Program-made: the position numbers and the translations under genes | Notes under the pieces: model-generated | Database searches by the model: none | What the model was told of the DNA's origin: nothing | The model's input: the letters and a program-made list of their open reading frames with translations, nothing else | Source of the DNA: Candidatus Xenobia bacterium | Lineage (GTDB): Bacteria > Vulcanimicrobiota > Xenobia > Xenobiales > QWHO01 | Assembly (NCBI GenBank): GCA_045863235.1 | Contig: BTUM01000028.1 | Location: 1 to 64,000 of the forward strand | Direction of reading: 5' to 3' | Length of the DNA: 64,000 nucleotides | Part shown: in pieces, positions 1-64,000 of the stretch | How positions within the stretch are numbered: the first letter of the stretch is position 1 | Layout of the letters: each line of letters opens with the position of its first letter

Positions 1-68
1 GCGCAGCCTGACCGGGCTCTCGCCGCAGTCGCCGCATGATTCACGAAATCAAGTCCGTCGAGGACCAC

Positions 69-314
69 TTAGGCGGCGTTCCGCTCCGCCAGGAGCTTCT
101 CGAGGGGCACGTCCACCATGGCGCAGTCCACGCTGGTGACATCGGGCAACTCATCACCGTCCCGAACCATCGACTCGTAATGAAAGGCCAGCGCTTCCTG
201 CATTTCACGGATACACTGTTCCTGAGTCGTTCCCGTGGCCACGCAGCCGGGAACCTCGGGGGCATAGGCAGAGAAGCCGGTTGACGTGCTTTCGATGATG
301 ATGGCCACCTTCAT
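69..314 (-). CDS. hicB: HicB-family antitoxin (type II TA)
   Basis: 81 aa, MKVAIIIE..GFSAYAPEVPGCVATGTTQEQCIREMQEALAFH matches the HicB partial RNase H fold pattern; directly downstream of hicA. Start may be the in-frame ATG at 320. Confidence 0.9.
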   Translation of the reverse strand: MKVAIIIESTSTGFSAYAPEVPGCVATGTTQEQCIREMQEALAFHYESMVRDGDELPDVTSVDCAMVDVPLEKLLAERNAA

Positions 315-340
315 CCCATGATCAACTCCTTTCAGAGGGC

Positions 341-526
341 CTACTTCAGGCCCGCCTGCTTCAGAATGCTGTTCTCCGTTCCCTTCGCAAGTTCATCCCC
401 GGGCTTGCCGGGTACGGTCACCTTGCCGGGCTTTGCCGGGTGCTCGAACTGACGGTGGCTGCCACGTTGGGCGGTTTGTTGCCAGCCATCGGCTTCGAGC
501 ATTCGGATGATTTCGCGAACCCTCAC
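341..526 (-). CDS. hicA: HicA-family mRNA interferase toxin
   Basis: 61 aa, REIIRMLEADGW..RGSHRQFEHP.KPGKVTVP...ELAKGT..SILKQAGL is the canonical HicA pattern with the GSH catalytic His. Confidence 0.93.
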   Translation of the reverse strand: MRVREIIRMLEADGWQQTAQRGSHRQFEHPAKPGKVTVPGKPGDELAKGTENSILKQAGLK

Positions 527-1041
527 CGTACCACCCGCAGGTGTCGCCCACGATGTCCCGGGGCGGACACCTGAGCGGCCAGGTCGGTTTCACTGAGGCG
601 GTCCACCAGCACGCCGGCGACAGCCTCTGGACCGCCCCATGGCAGGGGAAGCTCCGGCGCTGGCTTCGGCCCGCGCGATAGCAGCTCCATTGCAGCCCGG
701 TTGTGCTCGGGCGAGAGGTGCGCATACCTCTGGGTGATGGTGATGGTGCCAGCCAGGTGAATGGTGGCCAAGCTGGCGCCGGCCATCGCGAGCCTGCTGC
801 TGAAGGTTTGCCTGAGATCGTGCCAGGTCAGGTCCTTCACGACAGCGCGGGTGCAAGCGCTTTCAGCCCGTGAATGGCCCCGTCTCCGCTGGATTGCGTC
901 TTCCCCAATCGCCGGGAAGACCCAATCGCTCTTGTGCGTCGACAGTTGCTGCCTGAGCAGCTCCGCCAGGCGGTTGCTCATGGCCTCCCCGTGCTTTGAA
1001 TCCTGAATCGTGATTACGCGCACGTCGGAATGGGACCGCAA
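523..1041 (-). pseudogene. Degenerate tyrosine recombinase/integrase C-terminal fragment
   Basis: WHDLRQTFSSRLAMAGASLATI (HxLR box) and TQRYAHLSPEH (catalytic Tyr box); the LGH box is corrupted (IHLAGTITIT) and the N-terminal domains are missing. Confidence 0.75.
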
Positions 1042-1191
1042 CGGCTACAGAACATGGTGCGCCTCCAGCTGATTGGTTGAAGTTTGCTGATTGTCCCTTC
1101 ACCTGCCGGGCCCCTTCCGGGCTCTTTTGGGTCCGAATGGGCGGTGAGTTTCGCCAGGACGCGTCCTGCACTACGAGGAATGGGGGTTGCC

Positions 1192-2523
1192 ATGCACACC
1201 ACCCGGCGTACATTCCTCCAGATGCTGGGCGCCACGCTCCTGGTGCGCTCGGCCCGCTCGAGTCAAGCGACCGGTCTGGTGGTGGGAGCCGGAATGGCCG
1301 GTGTGGCTGCGGCCGCTCGCCTGCACTCTCAGGGCATCAAGGTCACCGTGCTCGAGGCCAGGAACCGCCTGGGGGGACGCATCTGGACGGATGGCTCGCT
1401 AGGATTCCCGCTGGACATGGGGGCGATGTGGATCGAAGGCACGCAGGGCAACCCTGTGGCCGAGCAGGCCCGCAGGCTCAAGGTGCGCACCATCCCCGAC
1501 CCGGACGACTGGCTCTACGTCGACTATGACGGCCGTCGGCTCGACTACGACGAGGAGGAAGAGTACAAGGCTTCCCTGCTCAAGCGTCTGGAGGAGCTGT
1601 CCGAGGAACTGGACGGCGACATCAGCTCGGCTGAGGCGGTCAAGCGGGTTCTGACCCAGAAAGAGCGCAGCGATCCGTTCTATCAGCGCCGGGTCAGAAT
1701 GGTCGTGTCCGACGCCGAGCTTACCTCCAGCGCTCCAGCTGACCGGATCTCGTTTCTCCACGGCTCGGAATATGGCGGTTACGGGGGACCCCAGCTCTTG
1801 ATGCCGGACGGCTATCTGGGGGTGGTGGCCGGGCTGGCCCGGGGGCTCGACATTCGCCAGGGGCACCGGGTGACCTCGGTGGCGCACAGCTCCAAAGGCG
1901 TGCGCGTGGTGACCGACAAGGGCGCGCTCGAGGCCGACTTTGCCATCGTGACCCTGCCTCTGGGGGTGCTCAAGGCCGGCATGGTCACCTTCGAGCCGGC
2001 CCTACCGGCCGACAAGCTCAGCGCCATCCGACGCCTGGAGATGGGGCTGCTCAACAAGGTGATCCTGAAGTTCCCCAAAGCCAACTGGCCGGCGATCGAC
2101 GAGTTCGGCTATCTCTCCAACGTGCCTGGCGAGTTTCCGATGTTCTTGAATTGGCAGCGTTTTTCGCAGCGACCAGTGTTGATCGGCTTTGTAGCGGGCA
2201 AGTATGCCCGCGAGCTGGAAGGTCTTTCCGATAGCCAGCAGGCCGATCGCGCCATGGCGGTGCTCAGGAAGATCGCGGGTAGCAATCTGGCCGAGCCCGA
2301 TGCGGTGCTGGTCAGTCGCTGGTCTCAGGAAAAATTCACGGGGGGAAGCTATTCCTACGTTCCAGTGGGGTCCACCCTGAACGACTACGACGTCCTGGCC
2401 AGGCCCGTGGGGCGCCTGCTCTTCGCCGGGGAGGCCACCGATCGAGAGCTCTTTGCCTCCGTGAACGGGGCCTACGTCAGTGGAGTGCGTGAGGCCGATC
2501 GGGCCGTAAAGCTCTTCTCATAA
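1192..2523 (+). CDS. Flavin monoamine/polyamine oxidase family protein with Tat signal
   Basis: Twin-arginine signal TRRTFLQ; FAD motif VVGAGMAGVAAA, LEARNRLGGR, DMGAMWI; C-terminal GSYSY and FAGEAT..VNGAYVSG. Confidence 0.9.
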   Translation: MHTTRRTFLQMLGATLLVRSARSSQATGLVVGAGMAGVAAAARLHSQGIKVTVLEARNRLGGRIWTDGSLGFPLDMGAMWIEGTQGNPVAEQARRLKVRTIPDPDDWLYVDYDGRRLDYDEEEEYKASLLKRLEELSEELDGDISSAEAVKRVLTQKERSDPFYQRRVRMVVSDAELTSSAPADRISFLHGSEYGGYGGPQLLMPDGYLGVVAGLARGLDIRQGHRVTSVAHSSKGVRVVTDKGALEADFAIVTLPLGVLKAGMVTFEPALPADKLSAIRRLEMGLLNKVILKFPKANWPAIDEFGYLSNVPGEFPMFLNWQRFSQRPVLIGFVAGKYARELEGLSDSQQADRAMAVLRKIAGSNLAEPDAVLVSRWSQEKFTGGSYSYVPVGSTLNDYDVLARPVGRLLFAGEATDRELFASVNGAYVSGVREADRAVKLFS

Positions 2524-2603
2524 CGTGCGCCGAAGCACATCCGGAGCTGGCACAGTCTGTGCCACCCTCCAGAGCTGGCACAGGCTCGAGTTGTTCAGAG
2601 AAC

Positions 2604-3161
2604 CTATCCATTCCGCGGGCGGCTCTGGAGCATGGCCAGAACAAGCATGACCAGCACGGCCACGGTGCCCAGGACGAATGCGCCCGAGGACGGCATGGCG
2701 AGCCATCGGAGCGACTCTTTGGCGGCCCCGGTGCTGCCCAGGCCGGGGGCCAGAAAGCCGGCCCACATCCAGAAAACCGAGTAGCCCAGCCCTCCCGCGC
2801 CCAGCGCCAGGCTGATGGCGCCGCTCACGCGCCCGGGCAGGCCGAGCAGGCAGACGAGCACGATCAGTGCGAAAGCCGTCGTGCCCATGCCACCTGCGTG
2901 CAGATGAGAGCGCTGCATGTACTTCCACGACTTTTCCTGGACCGCCTTGATGGCAGCTTCGTCACTCTTGTAGACCGACTCTCGGACCGGGGCGGCGGAT
3001 GCCTCCAACTGGCCCTTGATGAGGTCCTCGTTGAGCCCGAATACGATCCCCATGAGCTGACCGTAGAGGATGGTGAGCGTGGCCAGGACCAGGCCCAGGG
3101 CCGCGGGCCGCAGGCTGGACCTGAGTCCGGACAAGAGGGTGTTCTGCTCGGATGTCTCCAT
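2604..3161 (-). CDS. Hypothetical membrane protein (about 4 TM, HLHAGGMG motif)
   Basis: Hydrophobic helices; GGAGG RBS upstream of ATG 3161. Confidence 0.7.
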   Translation of the reverse strand: METSEQNTLLSGLRSSLRPAALGLVLATLTILYGQLMGIVFGLNEDLIKGQLEASAAPVRESVYKSDEAAIKAVQEKSWKYMQRSHLHAGGMGTTAFALIVLVCLLGLPGRVSGAISLALGAGGLGYSVFWMWAGFLAPGLGSTGAAKESLRWLAMPSSGAFVLGTVAVLVMLVLAMLQSRPRNG

Positions 3162-3224
3162 GGTTCCTCCTCTGTCTGACCTGAAGACCATACTGCAGTG
3201 GGCTCAGAGCTACAATGATCTTCG

Positions 3225-3545
3225 TCAAGGGTGCCAGTCGTGGCCGCACCAGAGGCACAACCTGGCCCGCGGGGTGCGCACGATGCGCCGGCAGCTCGGG
3301 CAGCGATTGATGAAGATCTCGTGCCCGTGCTCGGTGAGCAGCCGATCGCGAAGCCGTCGCTCGAAGGCTGCAGTGCCTTCTCGCAGGGCCTCCTCGACCT
3401 CCTCGTCTGGCCCGAGCAGGCGACCGTGGCCCTTGGCCCAAAACAAGATGACCCTGCGGACGCGGAATTCGAGCTCGGTTACCAGGTGGCTGCCTGCTCT
3501 CAAGACGTAGTGCGTCAGCTCGGCATCCTCGTCATAGTCGCGCAC
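3225..3545 (-). CDS. Hypothetical protein with C-terminal Zn-ribbon
   Basis: CPSC...CLWCGHDWH at the C-terminus; overlaps the upstream SGNH gene end. Confidence 0.7.
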   Translation of the reverse strand: MRDYDEDAELTHYVLRAGSHLVTELEFRVRRVILFWAKGHGRLLGPDEEVEEALREGTAAFERRLRDRLLTEHGHEIFINRCPSCRRIVRTPRARLCLWCGHDWHP

Positions 3546-4224
3546 TCACCACCTCCGCCAGTTCGCGGGCCCAGGCGTCGCAGCCGCGTGGCCCGGGGTG
3601 GAACAGGTCGGGGCTGAACTCCTCGGCCCGCAGCGGACGGAGCAGTCCATGCACGGTCCAGCCAGAGCCCAGCCTGCGCGCCTCGTTCACCAGCGTGCGG
3701 CTGCGCCAGGCCATCACGTCCTTGAGCGGGCGGGGAAGGGAGGGAAAGCAGGTGAAATCGGGGATCCCCGCCAGCACCTTGGGCTGCCTGCCCCAGCGCT
3801 CACCCAACGTCTCCAGGTGGCGCCGGAAGGCGTTCTTGCTGGTCAGGCGCAGCACGTCGTTGACCCCGGCCGAGACCACCACCAGGTCGGGTTGAAAGTC
3901 GCTCGGCAGCTCCAGCTCGAGCAACTCGCGGGCCCGGGCGCCATTGAGGCCCACACAGCGCCATTCCACCGGACGGCTGGTCGCCCGGGCCAGGTGCCAG
4001 GCCAGCCGACCCGACAGGCCCTCGGCCTGCGAACCCACGCCCACCCCGGCGATGATGGAGTCGCCCAGCAGCCCCAGCCGAAGCGGTCGTCCCGGCCCCG
4101 GCTCCAGCCCCTGGGCGTCGCCGCAGACGGGCAAGATCGGGGTCTGGCGGCGAACGGCCTTGCCTTGAGCCAGCAGCAACGGGCCCAGGGTCGCCAACAC
4201 TCCGCTCATCGCCAGGCGGTCCAT
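3532..4224 (-). CDS. SGNH/GDSL hydrolase
   Basis: Block I LGDS, block II NGAR, block III GVND, block V DLFHP. Confidence 0.9.
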   Translation of the reverse strand: MDRLAMSGVLATLGPLLLAQGKAVRRQTPILPVCGDAQGLEPGPGRPLRLGLLGDSIIAGVGVGSQAEGLSGRLAWHLARATSRPVEWRCVGLNGARARELLELELPSDFQPDLVVVSAGVNDVLRLTSKNAFRRHLETLGERWGRQPKVLAGIPDFTCFPSLPRPLKDVMAWRSRTLVNEARRLGSGWTVHGLLRPLRAEEFSPDLFHPGPRGCDAWARELAEVVSARL

Positions 4225-4444
4225 GAGCTCTGGGGTTCGCAGGCCGCACGCCTCTTTCCGCCCTCGAGTCCGAGACGATCGGAACGGCCAGACCAGGCCG
4301 GCCGGCCATGGTCGTCGTCAAAGGTGACTGCTCAACTCCGGCAGCACTCTGCACGACCGTCGAGCCACTCCGCAAGCCGAGAGCTCTTTCAGAGTTTTTT
4401 CCGCCCCTTGTGAGTTGATGGGCCCGCAAGGAAGGTGATCTGCA

Positions 4445-6856
4445 ATGAATCCAGGAGTCGTGTCCTCGGGAGCGGGGGGCCACCTCTGGGCTCGTCCGCG
4501 GCCAGCCGGCGCCAGGGACGAGGGGCCGGTCGATCAGTTCAGCACCAACGTGGTGGTGCCGTCCTTAAGCCTCGATCCTCGAGAGCTGGCCAAGGTCACC
4601 GGAGCGGCCCTCTACGAAGAACGCCAGTTGCACGAGACCCTGGCTGACCAGGTCGTTTTCGTCAGCTCGGCCCCGGTTCACCCCAGCATCGCCGAATACT
4701 ACCTGCAGTATCTGCCCGAGCGCAGCTGGTCGGATCGCCAGGTGCACTTCGTCTCGGTGGGCGATCAGAGTCCCACCCCCCTGAGCCAGAAGCTTCTTTC
4801 CAGCCACGCCACCATGGAGAAGGTGCGCCAGGCCATGGGTCCCTATCCCCGCATGACCTGCTTCGTCAGCTCGCTGGCCGAGAAACAGGTGGCCACCGAG
4901 CTGGGGATCCCCCTCTACGCCACCGATCCCTCGCTGCTGGAGTGGGGCACCAAGTCGGGCAGCCGCCAGACCTTCGCCGAGTGTGGGGTGCCCCACCCGG
5001 ACGGCACCCCTCTGGTGCGCTCGGCCCAGGAGCTGGCCGCTCAGATCGACCTGGTCATGGAGCGCAATCCATCGGCTCGCAAGATGGTGGTGAAGCTGAA
5101 TGAGGGCTTCTCAGGGGAGGGCAACGCCATCTTGAAGCTGCCCGAGATCGCCCCCGGCACTCCCCGCGAGGAACGCCTGGATGCCATCGAGGATGCCCTC
5201 CATCACATGCGCTACCAGGCTCCGAACGAATCGTGGATCACCTTCTCGGGGCGCTTCGAGGACTTGGGCGTGCTGGCCGAATGCTTCGTGGAGGGCGCCA
5301 CCTCTTCGCCCAGCGCGCAGGCCAAGATCTTGCCCGATGGATCGGTTGAGGTCGTCTCCACCCATGAGCAGGTGCTCGGTGGGCCCGACGGACAGGTCTA
5401 CCTGGGCAGCCGGTTCCCGGCCGCGCCCGAGTATCGCGCCGAGCTGATGGAGCACTGCCACAAGATCGGCGAGAACCTGTCCGCCAAGGGCTGCCGCGAG
5501 CGCTTCGCGGTGGACTTCATGGCCGTGCCCGGCGGGGGGGTGCAGGCCATCGAGATCAATCTGCGCAAGGGCGGCACCACTCACCCCTGGGAGACCCTCC
5601 AGCAGCTTACCAGAGGCCGCACGGAAGGCTCGGGCACGTTCCTCACCGATGCCGGCCGGGTGCGCGCCTACCGTGCCTCGGACAACGAGAAGCAGCCCCA
5701 GTTCCAGGGCTTCTTGCCGGGCGACGTGCTGGACGTGGCCTCTCGTCACGGCCTGCATTACACCGGCCGGGAGGAGGAAGGCACTACCTTCCACCTGCTG
5801 GGCGCTCTGCGCGAGTATGGCAAGTTCGGGATGTCCTGCATCGCGGCCACCCCCGAACGGGCCGAGCAGCTCTACGAGCGCACCCGCGAGACGCTCGAGC
5901 GCGAGCTCCGTCCGGGCAGCTTCACTCTGGATGCCCCCTCTCATCGCCTCAACGAGGCTCCTGAATCCACCGGCACGACCTCGGGCGGGTTGGTGCTGAA
6001 TCAGCGCGAGCACAAGTTGGACACACCCTGGCTGCGCACCACCGCTTTCCAGGGGCGGCGCATGGCGGCGGCGGTCAATTTGCGCGGTCAGCACGGAGTG
6101 CGGATCTTCAACCTCGAGACCGGTCAGCTCCAGGAAGAGGTGCCCGGGCATAAGACCCCGGTCCGGGCGCTGGCCCTGACCGGCCACCAGCTGGCCTCGG
6201 GCTCGGCGGACGGGGAGGTTCGCCTGCAACGCAAGGAGGGGGGGGCGCAAAGCTTCCAGGTGGATGGGCTGGTCAACGCGCTGGCCTTCTCCCCCGACGA
6301 GAAAGAGCTCGCGGTCGGCTCCAGCGACCACGCCCTGCACATCTTCGATCTCAAGTCCGGCCAGCAGCGCAAGCTCGAAGGACACGGTCACTGGGTGCGG
6401 GCGGTCGCCTACCGCGGGCGAGAGGTCCTCTCTGGCAGCCAGGACGGAACCGTGCGCCAGTGGGACGCCCGGGGCAAGACCCGGCGTATTCTCGACTGCG
6501 GCGCCGGGGTGCTGAGCCTGTCGGTCAGCCCCGACCAGAGCCAGGTGGCCGTGGCCACGGCTGATCGCAGGCTCTCCATGTGGAACCTCGAGACGGGAGA
6601 GCCGCTCTGGCAGCGTCAGCTGGACTGGCAGCCCGAGGAGGTGCGCTTTGCACCCGACGGGCGCCACCTGATCTTTCGCTCCTCCAGCGGAGGCCTGCAG
6701 CTCGCGTCGGCCGCAGAGGGCACGCCGGGTCTGGAGCTGCCGCTCGACTTCGCGGTGGGCGCGGTGGCCGCCCGCAAGACCGACATGGGCCTCGAGCTGA
6801 CCGCCGCATCGGGCGCGGGCGAGCTGCGGCGCTGGTCGGTGCTACCTGGGGCCTGA
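4445..6856 (+). CDS. PGM1-like ATP-grasp (peptide ligase-related) protein fused to C-terminal WD40 repeats
   Basis: VVVPSLSLD..YEERQL, WGTKSGSR, VVKLNEGFSGEGNA, STHEQVLGG, FAVDF, IEINLRKGGTTHP; C-terminal GH..V..LA, ASGSADGEVR, SGSQDGTVRQWD repeats. Confidence 0.8.
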   Translation: MNPGVVSSGAGGHLWARPRPAGARDEGPVDQFSTNVVVPSLSLDPRELAKVTGAALYEERQLHETLADQVVFVSSAPVHPSIAEYYLQYLPERSWSDRQVHFVSVGDQSPTPLSQKLLSSHATMEKVRQAMGPYPRMTCFVSSLAEKQVATELGIPLYATDPSLLEWGTKSGSRQTFAECGVPHPDGTPLVRSAQELAAQIDLVMERNPSARKMVVKLNEGFSGEGNAILKLPEIAPGTPREERLDAIEDALHHMRYQAPNESWITFSGRFEDLGVLAECFVEGATSSPSAQAKILPDGSVEVVSTHEQVLGGPDGQVYLGSRFPAAPEYRAELMEHCHKIGENLSAKGCRERFAVDFMAVPGGGVQAIEINLRKGGTTHPWETLQQLTRGRTEGSGTFLTDAGRVRAYRASDNEKQPQFQGFLPGDVLDVASRHGLHYTGREEEGTTFHLLGALREYGKFGMSCIAATPERAEQLYERTRETLERELRPGSFTLDAPSHRLNEAPESTGTTSGGLVLNQREHKLDTPWLRTTAFQGRRMAAAVNLRGQHGVRIFNLETGQLQEEVPGHKTPVRALALTGHQLASGSADGEVRLQRKEGGAQSFQVDGLVNALAFSPDEKELAVGSSDHALHIFDLKSGQQRKLEGHGHWVRAVAYRGREVLSGSQDGTVRQWDARGKTRRILDCGAGVLSLSVSPDQSQVAVATADRRLSMWNLETGEPLWQRQLDWQPEEVRFAPDGRHLIFRSSSGGLQLASAAEGTPGLELPLDFAVGAVAARKTDMGLELTAASGAGELRRWSVLPGA

Positions 6857-7035
6857 GCCCGGTCGCACCCCGAGCCTCGACCAGTCGGGCGTCTGGCCTT
6901 TGCGGAAGAGATAGGCCGGCTCGTCGCGGTCGTTTTCCCAGGCCGCGTAACAACCAGGGTAAAGGGGAACGAGCAGGACAGTATTTTCGATGCCACAACG
7001 AGGGTCTTTCTGACTACGCCGAGAATTTGATTCAA

Positions 7036-7425
7036 ATGAGCTTGCCCGCAGAGCTTCTCAGACAGAACGGCGTTCGGCTCGCTTATCTCTTCGGTTCGCG
7101 CGCCCGGAACGAGGCGAGAGAAGACAGCGACTACGATCTGGCGCTCTATTTCGAGCCAATGCCAGCGCTCGAGAGACTCGACCGCCTGACAGCCCTCGAG
7201 CCAGGTTTGCGCAGCTTCGTGGGCAGCCCTCTCGATCTCGTCATCCTGAACGATGCGGGACCGCTGCTCGCCAGAGAGGCAACGATTCGCGGCCGGCTGT
7301 TGTTCGGTGACCCCGAGGATGCCTTTCGTCTCGAGCAGCGCATTCGTGCGCGTTATGAGGATTTGGAGTCTTCCCAGCGGTTCTTTACTGAGGCACGCCG
7401 TCAACGGCTGGGCTTGATGGGATGA
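7036..7425 (+). CDS. mntA: MNT (minimal nucleotidyltransferase) antitoxin, MntA-like
   Basis: AYLFGSRAR...DSDYDLA (GSx10DxD) and LDLVILN; ATG at 7036 lies inside the longer 6580 ORF; ATGA overlap with the HEPN gene. Confidence 0.88.
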   Translation: MSLPAELLRQNGVRLAYLFGSRARNEAREDSDYDLALYFEPMPALERLDRLTALEPGLRSFVGSPLDLVILNDAGPLLAREATIRGRLLFGDPEDAFRLEQRIRARYEDLESSQRFFTEARRQRLGLMG

Positions 7426-7844
7426 CTCTGGTCCGCGAGCTTCTGAGCGAGTTGGAGAGAAACGTCGTGCTCCTCTCGCAGCTTGCCAGTCAGTCCAGGG
7501 AGGAGTTTACCGGAGACCCCCGCCACTATCTCCTCGCCGAGCGCTGTTTCCAGCTGGCCATTCAGTGCGTCCTGGATATTGGCTTCTACTTGGCCGCGCA
7601 AAAGGGCTGGCAACGGCCAGACGACAGCCGGGAGGCGATCCTGACCATGGGTCGCCAGGGGGTTCTCCCGCCCGAGTTCGCTCAGCGCATCCAGGGCATG
7701 GCAAACTTCCGGAACGTGCTGGTGCACGCCTATCTCGGAATCAACCGGGATCTGGTCTACGACTACCTTTCTCGGCTGGACGACTTCACCGAATTCAGCC
7801 GCCACATCGAAGCCTATGTTACCGCTGACTCTGGCCGAAGCTGA
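7422..7844 (+). CDS. hepT: HEPN (DUF86) toxin, HepT-like
   Basis: FRNVLVHAY = Rx4HxY HEPN RNase motif; paired with MNT. Confidence 0.9.
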   Translation: MTLVRELLSELERNVVLLSQLASQSREEFTGDPRHYLLAERCFQLAIQCVLDIGFYLAAQKGWQRPDDSREAILTMGRQGVLPPEFAQRIQGMANFRNVLVHAYLGINRDLVYDYLSRLDDFTEFSRHIEAYVTADSGRS

Positions 7845-7982
7845 GCTCTGGCCCCGTGGAGCGCCCGCGTAGCTCGGCCCCTGCTCATGGCGGTCTCTTC
7901 GACGCAGCTGAGGGTTGGAGCCTGGCAGAATGTTCAGAGCCCGGTTACAACTCTGATCCCCCGCCCGTGGCATAACCTGACT

Positions 7983-8585
7983 ATGCTCGCCATCCAACCG
8001 CCCTGCTCCGAGCGCCTGCCGGCTCGTTTCGACTTTGCTCCCATCGACACGTGCGAGGAGGCCATGTTCGCTCCCGGCGCCGACATGCTCGTGCGCGCCC
8101 TGGTGGGCGACGAGGCCCATGTGCGCGTCTCCTTTGAGGCTCTGGGCCACCAGATCGAGTACGTTCAGGATCGCGAAGGGGTCGAGGGCACCATCGACGG
8201 CAAGCCCTTCACGATGACTCGCACCCTGATCGCCGAGGGATTCACGGTGGGGGGCGACACCCCGGCCGGCGAGATTCAGGTCAGCCTGCGCGAGCAGCCC
8301 GGAAACAAAGCCGTGGTGGAGGGCCACGCCGGCCGGATGGGCTTCCGCCACGAGCTCGAGCGTCGCGACCCGAGCACCGGCAAGATAGCCATCATCAATG
8401 GAAAATTTGATTGAAAAGCTCTTCACGAGAGCGTGTCTCTCGTCTCGAACGGCAACTACCGGGTCTCGGGCAACCTTGGACCCGATCGGCTGCGGGCCAG
8501 CGTGACCCCGGCCGCCAACGGCACGCTCTTCATCGAGGGTGAGCTCTCGGACATGCCGTTTCGACAGACCATCGAGCGGCTTTAA
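7983..8585 (+). pseudogene. Hypothetical beta-repeat protein interrupted by an in-frame TGA at 8412-8414
   Basis: The frame continues after TGA for 56 codons with the same repeat style (VEGTIDGKPFTMTR / VEGHAGRMGFRHELER / INGKFD*KALHESV / IEGELSDMPFRQTIER) to TAA at 8583-8585. Confidence 0.65.
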
Positions 8586-8712
8586 GGCGCCTTCAACATC
8601 CGCGGTCACGTGAGTTCACGACAAGCTTCCGATCGGAGCCGCCGGCTCGGGAAGGAGGCCGTTTGCCGGGCTGCGAACCGGCCTCGATGTCAATCGCGGT
8701 AAGGTTTTTCTG

Positions 8713-9825
8713 ATGGAAGGCACGCTGCTGGCCCTGAGCGGCTGTGAGCCCGACCCCACTGTGGGGGGTTTGCTGGCCCAGGCACTGGGGCAGCCGGTGC
8801 TGGTCAGCCGCGATCCGGTGTCCGGCATTCGCAGCCTGGTGGGCCGGGGAGTCAACCGCATCGTGGTGCTCCCCCTCCTGTTGAGCCTGGATCAAGAGCA
8901 GAGCTCGCTCCGGTCGATGATCAAGCTGGCCAGTCAGCGCTGGCCCTTCCTGGCCTTTCACCTGGCCGAGCCGCCCGGTTGGCTGGAGTGGGCCGACCTG
9001 CTGCGAGCCGGGGCGCCCTCCCCGGCGGTGCTCACCGCTCAGCCCACCGGGGACGCCCTGGCCGACTCCAACCTGGCCCGGCTGGCCTGGCTGGTGGGCC
9101 CCGAGACAGGCTGCGACTTCATGCGGGGTAACCTGCGCTGGCCCGAGGATGCGCTGGGCCCCGGTCTGGTCGAGCTCCTGGTCGAGCGCCATCGGTCCGC
9201 CCTGCAAGACGATTCGCTGGTGCGGCCGGTCTGGTCGGAGGTTGCCGCCCGGGTGGCTCTGGGCCCGGAGGACGAGGAGAAGGCTCTGCTCGAGCTCGAC
9301 CGGCGGATCAACGAGATGCTCCCCCCGGCCTATCAGGGCCGCTATGAGGAGGTGGTCCCCCGCTCGATGGGCTCGGCTTCGCTTCTGGTCGAACCCGACG
9401 GCAGAGTGGCCTGGGACAAAATCTGGACCAGCTTCTGCGATCTGGCCCTGGCGGGCGGTCCGAGCCATCGGGGCACGCTGCTGGAGGCGGTCACGGCCGA
9501 GGAGGCGCGGGCCGACTGGCCGCGCTACCTCGAGGTGGTCGCTGAGATCGAGCGGGGTATCCGCCTGGTCACCGCCCTGCCCGTGGTGCAGAGCACCGTG
9601 CCCGGCTGGGTGGGAGTGCAATGCGATTCGGAGGAGATGGCCGTCTGGATGCTGAGGGCCATCGTGGTGGAGAACGTGATGTGCCGGCGCCAGGGCGAGT
9701 TGCTCTACCTTCCGGCCGGGCCTGCCTTCCGGCTCGAAAAGGAGATCAAGAACGTGGTCACGGTCATGGCCAAGACTTTCCACTACTGGACATCGCACCG
9801 CCGCCCGGCTCAGCGGTCCGGCTGA
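8713..9825 (+). CDS. Degenerate CbiX/SirB-like N-terminal domain fused to an uncharacterised conserved-looking C-terminal domain
   Basis: GVNRIVVLPLLL..WPFLAFHLAEP resembles CbiX; C-terminal WDKIWTSFCDLALAGGPSHRGTLLE, KEIKNVVTVMAKTFHYW. Confidence 0.55.
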   Translation: MEGTLLALSGCEPDPTVGGLLAQALGQPVLVSRDPVSGIRSLVGRGVNRIVVLPLLLSLDQEQSSLRSMIKLASQRWPFLAFHLAEPPGWLEWADLLRAGAPSPAVLTAQPTGDALADSNLARLAWLVGPETGCDFMRGNLRWPEDALGPGLVELLVERHRSALQDDSLVRPVWSEVAARVALGPEDEEKALLELDRRINEMLPPAYQGRYEEVVPRSMGSASLLVEPDGRVAWDKIWTSFCDLALAGGPSHRGTLLEAVTAEEARADWPRYLEVVAEIERGIRLVTALPVVQSTVPGWVGVQCDSEEMAVWMLRAIVVENVMCRRQGELLYLPAGPAFRLEKEIKNVVTVMAKTFHYWTSHRRPAQRSG

Positions 9826-9830
9826 CGGCC

Positions 9831-10169
9831 TCAGGCCGCCTGCTCGAAAGCTTCCACCGGGGTCTGCCTTCCCGCTGGGCGCCGCCCCGGCTCGCGGGCC
9901 AGGGCCAGGGACGCCCCGCCCCACGTGAGGGCCAGCGGCCAGCCGGCCAACCAGCACATAGAGGCCACCAGACCGGCCCCGATGGCCGAGGCCAGGGCAA
10001 GACAGCAGGCCGCCTCGTGTCGGGCAAATCCGCGCGGCTTGTGCCAGCCCCGGACGGCCCCGACCAGGGCCGCCACCAGCATGCCCAGCAGCACCCCTCC
10101 GGGACCGCCCAGGCTTCCCAGCATAGCCGGGATGACCACCCGACCCAGCACACGCGTTCGTTTTCTCAT
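9831..10169 (-). CDS. Small hydrophobic hypothetical protein
   Basis: ATG start, Gly/Ala-rich hydrophobic segments, fills the gap between convergent genes. Confidence 0.4.
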   Translation of the reverse strand: MRKRTRVLGRVVIPAMLGSLGGPGGVLLGMLVAALVGAVRGWHKPRGFARHEAACCLALASAIGAGLVASMCWLAGWPLALTWGGASLALAREPGRRPAGRQTPVEAFEQAA

Positions 10170-10224
10170 ACCCGAGGCATACCTCGGCGGGCTGAAAGAA
10201 ATCTGAAGAAAATTCTTCAGCCTG

Positions 10225-10350
10225 TCAGTAATCCAGCACGAGGGCCATGAACGCGATCATGAAGAGCAAGAGCGCGGGAATCCCAAACAGGAAGGTGCCC
10301 ATCTGCAGGGCCCGTTCTTCCTCGTCTTTCTGGTAGGCAGACTTCTCCAT
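10225..10350 (-). CDS. 41-aa single-pass membrane microprotein
   Basis: MEKSAYQKDEEERALQMGTFLFGIPALLLFMIAFMALVLDY; strong AAGGAGG RBS upstream of ATG 10350. Confidence 0.65.
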   Translation of the reverse strand: MEKSAYQKDEEERALQMGTFLFGIPALLLFMIAFMALVLDY

Positions 10351-10409
10351 CGGCAAAACCCTCCTTCGGAGACTACAATGCACGAGGGCCCGCCCGAGTT
10401 CCCGGGCCT

Positions 10410-12449
10410 CTACGTGGTGTAGGGGCGAAGCTGGAGGACGACGATGCCCTCCTGGTCGATCAGCCACTCGATGTCGACCGGGTCGGAGAAGGTGTAGTTT
10501 GGCGAGAAATGCGACTGCAGCAGCCGTCCGGCGAAGGCCAGTTGTTGTAACTGCTGCTTGCGCTCCTCGGACAGGTCCTCCTTGGCCGCCCCCAGAGAGA
10601 GCGTGCGTCCGCCCCCCTCGACGGTGTTGTAGACGAACTGCAGGGGCAGCTCGACGCCATGCACCACGCTGTCCACCGAATGCGTGGAGACGTTGATGTA
10701 GACATTGCGAAAATCGGCTTTGTTGAGGGGGTTGGAGGTGACCAACACGCCCCCGATCTCGGCTGGCATCTCCTCCTGGATGATCACGCCCATCCAGCAG
10801 TCGTCCAGCGAGATGCCAACCTCCTGGCGCAGTCGCACGCTGCGGGGCGAAAAGAGCGAGGCCCAGACTTCCCGGATGCTCGCGAAGACCTTCTCGGCCG
10901 TGGTCACATGGTTGAACGACTCATAGATGCCGGCGGCGGAGAAGTTCTCCAGGTCCTCGGCATTGGAGGAGCTGCGCACCACGAAGCTGCCCACCCCGGC
11001 CAGGTGATTGGCGATGGCCGAATCGATCACCTCGCGCATGGCGTCGGGCAATCGCATGGCCCGGATCCGGGTGACCAGGTCGAGACAGAGCGGCTCGAGC
11101 TCGCGCGCATTGAGCTGCAGGGCCATTTTGAGCTTGCCGATGCCCTGCTGCAGGCCGGGGCTCGACTGCAAGAACTGCTGATTGAGCGAGAATGGCAAAG
11201 CGATGCCCCGGGGAACCCGGATCGTGTGGCGCAGGAACTCGGCTGCCTTGGCGGCCACCAGGGCGTTGTCTTGAACTTCGGTCTCGCTCATGCCGATGAA
11301 CTTGCCCAGGTAGGGGATCAGGTTGGCTCGCGGGGGGCGGCGGATCTTGTAGAACCCCAGCACCCTCTCCGAGCCGTGCTCGAGCAGGTGGCTCAGCTCG
11401 CCGAGGTGGGCAGCCTTGGTGCCGTAGCGGAAGCGGTCGGTCAGCCGCAGCTTGTCCAGCTCCACGATGGGCACGTGGTCGGTCTCGGGCTCCTCCAGCA
11501 CGATGCGCTGGGTGGCCCAGGCCGGGCGCACCTGCTCGCTGGCGGGCGGCTCCTCGATGGGCTCGAGAACCACTTCTTGCGCGGTGATCTCCACCGTCAT
11601 CTCGACCCACTGGCCATCCAACCCGCGCTCAGCAATCTTTTCCAGTATGCCGATCTGGACACAGTTGGGGATGCCCCACCCGGAGGCCAGCACGTTGGTG
11701 TGGGACAGGGGAGTTGTGTGCTCGGCGTTGAGGATGCCCGACAGACGAGGGATATCATCGGGAACGCGGCGCATGGCGATGATGTCGAACCACTCCAGGG
11801 TGGGCCGTTCGCGCGCATACTCTTTCTCGCTCTGAAAGACTCGCAGCCTCCCGCTTGCCTTTCCAGCGTTGAGGGCCAGGAAGTCGGACGAGGCAAACAG
11901 CTCGTGATGGAAGATGCGCGGCATCTCGGACGGGTGGATGCGGCCCATGATGGCTTCCTGGTTGTGGTTGGCTGGCTTGAAGAGGAGGGGCAGCTCGCGG
12001 TCGAGGTAGGCTCGCACCCACTTGCGGAAGTAGCGCACCATGGCCTCGTCCATGGTATCGATCTCCACCGTTTCCAGGGTGAAGAACCGCTCTTCCTTTT
12101 TGTGCAGAGCCACGATGCCCAGCAAGTATTGTCGGTCTGGCGAGAGGTAGACGCTCTGGTTGAACTCGTCGATGCGCTTGTCGAGCTCGGTGCGGGGAAT
12201 GCCCATGATGGCTTCGGCGATGTAGTCGGAGTGAAACTGGTAGGCGTTGTAGTTGATGAAGTGCACTACCGGATGGGCCTGGTTGGCCCGATCCACCACC
12301 ACCTTGACGAAGGGATAGCCGGCCAGGTTGCCGGCCATCTGGGCGAAGGCGTGGAGCGTCAGCCGCTCGCCCACGATGCCCTTGACCGGTTGGTCCTGCT
12401 CGCCCTCGAGCTCGAGTCCCTCTTCTTCTACCACCCTTGGGTCCTTCAT
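10410..12449 (-). CDS. PEP-utilising dikinase-like enzyme (phospho-His swivel domain + PPDK/PEP-synthase ATP-binding domain)
   Basis: TPLSHTNVLASGWGIPN (mobile His domain), YGTKAAHLGEL, VVRSSSNAEDLENFSAAGIYES, VWASLFSPR, DIEW...LQLRPY. Confidence 0.85.
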   Translation of the reverse strand: MKDPRVVEEEGLELEGEQDQPVKGIVGERLTLHAFAQMAGNLAGYPFVKVVVDRANQAHPVVHFINYNAYQFHSDYIAEAIMGIPRTELDKRIDEFNQSVYLSPDRQYLLGIVALHKKEERFFTLETVEIDTMDEAMVRYFRKWVRAYLDRELPLLFKPANHNQEAIMGRIHPSEMPRIFHHELFASSDFLALNAGKASGRLRVFQSEKEYARERPTLEWFDIIAMRRVPDDIPRLSGILNAEHTTPLSHTNVLASGWGIPNCVQIGILEKIAERGLDGQWVEMTVEITAQEVVLEPIEEPPASEQVRPAWATQRIVLEEPETDHVPIVELDKLRLTDRFRYGTKAAHLGELSHLLEHGSERVLGFYKIRRPPRANLIPYLGKFIGMSETEVQDNALVAAKAAEFLRHTIRVPRGIALPFSLNQQFLQSSPGLQQGIGKLKMALQLNARELEPLCLDLVTRIRAMRLPDAMREVIDSAIANHLAGVGSFVVRSSSNAEDLENFSAAGIYESFNHVTTAEKVFASIREVWASLFSPRSVRLRQEVGISLDDCWMGVIIQEEMPAEIGGVLVTSNPLNKADFRNVYINVSTHSVDSVVHGVELPLQFVYNTVEGGGRTLSLGAAKEDLSEERKQQLQQLAFAGRLLQSHFSPNYTFSDPVDIEWLIDQEGIVVLQLRPYTT

Positions 12450-12552
12450 CCGGTCGGGCCGGGGTCCCTTCTTCGGTTCTCGTCGGGCCTGGCCTGACCG
12501 TCAAAGAATTCTTCAAGGAATTCTCCAGGCGTGCTCAAGCTCGCTCGAGTAG

Positions 12553-12750
12553 ACTGAGGGTGCTTGAGATAGTGCGGCTGCTTCCCCGAGGACCGCACGG
12601 TTGGAACTCCCTGGCGCGGGGAAGATCAGCACCCCGCGCCAGGGAAGACCTCCACCGTTCTACCGGGGCTGCTCTGTTATTGTCCCAGGGGATACCCACC
12701 TTCTACCAGGGGATCATCTCTTGATTCACCCTTCAAGGCATTTTCCTGAG
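12553..12750 (+). ncRNA. Candidate structured ncRNA, 6S (SsrS)-like rod; ends and strand approximate
   Basis: Nested pairings 12557-62/12727-32, 12566-70/12716-20, 12584-88/12664-68, 12597-605/12651-58 and a perfect 14-bp apical stem 12608-21/12632-45; ACCCACCT-N6-AGGGGATCA at 12694-12716 resembles the 3' central-bubble motif of Firmicutes-type 6S RNA. Confidence 0.45.
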
Positions 12751-12769
12751 CCGCCACGAACTCCCCCGC

Positions 12770-13189
12770 ATGGATGAGCTCGAGCCGGTCTCCTCGGAGC
12801 GGCGTAAGGAACCCCGCTACCGATTGAACAAGATGCTGGGCTTGCAGATTGCTCGCGAGGATTTCCGCGCCGATCTTCGTGTCCTGGTGCTGGACATCAG
12901 CGGGACCGGCCTGAGGGTATCCTCTCCGCAGCAACTGCCCGAGGACGATGCCCTGGCCTTTGTCTTGAGCCTTCCGGACAAGCGACCCTCGGTGCAGGGT
13001 CAGCTCAAGGTGCGCTGGCAACGCTTCTTGCCGGTCAGCGAGAACCACGAGGTGGGTCTGGAGTTTCTCGAGCTGGCCGAGGAGAACTGGCGAGCGCTGC
13101 GCGATTTCGTGGGCAGTTTGCTCAGCCAGCCCGAGAAGCAGCAGGAGAACCTCTGTAATCCCTGGCGTTTCGGCAAGTTCCCCTATTGA
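12770..13189 (+). CDS. PilZ domain protein (c-di-GMP receptor)
   Basis: ERRKEPR (RxxxR) and DISGTG (DxSxxG) motifs, VRW...EVGLEF. Confidence 0.9.
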   Translation: MDELEPVSSERRKEPRYRLNKMLGLQIAREDFRADLRVLVLDISGTGLRVSSPQQLPEDDALAFVLSLPDKRPSVQGQLKVRWQRFLPVSENHEVGLEFLELAEENWRALRDFVGSLLSQPEKQQENLCNPWRFGKFPY

Positions 13190-13383
13190 TGGCGCAGCCG
13201 CCTCGTGCTGAGGTGCCCGTTTGAACCTGGCGCGGTCCGGAATACCAGGTCCAGGGGGCCGGCCGCGCTCCTGGGAACTGGACGATCACAACGAAATCAT
13301 CCGAGAGCAGGCCCTGGAGGCAGGCCCCGGGCGGCTTTCCGCGAACCTCCCGCGGACTGTAGAGATCGGACGGTTTTGCCCCT

Positions 13384-14082
13384 ATGCCTGTCAAGAAAAT
13401 CAAGCAATCCAGCGCCCCCCACGTGGCGGGTGCTTCCACCGTCGAGGCCGAGCTGCTGGCCATCGACGACACCCACCGGGTGCTCCCCTTCACCATGCCC
13501 CGACCCAACGGCTTCAAGGCTGGTGTCCTGACCTCCCGGCCCTGTCGCATGCCCATCATTTTCGAGCGCGACCAACTGAGCCTCTTCACGGCTGGCAAGG
13601 CCACCTACACGGGCATCGGGGGCGAGGTAATCAACGTCGAGCCGGGGATGCTGGTGCACTTCCGGCGTGACTGGACGGGTGAGCTGGTGGTCCACCAGCC
13701 CATTCGCCAGGTCTACGGGGCCTGCTCGGGCGGCTCGGGGATAGGGGTGACCCCGGTGCTGGCCGACGCAGCCCGGGTGCCGGCCGCGGAAGACTGGGGG
13801 CCGGTTCCCAATCCGCTGGAGGGTGAGCCCCGCACCAGCGGCATCGTGCTCTCCAAGGACGGGCAGGTCGAGAGCGGGATCTGGATCTGTACCCCCGGCA
13901 AGTGGGCTCTGGAGGTCGGCCGCGACGAATATTGCCATTTTCTGGCCGGACGCTGCACCTACACCCACGAGTCGGGCGAGGTGATCGAGGTGGTTGCGGA
14001 CACGGCGGCGTTCTTCCCCAAGGGCTGGAAGGGCACGTGTCAGGTGCACGAGACGGTGCGCAAGGTCTACCTCTTGCGCTGA
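13384..14082 (+). CDS. Tandem cupin (DUF861/EutQ-like) protein
   Basis: Two cupin repeats; the second has SGIWICTPGKW..DEYCHFLAGR...FFPKGWKGTCQVHETVRKVY. Confidence 0.85.
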   Translation: MPVKKIKQSSAPHVAGASTVEAELLAIDDTHRVLPFTMPRPNGFKAGVLTSRPCRMPIIFERDQLSLFTAGKATYTGIGGEVINVEPGMLVHFRRDWTGELVVHQPIRQVYGACSGGSGIGVTPVLADAARVPAAEDWGPVPNPLEGEPRTSGIVLSKDGQVESGIWICTPGKWALEVGRDEYCHFLAGRCTYTHESGEVIEVVADTAAFFPKGWKGTCQVHETVRKVYLLR

Positions 14083-14155
14083 GCTCAGGGGGAAAAGCTC
14101 ACTGAGTCCCCGGCGCCTCCCGCGCTATGCTGGCTGCAACGGAGGTGCTACCAAG

Positions 14156-14356
14156 ATGAAACTTCACCTGCGCGTAGGCGGCCAGAGCCGCACCCGCGAC
14201 GCCGAAGACCTGGGCCTGTCGGCCCGAAGCTCCGATCAGGAGATCCGCCAGCAGCTCGCTCGCTACTACGAGCTGAGCAAGGAGCAACTCAGGGCCCTGG
14301 TGGTCGACCGCCATCCCGACGGAGTGGTCGTGCGCCCTCCGGCCGTGTTCGGGTAG
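14156..14356 (+). CDS. 66-aa putative ubiquitin-like/beta-grasp small protein ending in Gly
   Basis: GGAGGT RBS at 14141-14146; MKLHLRVGGQSRTRD..SDQEIRQQLARYYEL..LVVDRHPDGVVVRPPAVFG: strand-strand-helix-strand-strand pattern with an exposed C-terminal FG; first gene of an operon with a ThiF enzyme. Confidence 0.7.
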   Translation: MKLHLRVGGQSRTRDAEDLGLSARSSDQEIRQQLARYYELSKEQLRALVVDRHPDGVVVRPPAVFG

Positions 14357-14363
14357 GCCCGCC

Positions 14364-15833
14364 ATGCTCGAGCTTTCGGCAAGAACCGCACTGATCGACG
14401 CTTTCATGGTGGCCAGCCACGGCGACCTCAAGTCGCTGGGCGCCATCCACGACCGGGCCATGACCGAGGACCCGCTCCTCTATGGACCCCTGGCTCGCTG
14501 GTACCAAGACCACGGCGCCATTCGAGACCACAACGAGCTGTTCGTGGCTCACTCGCTGGTGAGCCCTTACCCGGAGCTTCGCGAGAATGGGCTGGTGCTG
14601 TTGCAGCGCCTGCGCCCCTACCAGGTGGCCCGGGTGGTGCGCTATCTCAAGGAGACCGTCAAGAACCTGACTCGCATCGCCCGCACGGCGGTCAAGATCT
14701 ATCTGCAGCGTCGCGAAGAAGTGCCCGAGTGGTTCGACGAGTGCGTCATCCGCGACCAGAAGTCGATGAAGTATCTCTACGCCACCCTGCGCATCAAGCC
14801 CGGCCCTCGGGCCGAGCAGACTCTGTTTCAGCAAAAGCCGCCCCAGGACAGCAGGGTGGCCGTGGCCCGTAACCTGTATCGTTGGCGTCACGAGCCGGCC
14901 TACCAGGCCCGGATGATCCGCGAGCACCACATCCAGTTCACCACCGCCCGGGGAGCCATCAGCAATTACACTCCCGGCGTGCTGGAGGCGCTGGTGGAGG
15001 TGATGACGCCTCCCCAGCTGATCACCAACCTGAGTTTCATCGAGAAGCGCGGCGGGCTGGCCCACGAGCGCATCCGCAGGACCGTGCTGGGCAAGCTCGA
15101 GCACGCCGTGACCGAGTCGCGGGTGGCCGAGTTCAAAGCCCTGGTGGCCCTGCAGAAAGTGTCGCCCGATCCGCACCTGGCCGACAAGATGATGGAGATG
15201 ATCAGCCAGCGCCTGCGCGGTCGGGGACGCATCACGGCCCACACGGCCCTGCTGGTGGACAAGTCGGGCAGCATGCAGGAGTGCATCGAGATCGGGCGCT
15301 TGTTGGCGGCGCTTTGCTCCACCATCTGTGACGCCGAGCTCGATGTGGAGGCCTTCGACTCGCACTCGTTCACGGTCAAGCCCAACGGCACCGGGTTCAA
15401 AGCCTGGGAGGAGGCCTTCCGGCGCATCCGGGCCGCAGGCGCGACCTCGATCGGCGTCTCACTGGCCAAGCTGAAGGACCGCCCCATCGAGCAGGTGGTG
15501 CTGGTCTCCGACGGCGAGGAGAACACCAATCCCCTGTTTCTCCAGGAGCTGAAGGCGCTCGAGAAGCGCCAGGGCCGCTCGGTTAAGGTGATCTGGATCC
15601 GCGTGGGCGGGGCCGGCAAGCCCTTCTGGGACGAGCTGGTGCGGGCCGGCGTGAACCTCACCGTGATCAACTTCACGGGCGACTACTACAACCTGCCCAG
15701 CGTGGTGCCCATGCTGTGCGCGGGAGAGCACCGCCAGCTGGTGGAGGAGGTGCTCGCCTGTCCCCTCTACCAGCGCTCAGACATCGACAGCCTGCCGCCC
15801 CAGTTCGACCCCGAGACCTATGAGATCTTGTGA
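14364..15833 (+). CDS. TROVE/Ro60-like helical domain + vWA domain protein
   Basis: Complete MIDAS: LVDKSGSM (DxSxS), GATSIG (T), VSDGEEN (D); N-terminal ~290 aa helical and basic, with a DPLLYGPLARWY..G.IRD segment resembling TROVE. Confidence 0.75.
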   Translation: MLELSARTALIDAFMVASHGDLKSLGAIHDRAMTEDPLLYGPLARWYQDHGAIRDHNELFVAHSLVSPYPELRENGLVLLQRLRPYQVARVVRYLKETVKNLTRIARTAVKIYLQRREEVPEWFDECVIRDQKSMKYLYATLRIKPGPRAEQTLFQQKPPQDSRVAVARNLYRWRHEPAYQARMIREHHIQFTTARGAISNYTPGVLEALVEVMTPPQLITNLSFIEKRGGLAHERIRRTVLGKLEHAVTESRVAEFKALVALQKVSPDPHLADKMMEMISQRLRGRGRITAHTALLVDKSGSMQECIEIGRLLAALCSTICDAELDVEAFDSHSFTVKPNGTGFKAWEEAFRRIRAAGATSIGVSLAKLKDRPIEQVVLVSDGEENTNPLFLQELKALEKRQGRSVKVIWIRVGGAGKPFWDELVRAGVNLTVINFTGDYYNLPSVVPMLCAGEHRQLVEEVLACPLYQRSDIDSLPPQFDPETYEIL

Positions 15834-16554
15834 GCTGGTGGCACCCCGCTTCGGAGGGGGCAAGATTCCCGTCTGGCAGGACGGCCTTCTCTGGGAGGTA
15901 CCGGTGCTCTCCGGCCCCTCCCAGGGCTGGGGCCTCTGGCGACTGGAGGACGAGCAGGCCAGTTTTGTGAGGCCGGCGGCCGCCTGGGAGCGCGAACGAG
16001 CGTTTCCAGGGCGGCCCCGCCAGGTGGTCCACCTGCTGGAAGAGCTCAAGAGCGGCCTCTGGAAGGCGGCTGGCCCGGGGCGCAAGGAGTTGCTGGTGAC
16101 GCTGGTCGACCAGGGGGCCGTCTTCGACGCCCTGCGCGTGGTGGACGGGGGACTGCGCTGGTGGAGCCTGGGACTGGCCAGCGGCCGGACAGGCAAGGCT
16201 CGACGCTGGCGAGAGGCGCTCGAGCAGGGTCAGCCGGTCGCCAACCTCAAACCCGGCCTGGCCCGCGCCCGCTCGCAAAACGACCCCAGCCTGGTGCTTG
16301 CCCGGGCCGTGGAGATGGCCGGGGGACGGCTGCTCGGCTGGGTGAGCGTGGCCAACGGCTACCAGGTCACCTGGGAGCGCCAGGGCCAGCGGATCACCTC
16401 CCTCGTGGACCGCCAGCTCAACTTGCAGCATGCCGGGATCTGCCTGGCCAATACCGACCGCCAGCATGACCTGACCTCGCTGGTCTCGCTCATCAGCGAG
16501 CGGGGGATGTCGGCCGAGGAATACCACTACTACTACGGTGGAGGATGGAGTTGA
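15820..16554 (+). CDS. Uncharacterised protein with C-terminal AGICL..D...DL.SLV motif
   Basis: Overlaps the vWA gene end and the ThiF start; typical GC3 codon usage. Confidence 0.75.
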   Translation: MRSCELVAPRFGGGKIPVWQDGLLWEVPVLSGPSQGWGLWRLEDEQASFVRPAAAWERERAFPGRPRQVVHLLEELKSGLWKAAGPGRKELLVTLVDQGAVFDALRVVDGGLRWWSLGLASGRTGKARRWREALEQGQPVANLKPGLARARSQNDPSLVLARAVEMAGGRLLGWVSVANGYQVTWERQGQRITSLVDRQLNLQHAGICLANTDRQHDLTSLVSLISERGMSAEEYHYYYGGGWS

Positions 16555-17144
16555 TGATCACCGTGTGCGGAGCCGGAACCGTGGGTGCCAATCTGCTCGA
16601 GAACCTGGCTCGAACGGGCCTCGGACCCCTGCGCGTGGTGGATCAGGACAGGGTGGAGGCCCGCAACCTGCGCAACCAGCCCTACACCTCGCTGCAAATC
16701 GGCCTTAGCAAGCCAGCGGCACTTTCCGAGCTACTCTACTACGCCGCCGGGGTGCAGCTCGATACGGTGGAAAAGACCCTGCGCGAGGACAACGCCGGCA
16801 GCCTTCTGAGGGGGAGCACCCTGGTGGTGGACGGTTTCGACAACGCGGCCTCGCGCCGGGCTGTGCAACTGGCCTGCCGCAAGCTTGGCCTGCCCTGCCT
16901 GCACGTGGGTCTGAGCCGGGACGACTATGGCGAGGTCGTCTGGGATGAGCACTACCAGGTGCCTCCCGATCAGGACGGCCTGCCGGCCTGCCGCGAGGTG
17001 GATCGCAACCTGGCCGTGTTCGTGGTCTCGGTGGCCACGGAGGTGGTCAAGGCCTTCTTGAAGGGCGGAGAGAAGCGCAGTTACGCGGTGACCCTGGGCG
17101 ATCTGTGCGTTTCCCCGCTGTCCATCGGTACCTGCCGTCACTGA
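16554..17144 (+). CDS. ThiF/MoeB/E1-like adenylyltransferase
   Basis: CGAGTVG nucleotide-binding loop, VDQDRVEARNLRNQ, SKP, VVDGFDNAASR; no CxxC Zn pairs; TGATG coupling with the upstream gene and GGAGG at 16540 (alternative start 16545). Confidence 0.88.
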   Translation: MITVCGAGTVGANLLENLARTGLGPLRVVDQDRVEARNLRNQPYTSLQIGLSKPAALSELLYYAAGVQLDTVEKTLREDNAGSLLRGSTLVVDGFDNAASRRAVQLACRKLGLPCLHVGLSRDDYGEVVWDEHYQVPPDQDGLPACREVDRNLAVFVVSVATEVVKAFLKGGEKRSYAVTLGDLCVSPLSIGTCRH

Positions 17145-17204
17145 AGGCTCAGCTCAGAAGGGGCTATCCTGAGGGTATCCCAACACCCGAAGGAGGAAAC
17201 CCGA

Positions 17205-17516
17205 ATGAAGACTCCCGCTATGCCCTGCTTGATCCACGAGGGCCCGCCCAGGCTCTCCATCTGGCCCATGGTGACGATGGAGGTGAGGGGTGAGCAATTA
17301 ACCGTGGACGCTCTGGCGCGCATCGGCGCGCAGGACCCCCAGTGGTTCATTCTCGAGATCGGAGAAAAGGGTGCGGTAACCCCGGCCAGTCGCATGCGAG
17401 AGCTGGCCCTCGACATGCCATGCGTGCGACTGACAGATCAGGACATTCTCCACCCTGACTTCATGGCAAACCTGCTGCAGCGCATCCAGGCGGTTCTGCC
17501 TCGCCAGGCTGCCTGA
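17205..17516 (+). CDS. Hypothetical protein
   Basis: AAGGAGG RBS upstream; 103 aa. Confidence 0.6.
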   Translation: MKTPAMPCLIHEGPPRLSIWPMVTMEVRGEQLTVDALARIGAQDPQWFILEIGEKGAVTPASRMRELALDMPCVRLTDQDILHPDFMANLLQRIQAVLPRQAA

Positions 17517-17702
17517 CCGGGGCGGGGACGTGAGCGTTTTGTTAACCTGCCTGAAACCGTCTGGCCTGAAGGCGGTGTTAAAGTCCTCCCAGCTACGCTG
17601 ACCTGTTCAAAATGAGAACGGGAGTGTAGACAATCTGTTGAACGGCGCCGCGCCAATTCCTGAAGCGTTCAACGCTCGGCGCCTTAAGACTCGGAGGACT
17701 TC

Positions 17703-19250
17703 ATGGTCGTTTCTCAACTCGCGTCCCCGCTCCGCCTGCCCAACTTCAGCTCGGTGGCCTCGGTCCGCAGCGCGCCCGCGGGCACCGGGGACGGCTACAC
17801 GGCCGCCTCCGAGGATCCGGCCTCCCGCCCCACGAGCATCGAGAAGACTGCCCTGCTGCGCCTGTTCCAGGACCCGGGCTCGCTTTCGCCTCAGCCGGGC
17901 GGGAGCCGTCAGATGGCCGACTACGACGGGCGGGTCAAGCATCTGGCCCTGATGCTCTCGAGCTACGCCCGCTCGGGCCGGATGCGCGAGCAGGTTCTGG
18001 ACGCCTACAAAACCCTCTTCAACCGTATGGAGCCGGACACCAAGTTCTCCATCATCGTGGACTCGAACCGTGACAAGGCGGACGTGCAACGCGCCATTGC
18101 CGAGAGCGGCTGCCCCAACCCGGAGCGCATCCAACTGGTCCAGCCGGGGGTCGGCGACCTGACCGTGTGGGCCCGCGACATGATGGTGGGCCTGGAGTTC
18201 CCCGGCAGCCCCGATCGCACCGCTCTGCTCGCCCAAAAGCCCCTGCATGACTGGCACGGAAATGACCGCGAGGTGCCCATCTTCCTTTCTCATGCCGCGC
18301 CGGGGGTGCACCTGAACATGGCCAAGCGGCTGGTCACCGATGGGGGCGATACCACTTCCAATCGCAGCGATAGCTTCGTGGGACACTATTCCATCGCGGC
18401 TACTGCCGAGCGCCTGCAGCAGGCGTTCAGCGACGAGAGCGTGCGGATGGCGGGGATCCGTTACTTCGAGACCACCACCGGCAAGACGGTGGTCCCCGGC
18501 GCTCTTCCTTACAAGCTGCAGCCGGTGGACACGGGCGACCTGCACCGCATGCCGATTCAGATCGTCGAGAATCCCACCTATCGCAAGCCCGACCTGAAGG
18601 AAGGCCAGGCCACCGAGGGCGAGATGTACGAGTACCTGGCCGCCCGCATGTTCGAGCGCGAGTTCGGCAAGCCGGTCACCGTGCTGGGAGCCGACGACCC
18701 CAGCACTCCCGACCACCGCGAAGAGCCGGCCTGCGACCACATGGACATGGGCTTCACGCCTATCTCCGACAACGAGGTGTTGCTCGGCGATCCGGGCCTG
18801 GCTCGCCAGTTGCTCGACTCGATGACCCCGGCCGAGAAGAAGCAGGCCGAGGAGAAGCTCTCCGAAGTAGCCGGCAAGCCGGTCAGGCTGGAGGATTACT
18901 TCGGTCCCGGCCTTCGCAATCGCGACAACCAGGAGGACTTCGAGGCCTACAAGCGCATCGCTGAGGAGAAGAACCTGTCGGTCACCCGCATGCCCCACCT
19001 CGAGCCCGGCGGCGGGTTGCCCTACATCTCTTACAACAACTGCCTGATGGAGCGCTTCGAGAAGGATGGCCAGGAAGTGCGGCGCGTGTTCCTCCCGGTC
19101 TACGGGGTGGAGAAGCTGGATAACTATGCCATCACGACCTGGCAGTCCAAAGGCTTCGAGGTGATCCCCATGGAGCTGGGAGCCTTGAGCGCATACTGGG
19201 GCGCTCTGCGCTGCATTTCGAACTGGATGGAGCGCTCGCCCAGCGCTTGA
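17703..19250 (+). CDS. Pentein superfamily (agmatine/peptidyl-arginine deiminase-like) enzyme with low-complexity leader
   Basis: VWARD, TDGGD, DHMDM, SYNN, WGALRCIS give the Asp/His/Asp/Cys catalytic set; GGAGG RBS. Confidence 0.8.
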   Translation: MVVSQLASPLRLPNFSSVASVRSAPAGTGDGYTAASEDPASRPTSIEKTALLRLFQDPGSLSPQPGGSRQMADYDGRVKHLALMLSSYARSGRMREQVLDAYKTLFNRMEPDTKFSIIVDSNRDKADVQRAIAESGCPNPERIQLVQPGVGDLTVWARDMMVGLEFPGSPDRTALLAQKPLHDWHGNDREVPIFLSHAAPGVHLNMAKRLVTDGGDTTSNRSDSFVGHYSIAATAERLQQAFSDESVRMAGIRYFETTTGKTVVPGALPYKLQPVDTGDLHRMPIQIVENPTYRKPDLKEGQATEGEMYEYLAARMFEREFGKPVTVLGADDPSTPDHREEPACDHMDMGFTPISDNEVLLGDPGLARQLLDSMTPAEKKQAEEKLSEVAGKPVRLEDYFGPGLRNRDNQEDFEAYKRIAEEKNLSVTRMPHLEPGGGLPYISYNNCLMERFEKDGQEVRRVFLPVYGVEKLDNYAITTWQSKGFEVIPMELGALSAYWGALRCISNWMERSPSA

Positions 19251-19347
19251 ACTTCGTCGCGTTGACCGGGCCACCGAACGTGTCGTGGCCCGGGCGAGGA
19301 GACGAAGCGATTCATCGCACAGTCCATGCGATGGAGTATCGTCCTGC

Positions 19348-20745
19348 ATGAACGACACGATTGTCAAACCCGGGCCGGCGCCACGCCGGCCCATTCCGCT
19401 TTACGTGCGGGTCCTGATCGGAGTGGTCAGTGGAGCCGCGCTGGGCGCCGCCGTGGGCACGCAGCCCCTCTCGCTGGGGCCGCTGCACCTGGGCAAACTG
19501 GAAGACCTTGAGAAGCTGGGAGCCCTGGTCATCCGCCTCCTGAAGGCCCTGGCCACCCCGCTCATCCTGTTCGCAATCCTGGACGCCTTCGCGCGCACCC
19601 GCATCAGCGGCAAGCAGGGCCTGCGGATGATCGGTATCTGCCTGGTCAACGTCAGCATGGCGATGATCCTGGGTTTGACCTTGATGAACACCCTTCAGCC
19701 CGGCCTGGCCTGGCGCGGGCACCTGAGCGAGTTGACCGCGGGCGTGGCAAGCGAGACCACGCTCAAGAGCCTGCCCCAGCACGAGAACGTGACCTTGAGC
19801 CCGCTCGAGAACCTCTCCGGCTACGTGCCCCAGAGTCTGGTGTCTCCCTTCCTGGACAACAACGTGATCACCATCGTGCTCTGCGCCATCCTGGCCGGGG
19901 CCGCCCTTCGCAGCCTCAAAGAGCGCCAACCCGGGGGCGGGGTGCACGTGCTCGAGCAGATGATCGCGGCCGTGCTGCAGATCCTCATCCAGATGCTGGA
20001 GTGGGTGATCCAGGCCGTTCCCATCGCCGTTTTCGGCGTCGTGGCGGCGGTGGTGGCCCGCTCGGGGCTGGGGGTCTTTCAGAAGCTCTGGGTCTTCCTG
20101 GCGGTCATGCTGCTCGGCCTGGCCATCCACTCGCTGATCTATTACCCGCTGGTGGCCTGGGTGGTGGGCAAGAAGAGCCCCCGCGAGTATGTGGGGAAAG
20201 GGGCCGACGCGATCGTGACCGGCCTTTCGACCAACTCCAGCCTGGCCACCGTGCCGGTGACCCTGCGGGTGCTCACCGAGCGCATGGGGGTATCGCAGCA
20301 GTCGGCCCGGCTGGCTGCCTGCGTGGGAACCAATCTGAACAACGACGGAATCACACTGTACGAGGCCATGGCTGCGCTCTTCCTGGCCCAGGCGGTGGGC
20401 TACGACCTGGGCCTGGGCCAGCAGTTCGGAGTGGTTCTGGCGGCTCTGATGGCCGGGATCGGCATCGCCGGCATCCCCGAGGCAGGGCTGATCGTGCTTC
20501 CCCTGGTGCTGGGGGCGGCCGGACTGCCCGAGTCGGTGGTGCTGACGGCCCTGCCTCTGATCATGACGGTGGACTGGATCATCGCCCGTTGCCGGTCGGG
20601 GGTCAACGTGATGAGCGACATGCTGGTGGCCATCCTGCTCGACGCTCTGCGCCCGGCGGGAGAGCGACCTGAAAGCCTGGAGGACATGGCCGGAGAAGGA
20701 GACCTGGCCCCCGAAGTGGCGGCCATCCTGGAGGGAAACACATGA
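19348..20745 (+). CDS. Dicarboxylate/amino acid:cation symporter (DAACS)
   Basis: STNSSLATVP, GTNLNNDG..LYEA, GIAGIPEAG, VDWIIARCRSGVNVMSD. Confidence 0.92.
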   Translation: MNDTIVKPGPAPRRPIPLYVRVLIGVVSGAALGAAVGTQPLSLGPLHLGKLEDLEKLGALVIRLLKALATPLILFAILDAFARTRISGKQGLRMIGICLVNVSMAMILGLTLMNTLQPGLAWRGHLSELTAGVASETTLKSLPQHENVTLSPLENLSGYVPQSLVSPFLDNNVITIVLCAILAGAALRSLKERQPGGGVHVLEQMIAAVLQILIQMLEWVIQAVPIAVFGVVAAVVARSGLGVFQKLWVFLAVMLLGLAIHSLIYYPLVAWVVGKKSPREYVGKGADAIVTGLSTNSSLATVPVTLRVLTERMGVSQQSARLAACVGTNLNNDGITLYEAMAALFLAQAVGYDLGLGQQFGVVLAALMAGIGIAGIPEAGLIVLPLVLGAAGLPESVVLTALPLIMTVDWIIARCRSGVNVMSDMLVAILLDALRPAGERPESLEDMAGEGDLAPEVAAILEGNT

Positions 20746-22790
20746 TGAGATCCGTTCTGCTGATGCTGCTGGTCTGCCTTCTGGCGAGTTGCGGTCAGGA
20801 AGGTGCCACGCCCGTGGCGGCGACCGCTCCACCGGGTAACCTGGCGCCCCCGCCTCCCGCCGAGGCACTGGTCTTCCGTCTGGGTGGCCCGGGTGAGGAC
20901 TCGGGACAGGCGGTGGTCGCTGATGCTGCCGGCAACCTCTTCGTGGCCGGCCACTTCACCCACCAGAACGAGCTGGCCACCAGCCAGGGCGGACAGGACG
21001 TCTTTCTGGCCCGCTACGACGGCCAGGGGAACCTGGTCTGGTCGCTGGGTCTGGGCAGCGCGGGCCACGAGCAACTGGCAAACCTGCTCATGGACGAGGA
21101 GGGCAACCTCTATCTGGGCGGCACTTTCGAAGGCACGCTCGCCTTCGATCCCGCGACCGACGTGGTGGCAGCCGGTATGAGTGACGCCTTCCTGGCCAGC
21201 TACGACTCGGACGGCAAACTGCGCTGGGCCCGCACGCTGGGGGCGGCAGGGCAGACCACCCGGGCCCACGACCTGGCTCTGGGAGAGCGGGGCGCGCTCT
21301 ACCTGACCGGCGACTTCACCGGGACCGTCCAGGGCCTGGTCTCCGCCGGCGACACCGATGGCCTGCTGGCTCGCTTCGACCTGGCCGGGCAGCCGGAATG
21401 GCTGCGCCGTTTCGGGGGACCGGGTTCGGACTCGGGTCGGGCCCTGGCAGCGGTGGCCGACACCGTCCTGGTTTGCGAGGGGTCACAGGTGACGCGCTGG
21501 AGTGCCGCGGGCGATCCGGGGCCGGAGGTGGCCCTGCCCGGCCAGGCCCACTCGATCGCCGGTGATGGTCTGGGGGGACATGTCGCGGTTGGGACTGGAT
21601 TTCTGGCTCGCTTCGGGCCGGCCCTGGAGCAGCTGTGGAGTGTCAGCGTGTCGGGTGAAGGCTGGCTGACGGTGGGGGAGGGGGCCATCTACCTGGCCGG
21701 CAGCCGGCTCGAGCGCTTCGACCTGGACGGAAACAGGCTCTGGGAGGTCGTGCTGGGAGGTCCCGCGCAGGGGCTGGTCCTGGTGCGCGGCGATCATCCC
21801 ACCGTGACGGGAGCCTTTCAGGGCCAGGCCAGCTTTCAGCAGGCCCGCACGGTAGCGAGCACCGGGGGAACCGATGGCTACGTGGCCCAGTACGACGGTC
21901 AGGGCCAGTTGACCTCGGTTGGGGCACGTCCGGTGGCCTATCAGCCTCCCGCGGTCACCTACAATGGACTGCACAAGGTGAGCAACCCCACCGCGGCCCA
22001 GGTCACCTCCGAGCTGGGGGTCGTCAAGCAGCACTTTGCCAGCCTGCGTACTTACTACCCGCAGTACGGCGGGGGCACGGTCGACCTGGGCAAGATCACC
22101 AACCAGCTCGGGCTGAAGGTCTATCTGGGATTGTTCCTCTTCCCGGGGCACAACGACTGGACGGCCGAGAACTACGCCAACTATGTCAAGCCAGCCGTCG
22201 CACGGGGCAACGTCTCGGCGCTGATCGTCGGCAACGAGGACCCGCAGGACCTGGCCCTGATCCTCAGCTATCTGGACAAAGCCCACACTGACTTCCCCAA
22301 GCTACCGGCCTCCAGCGCCCAGACCACCACTTTCTGGCTCACCGACTCGCGGGCCGCTCAGCTGGCCGACAAAGTCGACTTCATTGCAGTGAACATCTAT
22401 CCGGGCTGGGACGGCGTCCCCTGGACCCAGATGAACCTGCAGCCGGTTATCGGGGGCAAGCCAGCCACACCGGCCGACTCCTTCAACTCGTTCAAGATCA
22501 TCTATGGCAAGCTGGTGGCCAAATACCCGGGGCTGCCCATCGTGGTGACCGAAACCGGCTGGCCCACCACCTACGGCGCGCCAAGTCCGGCGCCGCCTCA
22601 GCCCAAGACCGGGATTGCCAACGCCAAAGCCTACCTGACCCTGGTGCAGAACTGGGCCATCAACAACAAGAAGAATGTCTTCATCTACGGAATGTATGAC
22701 GACACCAACGCGGTCAACACCAGCTCGCTGTTCAACTACCACTTCGGGCTGATGGACACCGACGGCAACAGCAAAGGGGTACTGTTCTAA
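20742..22790 (+). CDS. Lipoprotein: SBBP-type beta-propeller repeats + GH17-like glycoside hydrolase domain
   Basis: Lipobox LLASC; repeats DAAGNLFVAGHF / DVFLARYDGQGNLVW; GH-A clan motifs LRTY, IVGNED, VNIYP, VVTETGWPT. Confidence 0.8.
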   Translation: MMRSVLLMLLVCLLASCGQEGATPVAATAPPGNLAPPPPAEALVFRLGGPGEDSGQAVVADAAGNLFVAGHFTHQNELATSQGGQDVFLARYDGQGNLVWSLGLGSAGHEQLANLLMDEEGNLYLGGTFEGTLAFDPATDVVAAGMSDAFLASYDSDGKLRWARTLGAAGQTTRAHDLALGERGALYLTGDFTGTVQGLVSAGDTDGLLARFDLAGQPEWLRRFGGPGSDSGRALAAVADTVLVCEGSQVTRWSAAGDPGPEVALPGQAHSIAGDGLGGHVAVGTGFLARFGPALEQLWSVSVSGEGWLTVGEGAIYLAGSRLERFDLDGNRLWEVVLGGPAQGLVLVRGDHPTVTGAFQGQASFQQARTVASTGGTDGYVAQYDGQGQLTSVGARPVAYQPPAVTYNGLHKVSNPTAAQVTSELGVVKQHFASLRTYYPQYGGGTVDLGKITNQLGLKVYLGLFLFPGHNDWTAENYANYVKPAVARGNVSALIVGNEDPQDLALILSYLDKAHTDFPKLPASSAQTTTFWLTDSRAAQLADKVDFIAVNIYPGWDGVPWTQMNLQPVIGGKPATPADSFNSFKIIYGKLVAKYPGLPIVVTETGWPTTYGAPSPAPPQPKTGIANAKAYLTLVQNWAINNKKNVFIYGMYDDTNAVNTSSLFNYHFGLMDTDGNSKGVLF

Positions 22791-22829
22791 ACTCCCTCGC
22801 ATAGACTGTGCGATGAATTCCCAACAGGT

Positions 22830-23537
22830 TTAGTTCAATCCCGGCTCGACCAGCATGGGCCCGAACTGTAGCCCGGAATGGCCCGGCTGGTCGAACAGCG
22901 CCACGGGCTGCATCACCATGGGGATCTTGAGGGCCCGGGCCACTTGGCGGGCCATGCCCATGGCCGCCTCGGAGCTCGAGAAGGGGTAGAGGGGAAGAAG
23001 TCGGCCGTCCTCCAGGTCGAGCTGCACCGAGAAGATCGAGCCTCGGGCGCTCTCGCCCTCGTGGATGCTGCGCACGGCAACCCGCAAGACGGCCGGGATG
23101 CTCAGGTGGATCTGCTGGTCGCCGAAAGTGAACACGGCATCTTGCGAGCCGATCGACCAGGCCAGCCAGCGCGACTGACGCGGGTTCATCCAGCGATTGA
23201 TACGCTCGCTCATCGAGTTGCACAGATCGAGCACCAGGGCCCCGGCGGCGCCACCGGCGCTGATGGCCCTTACGGCCATGTCAGGACGTCGGGAGATGAG
23301 GGCTCCGGCCAGCATGGCGCCGGCGGTCACGGCCGCGCCCAGGGCGAACTTCTTGTTCTGCTTTCGTTCGCCAGGAAGCTGCCAGACCTCGAAGTTGAGC
23401 AAGATCCGGTCGTCGCCCGGCGTGAAGCTGTGCAGCGAGAACTGCGGTGCATCGACCTCGGCGGCATTGTCGCGGATCGTTTGCAGGGGATGATCGACGG
23501 GCTGAAAATAGGCGATCAGCTCACTGGCAGACCACAA
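22830..23537 (-). CDS. Hypothetical membrane-associated protein
   Basis: 235-aa ORF with two hydrophobic segments; start uncertain. Confidence 0.55.
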   Translation of the reverse strand: MWSASELIAYFQPVDHPLQTIRDNAAEVDAPQFSLHSFTPGDDRILLNFEVWQLPGERKQNKKFALGAAVTAGAMLAGALISRRPDMAVRAISAGGAAGALVLDLCNSMSERINRWMNPRQSRWLAWSIGSQDAVFTFGDQQIHLSIPAVLRVAVRSIHEGESARGSIFSVQLDLEDGRLLPLYPFSSSEAAMGMARQVARALKIPMVMQPVALFDQPGHSGLQFGPMLVEPGLN

Positions 23538-23590
23538 AGGCTCTCTCTCCCGGGAAAGTTTTCCCTATCATATCATACGTCCGGGAGGAT

Positions 23591-23620
23591 TTGACTCCCT
23601 GCGGCCGGATGTGCTAAAGT
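23591..23620 (+). promoter_or_regulatory. Sigma70-type promoter with extended -10
   Basis: TTGACT-18 nt-TAAAGT with TG at 23612-13, upstream of AGGAGG RBS and ATG 23657. Confidence 0.6.
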
Positions 23621-23656
23621 GGCGGGCATTCACAGTCCAGTTCAGGAGGTCGAGTC

Positions 23657-23989
23657 ATGTCCAAGGGATCCGCCAAGAAGCCCAAGCCCGCCAAGAGCCG
23701 CGGGTCGGGAACTCCGCTCGAGGGCCGCGCCTGGGTGCGCGTCGGCGGAGCTCGCTGGCTGCGCGAAGATGCGGAGAAAGCTGGCAAGTTCATTCCCAAA
23801 GAGTACCGCGAAGGCTACGTCAAGCCCCTGAGTAAGAAGGCGGCCGAAGAGTTGGCCGCTTCCGCTGCCGCCGAAGCGGCGGCCGCCGAGGAAGCGGCTC
23901 TGGCCGCCAACGTTCCGGCCGAGTCGGCCGAGGCTCTGGAAGCTGCGCCCGACGCCGAGGACTTCGGCGAAGAGAACGAAGAGGCCTGA
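23657..23989 (+). CDS. Small hypothetical protein, basic N-terminus and Ala/Glu-rich acidic tail
   Basis: Own promoter, AGGAGG RBS and terminator; 110 aa. Confidence 0.8.
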   Translation: MSKGSAKKPKPAKSRGSGTPLEGRAWVRVGGARWLREDAEKAGKFIPKEYREGYVKPLSKKAAEELAASAAAEAAAAEEAALAANVPAESAEALEAAPDAEDFGEENEEA

Positions 23990-23991
23990 CG

Positions 23992-24023
23992 AGAAGCCCG
24001 CCCCAACGGCGGGCTTCTTTGTT
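23992..24023 (+). terminator. Rho-independent terminator
   Basis: AGAAGCCCGCC-ccaac-GGCGGGCTTCT followed by TTGTT. Confidence 0.8.
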
Positions 24024-24075
24024 GCAGGGGAAGGCGGGTCCGGGTCCAGAACCTCTTCTGGCGGGGGAGTTTGGA

Positions 24076-24924
24076 GTGAGCAGTTTGTCCGAGTTCCGTC
24101 GTTTTCAGGGGACCGACAGCTATCTGACCGGCGAGGCCCTGGAGGCGGCCGTCAACTGTGCCCTGGCGCTGGAGCGTCCGCTGCTGGTGCGGGGCGAGCC
24201 GGGCACCGGCAAGACCCTGCTGGCTCGCGCCATCGCTGAAGGGCTGGGCCTGAAGATGCTGTCCTGGCACGTCAAGAGCACCACCCGGGCCCAGGACGGC
24301 CTTTACGTCTATGACACGGTACAGCGCCTCTACGATTCTCGCTTTGGCGAGGGCAACGTCAAGGACATTCGCAGCTACATCAAGCTCGGCCCCCTGGGCC
24401 AGGCCTTCAGCTCTCCCGAGCCGGTGGTGCTGCTGATCGACGAAGTGGACAAAGCCGATCTCGAGTTCCCCAACGATCTGTTGCACGAGCTTGACCAGAT
24501 GCGCTTTGTGATCCCCGAGACGGGAGACGAGGTCACTGCTGACCGGCGCCCGGTGGTGGTGATCACCTCCAACAACGAGAAGGAGCTGCCGGACGCTTTC
24601 TTGCGCCGCTGCGTCTTTCACTTCATTGACTTCCCCGAGCCCGAGTTCATGCGCCGCATCGTTGAGGTGCACCATCCCGGGCTCGAGCAAGAGCTGGCCA
24701 ACCAGGCCATCGAGGCGTTCTTCAATCTGCGTGGGATGCAGCGCCTCAGGAAGCGACCCTCGACCAGCGAGCTGATCGACTGGATCGCCGCCCTCAAGGC
24801 CGCCGGGGTCACCCATGTGGCCCTGGAGGCGGGCATGCCTTTCGTGGGCACGCTGCTGAAGAAGGAGCAAGACCTCGAGGCTCTGGCCGAGCATCTCGCT
24901 CGACGGCCCGGGTGGAGGAACTGA
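24076..24924 (+). CDS. MoxR-family AAA+ ATPase
   Basis: Walker A GEPGTGKT, Walker B LLIDEVDKAD, ITSNNEKELPDAFLRRC; GTG start with GGAG upstream. Confidence 0.92.
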   Translation: MSSLSEFRRFQGTDSYLTGEALEAAVNCALALERPLLVRGEPGTGKTLLARAIAEGLGLKMLSWHVKSTTRAQDGLYVYDTVQRLYDSRFGEGNVKDIRSYIKLGPLGQAFSSPEPVVLLIDEVDKADLEFPNDLLHELDQMRFVIPETGDEVTADRRPVVVITSNNEKELPDAFLRRCVFHFIDFPEPEFMRRIVEVHHPGLEQELANQAIEAFFNLRGMQRLRKRPSTSELIDWIAALKAAGVTHVALEAGMPFVGTLLKKEQDLEALAEHLARRPGWRN

Positions 24925-24926
24925 CC

Positions 24927-26117
24927 GTGTTCGTTCCCTTTCTGTACCAGCTGCGCCAGCGCGGAGTGCCGGTGGGAACCCAGGAGGCGGTGGCGCTGGC
25001 CTCGGCCCTCTCCAAGGGCCTGCACGGGAACTCGCTGAACGGGTTCTACCACGTGGCCAGGGCTCTGCTGGTGCACTCCGAGAACCACCTGGACGCCTTT
25101 GACGAGGCCTTTCTGGCTCACTTCAAGGGGGTCGAGGGCGAGTCTTTGAAGCTGCACAAGGAGCTGCTCGACTGGTTGCGCGAGGCGGCTCGGCGAGAGC
25201 GCACCCCCGAAGAGCAGCAGCTTTTCGACGAGCTCACCCTGGAAGAGCTGGAGAAGCTCTACGAGCAGCGCCTGCGCGAGCAGACCGAGCGACACGACCT
25301 GGGCAGTCACTGGATCGGCACCGGGGGTAGCTCTCCCTTCGGCCACAGCGGGGTAGGGCGACAGGGCTTCCGCATCGGGGGCCAGGGTGGGGCGCGCTCG
25401 GCCATTCGGGTGGCCGATGCTCGCAACTACCGGGCCTACCGTGACGACCTCGTGCTAGACGTTCGTCAGTTTGCCATGGCCCTGCGCAGACTGCGCAGCT
25501 TCAGTCGCGAGGGCAACGACCTGGAGCTCGACCTGGAAGGTACGATCGATGCCACTGCTCGGAACGCCGGTGAGCTGGAGGTCGTGGTCCGACCTCCTCG
25601 ACGCACCAACGTGCGGGTCATCTTGATGATGGACGTGGGCGGCTCGATGGATCCTTACGCCCACACCGTCGAACAGCTCTTTTCGGCGGCTGCCCGGGCC
25701 ACCCACTTCAAGGAGCTGCGTTCCTACTTCTTTCACAACTGCATCTATGGTCACGTCTACAGCACCGAAGGGCTGCGCAAGCGGGTCAGTCTGGACGAGC
25801 TGTTTCGCACCACCGGGCGCCACTACAAGCTGATCGTGGTCGGCGACGCGCTGATGGCACCTTACGAATTGCTGTCGGCCCGAGGGGGCTACACCATCAA
25901 CCGCTCCGAGGGCAAGACCGGGCTCGACTGGCTCACGGTCCTGGCCCAACACTACCCGCGCAGCGTCTGGCTCAATCCCGAGCGCCAGATCTACTGGAAC
26001 GACCCCACCAGTACCCTGGCCGTCATCCGCACGGTCTTTCCCATGTATCCGCTCACCCTGCACGGTCTGGATCAGGCCGTGCGCTTTCTGTTGACCGGTC
26101 GACGGGAAGTGGCCTGA
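24927..26117 (+). CDS. VWA-domain (CoxE-like) partner of MoxR
   Basis: MDVGGSMD MIDAS-like motif, WIGTGGSSPFGHSG, FFHNC, VGDALMAPYEL, WLNP. Confidence 0.88.
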   Translation: MFVPFLYQLRQRGVPVGTQEAVALASALSKGLHGNSLNGFYHVARALLVHSENHLDAFDEAFLAHFKGVEGESLKLHKELLDWLREAARRERTPEEQQLFDELTLEELEKLYEQRLREQTERHDLGSHWIGTGGSSPFGHSGVGRQGFRIGGQGGARSAIRVADARNYRAYRDDLVLDVRQFAMALRRLRSFSREGNDLELDLEGTIDATARNAGELEVVVRPPRRTNVRVILMMDVGGSMDPYAHTVEQLFSAAARATHFKELRSYFFHNCIYGHVYSTEGLRKRVSLDELFRTTGRHYKLIVVGDALMAPYELLSARGGYTINRSEGKTGLDWLTVLAQHYPRSVWLNPERQIYWNDPTSTLAVIRTVFPMYPLTLHGLDQAVRFLLTGRREVA

Positions 26118-26124
26118 ACGGAGA

Positions 26125-26149
26125 AGGGCCGGCCCATCGGGCCGGCCCT
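26125..26149. terminator. GC-rich hairpin between convergent genes
   Basis: AGGGCCGGCCC-atc-GGGCCGGCCCT perfect 11-bp stem; no clear U-tract. Confidence 0.5.
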
Positions 26150-26213
26150 CGAGGCCGTTACACTTTGGTCTTTAGCCGTACTGACGAACGGCGCCGGACC
26201 ATCTTTGTAACGT

Positions 26214-26663
26214 CTAAGGCTGCAGAACCAGACCTCGTCCGGGGGTGTATTGAGGATAGCCTGCCGCTACGCCCTGCAACAGAAGGTGATGGACCCCGTC
26301 GCACGACACGGTGTAGGCTTCCGCATTGGTCTCCAGCGTGTAGAAGTTCTGGCTGGAAGGACAACGCACTTCGCCTGGCTGAATGTATCGGCCCGTGAAG
26401 ATCACGTGGCCGGGGTTGATGACTCCCGGCAACGGGTAGGTATCGTTCTCGGTCCGATAGGTTTCCAGGGCGCCCACGATGGCACGCTCATTGTTCATGC
26501 AGCTGCTCAGGTGAGCACGGTACTTGGCTTTGATCCAGTTCGGCGTCATGATTGCGAACAGGATCGCGATGATAAAGACGACGATCATAATCTCCAGCAG
26601 GGTAAACCCGCCGGAACGGGTCCTAGGGCCCGCTCGACGCGGAGCCCAGGCTTTGTAGCTCAT
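26214..26663 (-). CDS. Type IV pilin / pseudopilin
   Basis: Class III signal SGG|FTLLEIMIVVFIIAILFAIMTP; GGAGG RBS before ATG 26663. Confidence 0.9.
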   Translation of the reverse strand: MSYKAWAPRRAGPRTRSGGFTLLEIMIVVFIIAILFAIMTPNWIKAKYRAHLSSCMNNERAIVGALETYRTENDTYPLPGVINPGHVIFTGRYIQPGEVRCPSSQNFYTLETNAEAYTVSCDGVHHLLLQGVAAGYPQYTPGRGLVLQP

Positions 26664-26835
26664 CTTGTTCCCTCCAGCAGACTGATATTGCGGTCTGGAC
26701 TGGCCGGAACGAGCATGTACGGATGGAAAATGACGTAAACCTCTTCGGCCAGCCAGCCTGACCTGAGTGGAAAATTCGCCTTCCCTGGAGGAACTCATCC
26801 TTACGGTGATAAATTTATTCTAGCGGGGAGTCCTT

Positions 26836-27303
26836 TTGACCTACACATATCATAGCTCGTCCAAGAAACTGGGGGCACTGGCGCTGGTGTTCCTGCCGAT
26901 GGCTGGTTTTCTCGTCAAGATCGGCCTGGAGGGAAATCGCATCGTCCCGCCTCAGATGAAAGAGGACTTGATGCGATTCGTGGTCGTTTATTGCCCCTTC
27001 ATCCTGGCCACTGTTCTGCTTGGGATGTATCTGTACATGCTGGCTACTCAGGCCGGCCGCCGACTTGACATCGGGTCGATCGGGGTCACCCTGACGGCCG
27101 GGAACAAGTCTACCACGGTAGGCTGGGCCTCGATGGTGGTCAACCGGGCTCAGACCGGGAACATGACTTCCTCCAGCCTGATCTCCGACGGCCAGAGCAG
27201 TATCCGCATTCAGCGCTTCTTCTGGCCAGAACACGACGACATTCTCAATCGACTCGAGCGCACAGTCAAGCACAACCGCACCGCCAAAACGGTCAAGATG
27301 TAG
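26836..27303 (+). CDS. Hypothetical 2-TM protein
   Basis: TTG start after GGGGAG; two hydrophobic helices then a soluble beta-rich domain. Confidence 0.6.
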   Translation: MTYTYHSSSKKLGALALVFLPMAGFLVKIGLEGNRIVPPQMKEDLMRFVVVYCPFILATVLLGMYLYMLATQAGRRLDIGSIGVTLTAGNKSTTVGWASMVVNRAQTGNMTSSSLISDGQSSIRIQRFFWPEHDDILNRLERTVKHNRTAKTVKM

Positions 27304-28474
27304 CCGGGCGTCGCCTCTTCACCAGCGCGAAGAGCACGATCAGAATCAGGGTCCCCAGCAGGGTGATGCCGTCGCACAGGTGCAAAAACTCGTCCACTTT
27401 GCCCTGCTTGACGTAAACGGCCATCCGGGTGGCCACCCAGGCGCACACCGCCCGGTCGAGTAGAGATTCTACCGAGAGCAGGCTGGCCCGGTAGCGCGAA
27501 TCGGGAATGGCGTCGTTGAGCACCTGGCGCTGAATCGGGTAGCTGAAGCCAACGGCCAGTGCGAAGACGCTCAACCAGGCAACCGCTCCGGCCGGACCCG
27601 ACCAGGCCATCAACGAGCAGCTGACGGCCATGATCAGGGTCATCAGGAAGACCGCGTTGAGGTCGCTCATGAAGCGTCGCAACCATCCAGGGTAGGCTGA
27701 ACCGAGAGCCTCGAAGATGGTGTTGAGGGACATGATCACGCCGTAGGCGCCCAGGGCGAACTTCTTGTCCTCCAGGATGGGGTTGAACAAGTTGACCTGC
27801 ACGATGCGGGAGAGCACGAAGATGCCCGTGCCCTGGGCGATCACCAGCAGCAGGTAGGGGCTCGAGAAGAGCAACTTGAGCACGATGGCGGGTTTGACCC
27901 GATCGCGCGGGTGCACCGGCAGGCTGAATTCGGGCAGGCGCAGGGCGATCGCAAAGGCGATCAGGGCCGAGAGCGCGGTGAGCCAGTAGGGAAGCTCGAG
28001 CTTCCACTCCATCAGGTAGCCGATGCCGGCCCAGCCCACCACCTTGCCGACCAGCGAGTAGGAACGGGCCAGGCCCTCGGTGCTCTTGTAGTAGCCTTCC
28101 GCGCCCGACTCTTGCAGGTAGTTGTAGAGATAGGCGCTGGAAGCCCCCGAGATGAGAGAGCGGGAGAGGGCGACCAGCATCCAGTGACCCAGAAAGCCCC
28201 CGAAGGTGGGCACGAAGACCACCAGCAGGTTGGACACCACCAGCAAGAGGGCCCCCGAGATCATGCACTTGCGCTGGCTCCAGCGGTCGGCGAGATACCC
28301 GGTGGGCAGCTCCATCAGGCAGAAGGCGATGTAATACAGGCTCTGGATCTCGAAAATCTGCGCATCGCTCAGCCCCATCTTCTTCTGGTACTCGTAGAAC
28401 ACTGGCGCCCACAGTAAGAGCGAGAAGAAGAACTGGAAGCCGTAGAACAGCTTGATGACGCGGTGGGGATTCAT
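27293..28474 (-). CDS. MFS transporter
   Basis: About 12 TM; ELPTGYLADRWSQRK motif A; SLISGASSAYLY. Confidence 0.9.
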   Translation of the reverse strand: MNPHRVIKLFYGFQFFFSLLLWAPVFYEYQKKMGLSDAQIFEIQSLYYIAFCLMELPTGYLADRWSQRKCMISGALLLVVSNLLVVFVPTFGGFLGHWMLVALSRSLISGASSAYLYNYLQESGAEGYYKSTEGLARSYSLVGKVVGWAGIGYLMEWKLELPYWLTALSALIAFAIALRLPEFSLPVHPRDRVKPAIVLKLLFSSPYLLLVIAQGTGIFVLSRIVQVNLFNPILEDKKFALGAYGVIMSLNTIFEALGSAYPGWLRRFMSDLNAVFLMTLIMAVSCSLMAWSGPAGAVAWLSVFALAVGFSYPIQRQVLNDAIPDSRYRASLLSVESLLDRAVCAWVATRMAVYVKQGKVDEFLHLCDGITLLGTLILIVLFALVKRRRPATS

Positions 28475-28507
28475 CCGGTCGGACGTATCACGGATCGACC
28501 CGTCGGG

Positions 28508-29176
28508 TCAATGCCAGCGGAAGGGGTTGAAGTCGGTGTCGCGATCGTAGACGTCCTGGTCCTCGGCCCGCTTGAGGAAGGCCACCACCTTGTAGGTGAC
28601 CGGAGTCATGGCGATCTCGACCAGGCACTTGTAGAGGTATCCGGTCAGCGTGTAGCTCAGGATGCGGGCCGGCGAGAGGATGCCCCAGAAAGCGATGGTG
28701 CAAAAGAGCATCGTGTCCACCAGCTCGCCCACCAGGGTGGAGCCGATGGTCCGCTGCCACAGGTTGCGGCCCGACGCCGCCACCTTCATGCGGGCCAGCA
28801 CGTACGAGTTGGCGAACTCGCCCCAGAAGTAGCCGAGCAGCCCGGCCAGGGCGATGCGCGGGGAGACGCCCAGCACCTTGCGGAAGGCCTCCTGGCCCAC
28901 GTTCTGGTTCCATTCCGGGTCGGGCGGCATGGCCACGCTCAGGGCCAGCACCAGGTTCATCACCAGCAGCCAGAAGAACCCCGTCCAGATGACCCGCCGG
29001 CTCTTTTGGTAGCCGTAGACCTCGGTCAGGATGTCGCCAAAGACGTAGCTGATGGGGAAGATGAAGGCCCCCCCGTCGAAGACCAGGCCCCCCACCTCGA
29101 AGACCTTGATGGCGGCGATGTTGCTGATCAAGAGCACGGCCACGAAGCTGGCCGTGATGAGGTCGAGGTAGCGCAT
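28508..29176 (-). CDS. Queuosine precursor transporter (YhhQ/Vut_1, DUF165)
   Basis: LLISNIAAIK, FPISYVFGDILTEVYGY, RTIGSTLVGELVDT. Confidence 0.9.
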   Translation of the reverse strand: MRYLDLITASFVAVLLISNIAAIKVFEVGGLVFDGGAFIFPISYVFGDILTEVYGYQKSRRVIWTGFFWLLVMNLVLALSVAMPPDPEWNQNVGQEAFRKVLGVSPRIALAGLLGYFWGEFANSYVLARMKVAASGRNLWQRTIGSTLVGELVDTMLFCTIAFWGILSPARILSYTLTGYLYKCLVEIAMTPVTYKVVAFLKRAEDQDVYDRDTDFNPFRWH

Positions 29177-29353
29177 CGGGTCGGCGATTCGGAATTGCCG
29201 GGGAGATGCCTTCAGGGGGGAAGCTGTGATTGCCAGGCCGCACTTCTATCGCAATCCACGCACTCGTGCCTCATCGCGAAGTCGCCGGGCTGAACCACCA
29301 GACCTGTCGGAGCCGGAGGAGCCACTGGCCTTCGACAGAATACGCTCCAGGCT

Positions 29354-29851
29354 GTGGACACGCGCGTTTTTCTCTGGGCCCTGGCGGGCTGGCTCATCTT
29401 TGGCCTTCTGGGGGCGCTGGCCCTGTTGGGCCAGCAGGCGCCCGCCCAGCAGCTGGCGGTGGGCTTTCTCATCCCGGGCGTGTTCGGCCTGATGGTGGGC
29501 GGCATGCTCGGCATGGTGCGCCGCCTCAAGGCGAACCAGCGCGAGCTTGGCCGCTTCCTGCTGACTGTCATCGGGGGCACAGTGGTGCTGGGCACCGTGT
29601 TCACTCAGCTTTGCCACGCGCTCGGCTGGCCGGCCTGGGTGGCGGCCCTGGGGGCCGACCTGGGCGGTCTGGGGGGCCTGGTTCTCAGCCAGCGCCAGTT
29701 TCGCCGCCCCCTGGCTGCGGCCGAAGCGGGCCTGATGCTGACGGCCATGACCATTCTGGGCTATGACAGCTTTGGGCTCTTGATCGTGCCCATCCTGGTC
29801 ATCTCGGCTGTGGCCCTCAACTACCACATCAAGAAGTCCAACAAGTGCTGA
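29354..29851 (+). CDS. Hypothetical membrane protein
   Basis: Five to six hydrophobic segments; overlaps the start of the Hsp70-like gene. Confidence 0.65.
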   Translation: MDTRVFLWALAGWLIFGLLGALALLGQQAPAQQLAVGFLIPGVFGLMVGGMLGMVRRLKANQRELGRFLLTVIGGTVVLGTVFTQLCHALGWPAWVAALGADLGGLGGLVLSQRQFRRPLAAAEAGLMLTAMTILGYDSFGLLIVPILVISAVALNYHIKKSNKC

Positions 29852-32800
29852 CCTGCCAGGATCCGGCCTGCCTGGGCTGGACGCTCTTGCCCACGGACTC
29901 GTTTTGCTCCTGGTGCGGCGGCAGGCTGGTCGAGCTCGAGGTGAGCTTCGAGTTCAAGCACGGCGAGGAGTGGATGGCGCTCGATCCCCCCGTGCTCAAC
30001 CGCGAGCGACGGCCCGCCCTGCGGGTGCTGGTGCGCCACACGGGCGATGCGGGCTCGGCCCTGGTTCGCTCCGACGACGTGCGCTCGGAAGCTCCCTGGC
30101 TGGGTCTGGACACGCTCTCCTTGAAGCCCACCACCCTGGGCCCGGGCGAGTCGGTCAGCGTGGGCATCTCGCGCCTCAAGGTGCCGGGCAAGGAAGACTC
30201 GGTGCAGGAGGCGCGCATACAGGTGGAGGTGCCCGGCTCGCCCGGGGTCGCCCCGCTGGCGGCCTCGCGGGTGCTCGAGTTCTCGCCCCCGCCCCAGTTC
30301 AGCCTGGATCTGGCCACCCAGGAAGTCCTGCTTCTGCCCGACAGCCAACCGGTCATCGACGGGGTGCTGTTGCTCGTGCGCGGGCACGTCTGGCTGGAGG
30401 GGCCGCCCGAGTTCACAGGCACCTGGGCCGACCTGGAGCTGGCCGAAACGCTCAGCTTTCCGCTCGAGCTGGACGCTCGCCGCCTGGCCCGCATTCCCAT
30501 CCGCCTCAAAGTGCGCCCCGAGACAGCTCAGGATCTGCGCGAGTCGGCCAGCGCCGCGGCCGAGGGGCTGAAGCGCCGGGCCAGCCTGCGCTTGCGCTGC
30601 ACCGACCGGGGCACCCGCAATCGCAGCGCCGAGGCTCTCCCCCTGGATGTGCCGCTGGAGGTCGGCTTCGTGCTTGGCCCCGAGCTCATGGTGGCCCCCT
30701 TCCCCGAGAGCCGCCGGCTCGACTACGACCTGCTGCGCCGGGTCTCGGACCATCGGCCGGTGCGCTTGCTCCTCTCCAACGGCCCGCCTCGGGCCCGGGG
30801 ACGGCTCGAGCTGGTGGTCCACCAGCTCGAGATCGACGTCCCCTGGCTGAGCTGCCCCCAGGCTCCCCCTTTGCCCTGGCGCATCCCCACCGGCGAGTCG
30901 CTCGAGCTCTTGCTGCAGGTGGGCGCGGTGCAGGATGAGACGGCCACGTTGAGCTTCGTGTGCAACGATCCGCTGGCTCGCCCGTGCTATCTGCGCGTGC
31001 GCACCCGCGAGGCGGCCGAGTATCCAGGCTGGCTGGTGATCGACCTGGGCACCACCAACACCTGCGCCGCGCTGGTGGACGAGAACCGCCGCGTGGAGAT
31101 GCTGGCTCTGGACGCCGAAGCCCGCCTGCTCGACGAGCAGCCCCTGGGGGCCGAGAGCGAGCCCCGAGGCCCCGAGACGATGCCCTCGGTGCTCTGCTAC
31201 CTGGAGCTTGCCGCCGCCCATCGCTACCGGGCCGGCACCTGGGCCTGGGAGCAGGCCGGCCACGCCGCCGCTGCCCGGGCGGTGGTGTCGGGGGCCAAGC
31301 GGCGCCTGGGCGACAGCGAGTTCCGCTTCGAGGTGGTGCCGGTGGACGAGCCGGCCGAGACGGTGCTGCTCACCCCCGCCCAGGCCATGCGCGATCTCTA
31401 CGCCCACGTGGTGGAGAAGGCGATGGAGCACCTGGCCGCCCAGGGGCGCTCCGACCTGGTGCTGCGCCGCTGCCTGATCACTCACCCCTCGCGCTTTTCC
31501 GTGCACCAGATCGAAGAGCTGAAGTCGGCCGTGCGCGAGGCCATGGAGGCCCAGCGCCAGCGCTTTGCGCCCCACTTCGAGCCCTGCGAGGAGCCGGCCA
31601 CCCTGCACGAGCCGGTGGGAGCCGCTCTGCACTACCTCAACGACTGGCGAAGCCACGCTCCCCTGCACGAAGCGGCCGACCAGGACGAGCTGAGCTATCA
31701 CCTGCTGGTGTTCGACTACGGCGGCGGCACCCTGGACGTGACGTTGCTGCGCATCGTGTCACAGCGACGGCTGCGAGGCGGGGGGGGAACCGAGACACTC
31801 CAGGAGCGGCTGACGCGCCATTGCTGGGAGCGCTGCCAGGCGGTGTTGCGGCGCGAGACCGGCGTGCTGGTGGCCCTGCCCGGCGAGGACGAGGAGCTGG
31901 CCGCCGGCAACAGCTTCGTGCTGGGCCAGTTCGTGGACAGCTGCCTGCGGGCGGTCCCCTCCGGCGAGCCTCCCGACTGGAAGGCGTTGGCCCAGAGCGC
32001 CCAGGTCAACGAGAAGGTGATGCTCTGCTACCGGCTCAACGGCACGCCCCGCGAGCGAATCTTCTCGCGCGCCGAGCTGCTCTCGGGGCTCAGCGGCAAG
32101 GAGTCGGGCGAGCACGCCTACAGCTACGTGGTGACGCCCACCGTGCTGGGGGCCACCGGCCAGCGCTGGATGGGCGGCGAGGACGTGACCGCGGTGGTGC
32201 GCGAGCTACTCGTGCAGCGGCTGCTGCGGGCCGTGCGCCTGAGCGAGAGCGCCGGCAAGATCGAGCTGCCCACCGAGGACAGCAGCCTGGCTGCCCGCAC
32301 CAATCGCAACTCGCTGCGGCTCTGGGCCGAGCGTTTGAAGGTGGCCCTGGCCTCGGGCGCGCCCGAGGACGAGCTGCGCACTACCTTCCAGAACCTCACC
32401 TTCGCCTTCGACGGCCAGGAGCGCATGCTGCCGGGCAGCCTGCTCTTCAAGCAGGCCGGGGCCCCCTCGCTGGACGAGGTGCAGGAGCCCATTCGTCCCC
32501 GCCTGCAAGAGACGGTGGAGGTGATCCGGCGCTTGCTCTCTTCTCATGCCCTGGAGCAGCCGGAGGTGCTGTTGCGGGTTGGCAAGGCCTCCAAGCTGCC
32601 GGTGGTGGACGAGGTGCTGCGCCAGGCCTTCCCGACCTCGCGCTACGTGACTCCCGAAGAGGCCAAGGAGTGCGTCGTCAAGGGCGCCAGCACCACCCAC
32701 CTGCCCGGCCGGGTGGGCACGGGGGTGCAGATCGCTGCCGGCACGCAACGCCCCAGCGTGCGCGTGCGCCTGGCCCGCCACCAGCAGAGCCTGACGGCCA

Positions 32801-33195
32801 CCACCAGCCGGTTGGGCATCAAGGTGTTCGAGGCTGGCCAGGCCTACTTTCACGAGCTGGTGGGAGCGGGCGTGGCTATCCCTCCTGAGGGCAAGACGGT
32901 CACGGTGTCGGGCCTGGTGCTGCACCCGGGCATGAACGTGCTGCCCGTGCTCGAGAACACCGGGCTGGTGGATCGCATGCTCGATGAGCTGGGCAAGTCC
33001 AATCCCGACATCCAGAGCATCCGGCAGTTCGAGATCGAGGTGCCCGAGGACATGGATCCCTTTGACCTCGAGGAGGTGGAGCTGACCTTCCGGGTTCTGC
33101 CCGACCTCTCGCTGCGCCTCAGCCTGGCCCTGGAGGGGCACGACCCCATGGAGCTCGAGCCCATCGCCGCCACCGACTATGGAAGGGGTTACTGA
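29845..33195 (+). CDS. Atypical Hsp70-family protein with N-terminal Zn-ribbon and beta-sandwich domains
   Basis: IDLGTTNT (phosphate 1), HEPVGAA, VFDYGGGTLDVT (phosphate 2), GGEDVT, VGKASKLP, AKECVVKGA; N-terminal CQDPAC...FCSWCG. Confidence 0.85.
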   Translation: MLTCQDPACLGWTLLPTDSFCSWCGGRLVELEVSFEFKHGEEWMALDPPVLNRERRPALRVLVRHTGDAGSALVRSDDVRSEAPWLGLDTLSLKPTTLGPGESVSVGISRLKVPGKEDSVQEARIQVEVPGSPGVAPLAASRVLEFSPPPQFSLDLATQEVLLLPDSQPVIDGVLLLVRGHVWLEGPPEFTGTWADLELAETLSFPLELDARRLARIPIRLKVRPETAQDLRESASAAAEGLKRRASLRLRCTDRGTRNRSAEALPLDVPLEVGFVLGPELMVAPFPESRRLDYDLLRRVSDHRPVRLLLSNGPPRARGRLELVVHQLEIDVPWLSCPQAPPLPWRIPTGESLELLLQVGAVQDETATLSFVCNDPLARPCYLRVRTREAAEYPGWLVIDLGTTNTCAALVDENRRVEMLALDAEARLLDEQPLGAESEPRGPETMPSVLCYLELAAAHRYRAGTWAWEQAGHAAAARAVVSGAKRRLGDSEFRFEVVPVDEPAETVLLTPAQAMRDLYAHVVEKAMEHLAAQGRSDLVLRRCLITHPSRFSVHQIEELKSAVREAMEAQRQRFAPHFEPCEEPATLHEPVGAALHYLNDWRSHAPLHEAADQDELSYHLLVFDYGGGTLDVTLLRIVSQRRLRGGGGTETLQERLTRHCWERCQAVLRRETGVLVALPGEDEELAAGNSFVLGQFVDSCLRAVPSGEPPDWKALAQSAQVNEKVMLCYRLNGTPRERIFSRAELLSGLSGKESGEHAYSYVVTPTVLGATGQRWMGGEDVTAVVRELLVQRLLRAVRLSESAGKIELPTEDSSLAARTNRNSLRLWAERLKVALASGAPEDELRTTFQNLTFAFDGQERMLPGSLLFKQAGAPSLDEVQEPIRPRLQETVEVIRRLLSSHALEQPEVLLRVGKASKLPVVDEVLRQAFPTSRYVTPEEAKECVVKGASTTHLPGRVGTGVQIAAGTQRPSVRVRLARHQQSLTATTSRLGIKVFEAGQAYFHELVGAGVAIPPEGKTVTVSGLVLHPGMNVLPVLENTGLVDRMLDELGKSNPDIQSIRQFEIEVPEDMDPFDLEEVELTFRVLPDLSLRLSLALEGHDPMELEPIAATDYGRGY

Positions 33196-33196
33196 G

Positions 33197-33850
33197 ATGG
33201 ACGAAGAGGTTCGTGAAGAGCTGTGGCGGATGCGTGAGGAGCTGTTCCACCTGCAAGAGGAGTTCCAGCGTGAGCTGGTGGAGCGCTTGCACGCTGAGAA
33301 TCGCGCCCTGCGCGAGCGGCTGGAGGTGCTCGAGCGTCGGCTGGGAGCCGGGGAGGCGGCTCCGCCGACCGATCCCGAGCAGCGGCAGTTGTGGGACTCG
33401 GCCTGCCGCATCGAGCAAGCCACCCTGGCTCTGTTGGAGGAAGCCCCCGAATCGCTCCTGAGCCCGCTTGAGACGCTGCGCGGTGAAGCCCAGCGGGTGG
33501 CCATGGGCCAGGGGCCACCCGAGGAGCTGCGCATGGCTTTGCTCAACCTGGTCACCCTGTTGGTGCCCGAGCTGGTGGAGCTGTGCGAGGCCGCCCGCCG
33601 TAGCGAGGATCCCGACCTGCCCTTCTTCGCTACCCTGGATGCCCGCCTGGAGGAGCTCTCCCGGGCGGCCGGCCTGGAGGAGATCCGCCCCGGGCCCGGC
33701 AGCGCTTACGACCCTTCCGAGCAGAATGCGCTCAAAGTAGTGCGCAGCAGCGACCCCGCCCAGCGCGATCGAGTGGACCGCTGCGTCAGCCGGGGATTTC
33801 GCCACGCCGGCAAACTGCTCAAGAAGGCCGAAGTGGTGGTATATCTGTGA
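33197..33850 (+). CDS. GrpE-like nucleotide exchange factor
   Basis: Coiled-coil N-terminus; C-terminal G..YDPSEQNA...VSRGF...GKLLKKAEVVV. Confidence 0.75.
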   Translation: MDEEVREELWRMREELFHLQEEFQRELVERLHAENRALRERLEVLERRLGAGEAAPPTDPEQRQLWDSACRIEQATLALLEEAPESLLSPLETLRGEAQRVAMGQGPPEELRMALLNLVTLLVPELVELCEAARRSEDPDLPFFATLDARLEELSRAAGLEEIRPGPGSAYDPSEQNALKVVRSSDPAQRDRVDRCVSRGFRHAGKLLKKAEVVVYL

Positions 33851-33920
33851 ACCTCTTTACAGGAAGGCGTCTGGCGGCAGGCGAATCCCCTTGTGAGCAT
33901 TTTCATCGCCGGAGGCGCGC

Positions 33921-34550
33921 GTGAACGACGTGAACGACGTTCGAGATCAATTGTTGGCTGCAATGTATCGAAGCTTTTATGCCGATGAGGCCCGCTTTGA
34001 CATCACACTCTGGTTGCGCAAGAACGACATGGGCCAGAGCGCCTTTGCGACCTCGCGCGACAAGCTCGAGCTCGACATCGGGCCGAACGGGCGCAACCTG
34101 ATCGACTCCATGTCCAACGCCAGCCTGATCGAAAAGCGCGTCGGCAGCGAGGCGGTCATCCTGCCGCTGGGGATCGACCGCTGCGAGGAGGACCAGCTCG
34201 TGGAGGCCGACATGGTGAAGACCATCCGGGATCGGCGTTTCCGGCTGCTCTCCACCATCCAGACCCTTCAGGCCCAGAGCAGCGATCAGAGCCGGGCCCA
34301 GACCGGTCGGGTGATGAACGAGACCCGGCTCAACCGCTTCGAGTGCGCGCCGGTCTTCAAGGAGTTCGAGAAGCGCGGCTGGACGGAAGCCCCCTCGGGC
34401 CAGAAGGAAGGCTGGGTGTGCATCACCTGGGAGGGGGCCCAGGCGCTCGAGCAGATGCGCGCTACCCGCCCCCCCGAGACCGACTCGGCCGCGCCCCAGA
34501 CCGACTCGAGCGGGGCCACCCCGCTCTCGGCCATCAAGTTCTTCGACTGA
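33921..34550 (+). CDS. Hypothetical protein, possible tandem winged-helix
   Basis: Two segments ending in wing-like motifs (ASLIE...ILPLGIDRCE; RGWTE...ITWEGAQALE). Confidence 0.6.
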   Translation: MNDVNDVRDQLLAAMYRSFYADEARFDITLWLRKNDMGQSAFATSRDKLELDIGPNGRNLIDSMSNASLIEKRVGSEAVILPLGIDRCEEDQLVEADMVKTIRDRRFRLLSTIQTLQAQSSDQSRAQTGRVMNETRLNRFECAPVFKEFEKRGWTEAPSGQKEGWVCITWEGAQALEQMRATRPPETDSAAPQTDSSGATPLSAIKFFD

Positions 34551-34554
34551 GCTT

Positions 34555-35172
34555 CTACCAGTCGAACACGACTGGCTCGTGAACCGGCTGGTAGCGTAGA
34601 TCGCAGATGCTGGCGTTGACATAGGTGGTGTGCTCGTCTCTGGTGACCCCGTAGCCCTCGTGGATGTGCCCGAAGAGGTGCAGGCGAGGGCGCACGATTT
34701 TCAGGCGCTCCTTGAGGTCGGCGCAGCCCACCGGGCGGCCGTCGAAGGTGCGGTCGCCGTGGCCCAGGGGAGGGCCGTGGGTGATCAAGACGTCCGTGTC
34801 CTCGGGGATTTTCGCCCACACGCGGGCCAGGGCAGGACCCCGGTCGAGGTTGAAGGCCCAGTCGCAAAAGCGCGGCTGCCAGGGGCTGCCATAGAGCTTG
34901 ATCCCTTCCAGCTCCAGGGCCTCGTCCTGCAGGTAGTGGGCGGCGGTGATCAAAGCGCGGGCCGCCTCCAGCTCCCGCTCGAAGCAGAAATCGTGATTGC
35001 CCGCGATGACCACCTTGTGGCGGTGGGGAAGCTCTTGGAGCCAGCGGTTGAAGTGCCGCACGTCGGCGAGCGAGCCATGCACCGTCAGGTCGCCCGCGTG
35101 CAGCAAAAAATCTCCGTCGGGAACCTCGAAACGATGACGGCAGTGGGTATCGCTGACGAGAACCAGCCTCAC
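34555..35172 (-). CDS. Calcineurin-like metallophosphoesterase
   Basis: SDTH, HAGD, AGNHD, ITHGPP, FGHIHE; GTGA overlap with the upstream gene. Confidence 0.92.
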   Translation of the reverse strand: MRLVLVSDTHCRHRFEVPDGDFLLHAGDLTVHGSLADVRHFNRWLQELPHRHKVVIAGNHDFCFERELEAARALITAAHYLQDEALELEGIKLYGSPWQPRFCDWAFNLDRGPALARVWAKIPEDTDVLITHGPPLGHGDRTFDGRPVGCADLKERLKIVRPRLHLFGHIHEGYGVTRDEHTTYVNASICDLRYQPVHEPVVFDW

Positions 35173-35750
35173 CAGCTCGCTTCGACCGCCAGCCCGATCT
35201 CGCCCAGGTCCTCGAAGGTGAGCAGGCGGGTCTTCAGTCCGGCCTTGCTGCACACCCCCAGAAAGTGGTTCATCTCCCCGGGCAGCTTCAGGCCGCGGTT
35301 GAGCCAGCGCGACAGGCCCGTGCGCTGGGCCAGCTGCTCGCGCACCGTGCGCACCCACTTGAGGGCCGGGCGAGGAGCGATGTCGGTCACCCCCAGCTCG
35401 GCCAGGATGTCGTGCACCTGGCCGAAGTTGAGCGGCCCCAGGCCGCGCAGAGCCGGATAGCGGTCGTTGGCGGGGTCGCTCATGATCTGCCGCAAATCCT
35501 CGAGGATGGCCTGGCGCAGGTCATACGAGCAGCCCACCACCTGCAGCACCAGGACCGAGTCGTAGCCTCGCTGGGAGGCGTCACGCACCTTCCCCTGGAG
35601 GGCCTCCTCGGCCTCGGCGATCCAGGACGCCAGGGCGTCCTCGGCCATCAGCTCACGACGCCTGGCCGCGTTGCGCACCAGGTCGATCTTCTCGTGCATC
35701 AGCTGGTCTTTGGCCTTCTTGGCGCTCTTGCGCAGATCGTCCACGTCCAT
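35169..35750 (-). CDS. Hypothetical protein
   Basis: 193-aa ORF with typical codon usage, coupled to the phosphoesterase. Confidence 0.7.
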   Translation of the reverse strand: MDVDDLRKSAKKAKDQLMHEKIDLVRNAARRRELMAEDALASWIAEAEEALQGKVRDASQRGYDSVLVLQVVGCSYDLRQAILEDLRQIMSDPANDRYPALRGLGPLNFGQVHDILAELGVTDIAPRPALKWVRTVREQLAQRTGLSRWLNRGLKLPGEMNHFLGVCSKAGLKTRLLTFEDLGEIGLAVEASW

Positions 35751-35915
35751 CAGAGCAAGCCTTTCGAGGCTTCCGGCCCGGGACCCTTGGTCGGGCGGTC
35801 GGGAATGGTTGCTGTTCCGGCCCTCAACTGGGGTTTCGGCAGGAGTTTCGCCTTCGTGAAAGACTTCAAAGAACCAGCTGGCGAGCTTTTCTCGTTCGGC
35901 CCGGACACCCTGAGA

Positions 35916-38900
35916 TCACACCAACGCAAAGACCTCTCTTCCCAGCGGCCTTGCATCCTGCAAGAGAAGGCAGCGGTGATAGCGCCCGGCCCGCTCCACC
36001 AGCCCGCTCACGATCACCGCGCCCTCGCGCCCCACGATGGTCTTGAAGCGCTCGTAGACGGGCGGCGGCAGCACGCACTGGACCCGCTCGGTCTCGTCCT
36101 CCAGGAGCAGGAACATCACCCCGTTGGCCGTGGGCGGGCGCTGGCGCAGCACCACCAGGCCGGCCAGGGTGATGCGGGCTTTGTCCTCGGCGCTGTGCAG
36201 GGCGGCGATGGGGGAGATGCCCCGCTCCTGGAGCCAGGGGCGGTGGCGGGCCAGGGGATGCTCGCGGGGGCTGAAGCCCTGGGTGGAGTAGTCCCAGGTC
36301 AGGGCCAGCTCGGTCGGGAGTGGCTCCAGGGCGGGCAGCAGGGCGGGATCGACCAGCTCCACCACCAGCGGCAGCTGCTCGGGGCGCTCGGCGCGGGCGC
36401 GCAGGCGCCGGCTGCGGGCCGCGCGGGGGCCTCCGAAGGGCCCTCCCGGTTGCAGCCGGGGGGCCTCCACGAAGCGGCCCGAGGCCCGGGCCCGGAACAG
36501 GCCCACCCGCCACAGCGCCTCGCGCCGCTCGTGGCGCGCGTCGAAGGCGCCGGCCCGGGCCAGGCTCTCCCACAGGTCGACGGGCAGCTCCACCCGGGCC
36601 AGCAGCTCGTCCAGCGTGCCCGCCCGGCGGCGCACGAAGCGGGTGGCCAGCTCGGGCGAGAAGCCCGTGACCGCGGTCAGGGGCAGGCGGATGGCCGTTT
36701 TCCCCTGCCAGGGCTCCAGCGAGTAGCGCACCCCCGAGCGCCAGGCGTCCACCGGCAGGATGGGTACCCCCATGGGGCGGATCTCCTCGAGCACCGTGCT
36801 GCGCGGGAAAAAGCCCGGCAGGTGCTGCAAGAAGGCGGCCATGTAGGCGGCCGGATGGTGGCGCTTGAGGTAGGCCGAGTGGTAGACGGTGCGGGCGAAA
36901 GCAGCCGCGTGCGAACGGCAGAAGCCGTAGCCCACGAAGGCCGAAACCTGGCGGAATACTTCCTCGGCCAGCTCGAGCGAGACGCCCTGCGTCTTGCGGG
37001 CCCCCTCCACGAAGGCTGCCCGCATCTCTTGCATGCTGCCCGGGTCGCGGAACTTGCTCATCAGGCGGCGGAACTCGTCCGCCTGATCGAGCGACATGCC
37101 CGCGAACTGGTGGGAGATCTCCAGCACCTGCTCCTGGAACAGGATCACCCCGAAGGTGTCGGCCAGGATCGGTTCCAGGCTGGGATGGGGATAGCTCACC
37201 GGCTGGTTGCCGCAGAGCCGCTCGACGTAAGGGTTGACCATCTTGCCCTGGAGCGGCCCGGGGCGAAACAGGGCCACCTGGGCCACCAGGTCGCGGAACT
37301 TGCCCGGCTGGGTGCGCGAGATCAGGCTGACCTGGCCGGGGCTCTCGATCTGAAACAGGCTCAGCGTCTTGCCCGAGCGGATCAGCTCGAAGGTGGGCTC
37401 GTCGTCGAGGCTCAGCTCGTCTAAGGGGATCTCGGTGCCGTCGCAGGCGCGCTGCAGCTCGAGCGCCTCGGAGAGCACCGCCAGCATGCGCAGGCCCAGC
37501 ACGTCGAACTTGATCAGCCCCAGCGCCTCGATGTCGTCCTTGTCGAACTGCAGCTGGCGCACCCCGCCCGAGGAGGTCTGCACGGGCGAGAAGCGGCTCA
37601 GGGGCTCGCGGGCCAGTACCACCCCGCCGCTGTGCAGGCCCAGGTGGCGTGGGCAGCCCTGCAGCTTCTCGACGAGGCGAAACAGCACCGCGATCATCGC
37701 TTCGCCCCCCAGCACGGCGGCCAGTTCGGCGCGCCGGCCGCGCAGGTCGTCGAGGTCATCCCAGTGCCCTACCAGCCGTCCGGCCCGGTCCACCTGCTCG
37801 GGGGTGTAGCCGAGCACCTTGAGCATGTCGCGCATGGCCAGCTTGAGCCGGTAGGTGATGACATTGGCGGTCATGGCGCTGTGCTCGACCCCGAAGCGGC
37901 GCTCCATCCAGGCGATCACCTCCTCGCGCCGTTCCGAGTCGAAGTCCACGTCGATGTCGGGCATGCCCTTGCGACCGCGGTGCAGGAAGCGCTCGAAGAG
38001 CAGGTTGTGGGCCAGCGGATCCACGGCCGTGATGCCCAGCAGGTAGGCGATGATGGAGTTGGCCGCCGAGCCTCGACCGGCGCAACGGATGCCCTGCGCG
38101 CGGGCAAAGTCGACCACCTCGCGCACCACCAGGAAGAACTCCTCCAGCTCCAGGGCCCCCACCACCTCCAACTCGTGCTCGAGCTGGCGGCGGGCCGCCT
38201 CGCTGCGGGAGATCGCTTCGCCCTCTGTCTGTCTGGCGTAGAGCCGTTGCCAGCCCTGCAGGCAGAGCTCGCGCAGGTACTCGTCCGGCTTGCGGCCCGG
38301 GGGCAGGAGGGCGGTGGGAGGCGTGATCTCCTCGGCCAGAAGCTCCATCTGACAGCGCTCGGCCACCTCCAGGGTGTGCTCGAGGGCCTCGGGGTATGGC
38401 AGGAGCCGGGCCAGCTCGGAGGCGGGGCACAACCAGGCGCTGTCGTTCACCGGGCGCTCGCGGTGGGGATCGCCCACGCTCAGCCCCAGCCGCACGCAGG
38501 TGAGGGCGTCGTAGACGGCATAGTCGTCGGCCTCGGCGTAGCGCACCGCGTTGCTGGCCACGGTGGGGAGGCCCAGCCGGGCGGCCAGGCGGTGCAGCCG
38601 GGCGGCCGCCTCGCCATCGCCCGGCTGCTGGCGGTGGACCAGCTCGACGTAGAGCCGGTCGGGAAAGTGCTCGCGCAGTCGGGAGAGCCAGCGGTCGGCC
38701 TGCTCGCTCTGGCGCTGGCGCAGCAGGCGGTCGAGCTTGCCTTCGGGTCCGCCCGTCAGGCACAGCATCGAGCCCGTGCGCCCGGCCAGCTCCTCCAGGC
38801 TCAGCGAGCGGGGCTCTTGCTTGCCCGGGGGCACCAGCTCGGGAGCCCGGGCCAGCCGCTCGCCGGGCCTTTCCAACTGCTCGGCCGTGAACCCGTGCGC

Positions 38901-39173
38901 CAGGCTGCACAACTGGCAGAGCTGCTGGTAGCCCTGGCGGTCGGTCACCAGCAGCACCAGCAGAGCCTCCTCCACCCGCAGGCTGGCCCCGAAGATCGGC
39001 TGCACCTCGTGCTTGCGGCAGGCGGCCGCAAAGCGCACCAGCCCGTAGACCCCGAAGAGGTCGGTCAGGGCCAGCGCCGTCTGGCCCAGGCGCCGGGCCT
39101 GGCGCACCAGGGCCTCGGGCGACGAGCCCCCGGCCAGGAACGAGAACCAGCTACGGGCATGCAGGTGGACCAC
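35916..39173 (-). CDS. dnaE2: Error-prone DNA polymerase III alpha subunit, DnaE2/ImuC type
   Basis: PHP HLHARSWFSFL, GRGSAANS, PDIDVDF, PRHLGLHSGG, KFDVLGL, YGFCRSHAAAFA, OB-fold RQRPPTANGVMFLLLEDE. Confidence 0.9.
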   Translation of the reverse strand: MVHLHARSWFSFLAGGSSPEALVRQARRLGQTALALTDLFGVYGLVRFAAACRKHEVQPIFGASLRVEEALLVLLVTDRQGYQQLCQLCSLAHGFTAEQLERPGERLARAPELVPPGKQEPRSLSLEELAGRTGSMLCLTGGPEGKLDRLLRQRQSEQADRWLSRLREHFPDRLYVELVHRQQPGDGEAAARLHRLAARLGLPTVASNAVRYAEADDYAVYDALTCVRLGLSVGDPHRERPVNDSAWLCPASELARLLPYPEALEHTLEVAERCQMELLAEEITPPTALLPPGRKPDEYLRELCLQGWQRLYARQTEGEAISRSEAARRQLEHELEVVGALELEEFFLVVREVVDFARAQGIRCAGRGSAANSIIAYLLGITAVDPLAHNLLFERFLHRGRKGMPDIDVDFDSERREEVIAWMERRFGVEHSAMTANVITYRLKLAMRDMLKVLGYTPEQVDRAGRLVGHWDDLDDLRGRRAELAAVLGGEAMIAVLFRLVEKLQGCPRHLGLHSGGVVLAREPLSRFSPVQTSSGGVRQLQFDKDDIEALGLIKFDVLGLRMLAVLSEALELQRACDGTEIPLDELSLDDEPTFELIRSGKTLSLFQIESPGQVSLISRTQPGKFRDLVAQVALFRPGPLQGKMVNPYVERLCGNQPVSYPHPSLEPILADTFGVILFQEQVLEISHQFAGMSLDQADEFRRLMSKFRDPGSMQEMRAAFVEGARKTQGVSLELAEEVFRQVSAFVGYGFCRSHAAAFARTVYHSAYLKRHHPAAYMAAFLQHLPGFFPRSTVLEEIRPMGVPILPVDAWRSGVRYSLEPWQGKTAIRLPLTAVTGFSPELATRFVRRRAGTLDELLARVELPVDLWESLARAGAFDARHERREALWRVGLFRARASGRFVEAPRLQPGGPFGGPRAARSRRLRARAERPEQLPLVVELVDPALLPALEPLPTELALTWDYSTQGFSPREHPLARHRPWLQERGISPIAALHSAEDKARITLAGLVVLRQRPPTANGVMFLLLEDETERVQCVLPPPVYERFKTIVGREGAVIVSGLVERAGRYHRCLLLQDARPLGREVFALV

Positions 39174-39214
39174 CCGGTCAGCCGGAACAATACGTTAAGT
39201 TTCTCATTGTCGTG

Positions 39215-39244
39215 AGCATAGCAGTTTTCCTGGTTGTTCGTCAA
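39215..39244 (-). promoter_or_regulatory. Sigma70-type promoter for dnaE2
   Basis: TTGACG-18 nt-TATGCT with extended TG, AT-rich upstream element. Confidence 0.6.
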
Positions 39245-39258
39245 ATTTAATAATATTT

Positions 39259-39287
39259 TTGGCTGCAAAAGGGGCGACTGCTATACT
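39259..39287 (+). promoter_or_regulatory. Divergent sigma70-type promoter
   Basis: TTGGCT-17 nt-TATACT with extended TG. Confidence 0.5.
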
Positions 39288-39406
39288 CATGCCGCATGGG
39301 ACTCGGCGCCTCGGTCATGTGCCAGTGCTTCCGGCTTGGTCTTTGCTCTACGCCTCCCGTGGATGCGAGTCGGATCCGGCGAAACCGGAAATCCCGTGCG
39401 CTGGTG

Positions 39407-40546
39407 CTAACTCTCCAGACGGGCAGCCAGGTCGCCCAACCCGATGAAACGAATCGGCAGGCCACCCATGGTGTGCTGGAAGGCAGGGTCGACATCCGAG
39501 GCTACCACCAGGTTCTCGCCCTCAGGATACTGCTGGCGAAAAGCACGCAGATTCCTGACATCGTAACCCCGGCTCGACCACTTGCACTCCAGGGCCGTCA
39601 CCTGGTTGTGGCGGCCGGGCAAGACGAAGTCGACCTCATGCCCGCGCTTATCGCGCCAGTAGTGAACCCGAGTGCGCCGGGAACGCGCGTGGATCTCGTT
39701 AAATACGTAGTGCTCCCAGAGGTTGCCGAGATCCTCCGGGCGTAGCTCGCCCCAGCCCCTATAGTGGCAAACGAATCCCGTGTCGAATCCGTAGACTTTC
39801 GGGGCCGAGACGATCTCCGTACTGCGCCGCGTCGAGAACGGTCGCACCAGATGAACGACGTTCGTCGCATCCAGGACATCCAGGTAGTTGGTCACGGTAG
39901 GACGGCTGATCTCGCAGGGAGCGGCGAAGCGAGTGGCCTCGAACACCCCTCCACTTTGAGTGAGCAAGAGCTCCATCAAGCGTTGAAAGCCCCACCGCCG
40001 CTCCAGCCGAAAAAGCTCCTGAATGTCGCGCGCCCAGAAGGATTCCAGCCATTCCTCAAAATCGTGCTCGGCCCGTCCCGAGCTCAGAAAGAAGGGCGGC
40101 AACCCGCCCCGACCAAGCCTCCGCTTCAGGTCCGTCTCGCCAAAGTCGACCAGGTCCGCGCTCATCATCGGAGTGAGCCAGACATCGCTCTTGCGTCCTG
40201 TGAGCGTGTCGCGGAACCTGGTGGATGCCTGCAGGGTGGATGACCCGGTGGCGATGACCCGGGTATCGGGGTAGTGATCGGCGGCAATCTTCAGCATTTC
40301 CGAAGGGTTCTGCAGGCGCTGGATCTCGTCCAGGACGACCTTTTTGCCTCGCAGCGAGCCAAGAAACGACTCCGGGTCCTCCAGCATGCGTCGGACTCGA
40401 GCAAGCTCGCAATCAAAGTACTCGACCTCGGGCAGGCTCTGGCAGAGCACGGTCTTGCCTGAGCGCCGCACGCCATGCAGCCAGACCACCGACCGTCTCT
40501 CCAGGGCCCGCTCGAGGGCTTGGAGCCAGAACGAGCGGATCTTCAT
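39407..40546 (-). CDS. AAA_14 ATPase with DUF4143 C-terminal domain
   Basis: GVRRSGKT, LDEIQ, ATGSS, LTGR, GGLP, PKVYGFDTG, YWRDKRGHEVDFV..ECK. Confidence 0.9.
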   Translation of the reverse strand: MKIRSFWLQALERALERRSVVWLHGVRRSGKTVLCQSLPEVEYFDCELARVRRMLEDPESFLGSLRGKKVVLDEIQRLQNPSEMLKIAADHYPDTRVIATGSSTLQASTRFRDTLTGRKSDVWLTPMMSADLVDFGETDLKRRLGRGGLPPFFLSSGRAEHDFEEWLESFWARDIQELFRLERRWGFQRLMELLLTQSGGVFEATRFAAPCEISRPTVTNYLDVLDATNVVHLVRPFSTRRSTEIVSAPKVYGFDTGFVCHYRGWGELRPEDLGNLWEHYVFNEIHARSRRTRVHYWRDKRGHEVDFVLPGRHNQVTALECKWSSRGYDVRNLRAFRQQYPEGENLVVASDVDPAFQHTMGGLPIRFIGLGDLAARLES

Positions 40547-40756
40547 GTAATCAGTATTGCATAAAGTGCTACTCAATGCAAAAGTGTTTTCACTCGGCCC
40601 AAGTTGAAAGCATTCCTGAAGCGGTGGGCTGCTCCTGGGCTGGGCTCCCGGCTGCTCGTAGGCGACCTGGTCGCAGGTGTGAATGCTGGCTCTCTTTGGT
40701 GTTGGTATTGGGCGCCCGCGTAGGGGTCACACCACCGCACAGGGAAATCTACTCCC

Positions 40757-41278
40757 ATGAGTCTGGCCCTGCCCACCGGAGTTGACCGCTTTGAGATCGT
40801 GCGAGGAGAAGTCGTTGCTTTGAGCCCCACTGGAGGCACCCATGGTCAGGTAGAATGCAATGCCCTGCTGGTTCTTGCTGGCCCGGTCAAGGCGCAGAGA
40901 TTGGGCAGGCTCTATGTCGGGGAAGTCGGGGTGGTCATCGAGCAAGACCCTCTGACCGTTCGAGGAGCCGACGTGGCTTTCGTTCACCGCGACCAGGGAC
41001 CGGTCGCAACCAGCCCGGAAGGCTATCTTCTGACTCCTCCGGCCCTGGTGGTCGAAGTGCTGTCTCCCAATGACCGCGCCAGTGAGGTCGAGGGCAAGGT
41101 CCAGGAATACCTGCAGGCCGGGGTCCAGGTCGTTCTGCTGCTCGATCCACAGAACCTGTGCGCAACGCTGGCTCGCCCCAATTCTACCAGGCTTGTTCTG
41201 CAAGCCAACGAGCGTCTCGAGCTGCCCGAGTTGCTGCCCGACTGGTCGGTGGCGGTGGGGGAGTTCTTCGAGGAGTAG
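40757..41278 (+). CDS. Uma2 (DUF820) family endonuclease-fold protein
   Basis: EIVRGEV..SPT..HG, RGADVAFV, PALVVEVLSPND, KVQEYLQAGV..V.LLDP. Confidence 0.92.
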   Translation: MSLALPTGVDRFEIVRGEVVALSPTGGTHGQVECNALLVLAGPVKAQRLGRLYVGEVGVVIEQDPLTVRGADVAFVHRDQGPVATSPEGYLLTPPALVVEVLSPNDRASEVEGKVQEYLQAGVQVVLLLDPQNLCATLARPNSTRLVLQANERLELPELLPDWSVAVGEFFEE

Positions 41279-41408
41279 CCTCGAGCCTGGGAACCACCTG
41301 GCCCGGGCCGCTCTGGCAAGTGGGTAGACCGACCTCTCAGCCCTTCGGAGGCAGAAACCTCTTCACGCCAGGAGTGACCATCCCTTACGGCGTCGAAGCT
41401 TGCTGTCC

Positions 41409-42734
41409 ATGGCGCGCCTTTTCATCCTGCTGGTCCTGCTCGTCTCCATCGCCCGAGCCGAGTCCCAGCTCGACCCGGTGCAGATCAAGATCCTCACCGA
41501 TCCCCCCGGGGCCGAAGTCATTCTCGAGCGTCGCGGGGCGCTCGACCCCAACGACCGCACCTCGGTGGGAACGAGCGGCACCAGGCCTCTGATCCTGCGA
41601 GTGCCCCGCGAGCAGAAGACCGTGACCCTGCACCTGGAGCACTGGCTGTGCGAGCCGCGCATCGTCACCCTGGAGCTCGACCCCTACCGGGCCAACCTCA
41701 AAGATACCTACGGGCCCGAGAAGCTGCAGTACCGCTCCTGGGCCCACGCTCTGCTCGACAAGCTGCAGTCCTGGGTGACCGCCCTGCTGGCCCTGGTGCT
41801 GGTGGCCGTGGGGCTGTACGTGCGCCAGTGGCGTCAGGCGGACCGGATGCGCCGTCAGGCCGCCCTCGATTCGGCCCGGGCCGGCGAGATCCTCAACCTC
41901 ATCGTGCCCGCCGCCGGTGACCCGATGGTGGGGGCGCGGCTGGACGTCTACCGGCTCACCGAGAAGCTGGGCCAGGGCGGCATGGCTCGCGTCTACAAAG
42001 GGCAGCCTGAGGGCGGGAGCGAGCACGAGGCGGTGGCCATCAAGATCCTGGACGCCGAGCTGGCCACCGAGGAGCAGTTCGTGCGCCGTTTCAACCGCGA
42101 GAAGGACGTCTACGCCGACCTCAACCACCCCAACATCGTGCGCGTGTTGGGTTTTGGAACCTTCCAGGAGCACTATTACCTGGTGATGGAGCTGATTCGC
42201 GGCACAACTCTGCGCAAGCACATCACCGGGCAGGGGATTCCCCCGGACAAGGTCCTGCGCTACCTGCGCCCGGTCTTCCAGGCCGTGGCCTACGCCCACT
42301 CGCGAGGAATCGTGCACCGTGACCTCAAGCCTGAGAACATCATGGTGACCGACGGCGGGCGCATCAAGGTCATGGACTTCGGCATGGCCGCCGGGCAGGC
42401 ATATTCGGCCGTCACGGTGACCGGCTCGCTGCTGGGCACCCCGGTCTATATGGCCCCCGAGCAGGCTCAGGGGCAGCTGGATCCGCGCTCGGACCAGTAC
42501 GCGCTGGGCATCATGGTGTACGAGATGCTCACCGGCAAGCCACCCTTTTTGGACGATAACCCCGTCAATATCGTGCTCAAGCACCTGGGCGAGGAGCCCC
42601 CCTCGCTGGCCGAGATCCGACCCGAATTCGAGGGGGTGGCCCCGGTGGTGCAGCGCATGCTGGCCAAGTCGCCCGACGATCGCTACCCCGATGTCGAGCA
42701 GGCCCTGGCCGCGCTCGAGAAGGTGCTCCGATGA
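41409..42734 (+). CDS. Membrane Hanks-type Ser/Thr protein kinase with extracellular PEGA-like domain
   Basis: Signal peptide, [10 protein letters not shown], then [40 protein letters not shown]. Confidence 0.93.
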
Positions 42735-43399
42735 CCCGTCGAGCCTACTCGCTGATCGAGATCATCTTCTCTCTGGCCCTGATCGGGCTGGTCGCGGGGC
42801 TCAGCCTGGGCTTTCTGTTCCCGGCCTTGCGCGCTTCGGTGCGGGGCACGCTGCGGGTGGAGATGCAGCAGCAGGCGGTCACGGCCCTCAACCGGCTGTG
42901 CGGCGACGTGCGCCGCACCTCGGTGGCGGGCTTGAGCCTGCGAAGCGGCACTCCTCCCATCGCCGTGGCCGCTTGCCCGGTCAGCGGACCCGACCTGCGG
43001 CTCGGGCAGGCCGGCCCCCTGCAGCCGGACGGAACGGTGGTCTGGAGCGACTTTTTCATCCTCTACTACCTGGACGAGACCAGCCGCAAGCTCATGCGCC
43101 GCGAGTGGCCCCCCGGTCCTCCGGCCGCCACCACCGAGGAGACGACCATCGTCAAGCCGCGCCGGCTCTCCCCGGCCCGGCTGGCCCAGATTGTGGCCCA
43201 GCCCGGGAGCAATGAGATGGTGCTGGCCACCGAGGTGACGCGCTTTGAGATCGAGCATGCTCCCGGAGGCAGCGATGGCGAGGTGAAGCAGCCCATTCGG
43301 TTCCGCCTGGTGCTCGAGCGGCGAGGCAACACCGGGCACCAGAGCCAGGAGCGCTTTATCTATACCCGCTCGGTCTTCTTGAGGAACCAGAAGACGTGA
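42731..43399 (+). CDS. Prepilin-type (PilW/PulJ-like) protein
   Basis: RRA|YSLIEIIFSLALIGLV class III-like signal; C-terminal RSVFLRN; ATGA overlap with the kinase. Confidence 0.8.
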   Translation: MTRRAYSLIEIIFSLALIGLVAGLSLGFLFPALRASVRGTLRVEMQQQAVTALNRLCGDVRRTSVAGLSLRSGTPPIAVAACPVSGPDLRLGQAGPLQPDGTVVWSDFFILYYLDETSRKLMRREWPPGPPAATTEETTIVKPRRLSPARLAQIVAQPGSNEMVLATEVTRFEIEHAPGGSDGEVKQPIRFRLVLERRGNTGHQSQERFIYTRSVFLRNQKT

Positions 43400-43821
43400 G
43401 CCGACGGGGCGTCTCGCTGGTCGAGCTGATCTTCACGGCCACCTTGTTGTCGCTGGTCTTCCTGGTGCTGCTGAGCCTGCTGCCCAGCAGCCTGATGAGC
43501 GTGCGCCAGGGCGAGCACCGCCTGCACGCCAACGCGCTGGCCCAGGCCATTCTGGACGAGTGCGCCTCGGGTCCCTTCGCCGATCTGGAGGTGGACCGGA
43601 CCTACCTGCCCTCCTCTCCCGGGCCTCTGGGTCAGATGCTGCAGCGACAGCAGCTTCGGCTCGACGACGGCACGGTCTTCGAGCCCACGCTGGAGGTATC
43701 CGGCGTCCCTGGAATCGCCCGCACCAGCCTGGCCCACGTGCGCATCACGCTGACCTGGAAGGAGAAGACCAGCCGACCGGTCGTGGTGCGCGAGCTGGAC
43801 ATCTCCAGCATCCTGCGCTGA
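43396..43821 (+). CDS. Prepilin-type (PilV/PulI-like) protein
   Basis: RRG|VSLVELIFTATLL; C-terminal VRITLTWKE; GTGA overlap. Confidence 0.8.
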   Translation: MSRRGVSLVELIFTATLLSLVFLVLLSLLPSSLMSVRQGEHRLHANALAQAILDECASGPFADLEVDRTYLPSSPGPLGQMLQRQQLRLDDGTVFEPTLEVSGVPGIARTSLAHVRITLTWKEKTSRPVVVRELDISSILR

Positions 43822-43824
43822 AGC

Positions 43825-45267
43825 TCACGGATCAGGCAGAAATCCGCGCTGGCCGGTCGGGTTGAGCTCTCGGCCCTGAGGCCGGGGACGGAAGACCAGC
43901 GACCAGAGGAAGTGTGTCCTCAGCTCGTTCTCAAACTCGGGATCGTCGTCTGGAATCGTCCCCCGGTGCACGGGAAAGGAATCCTGTGGCCCGCTGGCGG
44001 TCCAGCCGGCTTGCTGGTGGCAACCCATGCAGTTGCTCAGGGGGCCGAGGGCAAAGCCGGCCTCCAGGTAGGGGTTGAAGGTCACCCGTGGGCTCTGGTC
44101 GCTCTCCCTGGGCAGGTCGGCGCTCAAGGTCGTGTTCATGCGGAACTGGTCGAACGGAGGGGCAACCGAGGCCGGAACGTCTACTCCGTACGGCCCTCGG
44201 GGCTCGTCGTGCCACCAGAAAGTGGCCCACACCCAGTCGGACGCTTCCCGGGTGGTGACGTGGACCGCCACCAGCGCCAGGGAGTCCTCCTGGGTGAGCG
44301 GCCGACCCCAGAAGCTCCTTGCCACCTGCCCCATAAGCCCCTGGTTCAGCCGCTCCACCGTGTTCGCATCGTTGAGCTGCAGCAGGAAGAACCGGTCGAG
44401 GGGCACTACGCGGGCCTGGCGGGTGACAAGGCGCTGATAGCTCAGGTCCTCGGGGTCGAAGAAGGCGACCTCGGTGGTGAGACCGGGGGGCAAGCTGGAA
44501 GTGGGATCGATGGCCACCACCCGGCGAAACACGCCCCACTCGTTGCCGTGCTTCTCGTGGCTCTTCAGCTCGGCCGCCTGTTCCGGGGAGAGCGTTCCAA
44601 AGAATCCGCGGTCCACCAGCTGGCCCACCCCGGTCCCCCAATCGAGCGGTCGGGTGGGCTCGTTGTCCCAGACCGGGAAAGCGGTCAGTCCGTCGTGTCG
44701 CACAGGCCACCACACGGTCTTGACGGCCATCGCCTCGGGCGGGAAGTCGACCACATTGGAGGCTTTGCCCACCAGGGCCTGCAAGGTGTCCCGCCACTGG
44801 TAACCATGGGCTCGCACGTGGTCGCGGTAGGCCTGGTTGTACACGTTGCACTCGGTGGGCGGATTGCCGTCCCCAAACGAATCCGGACCGCCTACCAGGA
44901 TGCGGGGAGTGAGGACCCGCGGATTCTGGAGCGTGCCTTCCCCGAAGATCTCGGCATTCTGGTACCAGGTCAAGAAGACCGGGAGCCCGGAATTGCTCTG
45001 GGCGGTCAGAGCGGCCCAGGCACTCCAGGCATGGCGTCGGATCGACGCCTCATCGCCGCGGGCCAGGTAGCCGTAAAGGGTCTCCTGCGACTCCGGGAAT
45101 CCCGTCACCGGGCCCGGAGGAGCATACTCGACCGGGCTGCCGAAGCGAGCCGTTATCCGCGGAGCGGGAGGGGGAGGCTCGGCCGTGGTGCTGACCTGTG
45201 ACCCACCGCACCCTCCCAGGACAAGGATCGACCCGAGCAAGAGAATACAGTGGGGCAGGTTGCGCAT
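43825..45267 (-). CDS. Lipoprotein with a single C-terminal CxxCH heme c motif
   Basis: Lipobox LGGC; SNCMGCHQQA; AVKTVW, LVAVHV, WVWATFWW. Confidence 0.7.
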   Translation of the reverse strand: MRNLPHCILLLGSILVLGGCGGSQVSTTAEPPPPAPRITARFGSPVEYAPPGPVTGFPESQETLYGYLARGDEASIRRHAWSAWAALTAQSNSGLPVFLTWYQNAEIFGEGTLQNPRVLTPRILVGGPDSFGDGNPPTECNVYNQAYRDHVRAHGYQWRDTLQALVGKASNVVDFPPEAMAVKTVWWPVRHDGLTAFPVWDNEPTRPLDWGTGVGQLVDRGFFGTLSPEQAAELKSHEKHGNEWGVFRRVVAIDPTSSLPPGLTTEVAFFDPEDLSYQRLVTRQARVVPLDRFFLLQLNDANTVERLNQGLMGQVARSFWGRPLTQEDSLALVAVHVTTREASDWVWATFWWHDEPRGPYGVDVPASVAPPFDQFRMNTTLSADLPRESDQSPRVTFNPYLEAGFALGPLSNCMGCHQQAGWTASGPQDSFPVHRGTIPDDDPEFENELRTHFLWSLVFRPRPQGRELNPTGQRGFLPDP

Positions 45268-45336
45268 TCGAGTGTCGTTCGACTCACAGGCTCGAACTCT
45301 TCCCCACAAAGCTTGACGCGACGAGAGTTCGGTGCC

Positions 45337-46395
45337 CTATCGCGGCTGAGGAGCCGGCACCTTCTGCGGAACCACCTCGCGCACCAGCTTGCGCTTCCCC
45401 CCGCTTATCTCGACCAGGAAGACGCTCTTGCGCGGGATGCGCTGGCCTTCGTCATACGCAAGCCGGCCGGTCAGCCCGCTGAACTCGCGCGTATCGGCCA
45501 TCGCCTTGCGGATGCGCTCGGGCTCGAACGATCCGGCCCGCACCATGGCGCTGGCCAGCAGCATCATCGTGTCGTAGCCCAGGGCCGAGAAAGCATCCGG
45601 CGGCTCGCCGTAGACCTCGGTATAGCGCTGCACGAACTCCGGATGCCGATCGAGGAAGGCATGGGTGGTGAAGTAGACCTGGTCGACCTGCCAGCCTGCC
45701 AGGTCCAGGCTGTCCCCGCCCAGGATGGGTCCGCTGAAGCCGGCGGAGCGCAGCTCGGCGGCCTTGCTCTGGGCCGCCTCGGGCCCAACGGCCAGAAAGA
45801 CCAGGTCGGCCCCATCCTCGGTCAGCTGGCCTCCCAGCTCGACAAAACGCGCTTTGAAATAGCCTGAGAGGAGGCGCGTGTACTCCATCTCTTCATCCAC
45901 CACCAGGCGCACCTTGCGGTGGCCCTGCTCGTAAGCCCACTCGGCCGCCGCGGCGGCCTGCACGTTGTCGCCGAAACAGGCCAGGTAGAGGTAGGTGGGC
46001 ACCTGCTCGGGCAGCCGGGGCGAGGTGGCCCCCGAGGTCACAAACAACCGCTTGAAGGCAGCCGCCTCGGGAGCGGCGGCCAGCACCATGTCCGTATCCG
46101 ACAGGCCGATCAGGGCCCGGGTGTGGCCGTCGTCATGCAAGATGTCCCGGGTCTTGCGGGCGATCACGGCCGGGTCGGACTGCCCGTCCTCCAGGCGCAG
46201 GCGCAGCCTGTGGCCGCGGATGCCGCCTCCGGCGTTGAGGTCGGACACGGCCAGGCGGGCTCCCCGGGCCGAGGGCACGTCCAGACCGGCCTGCGAGCCG
46301 GTCAGGTTGTAGACAGCCCCGATCACGATCGGGTCGGCTCGGGCGGCCCAGGCCACCAGAGTGAGAGCCAGCACCATCAGCAGCACGCGCTTCAT
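45337..46395 (-). CDS. Branched-chain amino acid-type ABC substrate-binding protein
   Basis: Signal peptide; IGAVYNLTG, LNAGGGIRG, EDGQSDP, ALGYD, FSGLTG. Confidence 0.88.
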   Translation of the reverse strand: MKRVLLMVLALTLVAWAARADPIVIGAVYNLTGSQAGLDVPSARGARLAVSDLNAGGGIRGHRLRLRLEDGQSDPAVIARKTRDILHDDGHTRALIGLSDTDMVLAAAPEAAAFKRLFVTSGATSPRLPEQVPTYLYLACFGDNVQAAAAAEWAYEQGHRKVRLVVDEEMEYTRLLSGYFKARFVELGGQLTEDGADLVFLAVGPEAAQSKAAELRSAGFSGPILGGDSLDLAGWQVDQVYFTTHAFLDRHPEFVQRYTEVYGEPPDAFSALGYDTMMLLASAMVRAGSFEPERIRKAMADTREFSGLTGRLAYDEGQRIPRKSVFLVEISGGKRKLVREVVPQKVPAPQPR

Positions 46396-47651
46396 GGCTT
46401 GCTCTTCTGGCGTCCGATGATCAGGCGCACCCCCCACTTCCAGGTCAGATACGACCATGTCCAGCGGGCAAAGACCAGGGCCCGATTCTGCAGATCGGCG
46501 ATGCGGAAAAGGTGCAGCCAGAGCCAGGCCAGCCAGGCTGGGAGGCCGGTCAGCTGCAGCCATCCCCACTGGAAGACGGCGGCCGAGCGGCCCAGCGTGG
46601 CGATGTGCTCGCGCTCGCGGTAGCGGAAGGGAATTGGCTCTTGTCCTTTGATCTCTCGCAGCACGTTGCGGGCCGCGTGGGCGCCCTGGGCCATGGCCAC
46701 CGGGGCCATCCCGGGCAGTCCGTTGAGCGAGGTCATGTCGCCGGCGCAGTAGACTCGGTCCGAAAGGCGCAGGTCGGGAGCGATCTGCACCCTACCCACC
46801 CGGTCGTGCTCGCTCGGCAGCGTGCGGGTCAGCTCGGTGGCCTGCACGCCGGCCGTCCAGACCACCGTCCGGGCCTCCACCGAGCGGCTCCGGGTGGCCA
46901 CCCGGCCTTCCTCCACCGACTCCACCCGCTCCCCCAGCCACACCTCTACCCCCAGCCTCTCGAGGTGCTTGCGGGCGCTGGCCGAGAGCTTGCTCGAATA
47001 GCCCGAGAGAATGCGCTCCCCGGCCTCGATCAGCACCACCCGGGCCTGCTCCGGGCGAATCTGGCGAAAATCCCAGCGCAGCACGTGGCGACGAAGCTCG
47101 GCGAAGGCGCCGGCCAGCTCCACCCCGGTGGGGCCGCCTCCTACCACCACCGTGGTCATGAGCTTCTCGCGCATGGCTGGATCCTTCTCCCCCTCGGCCT
47201 TCTCAAAGCCGAGCAGCACGCTCTCGCGAATGGTCACCGCCTCGGCCGCCGACTTGAGGCCCGGGGCGTGGACCGCCCACTCGGGATGGCCAAAGTACGA
47301 GCTCTTGACCCCCACGGCCAGGATCAGGTAGTCGTACTCGAGCCGGGTGTGACCGTCCAGCATCAGGGCGCGCTCGTCACTCAAGACAGCGGTGACCTCG
47401 CCCATGCGCACGCTCGCGTTCTTCTGCTTGCCCAGCAGGGCCCGAACGGGCGTGGCCACCTCGGCCGGGCTGAGGCCGGCCGAGGCCACCTGGTAGAGCA
47501 GGGCCTGGAACAGGTGATGATTGGTGCGGTCCACCACCACCACCTCGAGGTTCTCGTTCTTCAGGGCCCGGGCGGCCGACAGTCCCGCGAACCCGGCCCC
47601 CACGATCACGACGCGCGTCACGCCGGCGGGTTTCGGTTGCGCCCGAGCCAT
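46392..47651 (-). CDS. ndh: Type II NADH dehydrogenase family FAD oxidoreductase
   Basis: VIVGAGFAG, NHHLFQALLYQVA, VVGGGPTGVELAG, WTAGV, AGD, PGMAPVAMAQG. Confidence 0.88.
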   Translation of the reverse strand: MARAQPKPAGVTRVVIVGAGFAGLSAARALKNENLEVVVVDRTNHHLFQALLYQVASAGLSPAEVATPVRALLGKQKNASVRMGEVTAVLSDERALMLDGHTRLEYDYLILAVGVKSSYFGHPEWAVHAPGLKSAAEAVTIRESVLLGFEKAEGEKDPAMREKLMTTVVVGGGPTGVELAGAFAELRRHVLRWDFRQIRPEQARVVLIEAGERILSGYSSKLSASARKHLERLGVEVWLGERVESVEEGRVATRSRSVEARTVVWTAGVQATELTRTLPSEHDRVGRVQIAPDLRLSDRVYCAGDMTSLNGLPGMAPVAMAQGAHAARNVLREIKGQEPIPFRYREREHIATLGRSAAVFQWGWLQLTGLPAWLAWLWLHLFRIADLQNRALVFARWTWSYLTWKWGVRLIIGRQKSKP

Positions 47652-47681
47652 TCCTCCGTTTTGTCTGCTAAACTCTAAGCC

Positions 47682-49481
47682 ATGAGATCCAGACCCCGGG
47701 GAGCCACCCTGGCGACCGCACTGATGGTCATCAGCCTGGCCCTGGTGGCCGCCTTCACGGTGGCGGCCAGCGCCTCGGCCAACCTGCAGGTGGCCCAGAG
47801 GGTCGAGAACACCCAGATCGCCTCGCAGCTGGCCGAGTCGGCCGTGCAGCGGGCCATGGCCCGGGTGATGGGCAACGCCGGCTGGGTGGGCGACATCAAC
47901 CTGAACGGGCCGGTTCCCCAGTCCACCGGGCGGCTCACCTTCACCCCTGGCGCTGTCCCCTTCTCCACGAACAATGCCGGCAGTACCCGCCCCAACGGGT
48001 GGGCCGGCTCGCGCTGTCTGCCCGGAGGTGCCGTTCCCCCCAAACGCGTGCACCTGGTGGGGGTAGGCCGCTGTCGCAACGTGACCCGCACCGTCGAGGC
48101 GGTGCTCTATGTGCCCGATTTTACCGTGTCCATCGCCTCCAACGGGCAGGTCCGTCTCGAGAACAGCCTGGTGGGCTCGCTGGAGGAGGCGGCTGACGTG
48201 AGCCGCCTGGCGGCCGAGCCCGAGTTGCTCGGCCCGGCCGACCTGGCCACCAACTCGGCCGTTCCCAACGCCATCAGCCTGCAACGTCGCAGCCGCGTGA
48301 CCGGCAACGTGCAAGCCTGTGGCTCGGTCGACATCTCGGCCGACTCGAGCTTTGGAGGCGAACTGCGCGCTCCCTGGACGCCGGCCGACCTGCCCGACTT
48401 CGATCTCGACGACTACGACCCGGCCACCGGCGACACGTTGAACTTTCAGAGCCTGCCCACCGGCATCCTGAGCTCGCAGAGCCTGGTGGGACTGGTCCGC
48501 TGCGACGGAGACGCCGCCATTCAGGGCGACATGGTGCTCGACAACGCCATGGTCTACGTGGACGGCGACCTCGTGGTGGAAGGGGGAGTGCGGGGCACGG
48601 GAGCCATCATGGTCAAGGGCTCGGCCACCGTCAAAGGGGGCGGCAACCTGACCAGCGACGACTCCATCGCCCTGTTGTGCGATGGAGATGTGAGCATGAT
48701 CGGCGATCGGCCCAACACCTACCAGTTCCAGGGGCTGATCTACACCCGTGGCAACTTCGTGGCCCGCAACTTCACCGTCATCGGAGCCTTCATCGCCAAC
48801 GGGACCGGGCCGGGCACAGGCAACGTCAACCTGTACGACTCGCAGGCCTACTTCACCTCGCTGTCCAACAAGGTTCCCATCTACTACCCGCGCCAGCTGG
48901 TGCTGCAGATCGCGAGCGCCAACGATCCCACGCAGAAAGTCATCAACCTGCCCGACGGCAACACGATTCCCTACGGGATGTTCCCGGGCTCGGACGTGGC
49001 CCAGCAGTATGACATTCCCTGGAAGACTCCCGCCCAGGCGGCCGCCCACGTGAACGGCCAGCCCTACAATGGCTGGGAGGGGGCCGATGGCGGGCCCTGG
49101 CACTGGTACGATACCGTCCTGCTCGAAGTGCGCAAGGAGAACAACGCCTACGTTTACGAGCTGCGCTATCAACCCAACCCGATCCCGGGCGCGGCCAGCT
49201 ACCCCGAGCGCTTTACCGACCTGCAGTCGCTGAGCGCTCGTCTGGCTGACATCTGCGCCACCATGTGCCCCGACTACAACGACGGCGTCGATCCCAGCGG
49301 CCCGAACCCGCGCGAGTCAACCGAGTTCCGTCGCGACACCTTCTACCCCCAGCTCTTCGCCAGCTGGAACTTCAACCCGCCCCCCCCGGGAGACCCGGTG
49401 CAGGTCAACTTCTCGCTCGATCCCAACCGGTTTCTCAACCAGCAGGACAAGGTGCGCGTGGTCACCTGGCTGGAATACTGA
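47682..49481 (+). CDS. PilX/GspK-like minor pilin with large beta-rich C-terminal region
   Basis: RPRG|ATLATALMV lacking Glu5; ASQLAESAVQRA; repetitive beta-strand motifs (VYVDGDLVVEGGVRGTGAIMVKG, FQGLIYTRGNF). Confidence 0.75.
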   Translation: MRSRPRGATLATALMVISLALVAAFTVAASASANLQVAQRVENTQIASQLAESAVQRAMARVMGNAGWVGDINLNGPVPQSTGRLTFTPGAVPFSTNNAGSTRPNGWAGSRCLPGGAVPPKRVHLVGVGRCRNVTRTVEAVLYVPDFTVSIASNGQVRLENSLVGSLEEAADVSRLAAEPELLGPADLATNSAVPNAISLQRRSRVTGNVQACGSVDISADSSFGGELRAPWTPADLPDFDLDDYDPATGDTLNFQSLPTGILSSQSLVGLVRCDGDAAIQGDMVLDNAMVYVDGDLVVEGGVRGTGAIMVKGSATVKGGGNLTSDDSIALLCDGDVSMIGDRPNTYQFQGLIYTRGNFVARNFTVIGAFIANGTGPGTGNVNLYDSQAYFTSLSNKVPIYYPRQLVLQIASANDPTQKVINLPDGNTIPYGMFPGSDVAQQYDIPWKTPAQAAAHVNGQPYNGWEGADGGPWHWYDTVLLEVRKENNAYVYELRYQPNPIPGAASYPERFTDLQSLSARLADICATMCPDYNDGVDPSGPNPRESTEFRRDTFYPQLFASWNFNPPPPGDPVQVNFSLDPNRFLNQQDKVRVVTWLEY

Positions 49482-51119
49482 CTAGGGATTGAAGAAGCGC
49501 TCGATCTGACCGTCCTGGTAGAGGGTGCGGTAGAACAGTCCCACCTCTTCATCCCCCGTGGCGGCTGACTTCCAGGTAATCCTTATGGTATAGCTGCGCC
49601 CGATGTAAGCTCCGTCGCAGCGCAAGGTATACTCGGTGTCGCCGTTGTCCTGAAACCACGTGTTGTTCCAGCGGTTGGAGTAGTTGCCATACTCCTGCAC
49701 ATCGATGCGCGAGACGTAGTAGCGGTCTCCTCCGGTGAACCAGGGCTTGCCGGTCACGAAGAGCACGCCGCGCGCCTGTTCCGAGCCGCTCCCTCCCGAG
49801 GAGCCCCCGCCCTGGAGGGGGGAGAGCTCGACGAGCAGCGAGCGGCTGTCGCCCGCGGCGAAGGTGATCAGTCCCACGCCGCGCTTGAAGCCCAGGGCTT
49901 GAGCAAAGATCAGGTGCTCGCCGGCGGGAATTCCGCTCAGCGAGAAGGTTCCATCGGCGGCGGTCAGGGTGGCCTGGCCCGTGTCTACGGCTACCTGGGC
50001 CCCGGCCAGCGGCACGCCCGCCACCGAGCGCACCAGCCCTGTCATCTGAGCGGTGCCGGTGCCGGTTCCACCGACGTTGAGGACCACCGGATTGGACGGA
50101 TAGCGGTTGACGAACACCACCACCGGACCGGTGCGGGCGTTGTTGGGCACGATCAGCTCGATGCGCGTATCGCTCCAGCTCACGATCGAGGTGGGCGCGA
50201 TCGGGATGCCGCCCACGGTGAGATAGCCCTGCTCGAGCGTGGAGAACCCGCTGCCGCTCAAGATCAGAGTCTGGCCGGCATTGGCCGCGCTGGCCGAGAG
50301 CCCGGTCAGCAGCGGGGGCGGCACCGGGGCCACCACGTTCAAGTTGAGCTCGCAGTCGGCGAACGCGAACACCCAGCGGGCGCTGAAGGGGGGCAGGGCG
50401 CCCGGGGAAGTGATGTCCTCACTGATCAGCTGTCCGTCCGGCGAAAGACCGTAGATGGCGTTGGAGAGCCACACGTCTCCGCTGGTCTGGCTGAAGCCAG
50501 CCACCTCGGCCAGAGTCCGGGTGACCCCCAACTGGCTCACGCTCATGTTGGAGAACAGGAGCTGGCTCTCGCTGGGGCACCCGATCAGGTTCCAGCCCTG
50601 GTTGAGGGGGAGGACGTTGACCTGACCGTCGTTGGAATCGCCCTGCACGGTCACGGTGCTGGCGGCGTCAGCGTAGGCGAAGTAGCTCAGGCGCGTGTCC
50701 ACCGCCTGGGGACTGTTCACCGGATCGACGGCAAAGAAGTTTCCTTGCGAATAGCCGTAGAGCTGATAACGAAAGCCAGAGGCGGCCGTCAGGCGGCCCA
50801 TCGGGAACGAGAGCACGTTCCAGCCCGCGCTCAGGTTGTACTGGGCGCCCACGACGCGCTGCTGGCCGCGGGGAGAGCCGCTCACCAGCGGGGGAGGATT
50901 GGCCGGCAGGCCGGGAGGGGTGGCGCTGTTGAGGGCGGCTTGCAGCGAGTTGCCCGGGTCGGCCCCGGCGTTGGGGTCGGGGGCAGGAGGACCGGGGGCG
51001 GGAGGGGCAGGATTCAAGCCCGGCACCGGCCCGGCATCCACCGTGCCCGGGCCACCTCCCGAGCAGGCGATGGCCAGCAGAGCAACCAGCAGGCAAAGGA
51101 TCACATTCAAGCGTTTCAT
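49482..51119 (-). CDS. Lipoprotein with IPT/TIG and carboxypeptidase-regulatory-like domains
   Basis: Lipobox AIAC; LSAGWN/LNQGWN repeats; LSGSGF..SWSDTRI..VP; G.V.....PLAGAQV...T.ADGTF.L.GIPAG. Confidence 0.8.
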   Translation of the reverse strand: MKRLNVILCLLVALLAIACSGGGPGTVDAGPVPGLNPAPPAPGPPAPDPNAGADPGNSLQAALNSATPPGLPANPPPLVSGSPRGQQRVVGAQYNLSAGWNVLSFPMGRLTAASGFRYQLYGYSQGNFFAVDPVNSPQAVDTRLSYFAYADAASTVTVQGDSNDGQVNVLPLNQGWNLIGCPSESQLLFSNMSVSQLGVTRTLAEVAGFSQTSGDVWLSNAIYGLSPDGQLISEDITSPGALPPFSARWVFAFADCELNLNVVAPVPPPLLTGLSASAANAGQTLILSGSGFSTLEQGYLTVGGIPIAPTSIVSWSDTRIELIVPNNARTGPVVVFVNRYPSNPVVLNVGGTGTGTAQMTGLVRSVAGVPLAGAQVAVDTGQATLTAADGTFSLSGIPAGEHLIFAQALGFKRGVGLITFAAGDSRSLLVELSPLQGGGSSGGSGSEQARGVLFVTGKPWFTGGDRYYVSRIDVQEYGNYSNRWNNTWFQDNGDTEYTLRCDGAYIGRSYTIRITWKSAATGDEEVGLFYRTLYQDGQIERFFNP

Positions 51120-51264
51120 GCCCCGCAGTGTAGCTGAATTCGGCCGGAACGTGGTTGCCAAAATGTTATCCCCACTTGTTCGGGAAGAAAACTCTTCACG
51201 GCGAAAGGCGCTTTGGCATGGCCGTCGAACGTCTGGCAATTCCATCGAACACTGGGAGGGAACA

Positions 51265-51474
51265 GTGGCAGATAACCTTGAGGCGCTCGACGCCAAGATC
51301 AAATCACTTGAAGAAACCATGGGTCCCTTGCTGAACCTGGAGCTGCCCGCCGGCGCCACGATCAGCTTCGGCGACCAGCCCGGTATGGCCGTGCTGTTCA
51401 GCGTCTGCTTGCGTCGAATGGTGCTGGAAATCCAACGTCAGGGCGAGCTGACCCGGGCAGCGATCAAGAAGTAA
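51265..51474 (+). CDS. 69-aa hypothetical protein
   Basis: GGGAGG RBS then GTG; MADNLEALDAKIKSLEETMGP...RAAIKK; followed by a terminator. Confidence 0.65.
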   Translation: MADNLEALDAKIKSLEETMGPLLNLELPAGATISFGDQPGMAVLFSVCLRRMVLEIQRQGELTRAAIKK

Positions 51475-51541
51475 AGCTTAAAGCCGTCGTTTCGATCGCG
51501 CTTTTTCGTTCTCTTCTTCGATACGTTCGCGAGTCCGCGGC

Positions 51542-51590
51542 GGCAAAAAAAGAAGGCTTCCTCGACCCCGAGGAAGCCTTCTTTTTTGCC
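51542..51590. terminator. Bidirectional Rho-independent terminator
   Basis: GGCAAAAAAAGAAGGCTTCCTCG-accc-CGAGGAAGCCTTCTTTTTTGCC, A- and T-tracts on both sides, between convergent genes. Confidence 0.92.
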
Positions 51591-51592
51591 TG

Positions 51593-52723
51593 CTACTTCT
51601 TGGGCACGAGCTTGTAGAGAAAGAGCTCGCTGGGGGACATCGGATCTTTCTTGGTGGTGATGGCCGCCATGGTGCGAGTGCGGTTGATGGACATCGACTG
51701 CATCGGCAACACGGTCTCGTTGACCGTGTCCAGGATCTTCAGGCCTTCCTTGCGGGTCGGCACCAGGAACTGGGCGGCGGTCTTGTAGGGGTTCCCGGTG
51801 ATGTCCCAGGTCAGCACCTCGAAACCCCAGAAGGGCTTGCCCAGATAGCGCGGCTCCCAGCCCACGGCCAGTTGCTCGAGCTCGTGGTTGGCCGAGTACT
51901 TGCCGGTGACGCTGTCCACCAGCATCACGCCCGCCCTGGAGGCCGGGGGCAGGTTCCAGTAGCACACCAACAGGTAGTCGCCGCCCCACTCCCAGCGCAC
52001 CCGGAAGAACGTCATCTTGCCTTCGACCTTCTTGTCGGCCGGAACATCGTTGAGGAGTGGCGTGACCTTGCCACTGTCGATGTTGATGATGCCGGCCACG
52101 TCTTTCCACTTCGTGTCGGCCCCCATCAGGGGCTTGGCGTAGGCCAGCAGGCGCACCTTGGGCTGCTTGGGAGGGGTGTATTCCAGCCAGTCCACCGAGC
52201 ACACCGGCACGTCCGGCACGAAGCTCTTCAGTTTCTTATTCGCCTTGAGGTCCCACAGGTGGATGCCCTTGTAGGTGGCCACGGCCACCAGATTCTGGTC
52301 GGGGCTGAAGCTGTAGTCGAGGATTTTCTTGGGATCGGCCGCGATGGCCAGCTCGCGGGTCACTTTGGCGTTCTTCCAGTCCAGCCAGCGCAGCGGCTGG
52401 ATGTTGCGCAGCAAGATCAGGTGCGTGCCGTCGTGGCTGAACTCGAGCCCGTCGATGGAGTCGAGCTGGTGCACGTCGGGGCCGATCTCTTTGAGCACCT
52501 GCCCGCTGGTCACGTCCCACACGGTGAGCATCTTGCTGCCGTTGAAGAAGCCGGCCAGCACCTTGCCGTCGGGCGAGAAGGTGGGGCGCTCGATCCAGTA
52601 AGGATCCGAGCCCGGCAGCTGCTTGTCGAGCACGAAGTCGGGCGGGGTGGGGATGATCTCGTCTTTGGCCAGCGCCGGCAAGACGGTCAGAAGGAGGATG
52701 AGAATGGAGAAAATCCTGCGCAT
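51593..52723 (-). CDS. Secreted WD40/beta-propeller protein
   Basis: Signal peptide; FSPDGK...VWD, FSHDG, FSPDQ...LWD repeats. Confidence 0.8.
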   Translation of the reverse strand: MRRIFSILILLLTVLPALAKDEIIPTPPDFVLDKQLPGSDPYWIERPTFSPDGKVLAGFFNGSKMLTVWDVTSGQVLKEIGPDVHQLDSIDGLEFSHDGTHLILLRNIQPLRWLDWKNAKVTRELAIAADPKKILDYSFSPDQNLVAVATYKGIHLWDLKANKKLKSFVPDVPVCSVDWLEYTPPKQPKVRLLAYAKPLMGADTKWKDVAGIINIDSGKVTPLLNDVPADKKVEGKMTFFRVRWEWGGDYLLVCYWNLPPASRAGVMLVDSVTGKYSANHELEQLAVGWEPRYLGKPFWGFEVLTWDITGNPYKTAAQFLVPTRKEGLKILDTVNETVLPMQSMSINRTRTMAAITTKKDPMSPSELFLYKLVPKK

Positions 52724-52820
52724 TGGAGCCCCCTGCTTGGGAAGTTGGTGGGGCCGCTTTCGAAGCGGGAGTCAGCTTCCTCCTGCCAGGAGGTCGGGCC
52801 GGGCGCAAGAAGGTCTCCTC

Positions 52821-53438
52821 GTGGACGTGCACCTTCGGTTGCGGCGGGGGCTTCAGATGGTGATGGTGGGGATGCTCCTGAGCTGCCTGCCCTACGTCAG
52901 CTACCTCCTCGTTCTCGGGGTCGACTTTCTTCCCTATGCTTTGGTCGGGTCGGGCACCATTCTCCAGCTCTTGCCCTGGGCGGGAATGGCCGGCTTTGCC
53001 CTGCTGGTGGGGGGACTTTATCAGTGCCTCAAAGCACCTCCCGAGTCGGACTCGCGGAACCTGCTGCTGTTTGCCGGGGCGACTCTGGTCGCACTGCGGT
53101 TCGTGGCCATTCCATCGGTTCGGATGGGTCCGCTGGGCTGGCTCATCCCGCCCCTGAACCTGGCGGTCGATCTGGCCCTGCTGCTGGCTTTATGTCGCCT
53201 GGCCGTGTATTACCGTCGGCGCGATCTTCTCGGGAGTTTCTTCGTTGGGGCCGGGCTGGCCTTGATCCAGACCCTGATCGCCCTTCCTCTCTCCGTCGGA
53301 TGGCTGGCAGGACTCACCACCGCCTTGCTGTTGCTGACGATCGGATGCGTCGCCCTCTCCACGGTGCTGGTCTCGGTGGCGGTGGGTCGGCTGGCTGTCT
53401 CAGCGGGGGAGGGCCCGCCCAGGGAGGATTTCCTCTAG
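52821..53438 (+). CDS. Hypothetical multi-pass membrane protein
   Basis: About 6 hydrophobic helices; start approximate (GTG 52821). Confidence 0.65.
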   Translation: MDVHLRLRRGLQMVMVGMLLSCLPYVSYLLVLGVDFLPYALVGSGTILQLLPWAGMAGFALLVGGLYQCLKAPPESDSRNLLLFAGATLVALRFVAIPSVRMGPLGWLIPPLNLAVDLALLLALCRLAVYYRRRDLLGSFFVGAGLALIQTLIALPLSVGWLAGLTTALLLLTIGCVALSTVLVSVAVGRLAVSAGEGPPREDFL

Positions 53439-53605
53439 AAGCCCAGGCCTTCCCCGGGCACCACGTAGCTCACGCCATCGATGAGCACTCCGTAGCTGCC
53501 CGACGAAGTGCAGCCGTAAATGTGGTTGTTGAGACCGCTCGGAGCGTTGGGGCCAGATTGTCCTGGGCTCCGAGGCCATAGATGGTCGTGGTTCCGCTGG
53601 TGGGG
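53435..53605 (-). pseudogene. Possible orphan 3' gene fragment
   Basis: Coding-like stretch ...SGPNAPSGLNNHIYGCTSSGSYGVLIDGVSYVVPGEGLGF* with no start, just after the stop of 53610-54233 and in another frame. Confidence 0.35.
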
Positions 53606-53609
53606 GGCC

Positions 53610-54233
53610 TTACTGGGCAGGGCGCTGTTGGACCGTCATCGCCTCAGGGTCAAGGATGGTAAGCGTTCCGTCCGGGTTGGTCACCTGCACCGTCTTGTCC
53701 GGGTTGACCGTGACGGGGAGCGGCACTCTCGTCGTGACAGTCTTCGGGTCCATCATCATCATCAGGGGGGTCGCGGCATAGGCGCGAAAAGTCTCCTGCA
53801 GGGGCGAGCCCGACTTGAAGCTGGTTGGACTCACGTCTCTCCAGACTTCGGTGCCGCCGGGCAAAGAGAACTTGGTGATGGAGCCGCCCATGAAGCCAGG
53901 GGTTTGAGACGAAAAGACGCCGGACTCCTGGTTGATCGACATTTGTCCCCCCAGTTGGGGCATCATCGCTAACCCACACGCAGAGGCCACCATGGTCGTT
54001 TCGAGGGCGTGCGCGGTGAGCCTGACCAGCAAATCCCCGTTGATGCTCGGACGGGGCGTGGCAACACCCGGGTCGGCAGCGGACGGGGTCCAGGCTTCGG
54101 TTTGCTGCGGGATGCCGGAACCTTCGCCACTCAATGCCCCCGAAGCCCGCGTGGGGGTCTTGGCGAGGGCAACCTGAGCGTTCGCTTGGATCCCGGGCAT
54201 TCCGTTCATCGTGTGACCTCCGAGCTTGGTCAT
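53610..54233 (-). CDS. Hypothetical protein with low-complexity leader
   Basis: ATGA overlap with the upstream gene, or start at ATG 54209 after GGAGG. Confidence 0.65.
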   Translation of the reverse strand: MTKLGGHTMNGMPGIQANAQVALAKTPTRASGALSGEGSGIPQQTEAWTPSAADPGVATPRPSINGDLLVRLTAHALETTMVASACGLAMMPQLGGQMSINQESGVFSSQTPGFMGGSITKFSLPGGTEVWRDVSPTSFKSGSPLQETFRAYAATPLMMMMDPKTVTTRVPLPVTVNPDKTVQVTNPDGTLTILDPEAMTVQQRPAQ

Positions 54234-55792
54234 TTGAAATTCTGCGCCGGTGATGGGACTCCTGTGGTTTGGTGCTGCCTGGTAGGCAGGCGAACACTTC
54301 CGACCACCACCTGACCCTGGCGTTCTTCCACGCCCCCGCGGCTACTTCGCCCCACCTGCTCCAGGGCCGAGGCCACGGCCCGCTCGGGCTGGCTCTGATC
54401 AAAGAGCCTGGACTCGGCCTGGCGATTCAGGTTCTGGCACAGGATGTCGACCGCTTCCAACAAGCTCTTGCCTGCCAGCGCTCCGCCGGTCTGGCGCTCG
54501 AGTCGTAGGCGCTGCAGACACTCCACTTCCTGCCAGCCCCGGCCGCGCGGATTGAGGCGACGCAGGCTGGCCTGCAGACGGTCGTGGGCCTGCCGGGCGA
54601 CGGGCAGGTCGCCGGTTGCCCGCAACTCGCTCCAGACGGCGCGGGTGGCCGCCATGTCGCGCTGGCAGTCCGAGTAGATGCGGGCCAGGGCCAGCTCGCG
54701 TTCCTCGCGCGTTTCGCTGCCGCAGGCCGATCGGGCCAGGAGGTGGCTGGTGAGGTGACGCCACTTGATGCGCTGCCAGCCGGCCCGGAGCTGGACTTCC
54801 TCGGACCGAAGTCTGTCGACCGCTGGATTTTCCTGGAGCTGGCGGGCTGACCAGTCGGGATCGCCCGAGAGGGCCAGCAGACGCAGGAAGTCTTCTCTTG
54901 GACCGCCCTCGCGCAGGCGAACGAGGGCGTCCCGGCAGCCGAAGGGCTCGGCACCAGGCCCCAGAGCCTGCTTGATCGCCTCGAGCTCGGAGTCGCCGTG
55001 GTCGAGTAGCTGCTGGTAGAGCTCGAAGTGCCCAAAGCGCCCGGGGGCAAATTCGAAGGCCTGCACCGCCGCCTCCAGGCGAGCACTCATCGGATGCTCG
55101 CAGTCGCGCTGCACGGCCCGGTGAGCGGCGTCAGCCAGGGCCGGGTCCTTCAGCTCGCGCGTCAGCCGGTTGAGCGGCTCGAGCCGGGCCATGACGGCCT
55201 GGTCGTCAACGAGCTCCGAGGGCTTGAAGGTGAGACCGGCCAGGCGCACCTCGTCGCTTGCCCCTCGGTAGAGGGCCATGGCCACCGTCTGGCTCGATTC
55301 GGGCAAGCCTCGGGTGAGGGTCCGACCGGTGTCGCACAGGGCCTTGAGCGAGCGGGCCAGGGCGGGTTGGGCCAGCTCCTGGTCTTTGGCACCGAGGCCG
55401 TTGAGGTAGGAGGCCAGCTTGAGCTCGTCCAGGTTGCTCACCACCAGCACGCTCTGGTCGGGCCGCGCGCGAAAGGACACGCGTTGGCCCTGGCTGAGGC
55501 GGGCGTAAGTCTCGGGCAGCTTGTTGCCCAACTGGCCTTTCAGCTGCAGGACCGTGGCCGCAAGCTCGCCGGGCGGGTCCGCCTCGAGGGCCTCCAGGGC
55601 GGTCAGCTCCTCGGGACGGAACAGAGTCTGGTAGCCCTCCCGCGTGCGAGCCTCGACGCTCTTGCCCCGCGACAAGAGCTCGTGGGCCTCCTCGGCTTCC
55701 ACCGGCCTTGTCTTGCCGCTGCCATACCAGGGGCCGAGCTCGCCGTAAGTGGCAGCCCGGGAAGGCATATCAGGACGGATCAAGGCCATCAT
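54230..55792 (-). CDS. Hypothetical helical protein, paralogous in part to 61184-64000
   Basis: 520 aa; shares L..PALA..L.AL...GR.L with the 61184 ORF. Confidence 0.7.
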   Translation of the reverse strand: MMALIRPDMPSRAATYGELGPWYGSGKTRPVEAEEAHELLSRGKSVEARTREGYQTLFRPEELTALEALEADPPGELAATVLQLKGQLGNKLPETYARLSQGQRVSFRARPDQSVLVVSNLDELKLASYLNGLGAKDQELAQPALARSLKALCDTGRTLTRGLPESSQTVAMALYRGASDEVRLAGLTFKPSELVDDQAVMARLEPLNRLTRELKDPALADAAHRAVQRDCEHPMSARLEAAVQAFEFAPGRFGHFELYQQLLDHGDSELEAIKQALGPGAEPFGCRDALVRLREGGPREDFLRLLALSGDPDWSARQLQENPAVDRLRSEEVQLRAGWQRIKWRHLTSHLLARSACGSETREERELALARIYSDCQRDMAATRAVWSELRATGDLPVARQAHDRLQASLRRLNPRGRGWQEVECLQRLRLERQTGGALAGKSLLEAVDILCQNLNRQAESRLFDQSQPERAVASALEQVGRSSRGGVEERQGQVVVGSVRLPTRQHQTTGVPSPAQNFK

Positions 55793-55887
55793 GGCTCAGA
55801 TTACGCCCTGGCTCTGAAAGGCCCCTGAAGTCTCAATTCGTACCGCAAAAGCAGGGGACTGCCCCGAGAGCGCGTAACGGGCCCGGC

Positions 55888-56376
55888 ATGAGTCTGGGAA
55901 TTGCTTTCAAGAGTTTCTTCAAAGCGCTGCAGGACAAGGAGTTCGCGGCCCGGGTGGGCGAGCTTTTGGCCGGGGGCAAGACCGAGAAGGTCCCTCCACC
56001 CCCCACCGCCGGGCAACTGCTGGCCGTGCTGCAGCGCGAGGGCCGTTTCGTGGACTTCTTGCAGGAAGACCTCAAGGGCATCGGCGACGCTCAGATCGGC
56101 GCGGTGGCCCGCACTCTGCATGAAGGCTGCCGCAAGGTGGCCACCCAGTATCTGACTTTGGAACCCGTGCGCTCCGAGGAAGAAGGCGCCGCCGTCACGG
56201 TCGAGCCGGGCTTCGACCCGGCCGAGGTGCGGCTGGTGGGCAACGTGGTGGGCGACCCTCCCTTCAACGGGACCCTGCGCCACCACGGCTGGAAGCTCAC
56301 CCGGGCCGAGCTGCCTGAAGCTGCCGCCACGCCCGAGCGCACCGTGCTGGTTCCCGCGGAGGTAGAGCTTTCATGA
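55888..56376 (+). CDS. DUF2760 domain protein
   Basis: LLAVLQREGRFVDFLQED, IGAVARTLHEGCRK, GTLRHHGW, PAEVEL. Confidence 0.88.
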   Translation: MSLGIAFKSFFKALQDKEFAARVGELLAGGKTEKVPPPPTAGQLLAVLQREGRFVDFLQEDLKGIGDAQIGAVARTLHEGCRKVATQYLTLEPVRSEEEGAAVTVEPGFDPAEVRLVGNVVGDPPFNGTLRHHGWKLTRAELPEAAATPERTVLVPAEVELS

Positions 56377-58127
56377 CCGAATCCACGTACATGGTCGGGA
56401 TCGACCTGGGCACCACCAACTCGGCGGTGGCCTTCATCAAGGCCGGCGATCCGCCCGAGAAGGGCGACTTTCCCGTGCAGCAGTTGGTGGGGCCCGGGCA
56501 ACTGGAGGAGCGGCCCACTCTGCCCAGCTTCCTCTACCTGCCCAGCGAGCACGAGTTTCCTCTCGATCAGCTCGAGCTGCCCTGGGATGAGGTGGCCACC
56601 TTCGCAGTGGGCGTCTTCGCCCGCGACGAGGGCGGCAAGGTGCCCCACCGCCTGATCTCCAGCGCCAAGTCGTGGCTCTCGCAAGAGGGCACCGACCGCC
56701 GGGCTGCCATCCTGCCCTGGAAGGCTCCTGAGGACGTGCCCCTGATGTCCCCGGTGCAGGCCTCGGCGAGCTACCTCAAGCACCTGCGCGACGCCTGGCG
56801 CTTCTATCATCCCGGCGAGCCGCTCAAGGAGCAGGAGGTGGTGCTCACGGTGCCCGCCTCCTTCGATGCGGTGGCCCGCGAATTGACCGCTGAGGCGGCC
56901 CGCATCGCTGACCTGGTCAACCTGACGTTGCTCGAGGAGCCGCAGGCCGCGTTTTACGCCTGGCTGGAGGCTACCGGCGACGAGTGGCGCTCGCAGGTGG
57001 GGGTGGGCGACCTGATCCTGGTGTGCGACATCGGGGGCGGCACCACCGACTTCTCGCTCATCACGGTGGTGGACGCCGAGGGCGACCTGGGCCTGGAGCG
57101 CGTGGCGGTGGGCGACCACCTGCTGCTCGGGGGCGACAACCTCGACCTGGCCCTGGCTGTGGCCGTGCAGGCCCGCCTGAAGGCGGAAGGCACGAAGATC
57201 GATACCTGGCAGTTCCAGGTGCTGACTCACGCCTGTCGCGCGGCCAAGGAAGCCCTGCTCGGAGCCGATCCCCCCGATGAGGTGGCCATCACCATTCCCG
57301 GGCGCGGCAGCAAGCTGATCGGGGGCTCGGTGCAGACCGCCCTCAAGCTCTCCGACGTCAAGACGCTGCTCGACGGCTTCTTCCCCAAGGTGAAGGCCAA
57401 CGATCACGCCGAGCGGCGGCGCTCGCTGGGTCTGACCGAGCTGGGCCTGCCTTACGAGTCCGACCCGGCCATCACCCGTCAGCTGGCCCGTTTCCTGGAT
57501 GGCCAGAAGCCTACCGCGGTGCTCTTCAACGGAGGCGTGCTCAAGGCCGACAGTATCCGCCAGCGCATCCTGACCGTGCTCAACTCCTGGCTCAAAGAGC
57601 CGGTGCGCGAGCTCGAGGGGGGCGACCTGGAGCTTTCGGTGGCCCGGGGCGCGGCCCGATTCGCCCTGACCCGTCGCGGCCAGGGCATCCGCATCCGGGG
57701 TGGACTTTCGCGCGCGTACTACATCGGCGTGGAGATCCCCCGGCCGGCCGTGCCGGGAGTGCCGCCGCCCATCAAGGCCGTGTGCGTGGCCCGTAAGGGC
57801 ATGGAGGAGGGCACCCGGGTCGAGGTGCCCGTAGCCCGCTTCGGGCTGGTCGTGGGTCAGACGGTGGAGTTCCCCTTCCTGGCCTCGGCCCGCGAGGACG
57901 AGGTGGGCGCTCAGCTCGAGGACTGGGAGGACGAAGGCGTGGAGGAGATCTCCAAGGTCAGCGCCAGCCTCAAGGCCGACGAGCACACCCCCGGCGTGGT
58001 GCCAGTGAGCCTTGAGACGGTGGCCACCGAGATCGGCACGTTGGAGCTGTGGTGCCACGAGCGCGAGGGCGAGGGGCGCTGGAAGCTCGAGTTCGAGGTG
58101 CGCGAAGAAGCGTCGGCCAGGGCCTGA
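56373..58127 (+). CDS. Hsp70-family protein (DUF2760-associated type)
   Basis: GIDLGTTNS, TVPASFD, EEPQAA, DIGGGTTDF, LGGDNLD, LFNGG, GTLELWC, WKLEF; ATGA overlap with DUF2760. Confidence 0.9.
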   Translation: MTESTYMVGIDLGTTNSAVAFIKAGDPPEKGDFPVQQLVGPGQLEERPTLPSFLYLPSEHEFPLDQLELPWDEVATFAVGVFARDEGGKVPHRLISSAKSWLSQEGTDRRAAILPWKAPEDVPLMSPVQASASYLKHLRDAWRFYHPGEPLKEQEVVLTVPASFDAVARELTAEAARIADLVNLTLLEEPQAAFYAWLEATGDEWRSQVGVGDLILVCDIGGGTTDFSLITVVDAEGDLGLERVAVGDHLLLGGDNLDLALAVAVQARLKAEGTKIDTWQFQVLTHACRAAKEALLGADPPDEVAITIPGRGSKLIGGSVQTALKLSDVKTLLDGFFPKVKANDHAERRRSLGLTELGLPYESDPAITRQLARFLDGQKPTAVLFNGGVLKADSIRQRILTVLNSWLKEPVRELEGGDLELSVARGAARFALTRRGQGIRIRGGLSRAYYIGVEIPRPAVPGVPPPIKAVCVARKGMEEGTRVEVPVARFGLVVGQTVEFPFLASAREDEVGAQLEDWEDEGVEEISKVSASLKADEHTPGVVPVSLETVATEIGTLELWCHEREGEGRWKLEFEVREEASARA

Positions 58128-58196
58128 GCCTGGTAGAGGCCCCCGGGCGCGGGTTGTCGTATCTACTGGAAGCGACTTTTCGCTCGAGGGGGTTTC

Positions 58197-59084
58197 ATGC
58201 GCCTGTCGGTTCTCACGCTCACCCTGGCCGCCTCAGTTCAGTTGGCCACAGCTCAGATGCCCGGCGGACCGTGCGGGCCCTGCGCCCCCTGCGGTCCGGC
58301 CCCGGCTGGCCCCATGGGACCTCAGACCATCATCGTGAATCCGGATGGTCCGATGGACCGCGGAATGCTCGACGATTCCTCTGACCCTGACCGGCCTGGC
58401 TATCGGGGTCCGGCTCCCGAGGGTCCCCCGGTCAATCCACTCGACCAGCGGGGCGCTGAGGATGCAACGCTGGGTCAGGTGCTCTCTCAGCTCAATCCCA
58501 ACGAGCGCCAGCAGCTCGAGCAGATTCTTCAGAGCTACCAGAACGACATGAACGCCTACATCGCGAGTCATCCTCGGGCCTCCGACGCCATCGGTGTCAA
58601 TGGGACGATCATGAACGTCATCGAGAGCTTTCGAAGCACCACCGGTATTGGCACAAACGAGCGGGGCTGTGACCCGGTCTCCACCGCGGCCGGAAACATG
58701 ATCGCCCCTCTCACCGGCCAGCCTGGCTCTTCCTGGCGAGTCCACGAGTATGAGTACGTGCCCAATCCCGACGCCACCGTCTCGGGGCACCTCGGGCGTC
58801 TTGTCGTGGCCGTTGGTGTTCCAGCCGTGGCCGGCAGCCTGGCCACAGGGGGGCCATGGGGTGGAATCGGCGGAGCTGTAGCCGGTGGGGCGGGTTGGGC
58901 CATCACCAGCTTCGAGCACAACATGGTCGTGCTGGTCAACAATCGCGACCCGAACTTGACAGTCGTGCTCGACCCACACGGAGCTCAGAGCGGAAACATC
59001 GACTCCGTGCACGGCCCCGGCCACTATTCAGGGGCCCGGATCGATGCGCAGTACCGCCCTCCGACCAGCACCGCACGCCCGTGA
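58197..59084 (+). CDS. Secreted hypothetical protein with glycine-zipper hairpin and possible Cys-His-Asp triad
   Basis: Signal peptide; RGCDPVS, GGPWGGIGGAVAGGAG, FEHNMVVL, VVLDPH. Confidence 0.7.
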   Translation: MRLSVLTLTLAASVQLATAQMPGGPCGPCAPCGPAPAGPMGPQTIIVNPDGPMDRGMLDDSSDPDRPGYRGPAPEGPPVNPLDQRGAEDATLGQVLSQLNPNERQQLEQILQSYQNDMNAYIASHPRASDAIGVNGTIMNVIESFRSTTGIGTNERGCDPVSTAAGNMIAPLTGQPGSSWRVHEYEYVPNPDATVSGHLGRLVVAVGVPAVAGSLATGGPWGGIGGAVAGGAGWAITSFEHNMVVLVNNRDPNLTVVLDPHGAQSGNIDSVHGPGHYSGARIDAQYRPPTSTARP

Positions 59085-59836
59085 GGCTCCACTTCTGGTT
59101 GGGTCTGCTCGCCTGCGCCCTGCTGGCCGCGGGGCCGGCTCAGAAATTGCAGCTGCGCTGTCGATTGGCTCAGGGCACGGCCTGGATCACCCGGGGCACC
59201 ATGGTGGTCACCACCTCGGTCAGTGAAAAGGGTCAGACTGCCAGCAAGGAATCCAGCAGCAACATCGTCTGGCAGGAGAAGGTGGTGGAGTCTGACTCCA
59301 TCCGCGGCGTCACGAAGGAGACCACCGTGGTCGAGCCCGAGCCGACCGTGCTCCGGTACCTCATCTCGCCGCGGCTCGAGCAAAGGGTCGTGAAGGTGGG
59401 CGAAGAGACCGTGACCCAGGTGGGCGCCTTGATGGCCCAACCGGCTCTCTTCCCGCTGCAGCCGGTGGCCGTGGGCGACAGCTGGGAGATTCAGGTCTCC
59501 GACAAGCTTTTCTTGCGGGGCGAGAGGGCGGCCGTCCCGGCCGACTTTGCCGTCAAGGGGACCGGCACGCTGCAGAAGATTGAGAACGGCCTGGCCGTTC
59601 TGAGCTTCGACCTCGGCTCGGAGCTGCGCGGTGTGCAGCCCGATGCCGAGGGTGCCTTGACGTACCTGACGACGACGACCATGAAGTGGACGATGGGGGT
59701 CGATCCTGCTACTGGCTTTGTGACCTGGCAGGAGATGCAGTCGACCTCGGATCAGTCGGTGCTACGCTCCACCGTGGCGGTGGGGCCGACCGTCCGCATC
59801 CTCACGAGCATGAGCCTCAAGAGCGAGAAGCTGTAG
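59081..59836 (+). CDS. Secreted beta-rich hypothetical protein
   Basis: GTGA overlap; signal peptide MRLHFWLGLLACALLAA; FPLQPVAVGDSW motif. Confidence 0.7.
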   Translation: MRLHFWLGLLACALLAAGPAQKLQLRCRLAQGTAWITRGTMVVTTSVSEKGQTASKESSSNIVWQEKVVESDSIRGVTKETTVVEPEPTVLRYLISPRLEQRVVKVGEETVTQVGALMAQPALFPLQPVAVGDSWEIQVSDKLFLRGERAAVPADFAVKGTGTLQKIENGLAVLSFDLGSELRGVQPDAEGALTYLTTTTMKWTMGVDPATGFVTWQEMQSTSDQSVLRSTVAVGPTVRILTSMSLKSEKL

Positions 59837-59854
59837 TCAATCGCCAAGCCGGCG

Positions 59855-60220
59855 CTATGACTTTTTGGGGGGCATGGTGCCGGAAGCCGTGTAGTTGACC
59901 ACTGCTTTCGAGGACTTGCCCATCCCGTAGCTCGCCTGCACGGTCAGCTCGATCGGAGCTCCCTCTTTGAGCTGGTTGGGCAGCGGAACCTGCCAGTTCC
60001 CCTTGGAGTCAGCTGTGGTGGTGGCGCTCAGAGTTCCCGTGACCTCAATCTGGGAGCCGGGAGTCGCCGTCCCCTTCAGGAGGAAGAGCTGGCTCACCTT
60101 GGAGCCCAGAGAGGGAAAGTCGACTTTTACGTTGACGCTTTCTCCCTGGGCGTTCGTTCCTTGGGAGCTGAGAATGAGCACCGACAGTGCGATCAGAATG
60201 CTGAGTCCTAAACGTTTCAT
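59855..60220 (-). CDS. Small secreted Ig-like domain protein
   Basis: Signal peptide MKRLGLSILIAL; GTATPGSQIEV...ADSKGNWQV; GGAGG RBS. Confidence 0.75.
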   Translation of the reverse strand: MKRLGLSILIALSVLILSSQGTNAQGESVNVKVDFPSLGSKVSQLFLLKGTATPGSQIEVTGTLSATTTADSKGNWQVPLPNQLKEGAPIELTVQASYGMGKSSKAVVNYTASGTMPPKKS

Positions 60221-60350
60221 GGGGCCTCCCGTTGGTGTCCTTGGTGGCCCTTGCTTTGATTTGAGAGGAGCCACCTCCTGCTCTGGAGGCGCGGCCGGAA
60301 AGGCCGTGCCGATCAACACGTTGTGCTCGACCGACCGATTGAGCTTGAGC

Positions 60351-61118
60351 TCACTGCGCCGTCCAGCCTCCGTCCACTGAGAGGGCGGCCCCGGTGATGC
60401 TGTTTCCACCCGGGCCGCACAGGAACAACACCAGCTCGGCCAGCTCCTCGGGGCTCACGAAGCGCAGGCTGGGTTGCTTCTCGGCCAGCAGGTCGTGGCG
60501 AGCCACCTCTTCGCTGACCCCCTCCTCAAGCTGGCGGCGGTCGATCTGGGCCTGCACCAGCGGGGTCAACACCCAGCCCGGGCAGATGGCGTTGCAGGTC
60601 ACGCCGGTGCGGGCGTTCTCCAGGGCCACCACTTTGGTCAGTCCCACCAGGCCGTGCTTGGCGGCCACGTAGGCGGCTTTGTTCACCGAGGCCACCTTGC
60701 CGTGGGCCGAGGCCACGTTGACGATCCGGCCCCAGCCCTTCTCTTTCATGCCGGGCAGCACCATGCGGATGGCGTGGAAGGCGGCCGACAGGTGCAGGGC
60801 CAGCAAGTCATCCCACTTTTCGGGCGGAAAGTCCTCGACCGGGGCCACGTGCTGCACCCCGGCATTATTGACCAGAATGTCGATCTCGCCCAGATCGCGG
60901 CAGGTCTGCTCGATCATGGCCTCCACCTCGGCGGGGCGCCGCAGGTCGTGCTGGGAGTACCCGTGGCGCACGCCCAGGGAGGAGAGCTCGGCTTGCAGCT
61001 GACTCAGCCCTTCGGGGTGGATCATCCCGCACAGCATCACGTCGTGACCCCGAAGGGCCAGGGCCTTGAGGATGGACCAGCCGATCCCGCTGGTGGATCC
61101 GGTGATGAGTGCGACCAT
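60351..61118 (-). CDS. bdhA: 3-hydroxybutyrate dehydrogenase (SDR)
   Basis: TGSTSGIG, NNAGVQHVAPVEDFP, ASAHG, KAAYVAAKHG, CPGWVLTPLV, EKQPS, DGGWTAQ. Confidence 0.92.
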   Translation of the reverse strand: MVALITGSTSGIGWSILKALALRGHDVMLCGMIHPEGLSQLQAELSSLGVRHGYSQHDLRRPAEVEAMIEQTCRDLGEIDILVNNAGVQHVAPVEDFPPEKWDDLLALHLSAAFHAIRMVLPGMKEKGWGRIVNVASAHGKVASVNKAAYVAAKHGLVGLTKVVALENARTGVTCNAICPGWVLTPLVQAQIDRRQLEEGVSEEVARHDLLAEKQPSLRFVSPEELAELVLFLCGPGGNSITGAALSVDGGWTAQ

Positions 61119-61183
61119 GGGTCAGCGGCCTTTGACCTTCTGCTTTCACGTTCCTTTCAGCTCCGCCGGGCTAGACTCTCATC

Positions 61184-64000
61184 GTGGACATTCAGCGCCT
61201 ACCGATCTCCTCTGCCTCGAGTCGCCCCGAGCATCTGGGGGCGGCCCGCGAGCTGGTGGCCCGCGGGCACACCCTGGAGCGCTTCGAGAAGTCGTTCTGG
61301 CGAGGCGAGCGCTGGACCTCGGCCACCCCCCAGCAGGCCGCCGAGGCGCTGGCCGACCGGTCTCCCGTGCGCCTCAAGACCGACCAGGGCAAGACTCTGA
61401 CCATCGCCAGCGGAGAGGACCTGCTCGAAGCCCACGCCCTGTGCGCCAACGGGCCGCTCCAGAGCCTGCCCTCTCCCGCCCTGGCAGCCGGACTCCAGGC
61501 TTTGGAGCGGTCCGGCCGCCTGCTGCGCGAGCAAGAGCCGGTCACCGCCTACGAGGCCTACAACCAGTTGACCGGCGATCCCAACCATCCCGGGAACGGT
61601 CTTTTGACGTTCGAGCAGGGCGGAGTCAGGGTTTCCCTGGCCAGTTCCGAGGTGGTGGCCACCACGGCCTACCTGGCGGCAGACTTCGGCGATGGCAAGG
61701 GGGTGCCACCCGAGGCCGCCCAGCTGGTGGCCTGGAAGAAGGGGGGTTACCAGCTCCCCTCGCTGCTCACCGCTTTTCATCAGGACGCTCCCCTGGAGCT
61801 GAGCTACCGCGGCTTGTCTCTGGCCCGGCTGGCCCGTCAGGACTGGGCCCGCCCCGAGACCAGCGCCACCCTCACGCAACTGCGAGAGCAGGTGGACGCC
61901 ACCACTCGCGAGCTGGGCCGGCCGCCTTCCCCCCCGCAGTGGCAGTTGCTGCAGCTCGAGCCGACCAGGCCCTTTCAGGAGAGGCTCGAGCTCTTCAAAG
62001 AGCTGCCCGACCCGGACCACTATCGCCTGGCACTCTCTCGCGCCGAAGCCGATCAGCCTTTGCTCGAGACTGCCCGCCCGGTGCAGCAGGCCCTGGCGGC
62101 GCTGGGGGCTCAGGCTCCCCTCGAGAGCCTGGAGCAGGCCTTCACCCATCTGGCCGGCTTGCAGGAAGAGGAGCGACCCGCCTATCTCAGTCTGCTGAAG
62201 GCCGGTGCCGCTCCCCCTCTGGCCTTGCACGCCCTGGCCTCGCGCGTGGGCCCGGAGATCGCCGAGCGCTGGCTGCGCGCCCTGCCCGAGCGAGAGTCGG
62301 CGGGGCTGCTGGCAGCCGCCAGCGAGATTCCCGCGGCGGTCGAGGCCGGGCCCTGGCTGGAAGGACAGCTCAACCGGCTTACCCGGGCCGGACTGCAGCC
62401 GGCCGAGGGGGCCCAGCTCTTGATGGTGCTGCTGGGCCGTCGCCAGTATGATCAAGCCGAGGCTCTGCAGGAGAGAGCGGCCGAGCTGCCTCACGCCGAG
62501 CTGCTGGCCGCCGCTACCGCCGCAGGCCGGCTGTCCAGCGACGGGCCTTTGCTGAGGCTGGCCGCCGGCCAGGAGCAACCGGTGCCGGCCTACCGGACCC
62601 TGGCCGCCCAGATCCTCCCCGAGAACCAGGAGGCATTTCTGCAGTTGCACGAGCAGTGCGGACCGCTGGAGAAGTCGCTGGCGGCCTGGGAGGCCGTCAG
62701 CTCCGATCCGGCTCGTCTGTGCGAGCGCCAGCAAGCCTGGTCGCAGCTCAACCAGGCCGTCAAGTCCGAACAGGCTACCCATATCTTGAGCCAGCTGGGG
62801 CCCCAGGCGGACCCGGTGGCCTCGGTGCGCGACCTGCTGGCCCTGCTGCCGGCCGTGGGAGGGGATCTGGAGCAGGCCCGGGCGGCCTGGGACAAGCTGC
62901 AGGGAAACTCGTTCGCGGCTCAGCTCTTCGGCGTGACTCCCGAGGCCGAGCAAGCCTTGCTGGCGGCTCGCTACGTGGAGCGACGCGACCTGCCCTGCGC
63001 TCAACAGCCTCTGGAGGACCGCCAGCAGGCGTTGCTGGCCCTGGCTCGGGCCCACCGCGGGGATCTCCGCTCGGCCACGCAGGACTACCTGTTCATCGCC
63101 TCCGGCCTGGAGGATCCCGAGGCGCTGCCTCAGGCGGCCCACCTCATGCAGGACCTGATCGCGGCGACCGGCTCGAGCCGAGAGGCCCGGCTGGCTTATG
63201 AGCAGCTCTCCCGGCTCGATCCCGAGCAGGGTCCGGCATTGTACCCGGCTCTGCGGACGGCGCTGGCGTCGGCCGGCAGCGTGACCGAAGCCTGGCCCCT
63301 GTGGGAGGGCATCCGCAAGCTGACTCCCGAGGAAGCCCGCCAGCGCACCGCACCCCTCGACGACCCCGCTTTCAGCGCGCTTCCGGCCCGGGCTCGGGCC
63401 ACTCTGGCGGCCGGACAGCTCAGCGCGCCGCTCGGGCCCCAGGGAATCAAAGCCCTCAAAGAGATGGTTGGCAAGCTCTCGGGCCTGAGCTGGCAGGCCA
63501 CCGGCTCGTGGGTCCGCCAGGACGGCTCCTACGTCCTCAGCCGGGCCAGCGCCGGAGGGGACGTGCTGGTTTCCGGTCCTATCGACCTGCCCGCCGACGG
63601 TCAGTTCGAAGCCAGGCTCTTCGCCAGTTGGGCTCTGCCCGAAGGAGCTCGCGTCAACTGGGATGTCAGCGCCGACGATGGCGTGACCTGGAAACCGGTG
63701 GTCTATGCCGAGAAGTCCAACGCCATCAAGGGAGAGCAAGGGTATTCCTTGAACGCCTATGCCGGCAAGAGAGTGCGCTTTCAGATCGCGCTCGCGAACG
63801 CGCAACCGGGCGCTGAAGCTCAATTCAAGCTCGATGGCTTGCGCCTGGATGAGACCAAGGTCCTCTCCCACGAGACCATCGGCACCAGTCAGCTCACCCA
63901 GACCGGCTCGCCAGCCGTCAAGGGGGAGGCGACCTGGACCTCGCCTCTGCTGACCATTCCAAAGGGCGCTGATTCCACGCTTCAGGTGCAGCAGATGACC
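61184..64000 (+). CDS. Large hypothetical protein, 3' end beyond the window; helical repeats then beta-sandwich domain(s)
   Basis: GTG 61184, MDIQRLPISSASSRPEH...; read as open to the window end (939 codons) and absent from the ORF track, consistent with having no stop; late segment LVSGPIDL...WDVSADDGVTWK...YSLNAYAGKRVRFQ. Confidence 0.8.
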   Translation, partial: MDIQRLPISSASSRPEHLGAARELVARGHTLERFEKSFWRGERWTSATPQQAAEALADRSPVRLKTDQGKTLTIASGEDLLEAHALCANGPLQSLPSPALAAGLQALERSGRLLREQEPVTAYEAYNQLTGDPNHPGNGLLTFEQGGVRVSLASSEVVATTAYLAADFGDGKGVPPEAAQLVAWKKGGYQLPSLLTAFHQDAPLELSYRGLSLARLARQDWARPETSATLTQLREQVDATTRELGRPPSPPQWQLLQLEPTRPFQERLELFKELPDPDHYRLALSRAEADQPLLETARPVQQALAALGAQAPLESLEQAFTHLAGLQEEERPAYLSLLKAGAAPPLALHALASRVGPEIAERWLRALPERESAGLLAAASEIPAAVEAGPWLEGQLNRLTRAGLQPAEGAQLLMVLLGRRQYDQAEALQERAAELPHAELLAAATAAGRLSSDGPLLRLAAGQEQPVPAYRTLAAQILPENQEAFLQLHEQCGPLEKSLAAWEAVSSDPARLCERQQAWSQLNQAVKSEQATHILSQLGPQADPVASVRDLLALLPAVGGDLEQARAAWDKLQGNSFAAQLFGVTPEAEQALLAARYVERRDLPCAQQPLEDRQQALLALARAHRGDLRSATQDYLFIASGLEDPEALPQAAHLMQDLIAATGSSREARLAYEQLSRLDPEQGPALYPALRTALASAGSVTEAWPLWEGIRKLTPEEARQRTAPLDDPAFSALPARARATLAAGQLSAPLGPQGIKALKEMVGKLSGLSWQATGSWVRQDGSYVLSRASAGGDVLVSGPIDLPADGQFEARLFASWALPEGARVNWDVSADDGVTWKPVVYAEKSNAIKGEQGYSLNAYAGKRVRFQIALANAQPGAEAQFKLDGLRLDETKVLSHETIGTSQLTQTGSPAVKGEATWTSPLLTIPKGADSTLQVQQMT

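Follow-up and report, generated by a model that had tools for sequence, protein, structure and literature searches.

The Bil/Bub pathways and the Type II CBASS proteins Cap2/Cap3 are built, like the module described here, around a beta-grasp ubiquitin-like protein (Ubl) with a terminal glycine, an E1 enzyme with a nucleophile in its crossover loop and a further protein whose nucleophile is invariant; they also share a JAB peptidase and a pro-Ubl with the phage copies of the module. According to one preprint, the characterised bacterial conjugation pathways all encode a peptidase (bioRxiv 2024.11.21.623953). ThiS-ThiF, MoaD-MoeB and TtuB likewise combine a small beta-grasp protein with a minimal ThiF-family adenylase. 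JAB peptidases also act on, or trim, sulfur carriers.

The RNA side of the module resembles Ro60 (Rsr)/YrlA, as in RYPER and the Salmonella rsr-yrl-rtc locus, where a TROVE-vWA protein is encoded beside tRNA-mimicking RNAs that consist of a constant stem and a variable module. RNA-repair genes are neighbours in both cases and both occur in phages. The long tRNA arrays of cyanobacteria (trn operon, TrcR regulon) offer a further parallel since such arrays lie directly 5' of the module in about 10 loci, with HNH and RtcB genes as common neighbours. In Anabaena, translation stress is reported to induce such arrays (PMC8421152). Cultured cyanobacteria also bear the module, which would open it to genetics.

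A conserved four-gene operon

Within the window, which is the whole 64,000-nucleotide stretch that was analysed, four open reading frames follow one another on the same strand (Table 1). The spacing claimed in an earlier note on this DNA, namely a 7-nt gap, a 14-nt overlap and a TGATG overlap, was reproduced from the ORFs of the window. All four genes lie no more than 8 kb apart in 23 of 80 fetched loci (several phyla), and 21 of these 23 complete loci have an identical gene order and strand. A second, paralogous cluster is present on another contig (C47) of the same genome. Given this co-occurrence and the second cluster, the grouping is not due to chance: the four genes form a genuine, conserved operon, and the module is carried by many bacteria and by giant phages.

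Table 1. Positions of the operon, its predicted promoter elements and key codons within the window
Feature	Position	Strand	Basis or remark
Conserved upstream box GGGAAAAnnTCAC	14090..14105	+	21-23 nt 5' of the -10 hexamer
Predicted -10 hexamer TATGCT	14126..14131	+	Sequence and conservation
Ribosome-binding GGAGG	14141-14145	+	Sequence
Ubl, 66 aa, predicted beta-grasp, ends PPAVFG, no tail	14156..14356	+	AlphaFold, structural matches
Ubl Gly66 codon	14351-14353		C-terminal glycine
Ro60/TROVE-like helical region and vWA, 489 aa, distinct family	14364..15833	+	Profile match, VWA_CoxE
ORF3, 244 aa: predicted tandem OB folds, helical linker, GICL domain	15820..16554	+	AlphaFold pLDDT 89
ORF3 Cys208 codon	16441-16443		GICL motif
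Minimal ThiF/MoeB-family E1	16545..17144	+	Pfam ThiF E=2.5e-24; likely start 16554
E1 Cys149 codon	16989-16991		Crossover loop

The relatives are located outside thiamine, molybdopterin and tRNA-thiolation clusters. With the wide co-occurrence of the genes and the invariant glycine of a predicted beta-grasp protein, none of the observations that the earlier note named as refuting its reading was made. In agreement with the earlier note, family scans of the window ORFs (10 ORFs at E<=0.1, 43 at E<=1e-10) found no ThiG, ThiO, MoaA, MoaE, cysteine desulfurase or JAB, and the operon is flanked by unrelated metabolic genes. Pfam, NCBIfam and PADLOC assign no named system to it. A description of the four-gene combination was not found in the literature searched; supplementary data may list the neighbourhood.

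The window copy belongs to a sub-family that is spread over several classes of one phylum (Vulcanimicrobiota), where ORF3 is present in 23 of 151 genomes. In 11 of 33 genomes from the phylum, the Ro60-like protein is found unaccompanied by ORF3, from which it follows that the Ro-RNA unit can stand alone.

Predicted folds and catalytic residues

The AlphaFold model of the Ubl has a pLDDT of 91. The best structural match is a MoaD-type protein (Z 6.0, rmsd 2.4, 63 residues aligned), and the top 50 matches are nearly all beta-grasp. The Ubl has no Pfam family. A profile search against solved structures gave only weak matches (L23, E=0.005 over 38 residues), which were dropped given the fold model. 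Along with the predicted fold, the terminal glycine is invariant (56/56 bacterial copies), and the ending is xG rather than GG in every one of them.

The window E1 retains its adenylation motifs and lacks the zinc CxxC pairs. The crossover cysteine is near-invariant in the E1 alignment, with Cys149 of the window copy lying one column off. Against NCBIfam, the protein scores below every cut-off (best 71 bits, cut-off 159), with ThiF/MoeB models the closest. An N-terminal helix (HEQLYR) with a conserved arginine, found in most relatives, is missing from the window E1 and its entire sub-family.

The second protein of the operon had been labelled TROVE/vWA in the earlier note. This label stands in part. 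Positions 27-395, covering the helical and vWA regions, match a solved TROVE-domain protein in a profile comparison (PDB 9L5Y/9KOP, E=5e-5), but Pfam TROVE detects none of 52 family members; Pfam reports VWA_CoxE for the protein itself, and vWA_Ro60 in 2/52. The intact MIDAS that had been claimed (DKSGS...T361...D383) is invariant across 52 aligned relatives, and a MIDAS-like DxSxS is present in all 51 sequences of the family tree. This second protein is a Ro60/TROVE relative, albeit a distant one.

ORF3 defines a family (1213 clusters at 50% identity) that has no entry in Pfam or NCBIfam. Its predicted OB folds span approximately residues 2-125 and best match the inter-domain of Mpa (Z 8.4, rmsd 3.1, 105 residues aligned), while also resembling S17 and IF1. 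The predicted C-terminal domain runs helix, strands, GICL, helix. In the GICL motif noticed earlier, Cys208 is invariant (127/127). Searches for homology were otherwise unproductive: the ESM Atlas returned no usable match for either ORF3 paralogue, a profile search against solved structures gave weak matches only, and a profile comparison with five UQ_con-like proteins reached a probability of 0.3%, no better than decoys. The structural-match lists contain no E2, but were filled by OB folds. The secondary-structure order of the C-terminal domain and its GICL motif are compatible with a UBC fold, and ORF3 may be considered an E2-equivalent carrier.

The same proteins could instead form a sulfur relay in which the Ubl would be a ThiS/MoaD/TtuB-like carrier, Cys208 would hold a persulfide, and the OB folds would present tRNA or the mimic RNAs for (re-)thiolation after damage. 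The MoaD-type nearest folds, the kinship of the E1 with ThiF/MoeB, the tRNA-rich context and the trimming of sulfur carriers by JAB peptidases are all in keeping with such a relay. It is nevertheless unlikely, as no desulfurase, rhodanese or thiouridylase was found in the window or in the 30 of 62 recurrent neighbour clusters that were scanned (the remaining clusters, judged by eye, are antisense frames or unrelated), the genome has two further ThiF-family genes, and the Ubl does not end in GG.

Small RNAs and the promoter region

In relatives of the window copy, the module is accompanied by a family of RNAs, absent from Rfam, in which a fixed stem encloses swappable pieces of tRNA or 23S rRNA. 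A total of 138 stem copies were found in 57 loci; pairing in the stem reaches 93.5%, compared to 59% or less for slid controls, and 8 of its 13 pairs covary. A T-loop motif is present in 44 of 54 gaps between Ubl and Ro. Over 77 kb of such gaps there are 111 T-loop motifs, against 6 in 358 kb downstream. Payloads include the tRNA elbow, the anticodon arm, the 23S factor-binding site and pieces of tmRNA, and one corresponds to the L11-binding region of 23S rRNA (Rfam E=1.3e-13). The payload labels sarcin-ricin and helix 69 are presumptive and based on motifs, the genome having no assembled 23S gene; the helix 69-like payload has no Rfam match.

The window copy differs from this pattern. While a tRNA-like RNA is adjacent to the paralogous cluster on C47, no such RNA lies in cis at the window operon, and Rfam detects nothing credible around it, in eight related loci or at the dispersed RNA genes described below. 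The RNA of the sub-family appears as a short stem without the tRNA module, and four basal sub-family operons carry one between Ubl and Ro. At least six dispersed, permuted copies are present in the genome of the window, followed by duplicated 3' halves, as at integration sites. Across the phylum, 9 of 151 genomes have the motif, all of them among the 23 with ORF3; its exact form is absent from seven genomes that have the sub-family, and five genomes in which the window sub-family is the only or the main one yielded no standard-type stem. The cognate RNAs of the window copy are likely encoded in trans, elsewhere in the genome.

The promoter region connects the operon to these RNAs. The upstream box is common to the operon and five of the dispersed RNA genes, and in a loose form it is found 5' of 10 of 13 sub-family operons. 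A promoter matrix built from nine sites, all in other genomes, returned seven matches in the genome of the window: the operon, the five RNA genes and one protein gene. Controls with the wrong spacing returned three and one. The box may serve as an activator site of the class II type. Contigs from four metatranscriptomes span the operon and one RNA gene, but also the flanks, and may include DNA; they start 5' of the predicted transcription start and hence establish neither expression nor the -10 hexamer.

The earlier description of the system as self-contained is probably wrong for the window copy, with its RNAs likely elsewhere and its E1 devoid of the conserved helix. These two features, along with a shortened ORF3 (244 versus approximately 280 aa), would also fit a paralogue that is decaying or dependent and relies for its activation on the complete C47 cluster. 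Such a paralogue is very improbable, however, since 12 sub-family loci group together as a single clade (support 0.71) with all catalytic residues retained, the sub-family version is the sole copy found in four genomes (G004, G008, G015 and G040), and two phage E1s also lack the helix.

Viral copies, neighbours and proposed mechanism

Of 26 viral loci inspected, 25 carry the module, and in 19 of the 26 a Prok-JAB gene lies between ORF3 and the E1. Five of 23 phage Ubls have a tail after the glycine, and all five accompany a JAB gene. Tailed Ubls together with JAB favor conjugation over sulfur transfer. JAB is absent from the 80 bacterial loci, and the phage-type JAB was found in 0/151 phylum genomes, a set without a positive control.

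With E1, Ubl and JAB, the architecture fits Bil, and a role in phage conflict may be envisaged where the mimic RNAs would bait phage nucleases or other phage proteins for tagging, and phages would use the module in competition with other phages or against their hosts. The viral copies and the integration-like 3' duplications are consistent with this. The phage defence proposed in the earlier note has nonetheless found no support: PADLOC reports no system and has no model for Ubl, Ro or ORF3 except one weak AbiEii match, and giant phages themselves bear the module. A conflict role is improbable given, further, that the sub-family is common to several classes of one phylum and that the genes which recur nearby serve translation and RNA repair rather than defence (L7/L12 in 14 loci, EF-Ts in 8, HNH in 8, RNA ligase in 7, KptA in 7 and RtcB in 3). 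The proposed link to RNA quality control, in turn, has gained a strong context from the tRNA-mimic RNAs, the tRNA arrays and the RNA ligases.

From these data, the operon is read as a ubiquitin-like conjugation cascade, baited with RNA through the Ro60-like protein and directed at translation damage, a reading to which a probability of roughly one half is assigned. Following ThiF/MoeB family chemistry, the E1 would adenylate Gly66. The Ubl thioester would then pass from Cys149 of the E1 to Cys208 of ORF3, with ORF3 in the role of an E2. By analogy with Ro60 and Y RNA biology, the Ro ring would hold the constant RNA stem and leave the variable part as bait for proteins that bind tRNA or the ribosome, such as ribonucleases, toxins and factors. 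In the weakest step, ORF3 may dock by its OB folds and place the Ubl onto a lysine of the captured protein. In phage versions, the JAB peptidase would mature or remove the tag. Points against this cascade are the undetected homology of ORF3 to E2 enzymes, the absent E1 helix, the lack of a bacterial JAB where the characterised bacterial pathways all encode a peptidase, and the lack of a cis RNA in the window. The occurrence of the Ro60-like protein without ORF3, the seven sub-family genomes without the exact RNA motif, the unrelated metabolic flanks and the service of JAB peptidases to sulfur carriers also count against it.

Rather than a protein, the acceptor might be RNA. The Ubl would then be joined either to the mimic RNA itself or to an RNA in the Ro ring that is damaged or misfolded, and would flag it for repair or decay. 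The likeness of the two predicted OB folds to S17 and IF1 and the RNA ligase, KptA and RtcB neighbours would suit such a target, as would the reported action of Ro60 orthologues on structured RNA (PMC4201824). Yet the best OB match is to the protein-handling Mpa inter-domain, and the portions of the literature consulted offer no precedent, which makes an RNA acceptor quite unlikely.

A more specific form of the conjugation cascade is put forward tentatively: an RNA-programmed Ubl ligase in which the choice of RNA sets the protein that is tagged through a non-UBC cysteine carrier. The Ro60 ring would be loaded with interchangeable mimics of tRNA arms, the tRNA-like domain of tmRNA, the 23S factor-binding centre and helix 69, and bacteria and giant phages would retarget it by exchanging payloads. 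If true, one widespread module would unite two systems that have been studied separately, ubiquitin-like conjugation in bacteria and surveillance by Ro60 and Y RNA; bacterial Y-like RNAs would gain a function as substrate adaptors, and ORF3 would become a candidate E2 equivalent outside the catalogued families. The uncatalogued, modular RNA family with its rRNA pieces is of interest as well, and since all parts of the module are small, in vitro reconstitution is feasible.

Set against the described systems, the module departs from ThiS, MoaD and TtuB in having a dedicated cysteine partner, no nearby synthase or sulfur donor (ThiG, MoaE, IscS, rhodanese, TtuA), no zinc motifs and an E1 below all curated cut-offs. 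Unlike the cyanobacterial loci, the window copy has no tRNA array, and the cyanobacterial array literature, in the parts consulted, is silent on any Ubl, E1, TROVE or vWA gene. Compared to Rsr/YrlA, the Ro family escapes detection by Pfam TROVE, the stem differs in sequence and has no Rfam match, the payloads include 23S rRNA and tmRNA pieces, and there is an association with Ubl and E1 genes that goes unmentioned in the sections of the Rsr/YrlA literature consulted. In contrast to Type II CBASS, there is no CD-NTase, the window scan contains no nucleotidyltransferase family, and only the E1 part of the module matches the PADLOC E1-E2 models, Cap2 being a fused E2-E1. Unlike Bil/Bub and CBASS, the window and the 80 bacterial loci have no peptidase of the JAB or BubE kind, and the carrier has no detectable UBC homology. 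Instead, it is predicted to present tandem OB folds and would use a cysteine where Bub uses tyrosine or serine, within a locus that also encodes a Ro60-like protein and its RNAs.

The operon and its four proteins

The four ORFs proposed in the earlier note as a conjugation operon, with their spacing and motifs, all matched on re-examination of the sequence. The E1 gene most likely starts at position 16554 since a ribosome-binding site fits there. The ubiquitin-like protein (Ubl, 66 aa) was modeled confidently (pLDDT = 91). When compared with 48,161 chains, its top match was a MoaD-type protein (Z = 6.0, RMSD 2.4, 63 aligned); β-grasp folds made up nearly all of the top 50. The C-terminal glycine is present in 56/56 bacterial copies. 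E1 retains its adenylation motifs and crossover-loop cysteine, has no zinc motifs and scored under all cut-offs of the curated models. Thiamine, molybdopterin, desulfurase and JAB peptidase families, already claimed to be missing, were not found among the window ORFs scanned. With the MoaD-type match on one side and these absent families on the other, a sulfur relay, in which Ubl and E1 would serve sulfur transfer, is unlikely.

The TROVE/vWA label of the 489-aa Ro-like protein holds as a profile match to a solved TROVE-domain protein (E = 5e-5) spanning the helical and vWA parts, but not as a Pfam assignment, with TROVE matched in 0/52 family members. The ORF3 family comprises 1213 clusters and has no name in Pfam or NCBIfam. 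Its predicted structure (pLDDT = 89) places two OB folds, closest to the Mpa inter-domain (Z = 8.4, RMSD 3.1, 105 aligned), before a helix, four strands, the GICL motif and a final helix, an order that we take to resemble an E2 active site. Against five UQ_con-like proteins, however, ORF3 gave no significant match (probability 0.3%; decoys 0.08–1.3%). Cys208 is kept in 127/127 sequences.

Contigs from RNA runs span the operon and one stem RNA gene, coverage that is no proof of expression. In the intergenic interval 17610-17690, loose ends occur on either side in the contigs of several RNA runs, which suggests a repeated or structured element. Elsewhere in the window are an 803-aa protein (4445-6853) that matches ATP-grasp weakly and carries WD40 repeats at its C-terminus, and a 679-aa protein (10410-12449, minus strand) whose sole domain is a C-terminal PEP-synthase nucleotide-binding domain.

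Distribution and viral copies

The module is real and widespread. A GTDB genome scan gave at least 496 Ro relatives. Among the best 80 loci, many of them interrupted by contig ends, Ubl lies within 8 kb in 54, ORF3 in 31 and E1 in 28. The expected co-occurrence was borne out by a complete set within 8 kb at 23/80 loci, 21 with the same order and strand. Four genomes without ORF3 in the locus all carry it elsewhere. In the window's own phylum, which named relatives indicate to be Vulcanimicrobiota, ORF3 occurs in 23/151 genomes, 22 of which have the Ro gene; in the cyanobacterial phylum it occurs in 24/201, once as a fragment only. An obligate link is disfavoured by 11/33 own-phylum genomes in which a Ro relative but no ORF3 was found. 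Close Ro relatives in family f13 (loci L153 and L154 and further genomes) and at L152, L156 and L157 have no Ubl, ORF3 or E1 nearby.

In a midpoint-rooted FastTree of 51 Ro sequences, the window copy falls in an own-phylum clade of 12 loci (support 0.71), recognizable by a PxAVFG-type Ubl end and by the missing HEQLYR helix in E1. The source genome (G000) also holds a second, paralogous cluster made up of two stem RNAs, Ubl, Ro, two unrelated inserted genes, another Ro whose N-terminus is much extended, ORF3 and an E1 that keeps the helix. That the window copy is a paralogue dependent on this standard cluster is very improbable, the loci of its clade having kept all catalytic residues.

Among 26 viral loci (including three near-duplicate pairs), Ro occurs in 25, Ubl in 23, ORF3 in 22 and E1 in 20; a Prok-JAB gene lies between ORF3 and E1 in 19. 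Five phage Ubls run beyond the glycine, each with JAB alongside. The phage-type JAB was found neither in 151 own-phylum genomes nor in 80 bacterial loci. Weighing the viral copies against the translation-related neighbours of the bacterial ones, a role in phage conflict is doubtful.

Stem RNAs, promoter and neighbours

The T-loop motif occurs in the Ubl–Ro gap at 44/54 loci (111 in 77 kb of gaps vs 6 in 358 kb downstream). The gap RNAs form one family of 138 copies at 57 loci, with a constant two-helix stem enclosing a variable payload. Across 50 of 105 two-armed copies, pairing was observed in 93.5% of cells (at most 59% in slid controls) and 8/13 pairs covary; copies were chosen by their arms, a selection that favours this result. 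Of 136 copies, 86 were classed as T-loop, 9 as helix 69-like, 5 as another motif, 6 as sarcin-ricin-like and/or L11-site, 12 as short and 18 were unclassed. Among the motif labels, Rfam confirms that of the L11 site and no other; the rest are assigned by resemblance to familiar motifs. Several L11-region payloads are joined to a sarcin-ricin-loop-like motif, presumably a miniature factor-binding centre.

Coordinates of RNA features and of the second cluster (G000, source genome; C, contig; L, locus of a relative unless marked G000; L158–L163 denote dispersed permuted stem RNA loci of G000)
Feature	Location	Position	Strand
Circularly permuted stem RNA gene	G000 C18	63097	+
Circularly permuted stem RNA gene	G000 C53	46066	+
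Circularly permuted stem RNA gene	G000 C14	122712	+
Circularly permuted stem RNA gene	G000 C5	110292	+
Circularly permuted stem RNA gene	G000 C21	64523	-
Circularly permuted stem RNA gene	G000 C20	67731	-
Circularly permuted stem RNA gene	G000 C13	about 121760	-
Stem RNA, 23S L11-binding region (Rfam)	L077	10785-10984	
Stem RNA, 23S L11-binding region (Rfam)	L063	11865	
Stem RNA, 23S L11-binding region (Rfam)	L065	4219	
Stem RNA, 23S L11-binding region (Rfam)	L068	13659	
Stem RNA, 23S L11-binding region (Rfam)	L016	9488	
Stem RNA, 23S L11-binding region (Rfam)	L018	9905	
tmRNA tRNA-like domain, 84 nt, no coding part, upstream of Ubl	L055	7084-7167	
tmRNA tRNA-like domain, 84 nt, no coding part, upstream of Ubl	L077	5573-5656	
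Second cluster, standard type	L001 (G000 C47)	1153-9821	

In four basal members of the window clade, the Ubl–Ro gap contains a short stem RNA; the window has none. The source genome does carry scattered genes in which the two arms have changed places; at least six are intact, and fragments also occur. Several of these genes have duplicated 3' halves 1–20 kb further on, which suggests that they may serve as integration sites. The RNA motif occurs in 9/151 own-phylum genomes, all nine with ORF3; the exact motif is absent from seven genomes of the clade.

A promoter matrix trained on nine operons from other genomes found seven sites in the source genome (the operon, five permuted RNA genes and one protein gene) and 3 and 1 at wrong spacings. 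The operon hit is not independent since one training site comes from a close relative; those at the RNA genes are. The same box accompanies a 203-aa protein, P-loop kinase-like by eye, on contig C112 (11468-12130), which may belong to the operon's regulon. At L004, the operon of the window's sub-family is immediately preceded by a gene for a Crp-family regulator (7173-7754), and related genes lie within 3 kb at L002, L006 and L007; this regulator is a candidate binder of the shared box.

Recurrent neighbours of the relatives are L7/L12 (14 loci), EF-Ts (8), HNH (8), RNA ligase (7), KptA (7) and RtcB (3), and about ten loci have long tRNA arrays upstream. Paralogues of L7/L12 and EF-Ts recur across the wider locus set. 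At L019, L030, L036 and L063, HNH genes and a gene for a 111-aa protein, which we take to resemble the TrcR repressor, lie upstream. A second, unrelated helical and vWA-like protein (466 aa, no Pfam match) is encoded downstream of Ro at L019, L020, L030 and L036, with ARPP, RNA ligase and EF-Ts genes.

Proposed mechanism and relation to known systems

Since the terminal glycine and two cysteines in separate proteins are invariant and phages pair JAB with a tailed Ubl, a conjugation cascade would be the simplest account. Adenylation of Ubl by E1 would follow from family chemistry, and a thioester relay may come next. Modular mimic RNAs that accompany a Ro protein would be explained most simply by tethering, a role described for Y RNAs (PMC4201824); Ro would bind the RNA, which may select the target, and ORF3 may dock through its OB folds. 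From cascade and tethering combined, the module may be an RNA-baited ligase for proteins engaging tRNA or the ribosome, used under translation stress, to which a probability of about one half is assigned. RNA itself as acceptor, a reading that the RNA-repair neighbours would suit and the protein-handling Mpa inter-domain as best OB-fold match less so, is quite improbable.

The module is apparently undescribed to date. The available portions of PMC1779556, PMC7159879, PMC7824862, PMC8421152 and PMC10272220 do not describe the combination, and literature searches found no account of it, with an earlier mention possible, for example in supplements. The module would resemble Bil/Bub (bioRxiv 2024.11.21.623953) in its mode of working but is not counted as a member, the comparison of ORF3 with UQ_con-like proteins being non-significant and the bacterial loci scanned having no JAB peptidase. 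It is also similar to Rsr-YrlA, although both the Ro family and the RNA stem differ. If the RNA payloads do select targets, the module would be categorically new.
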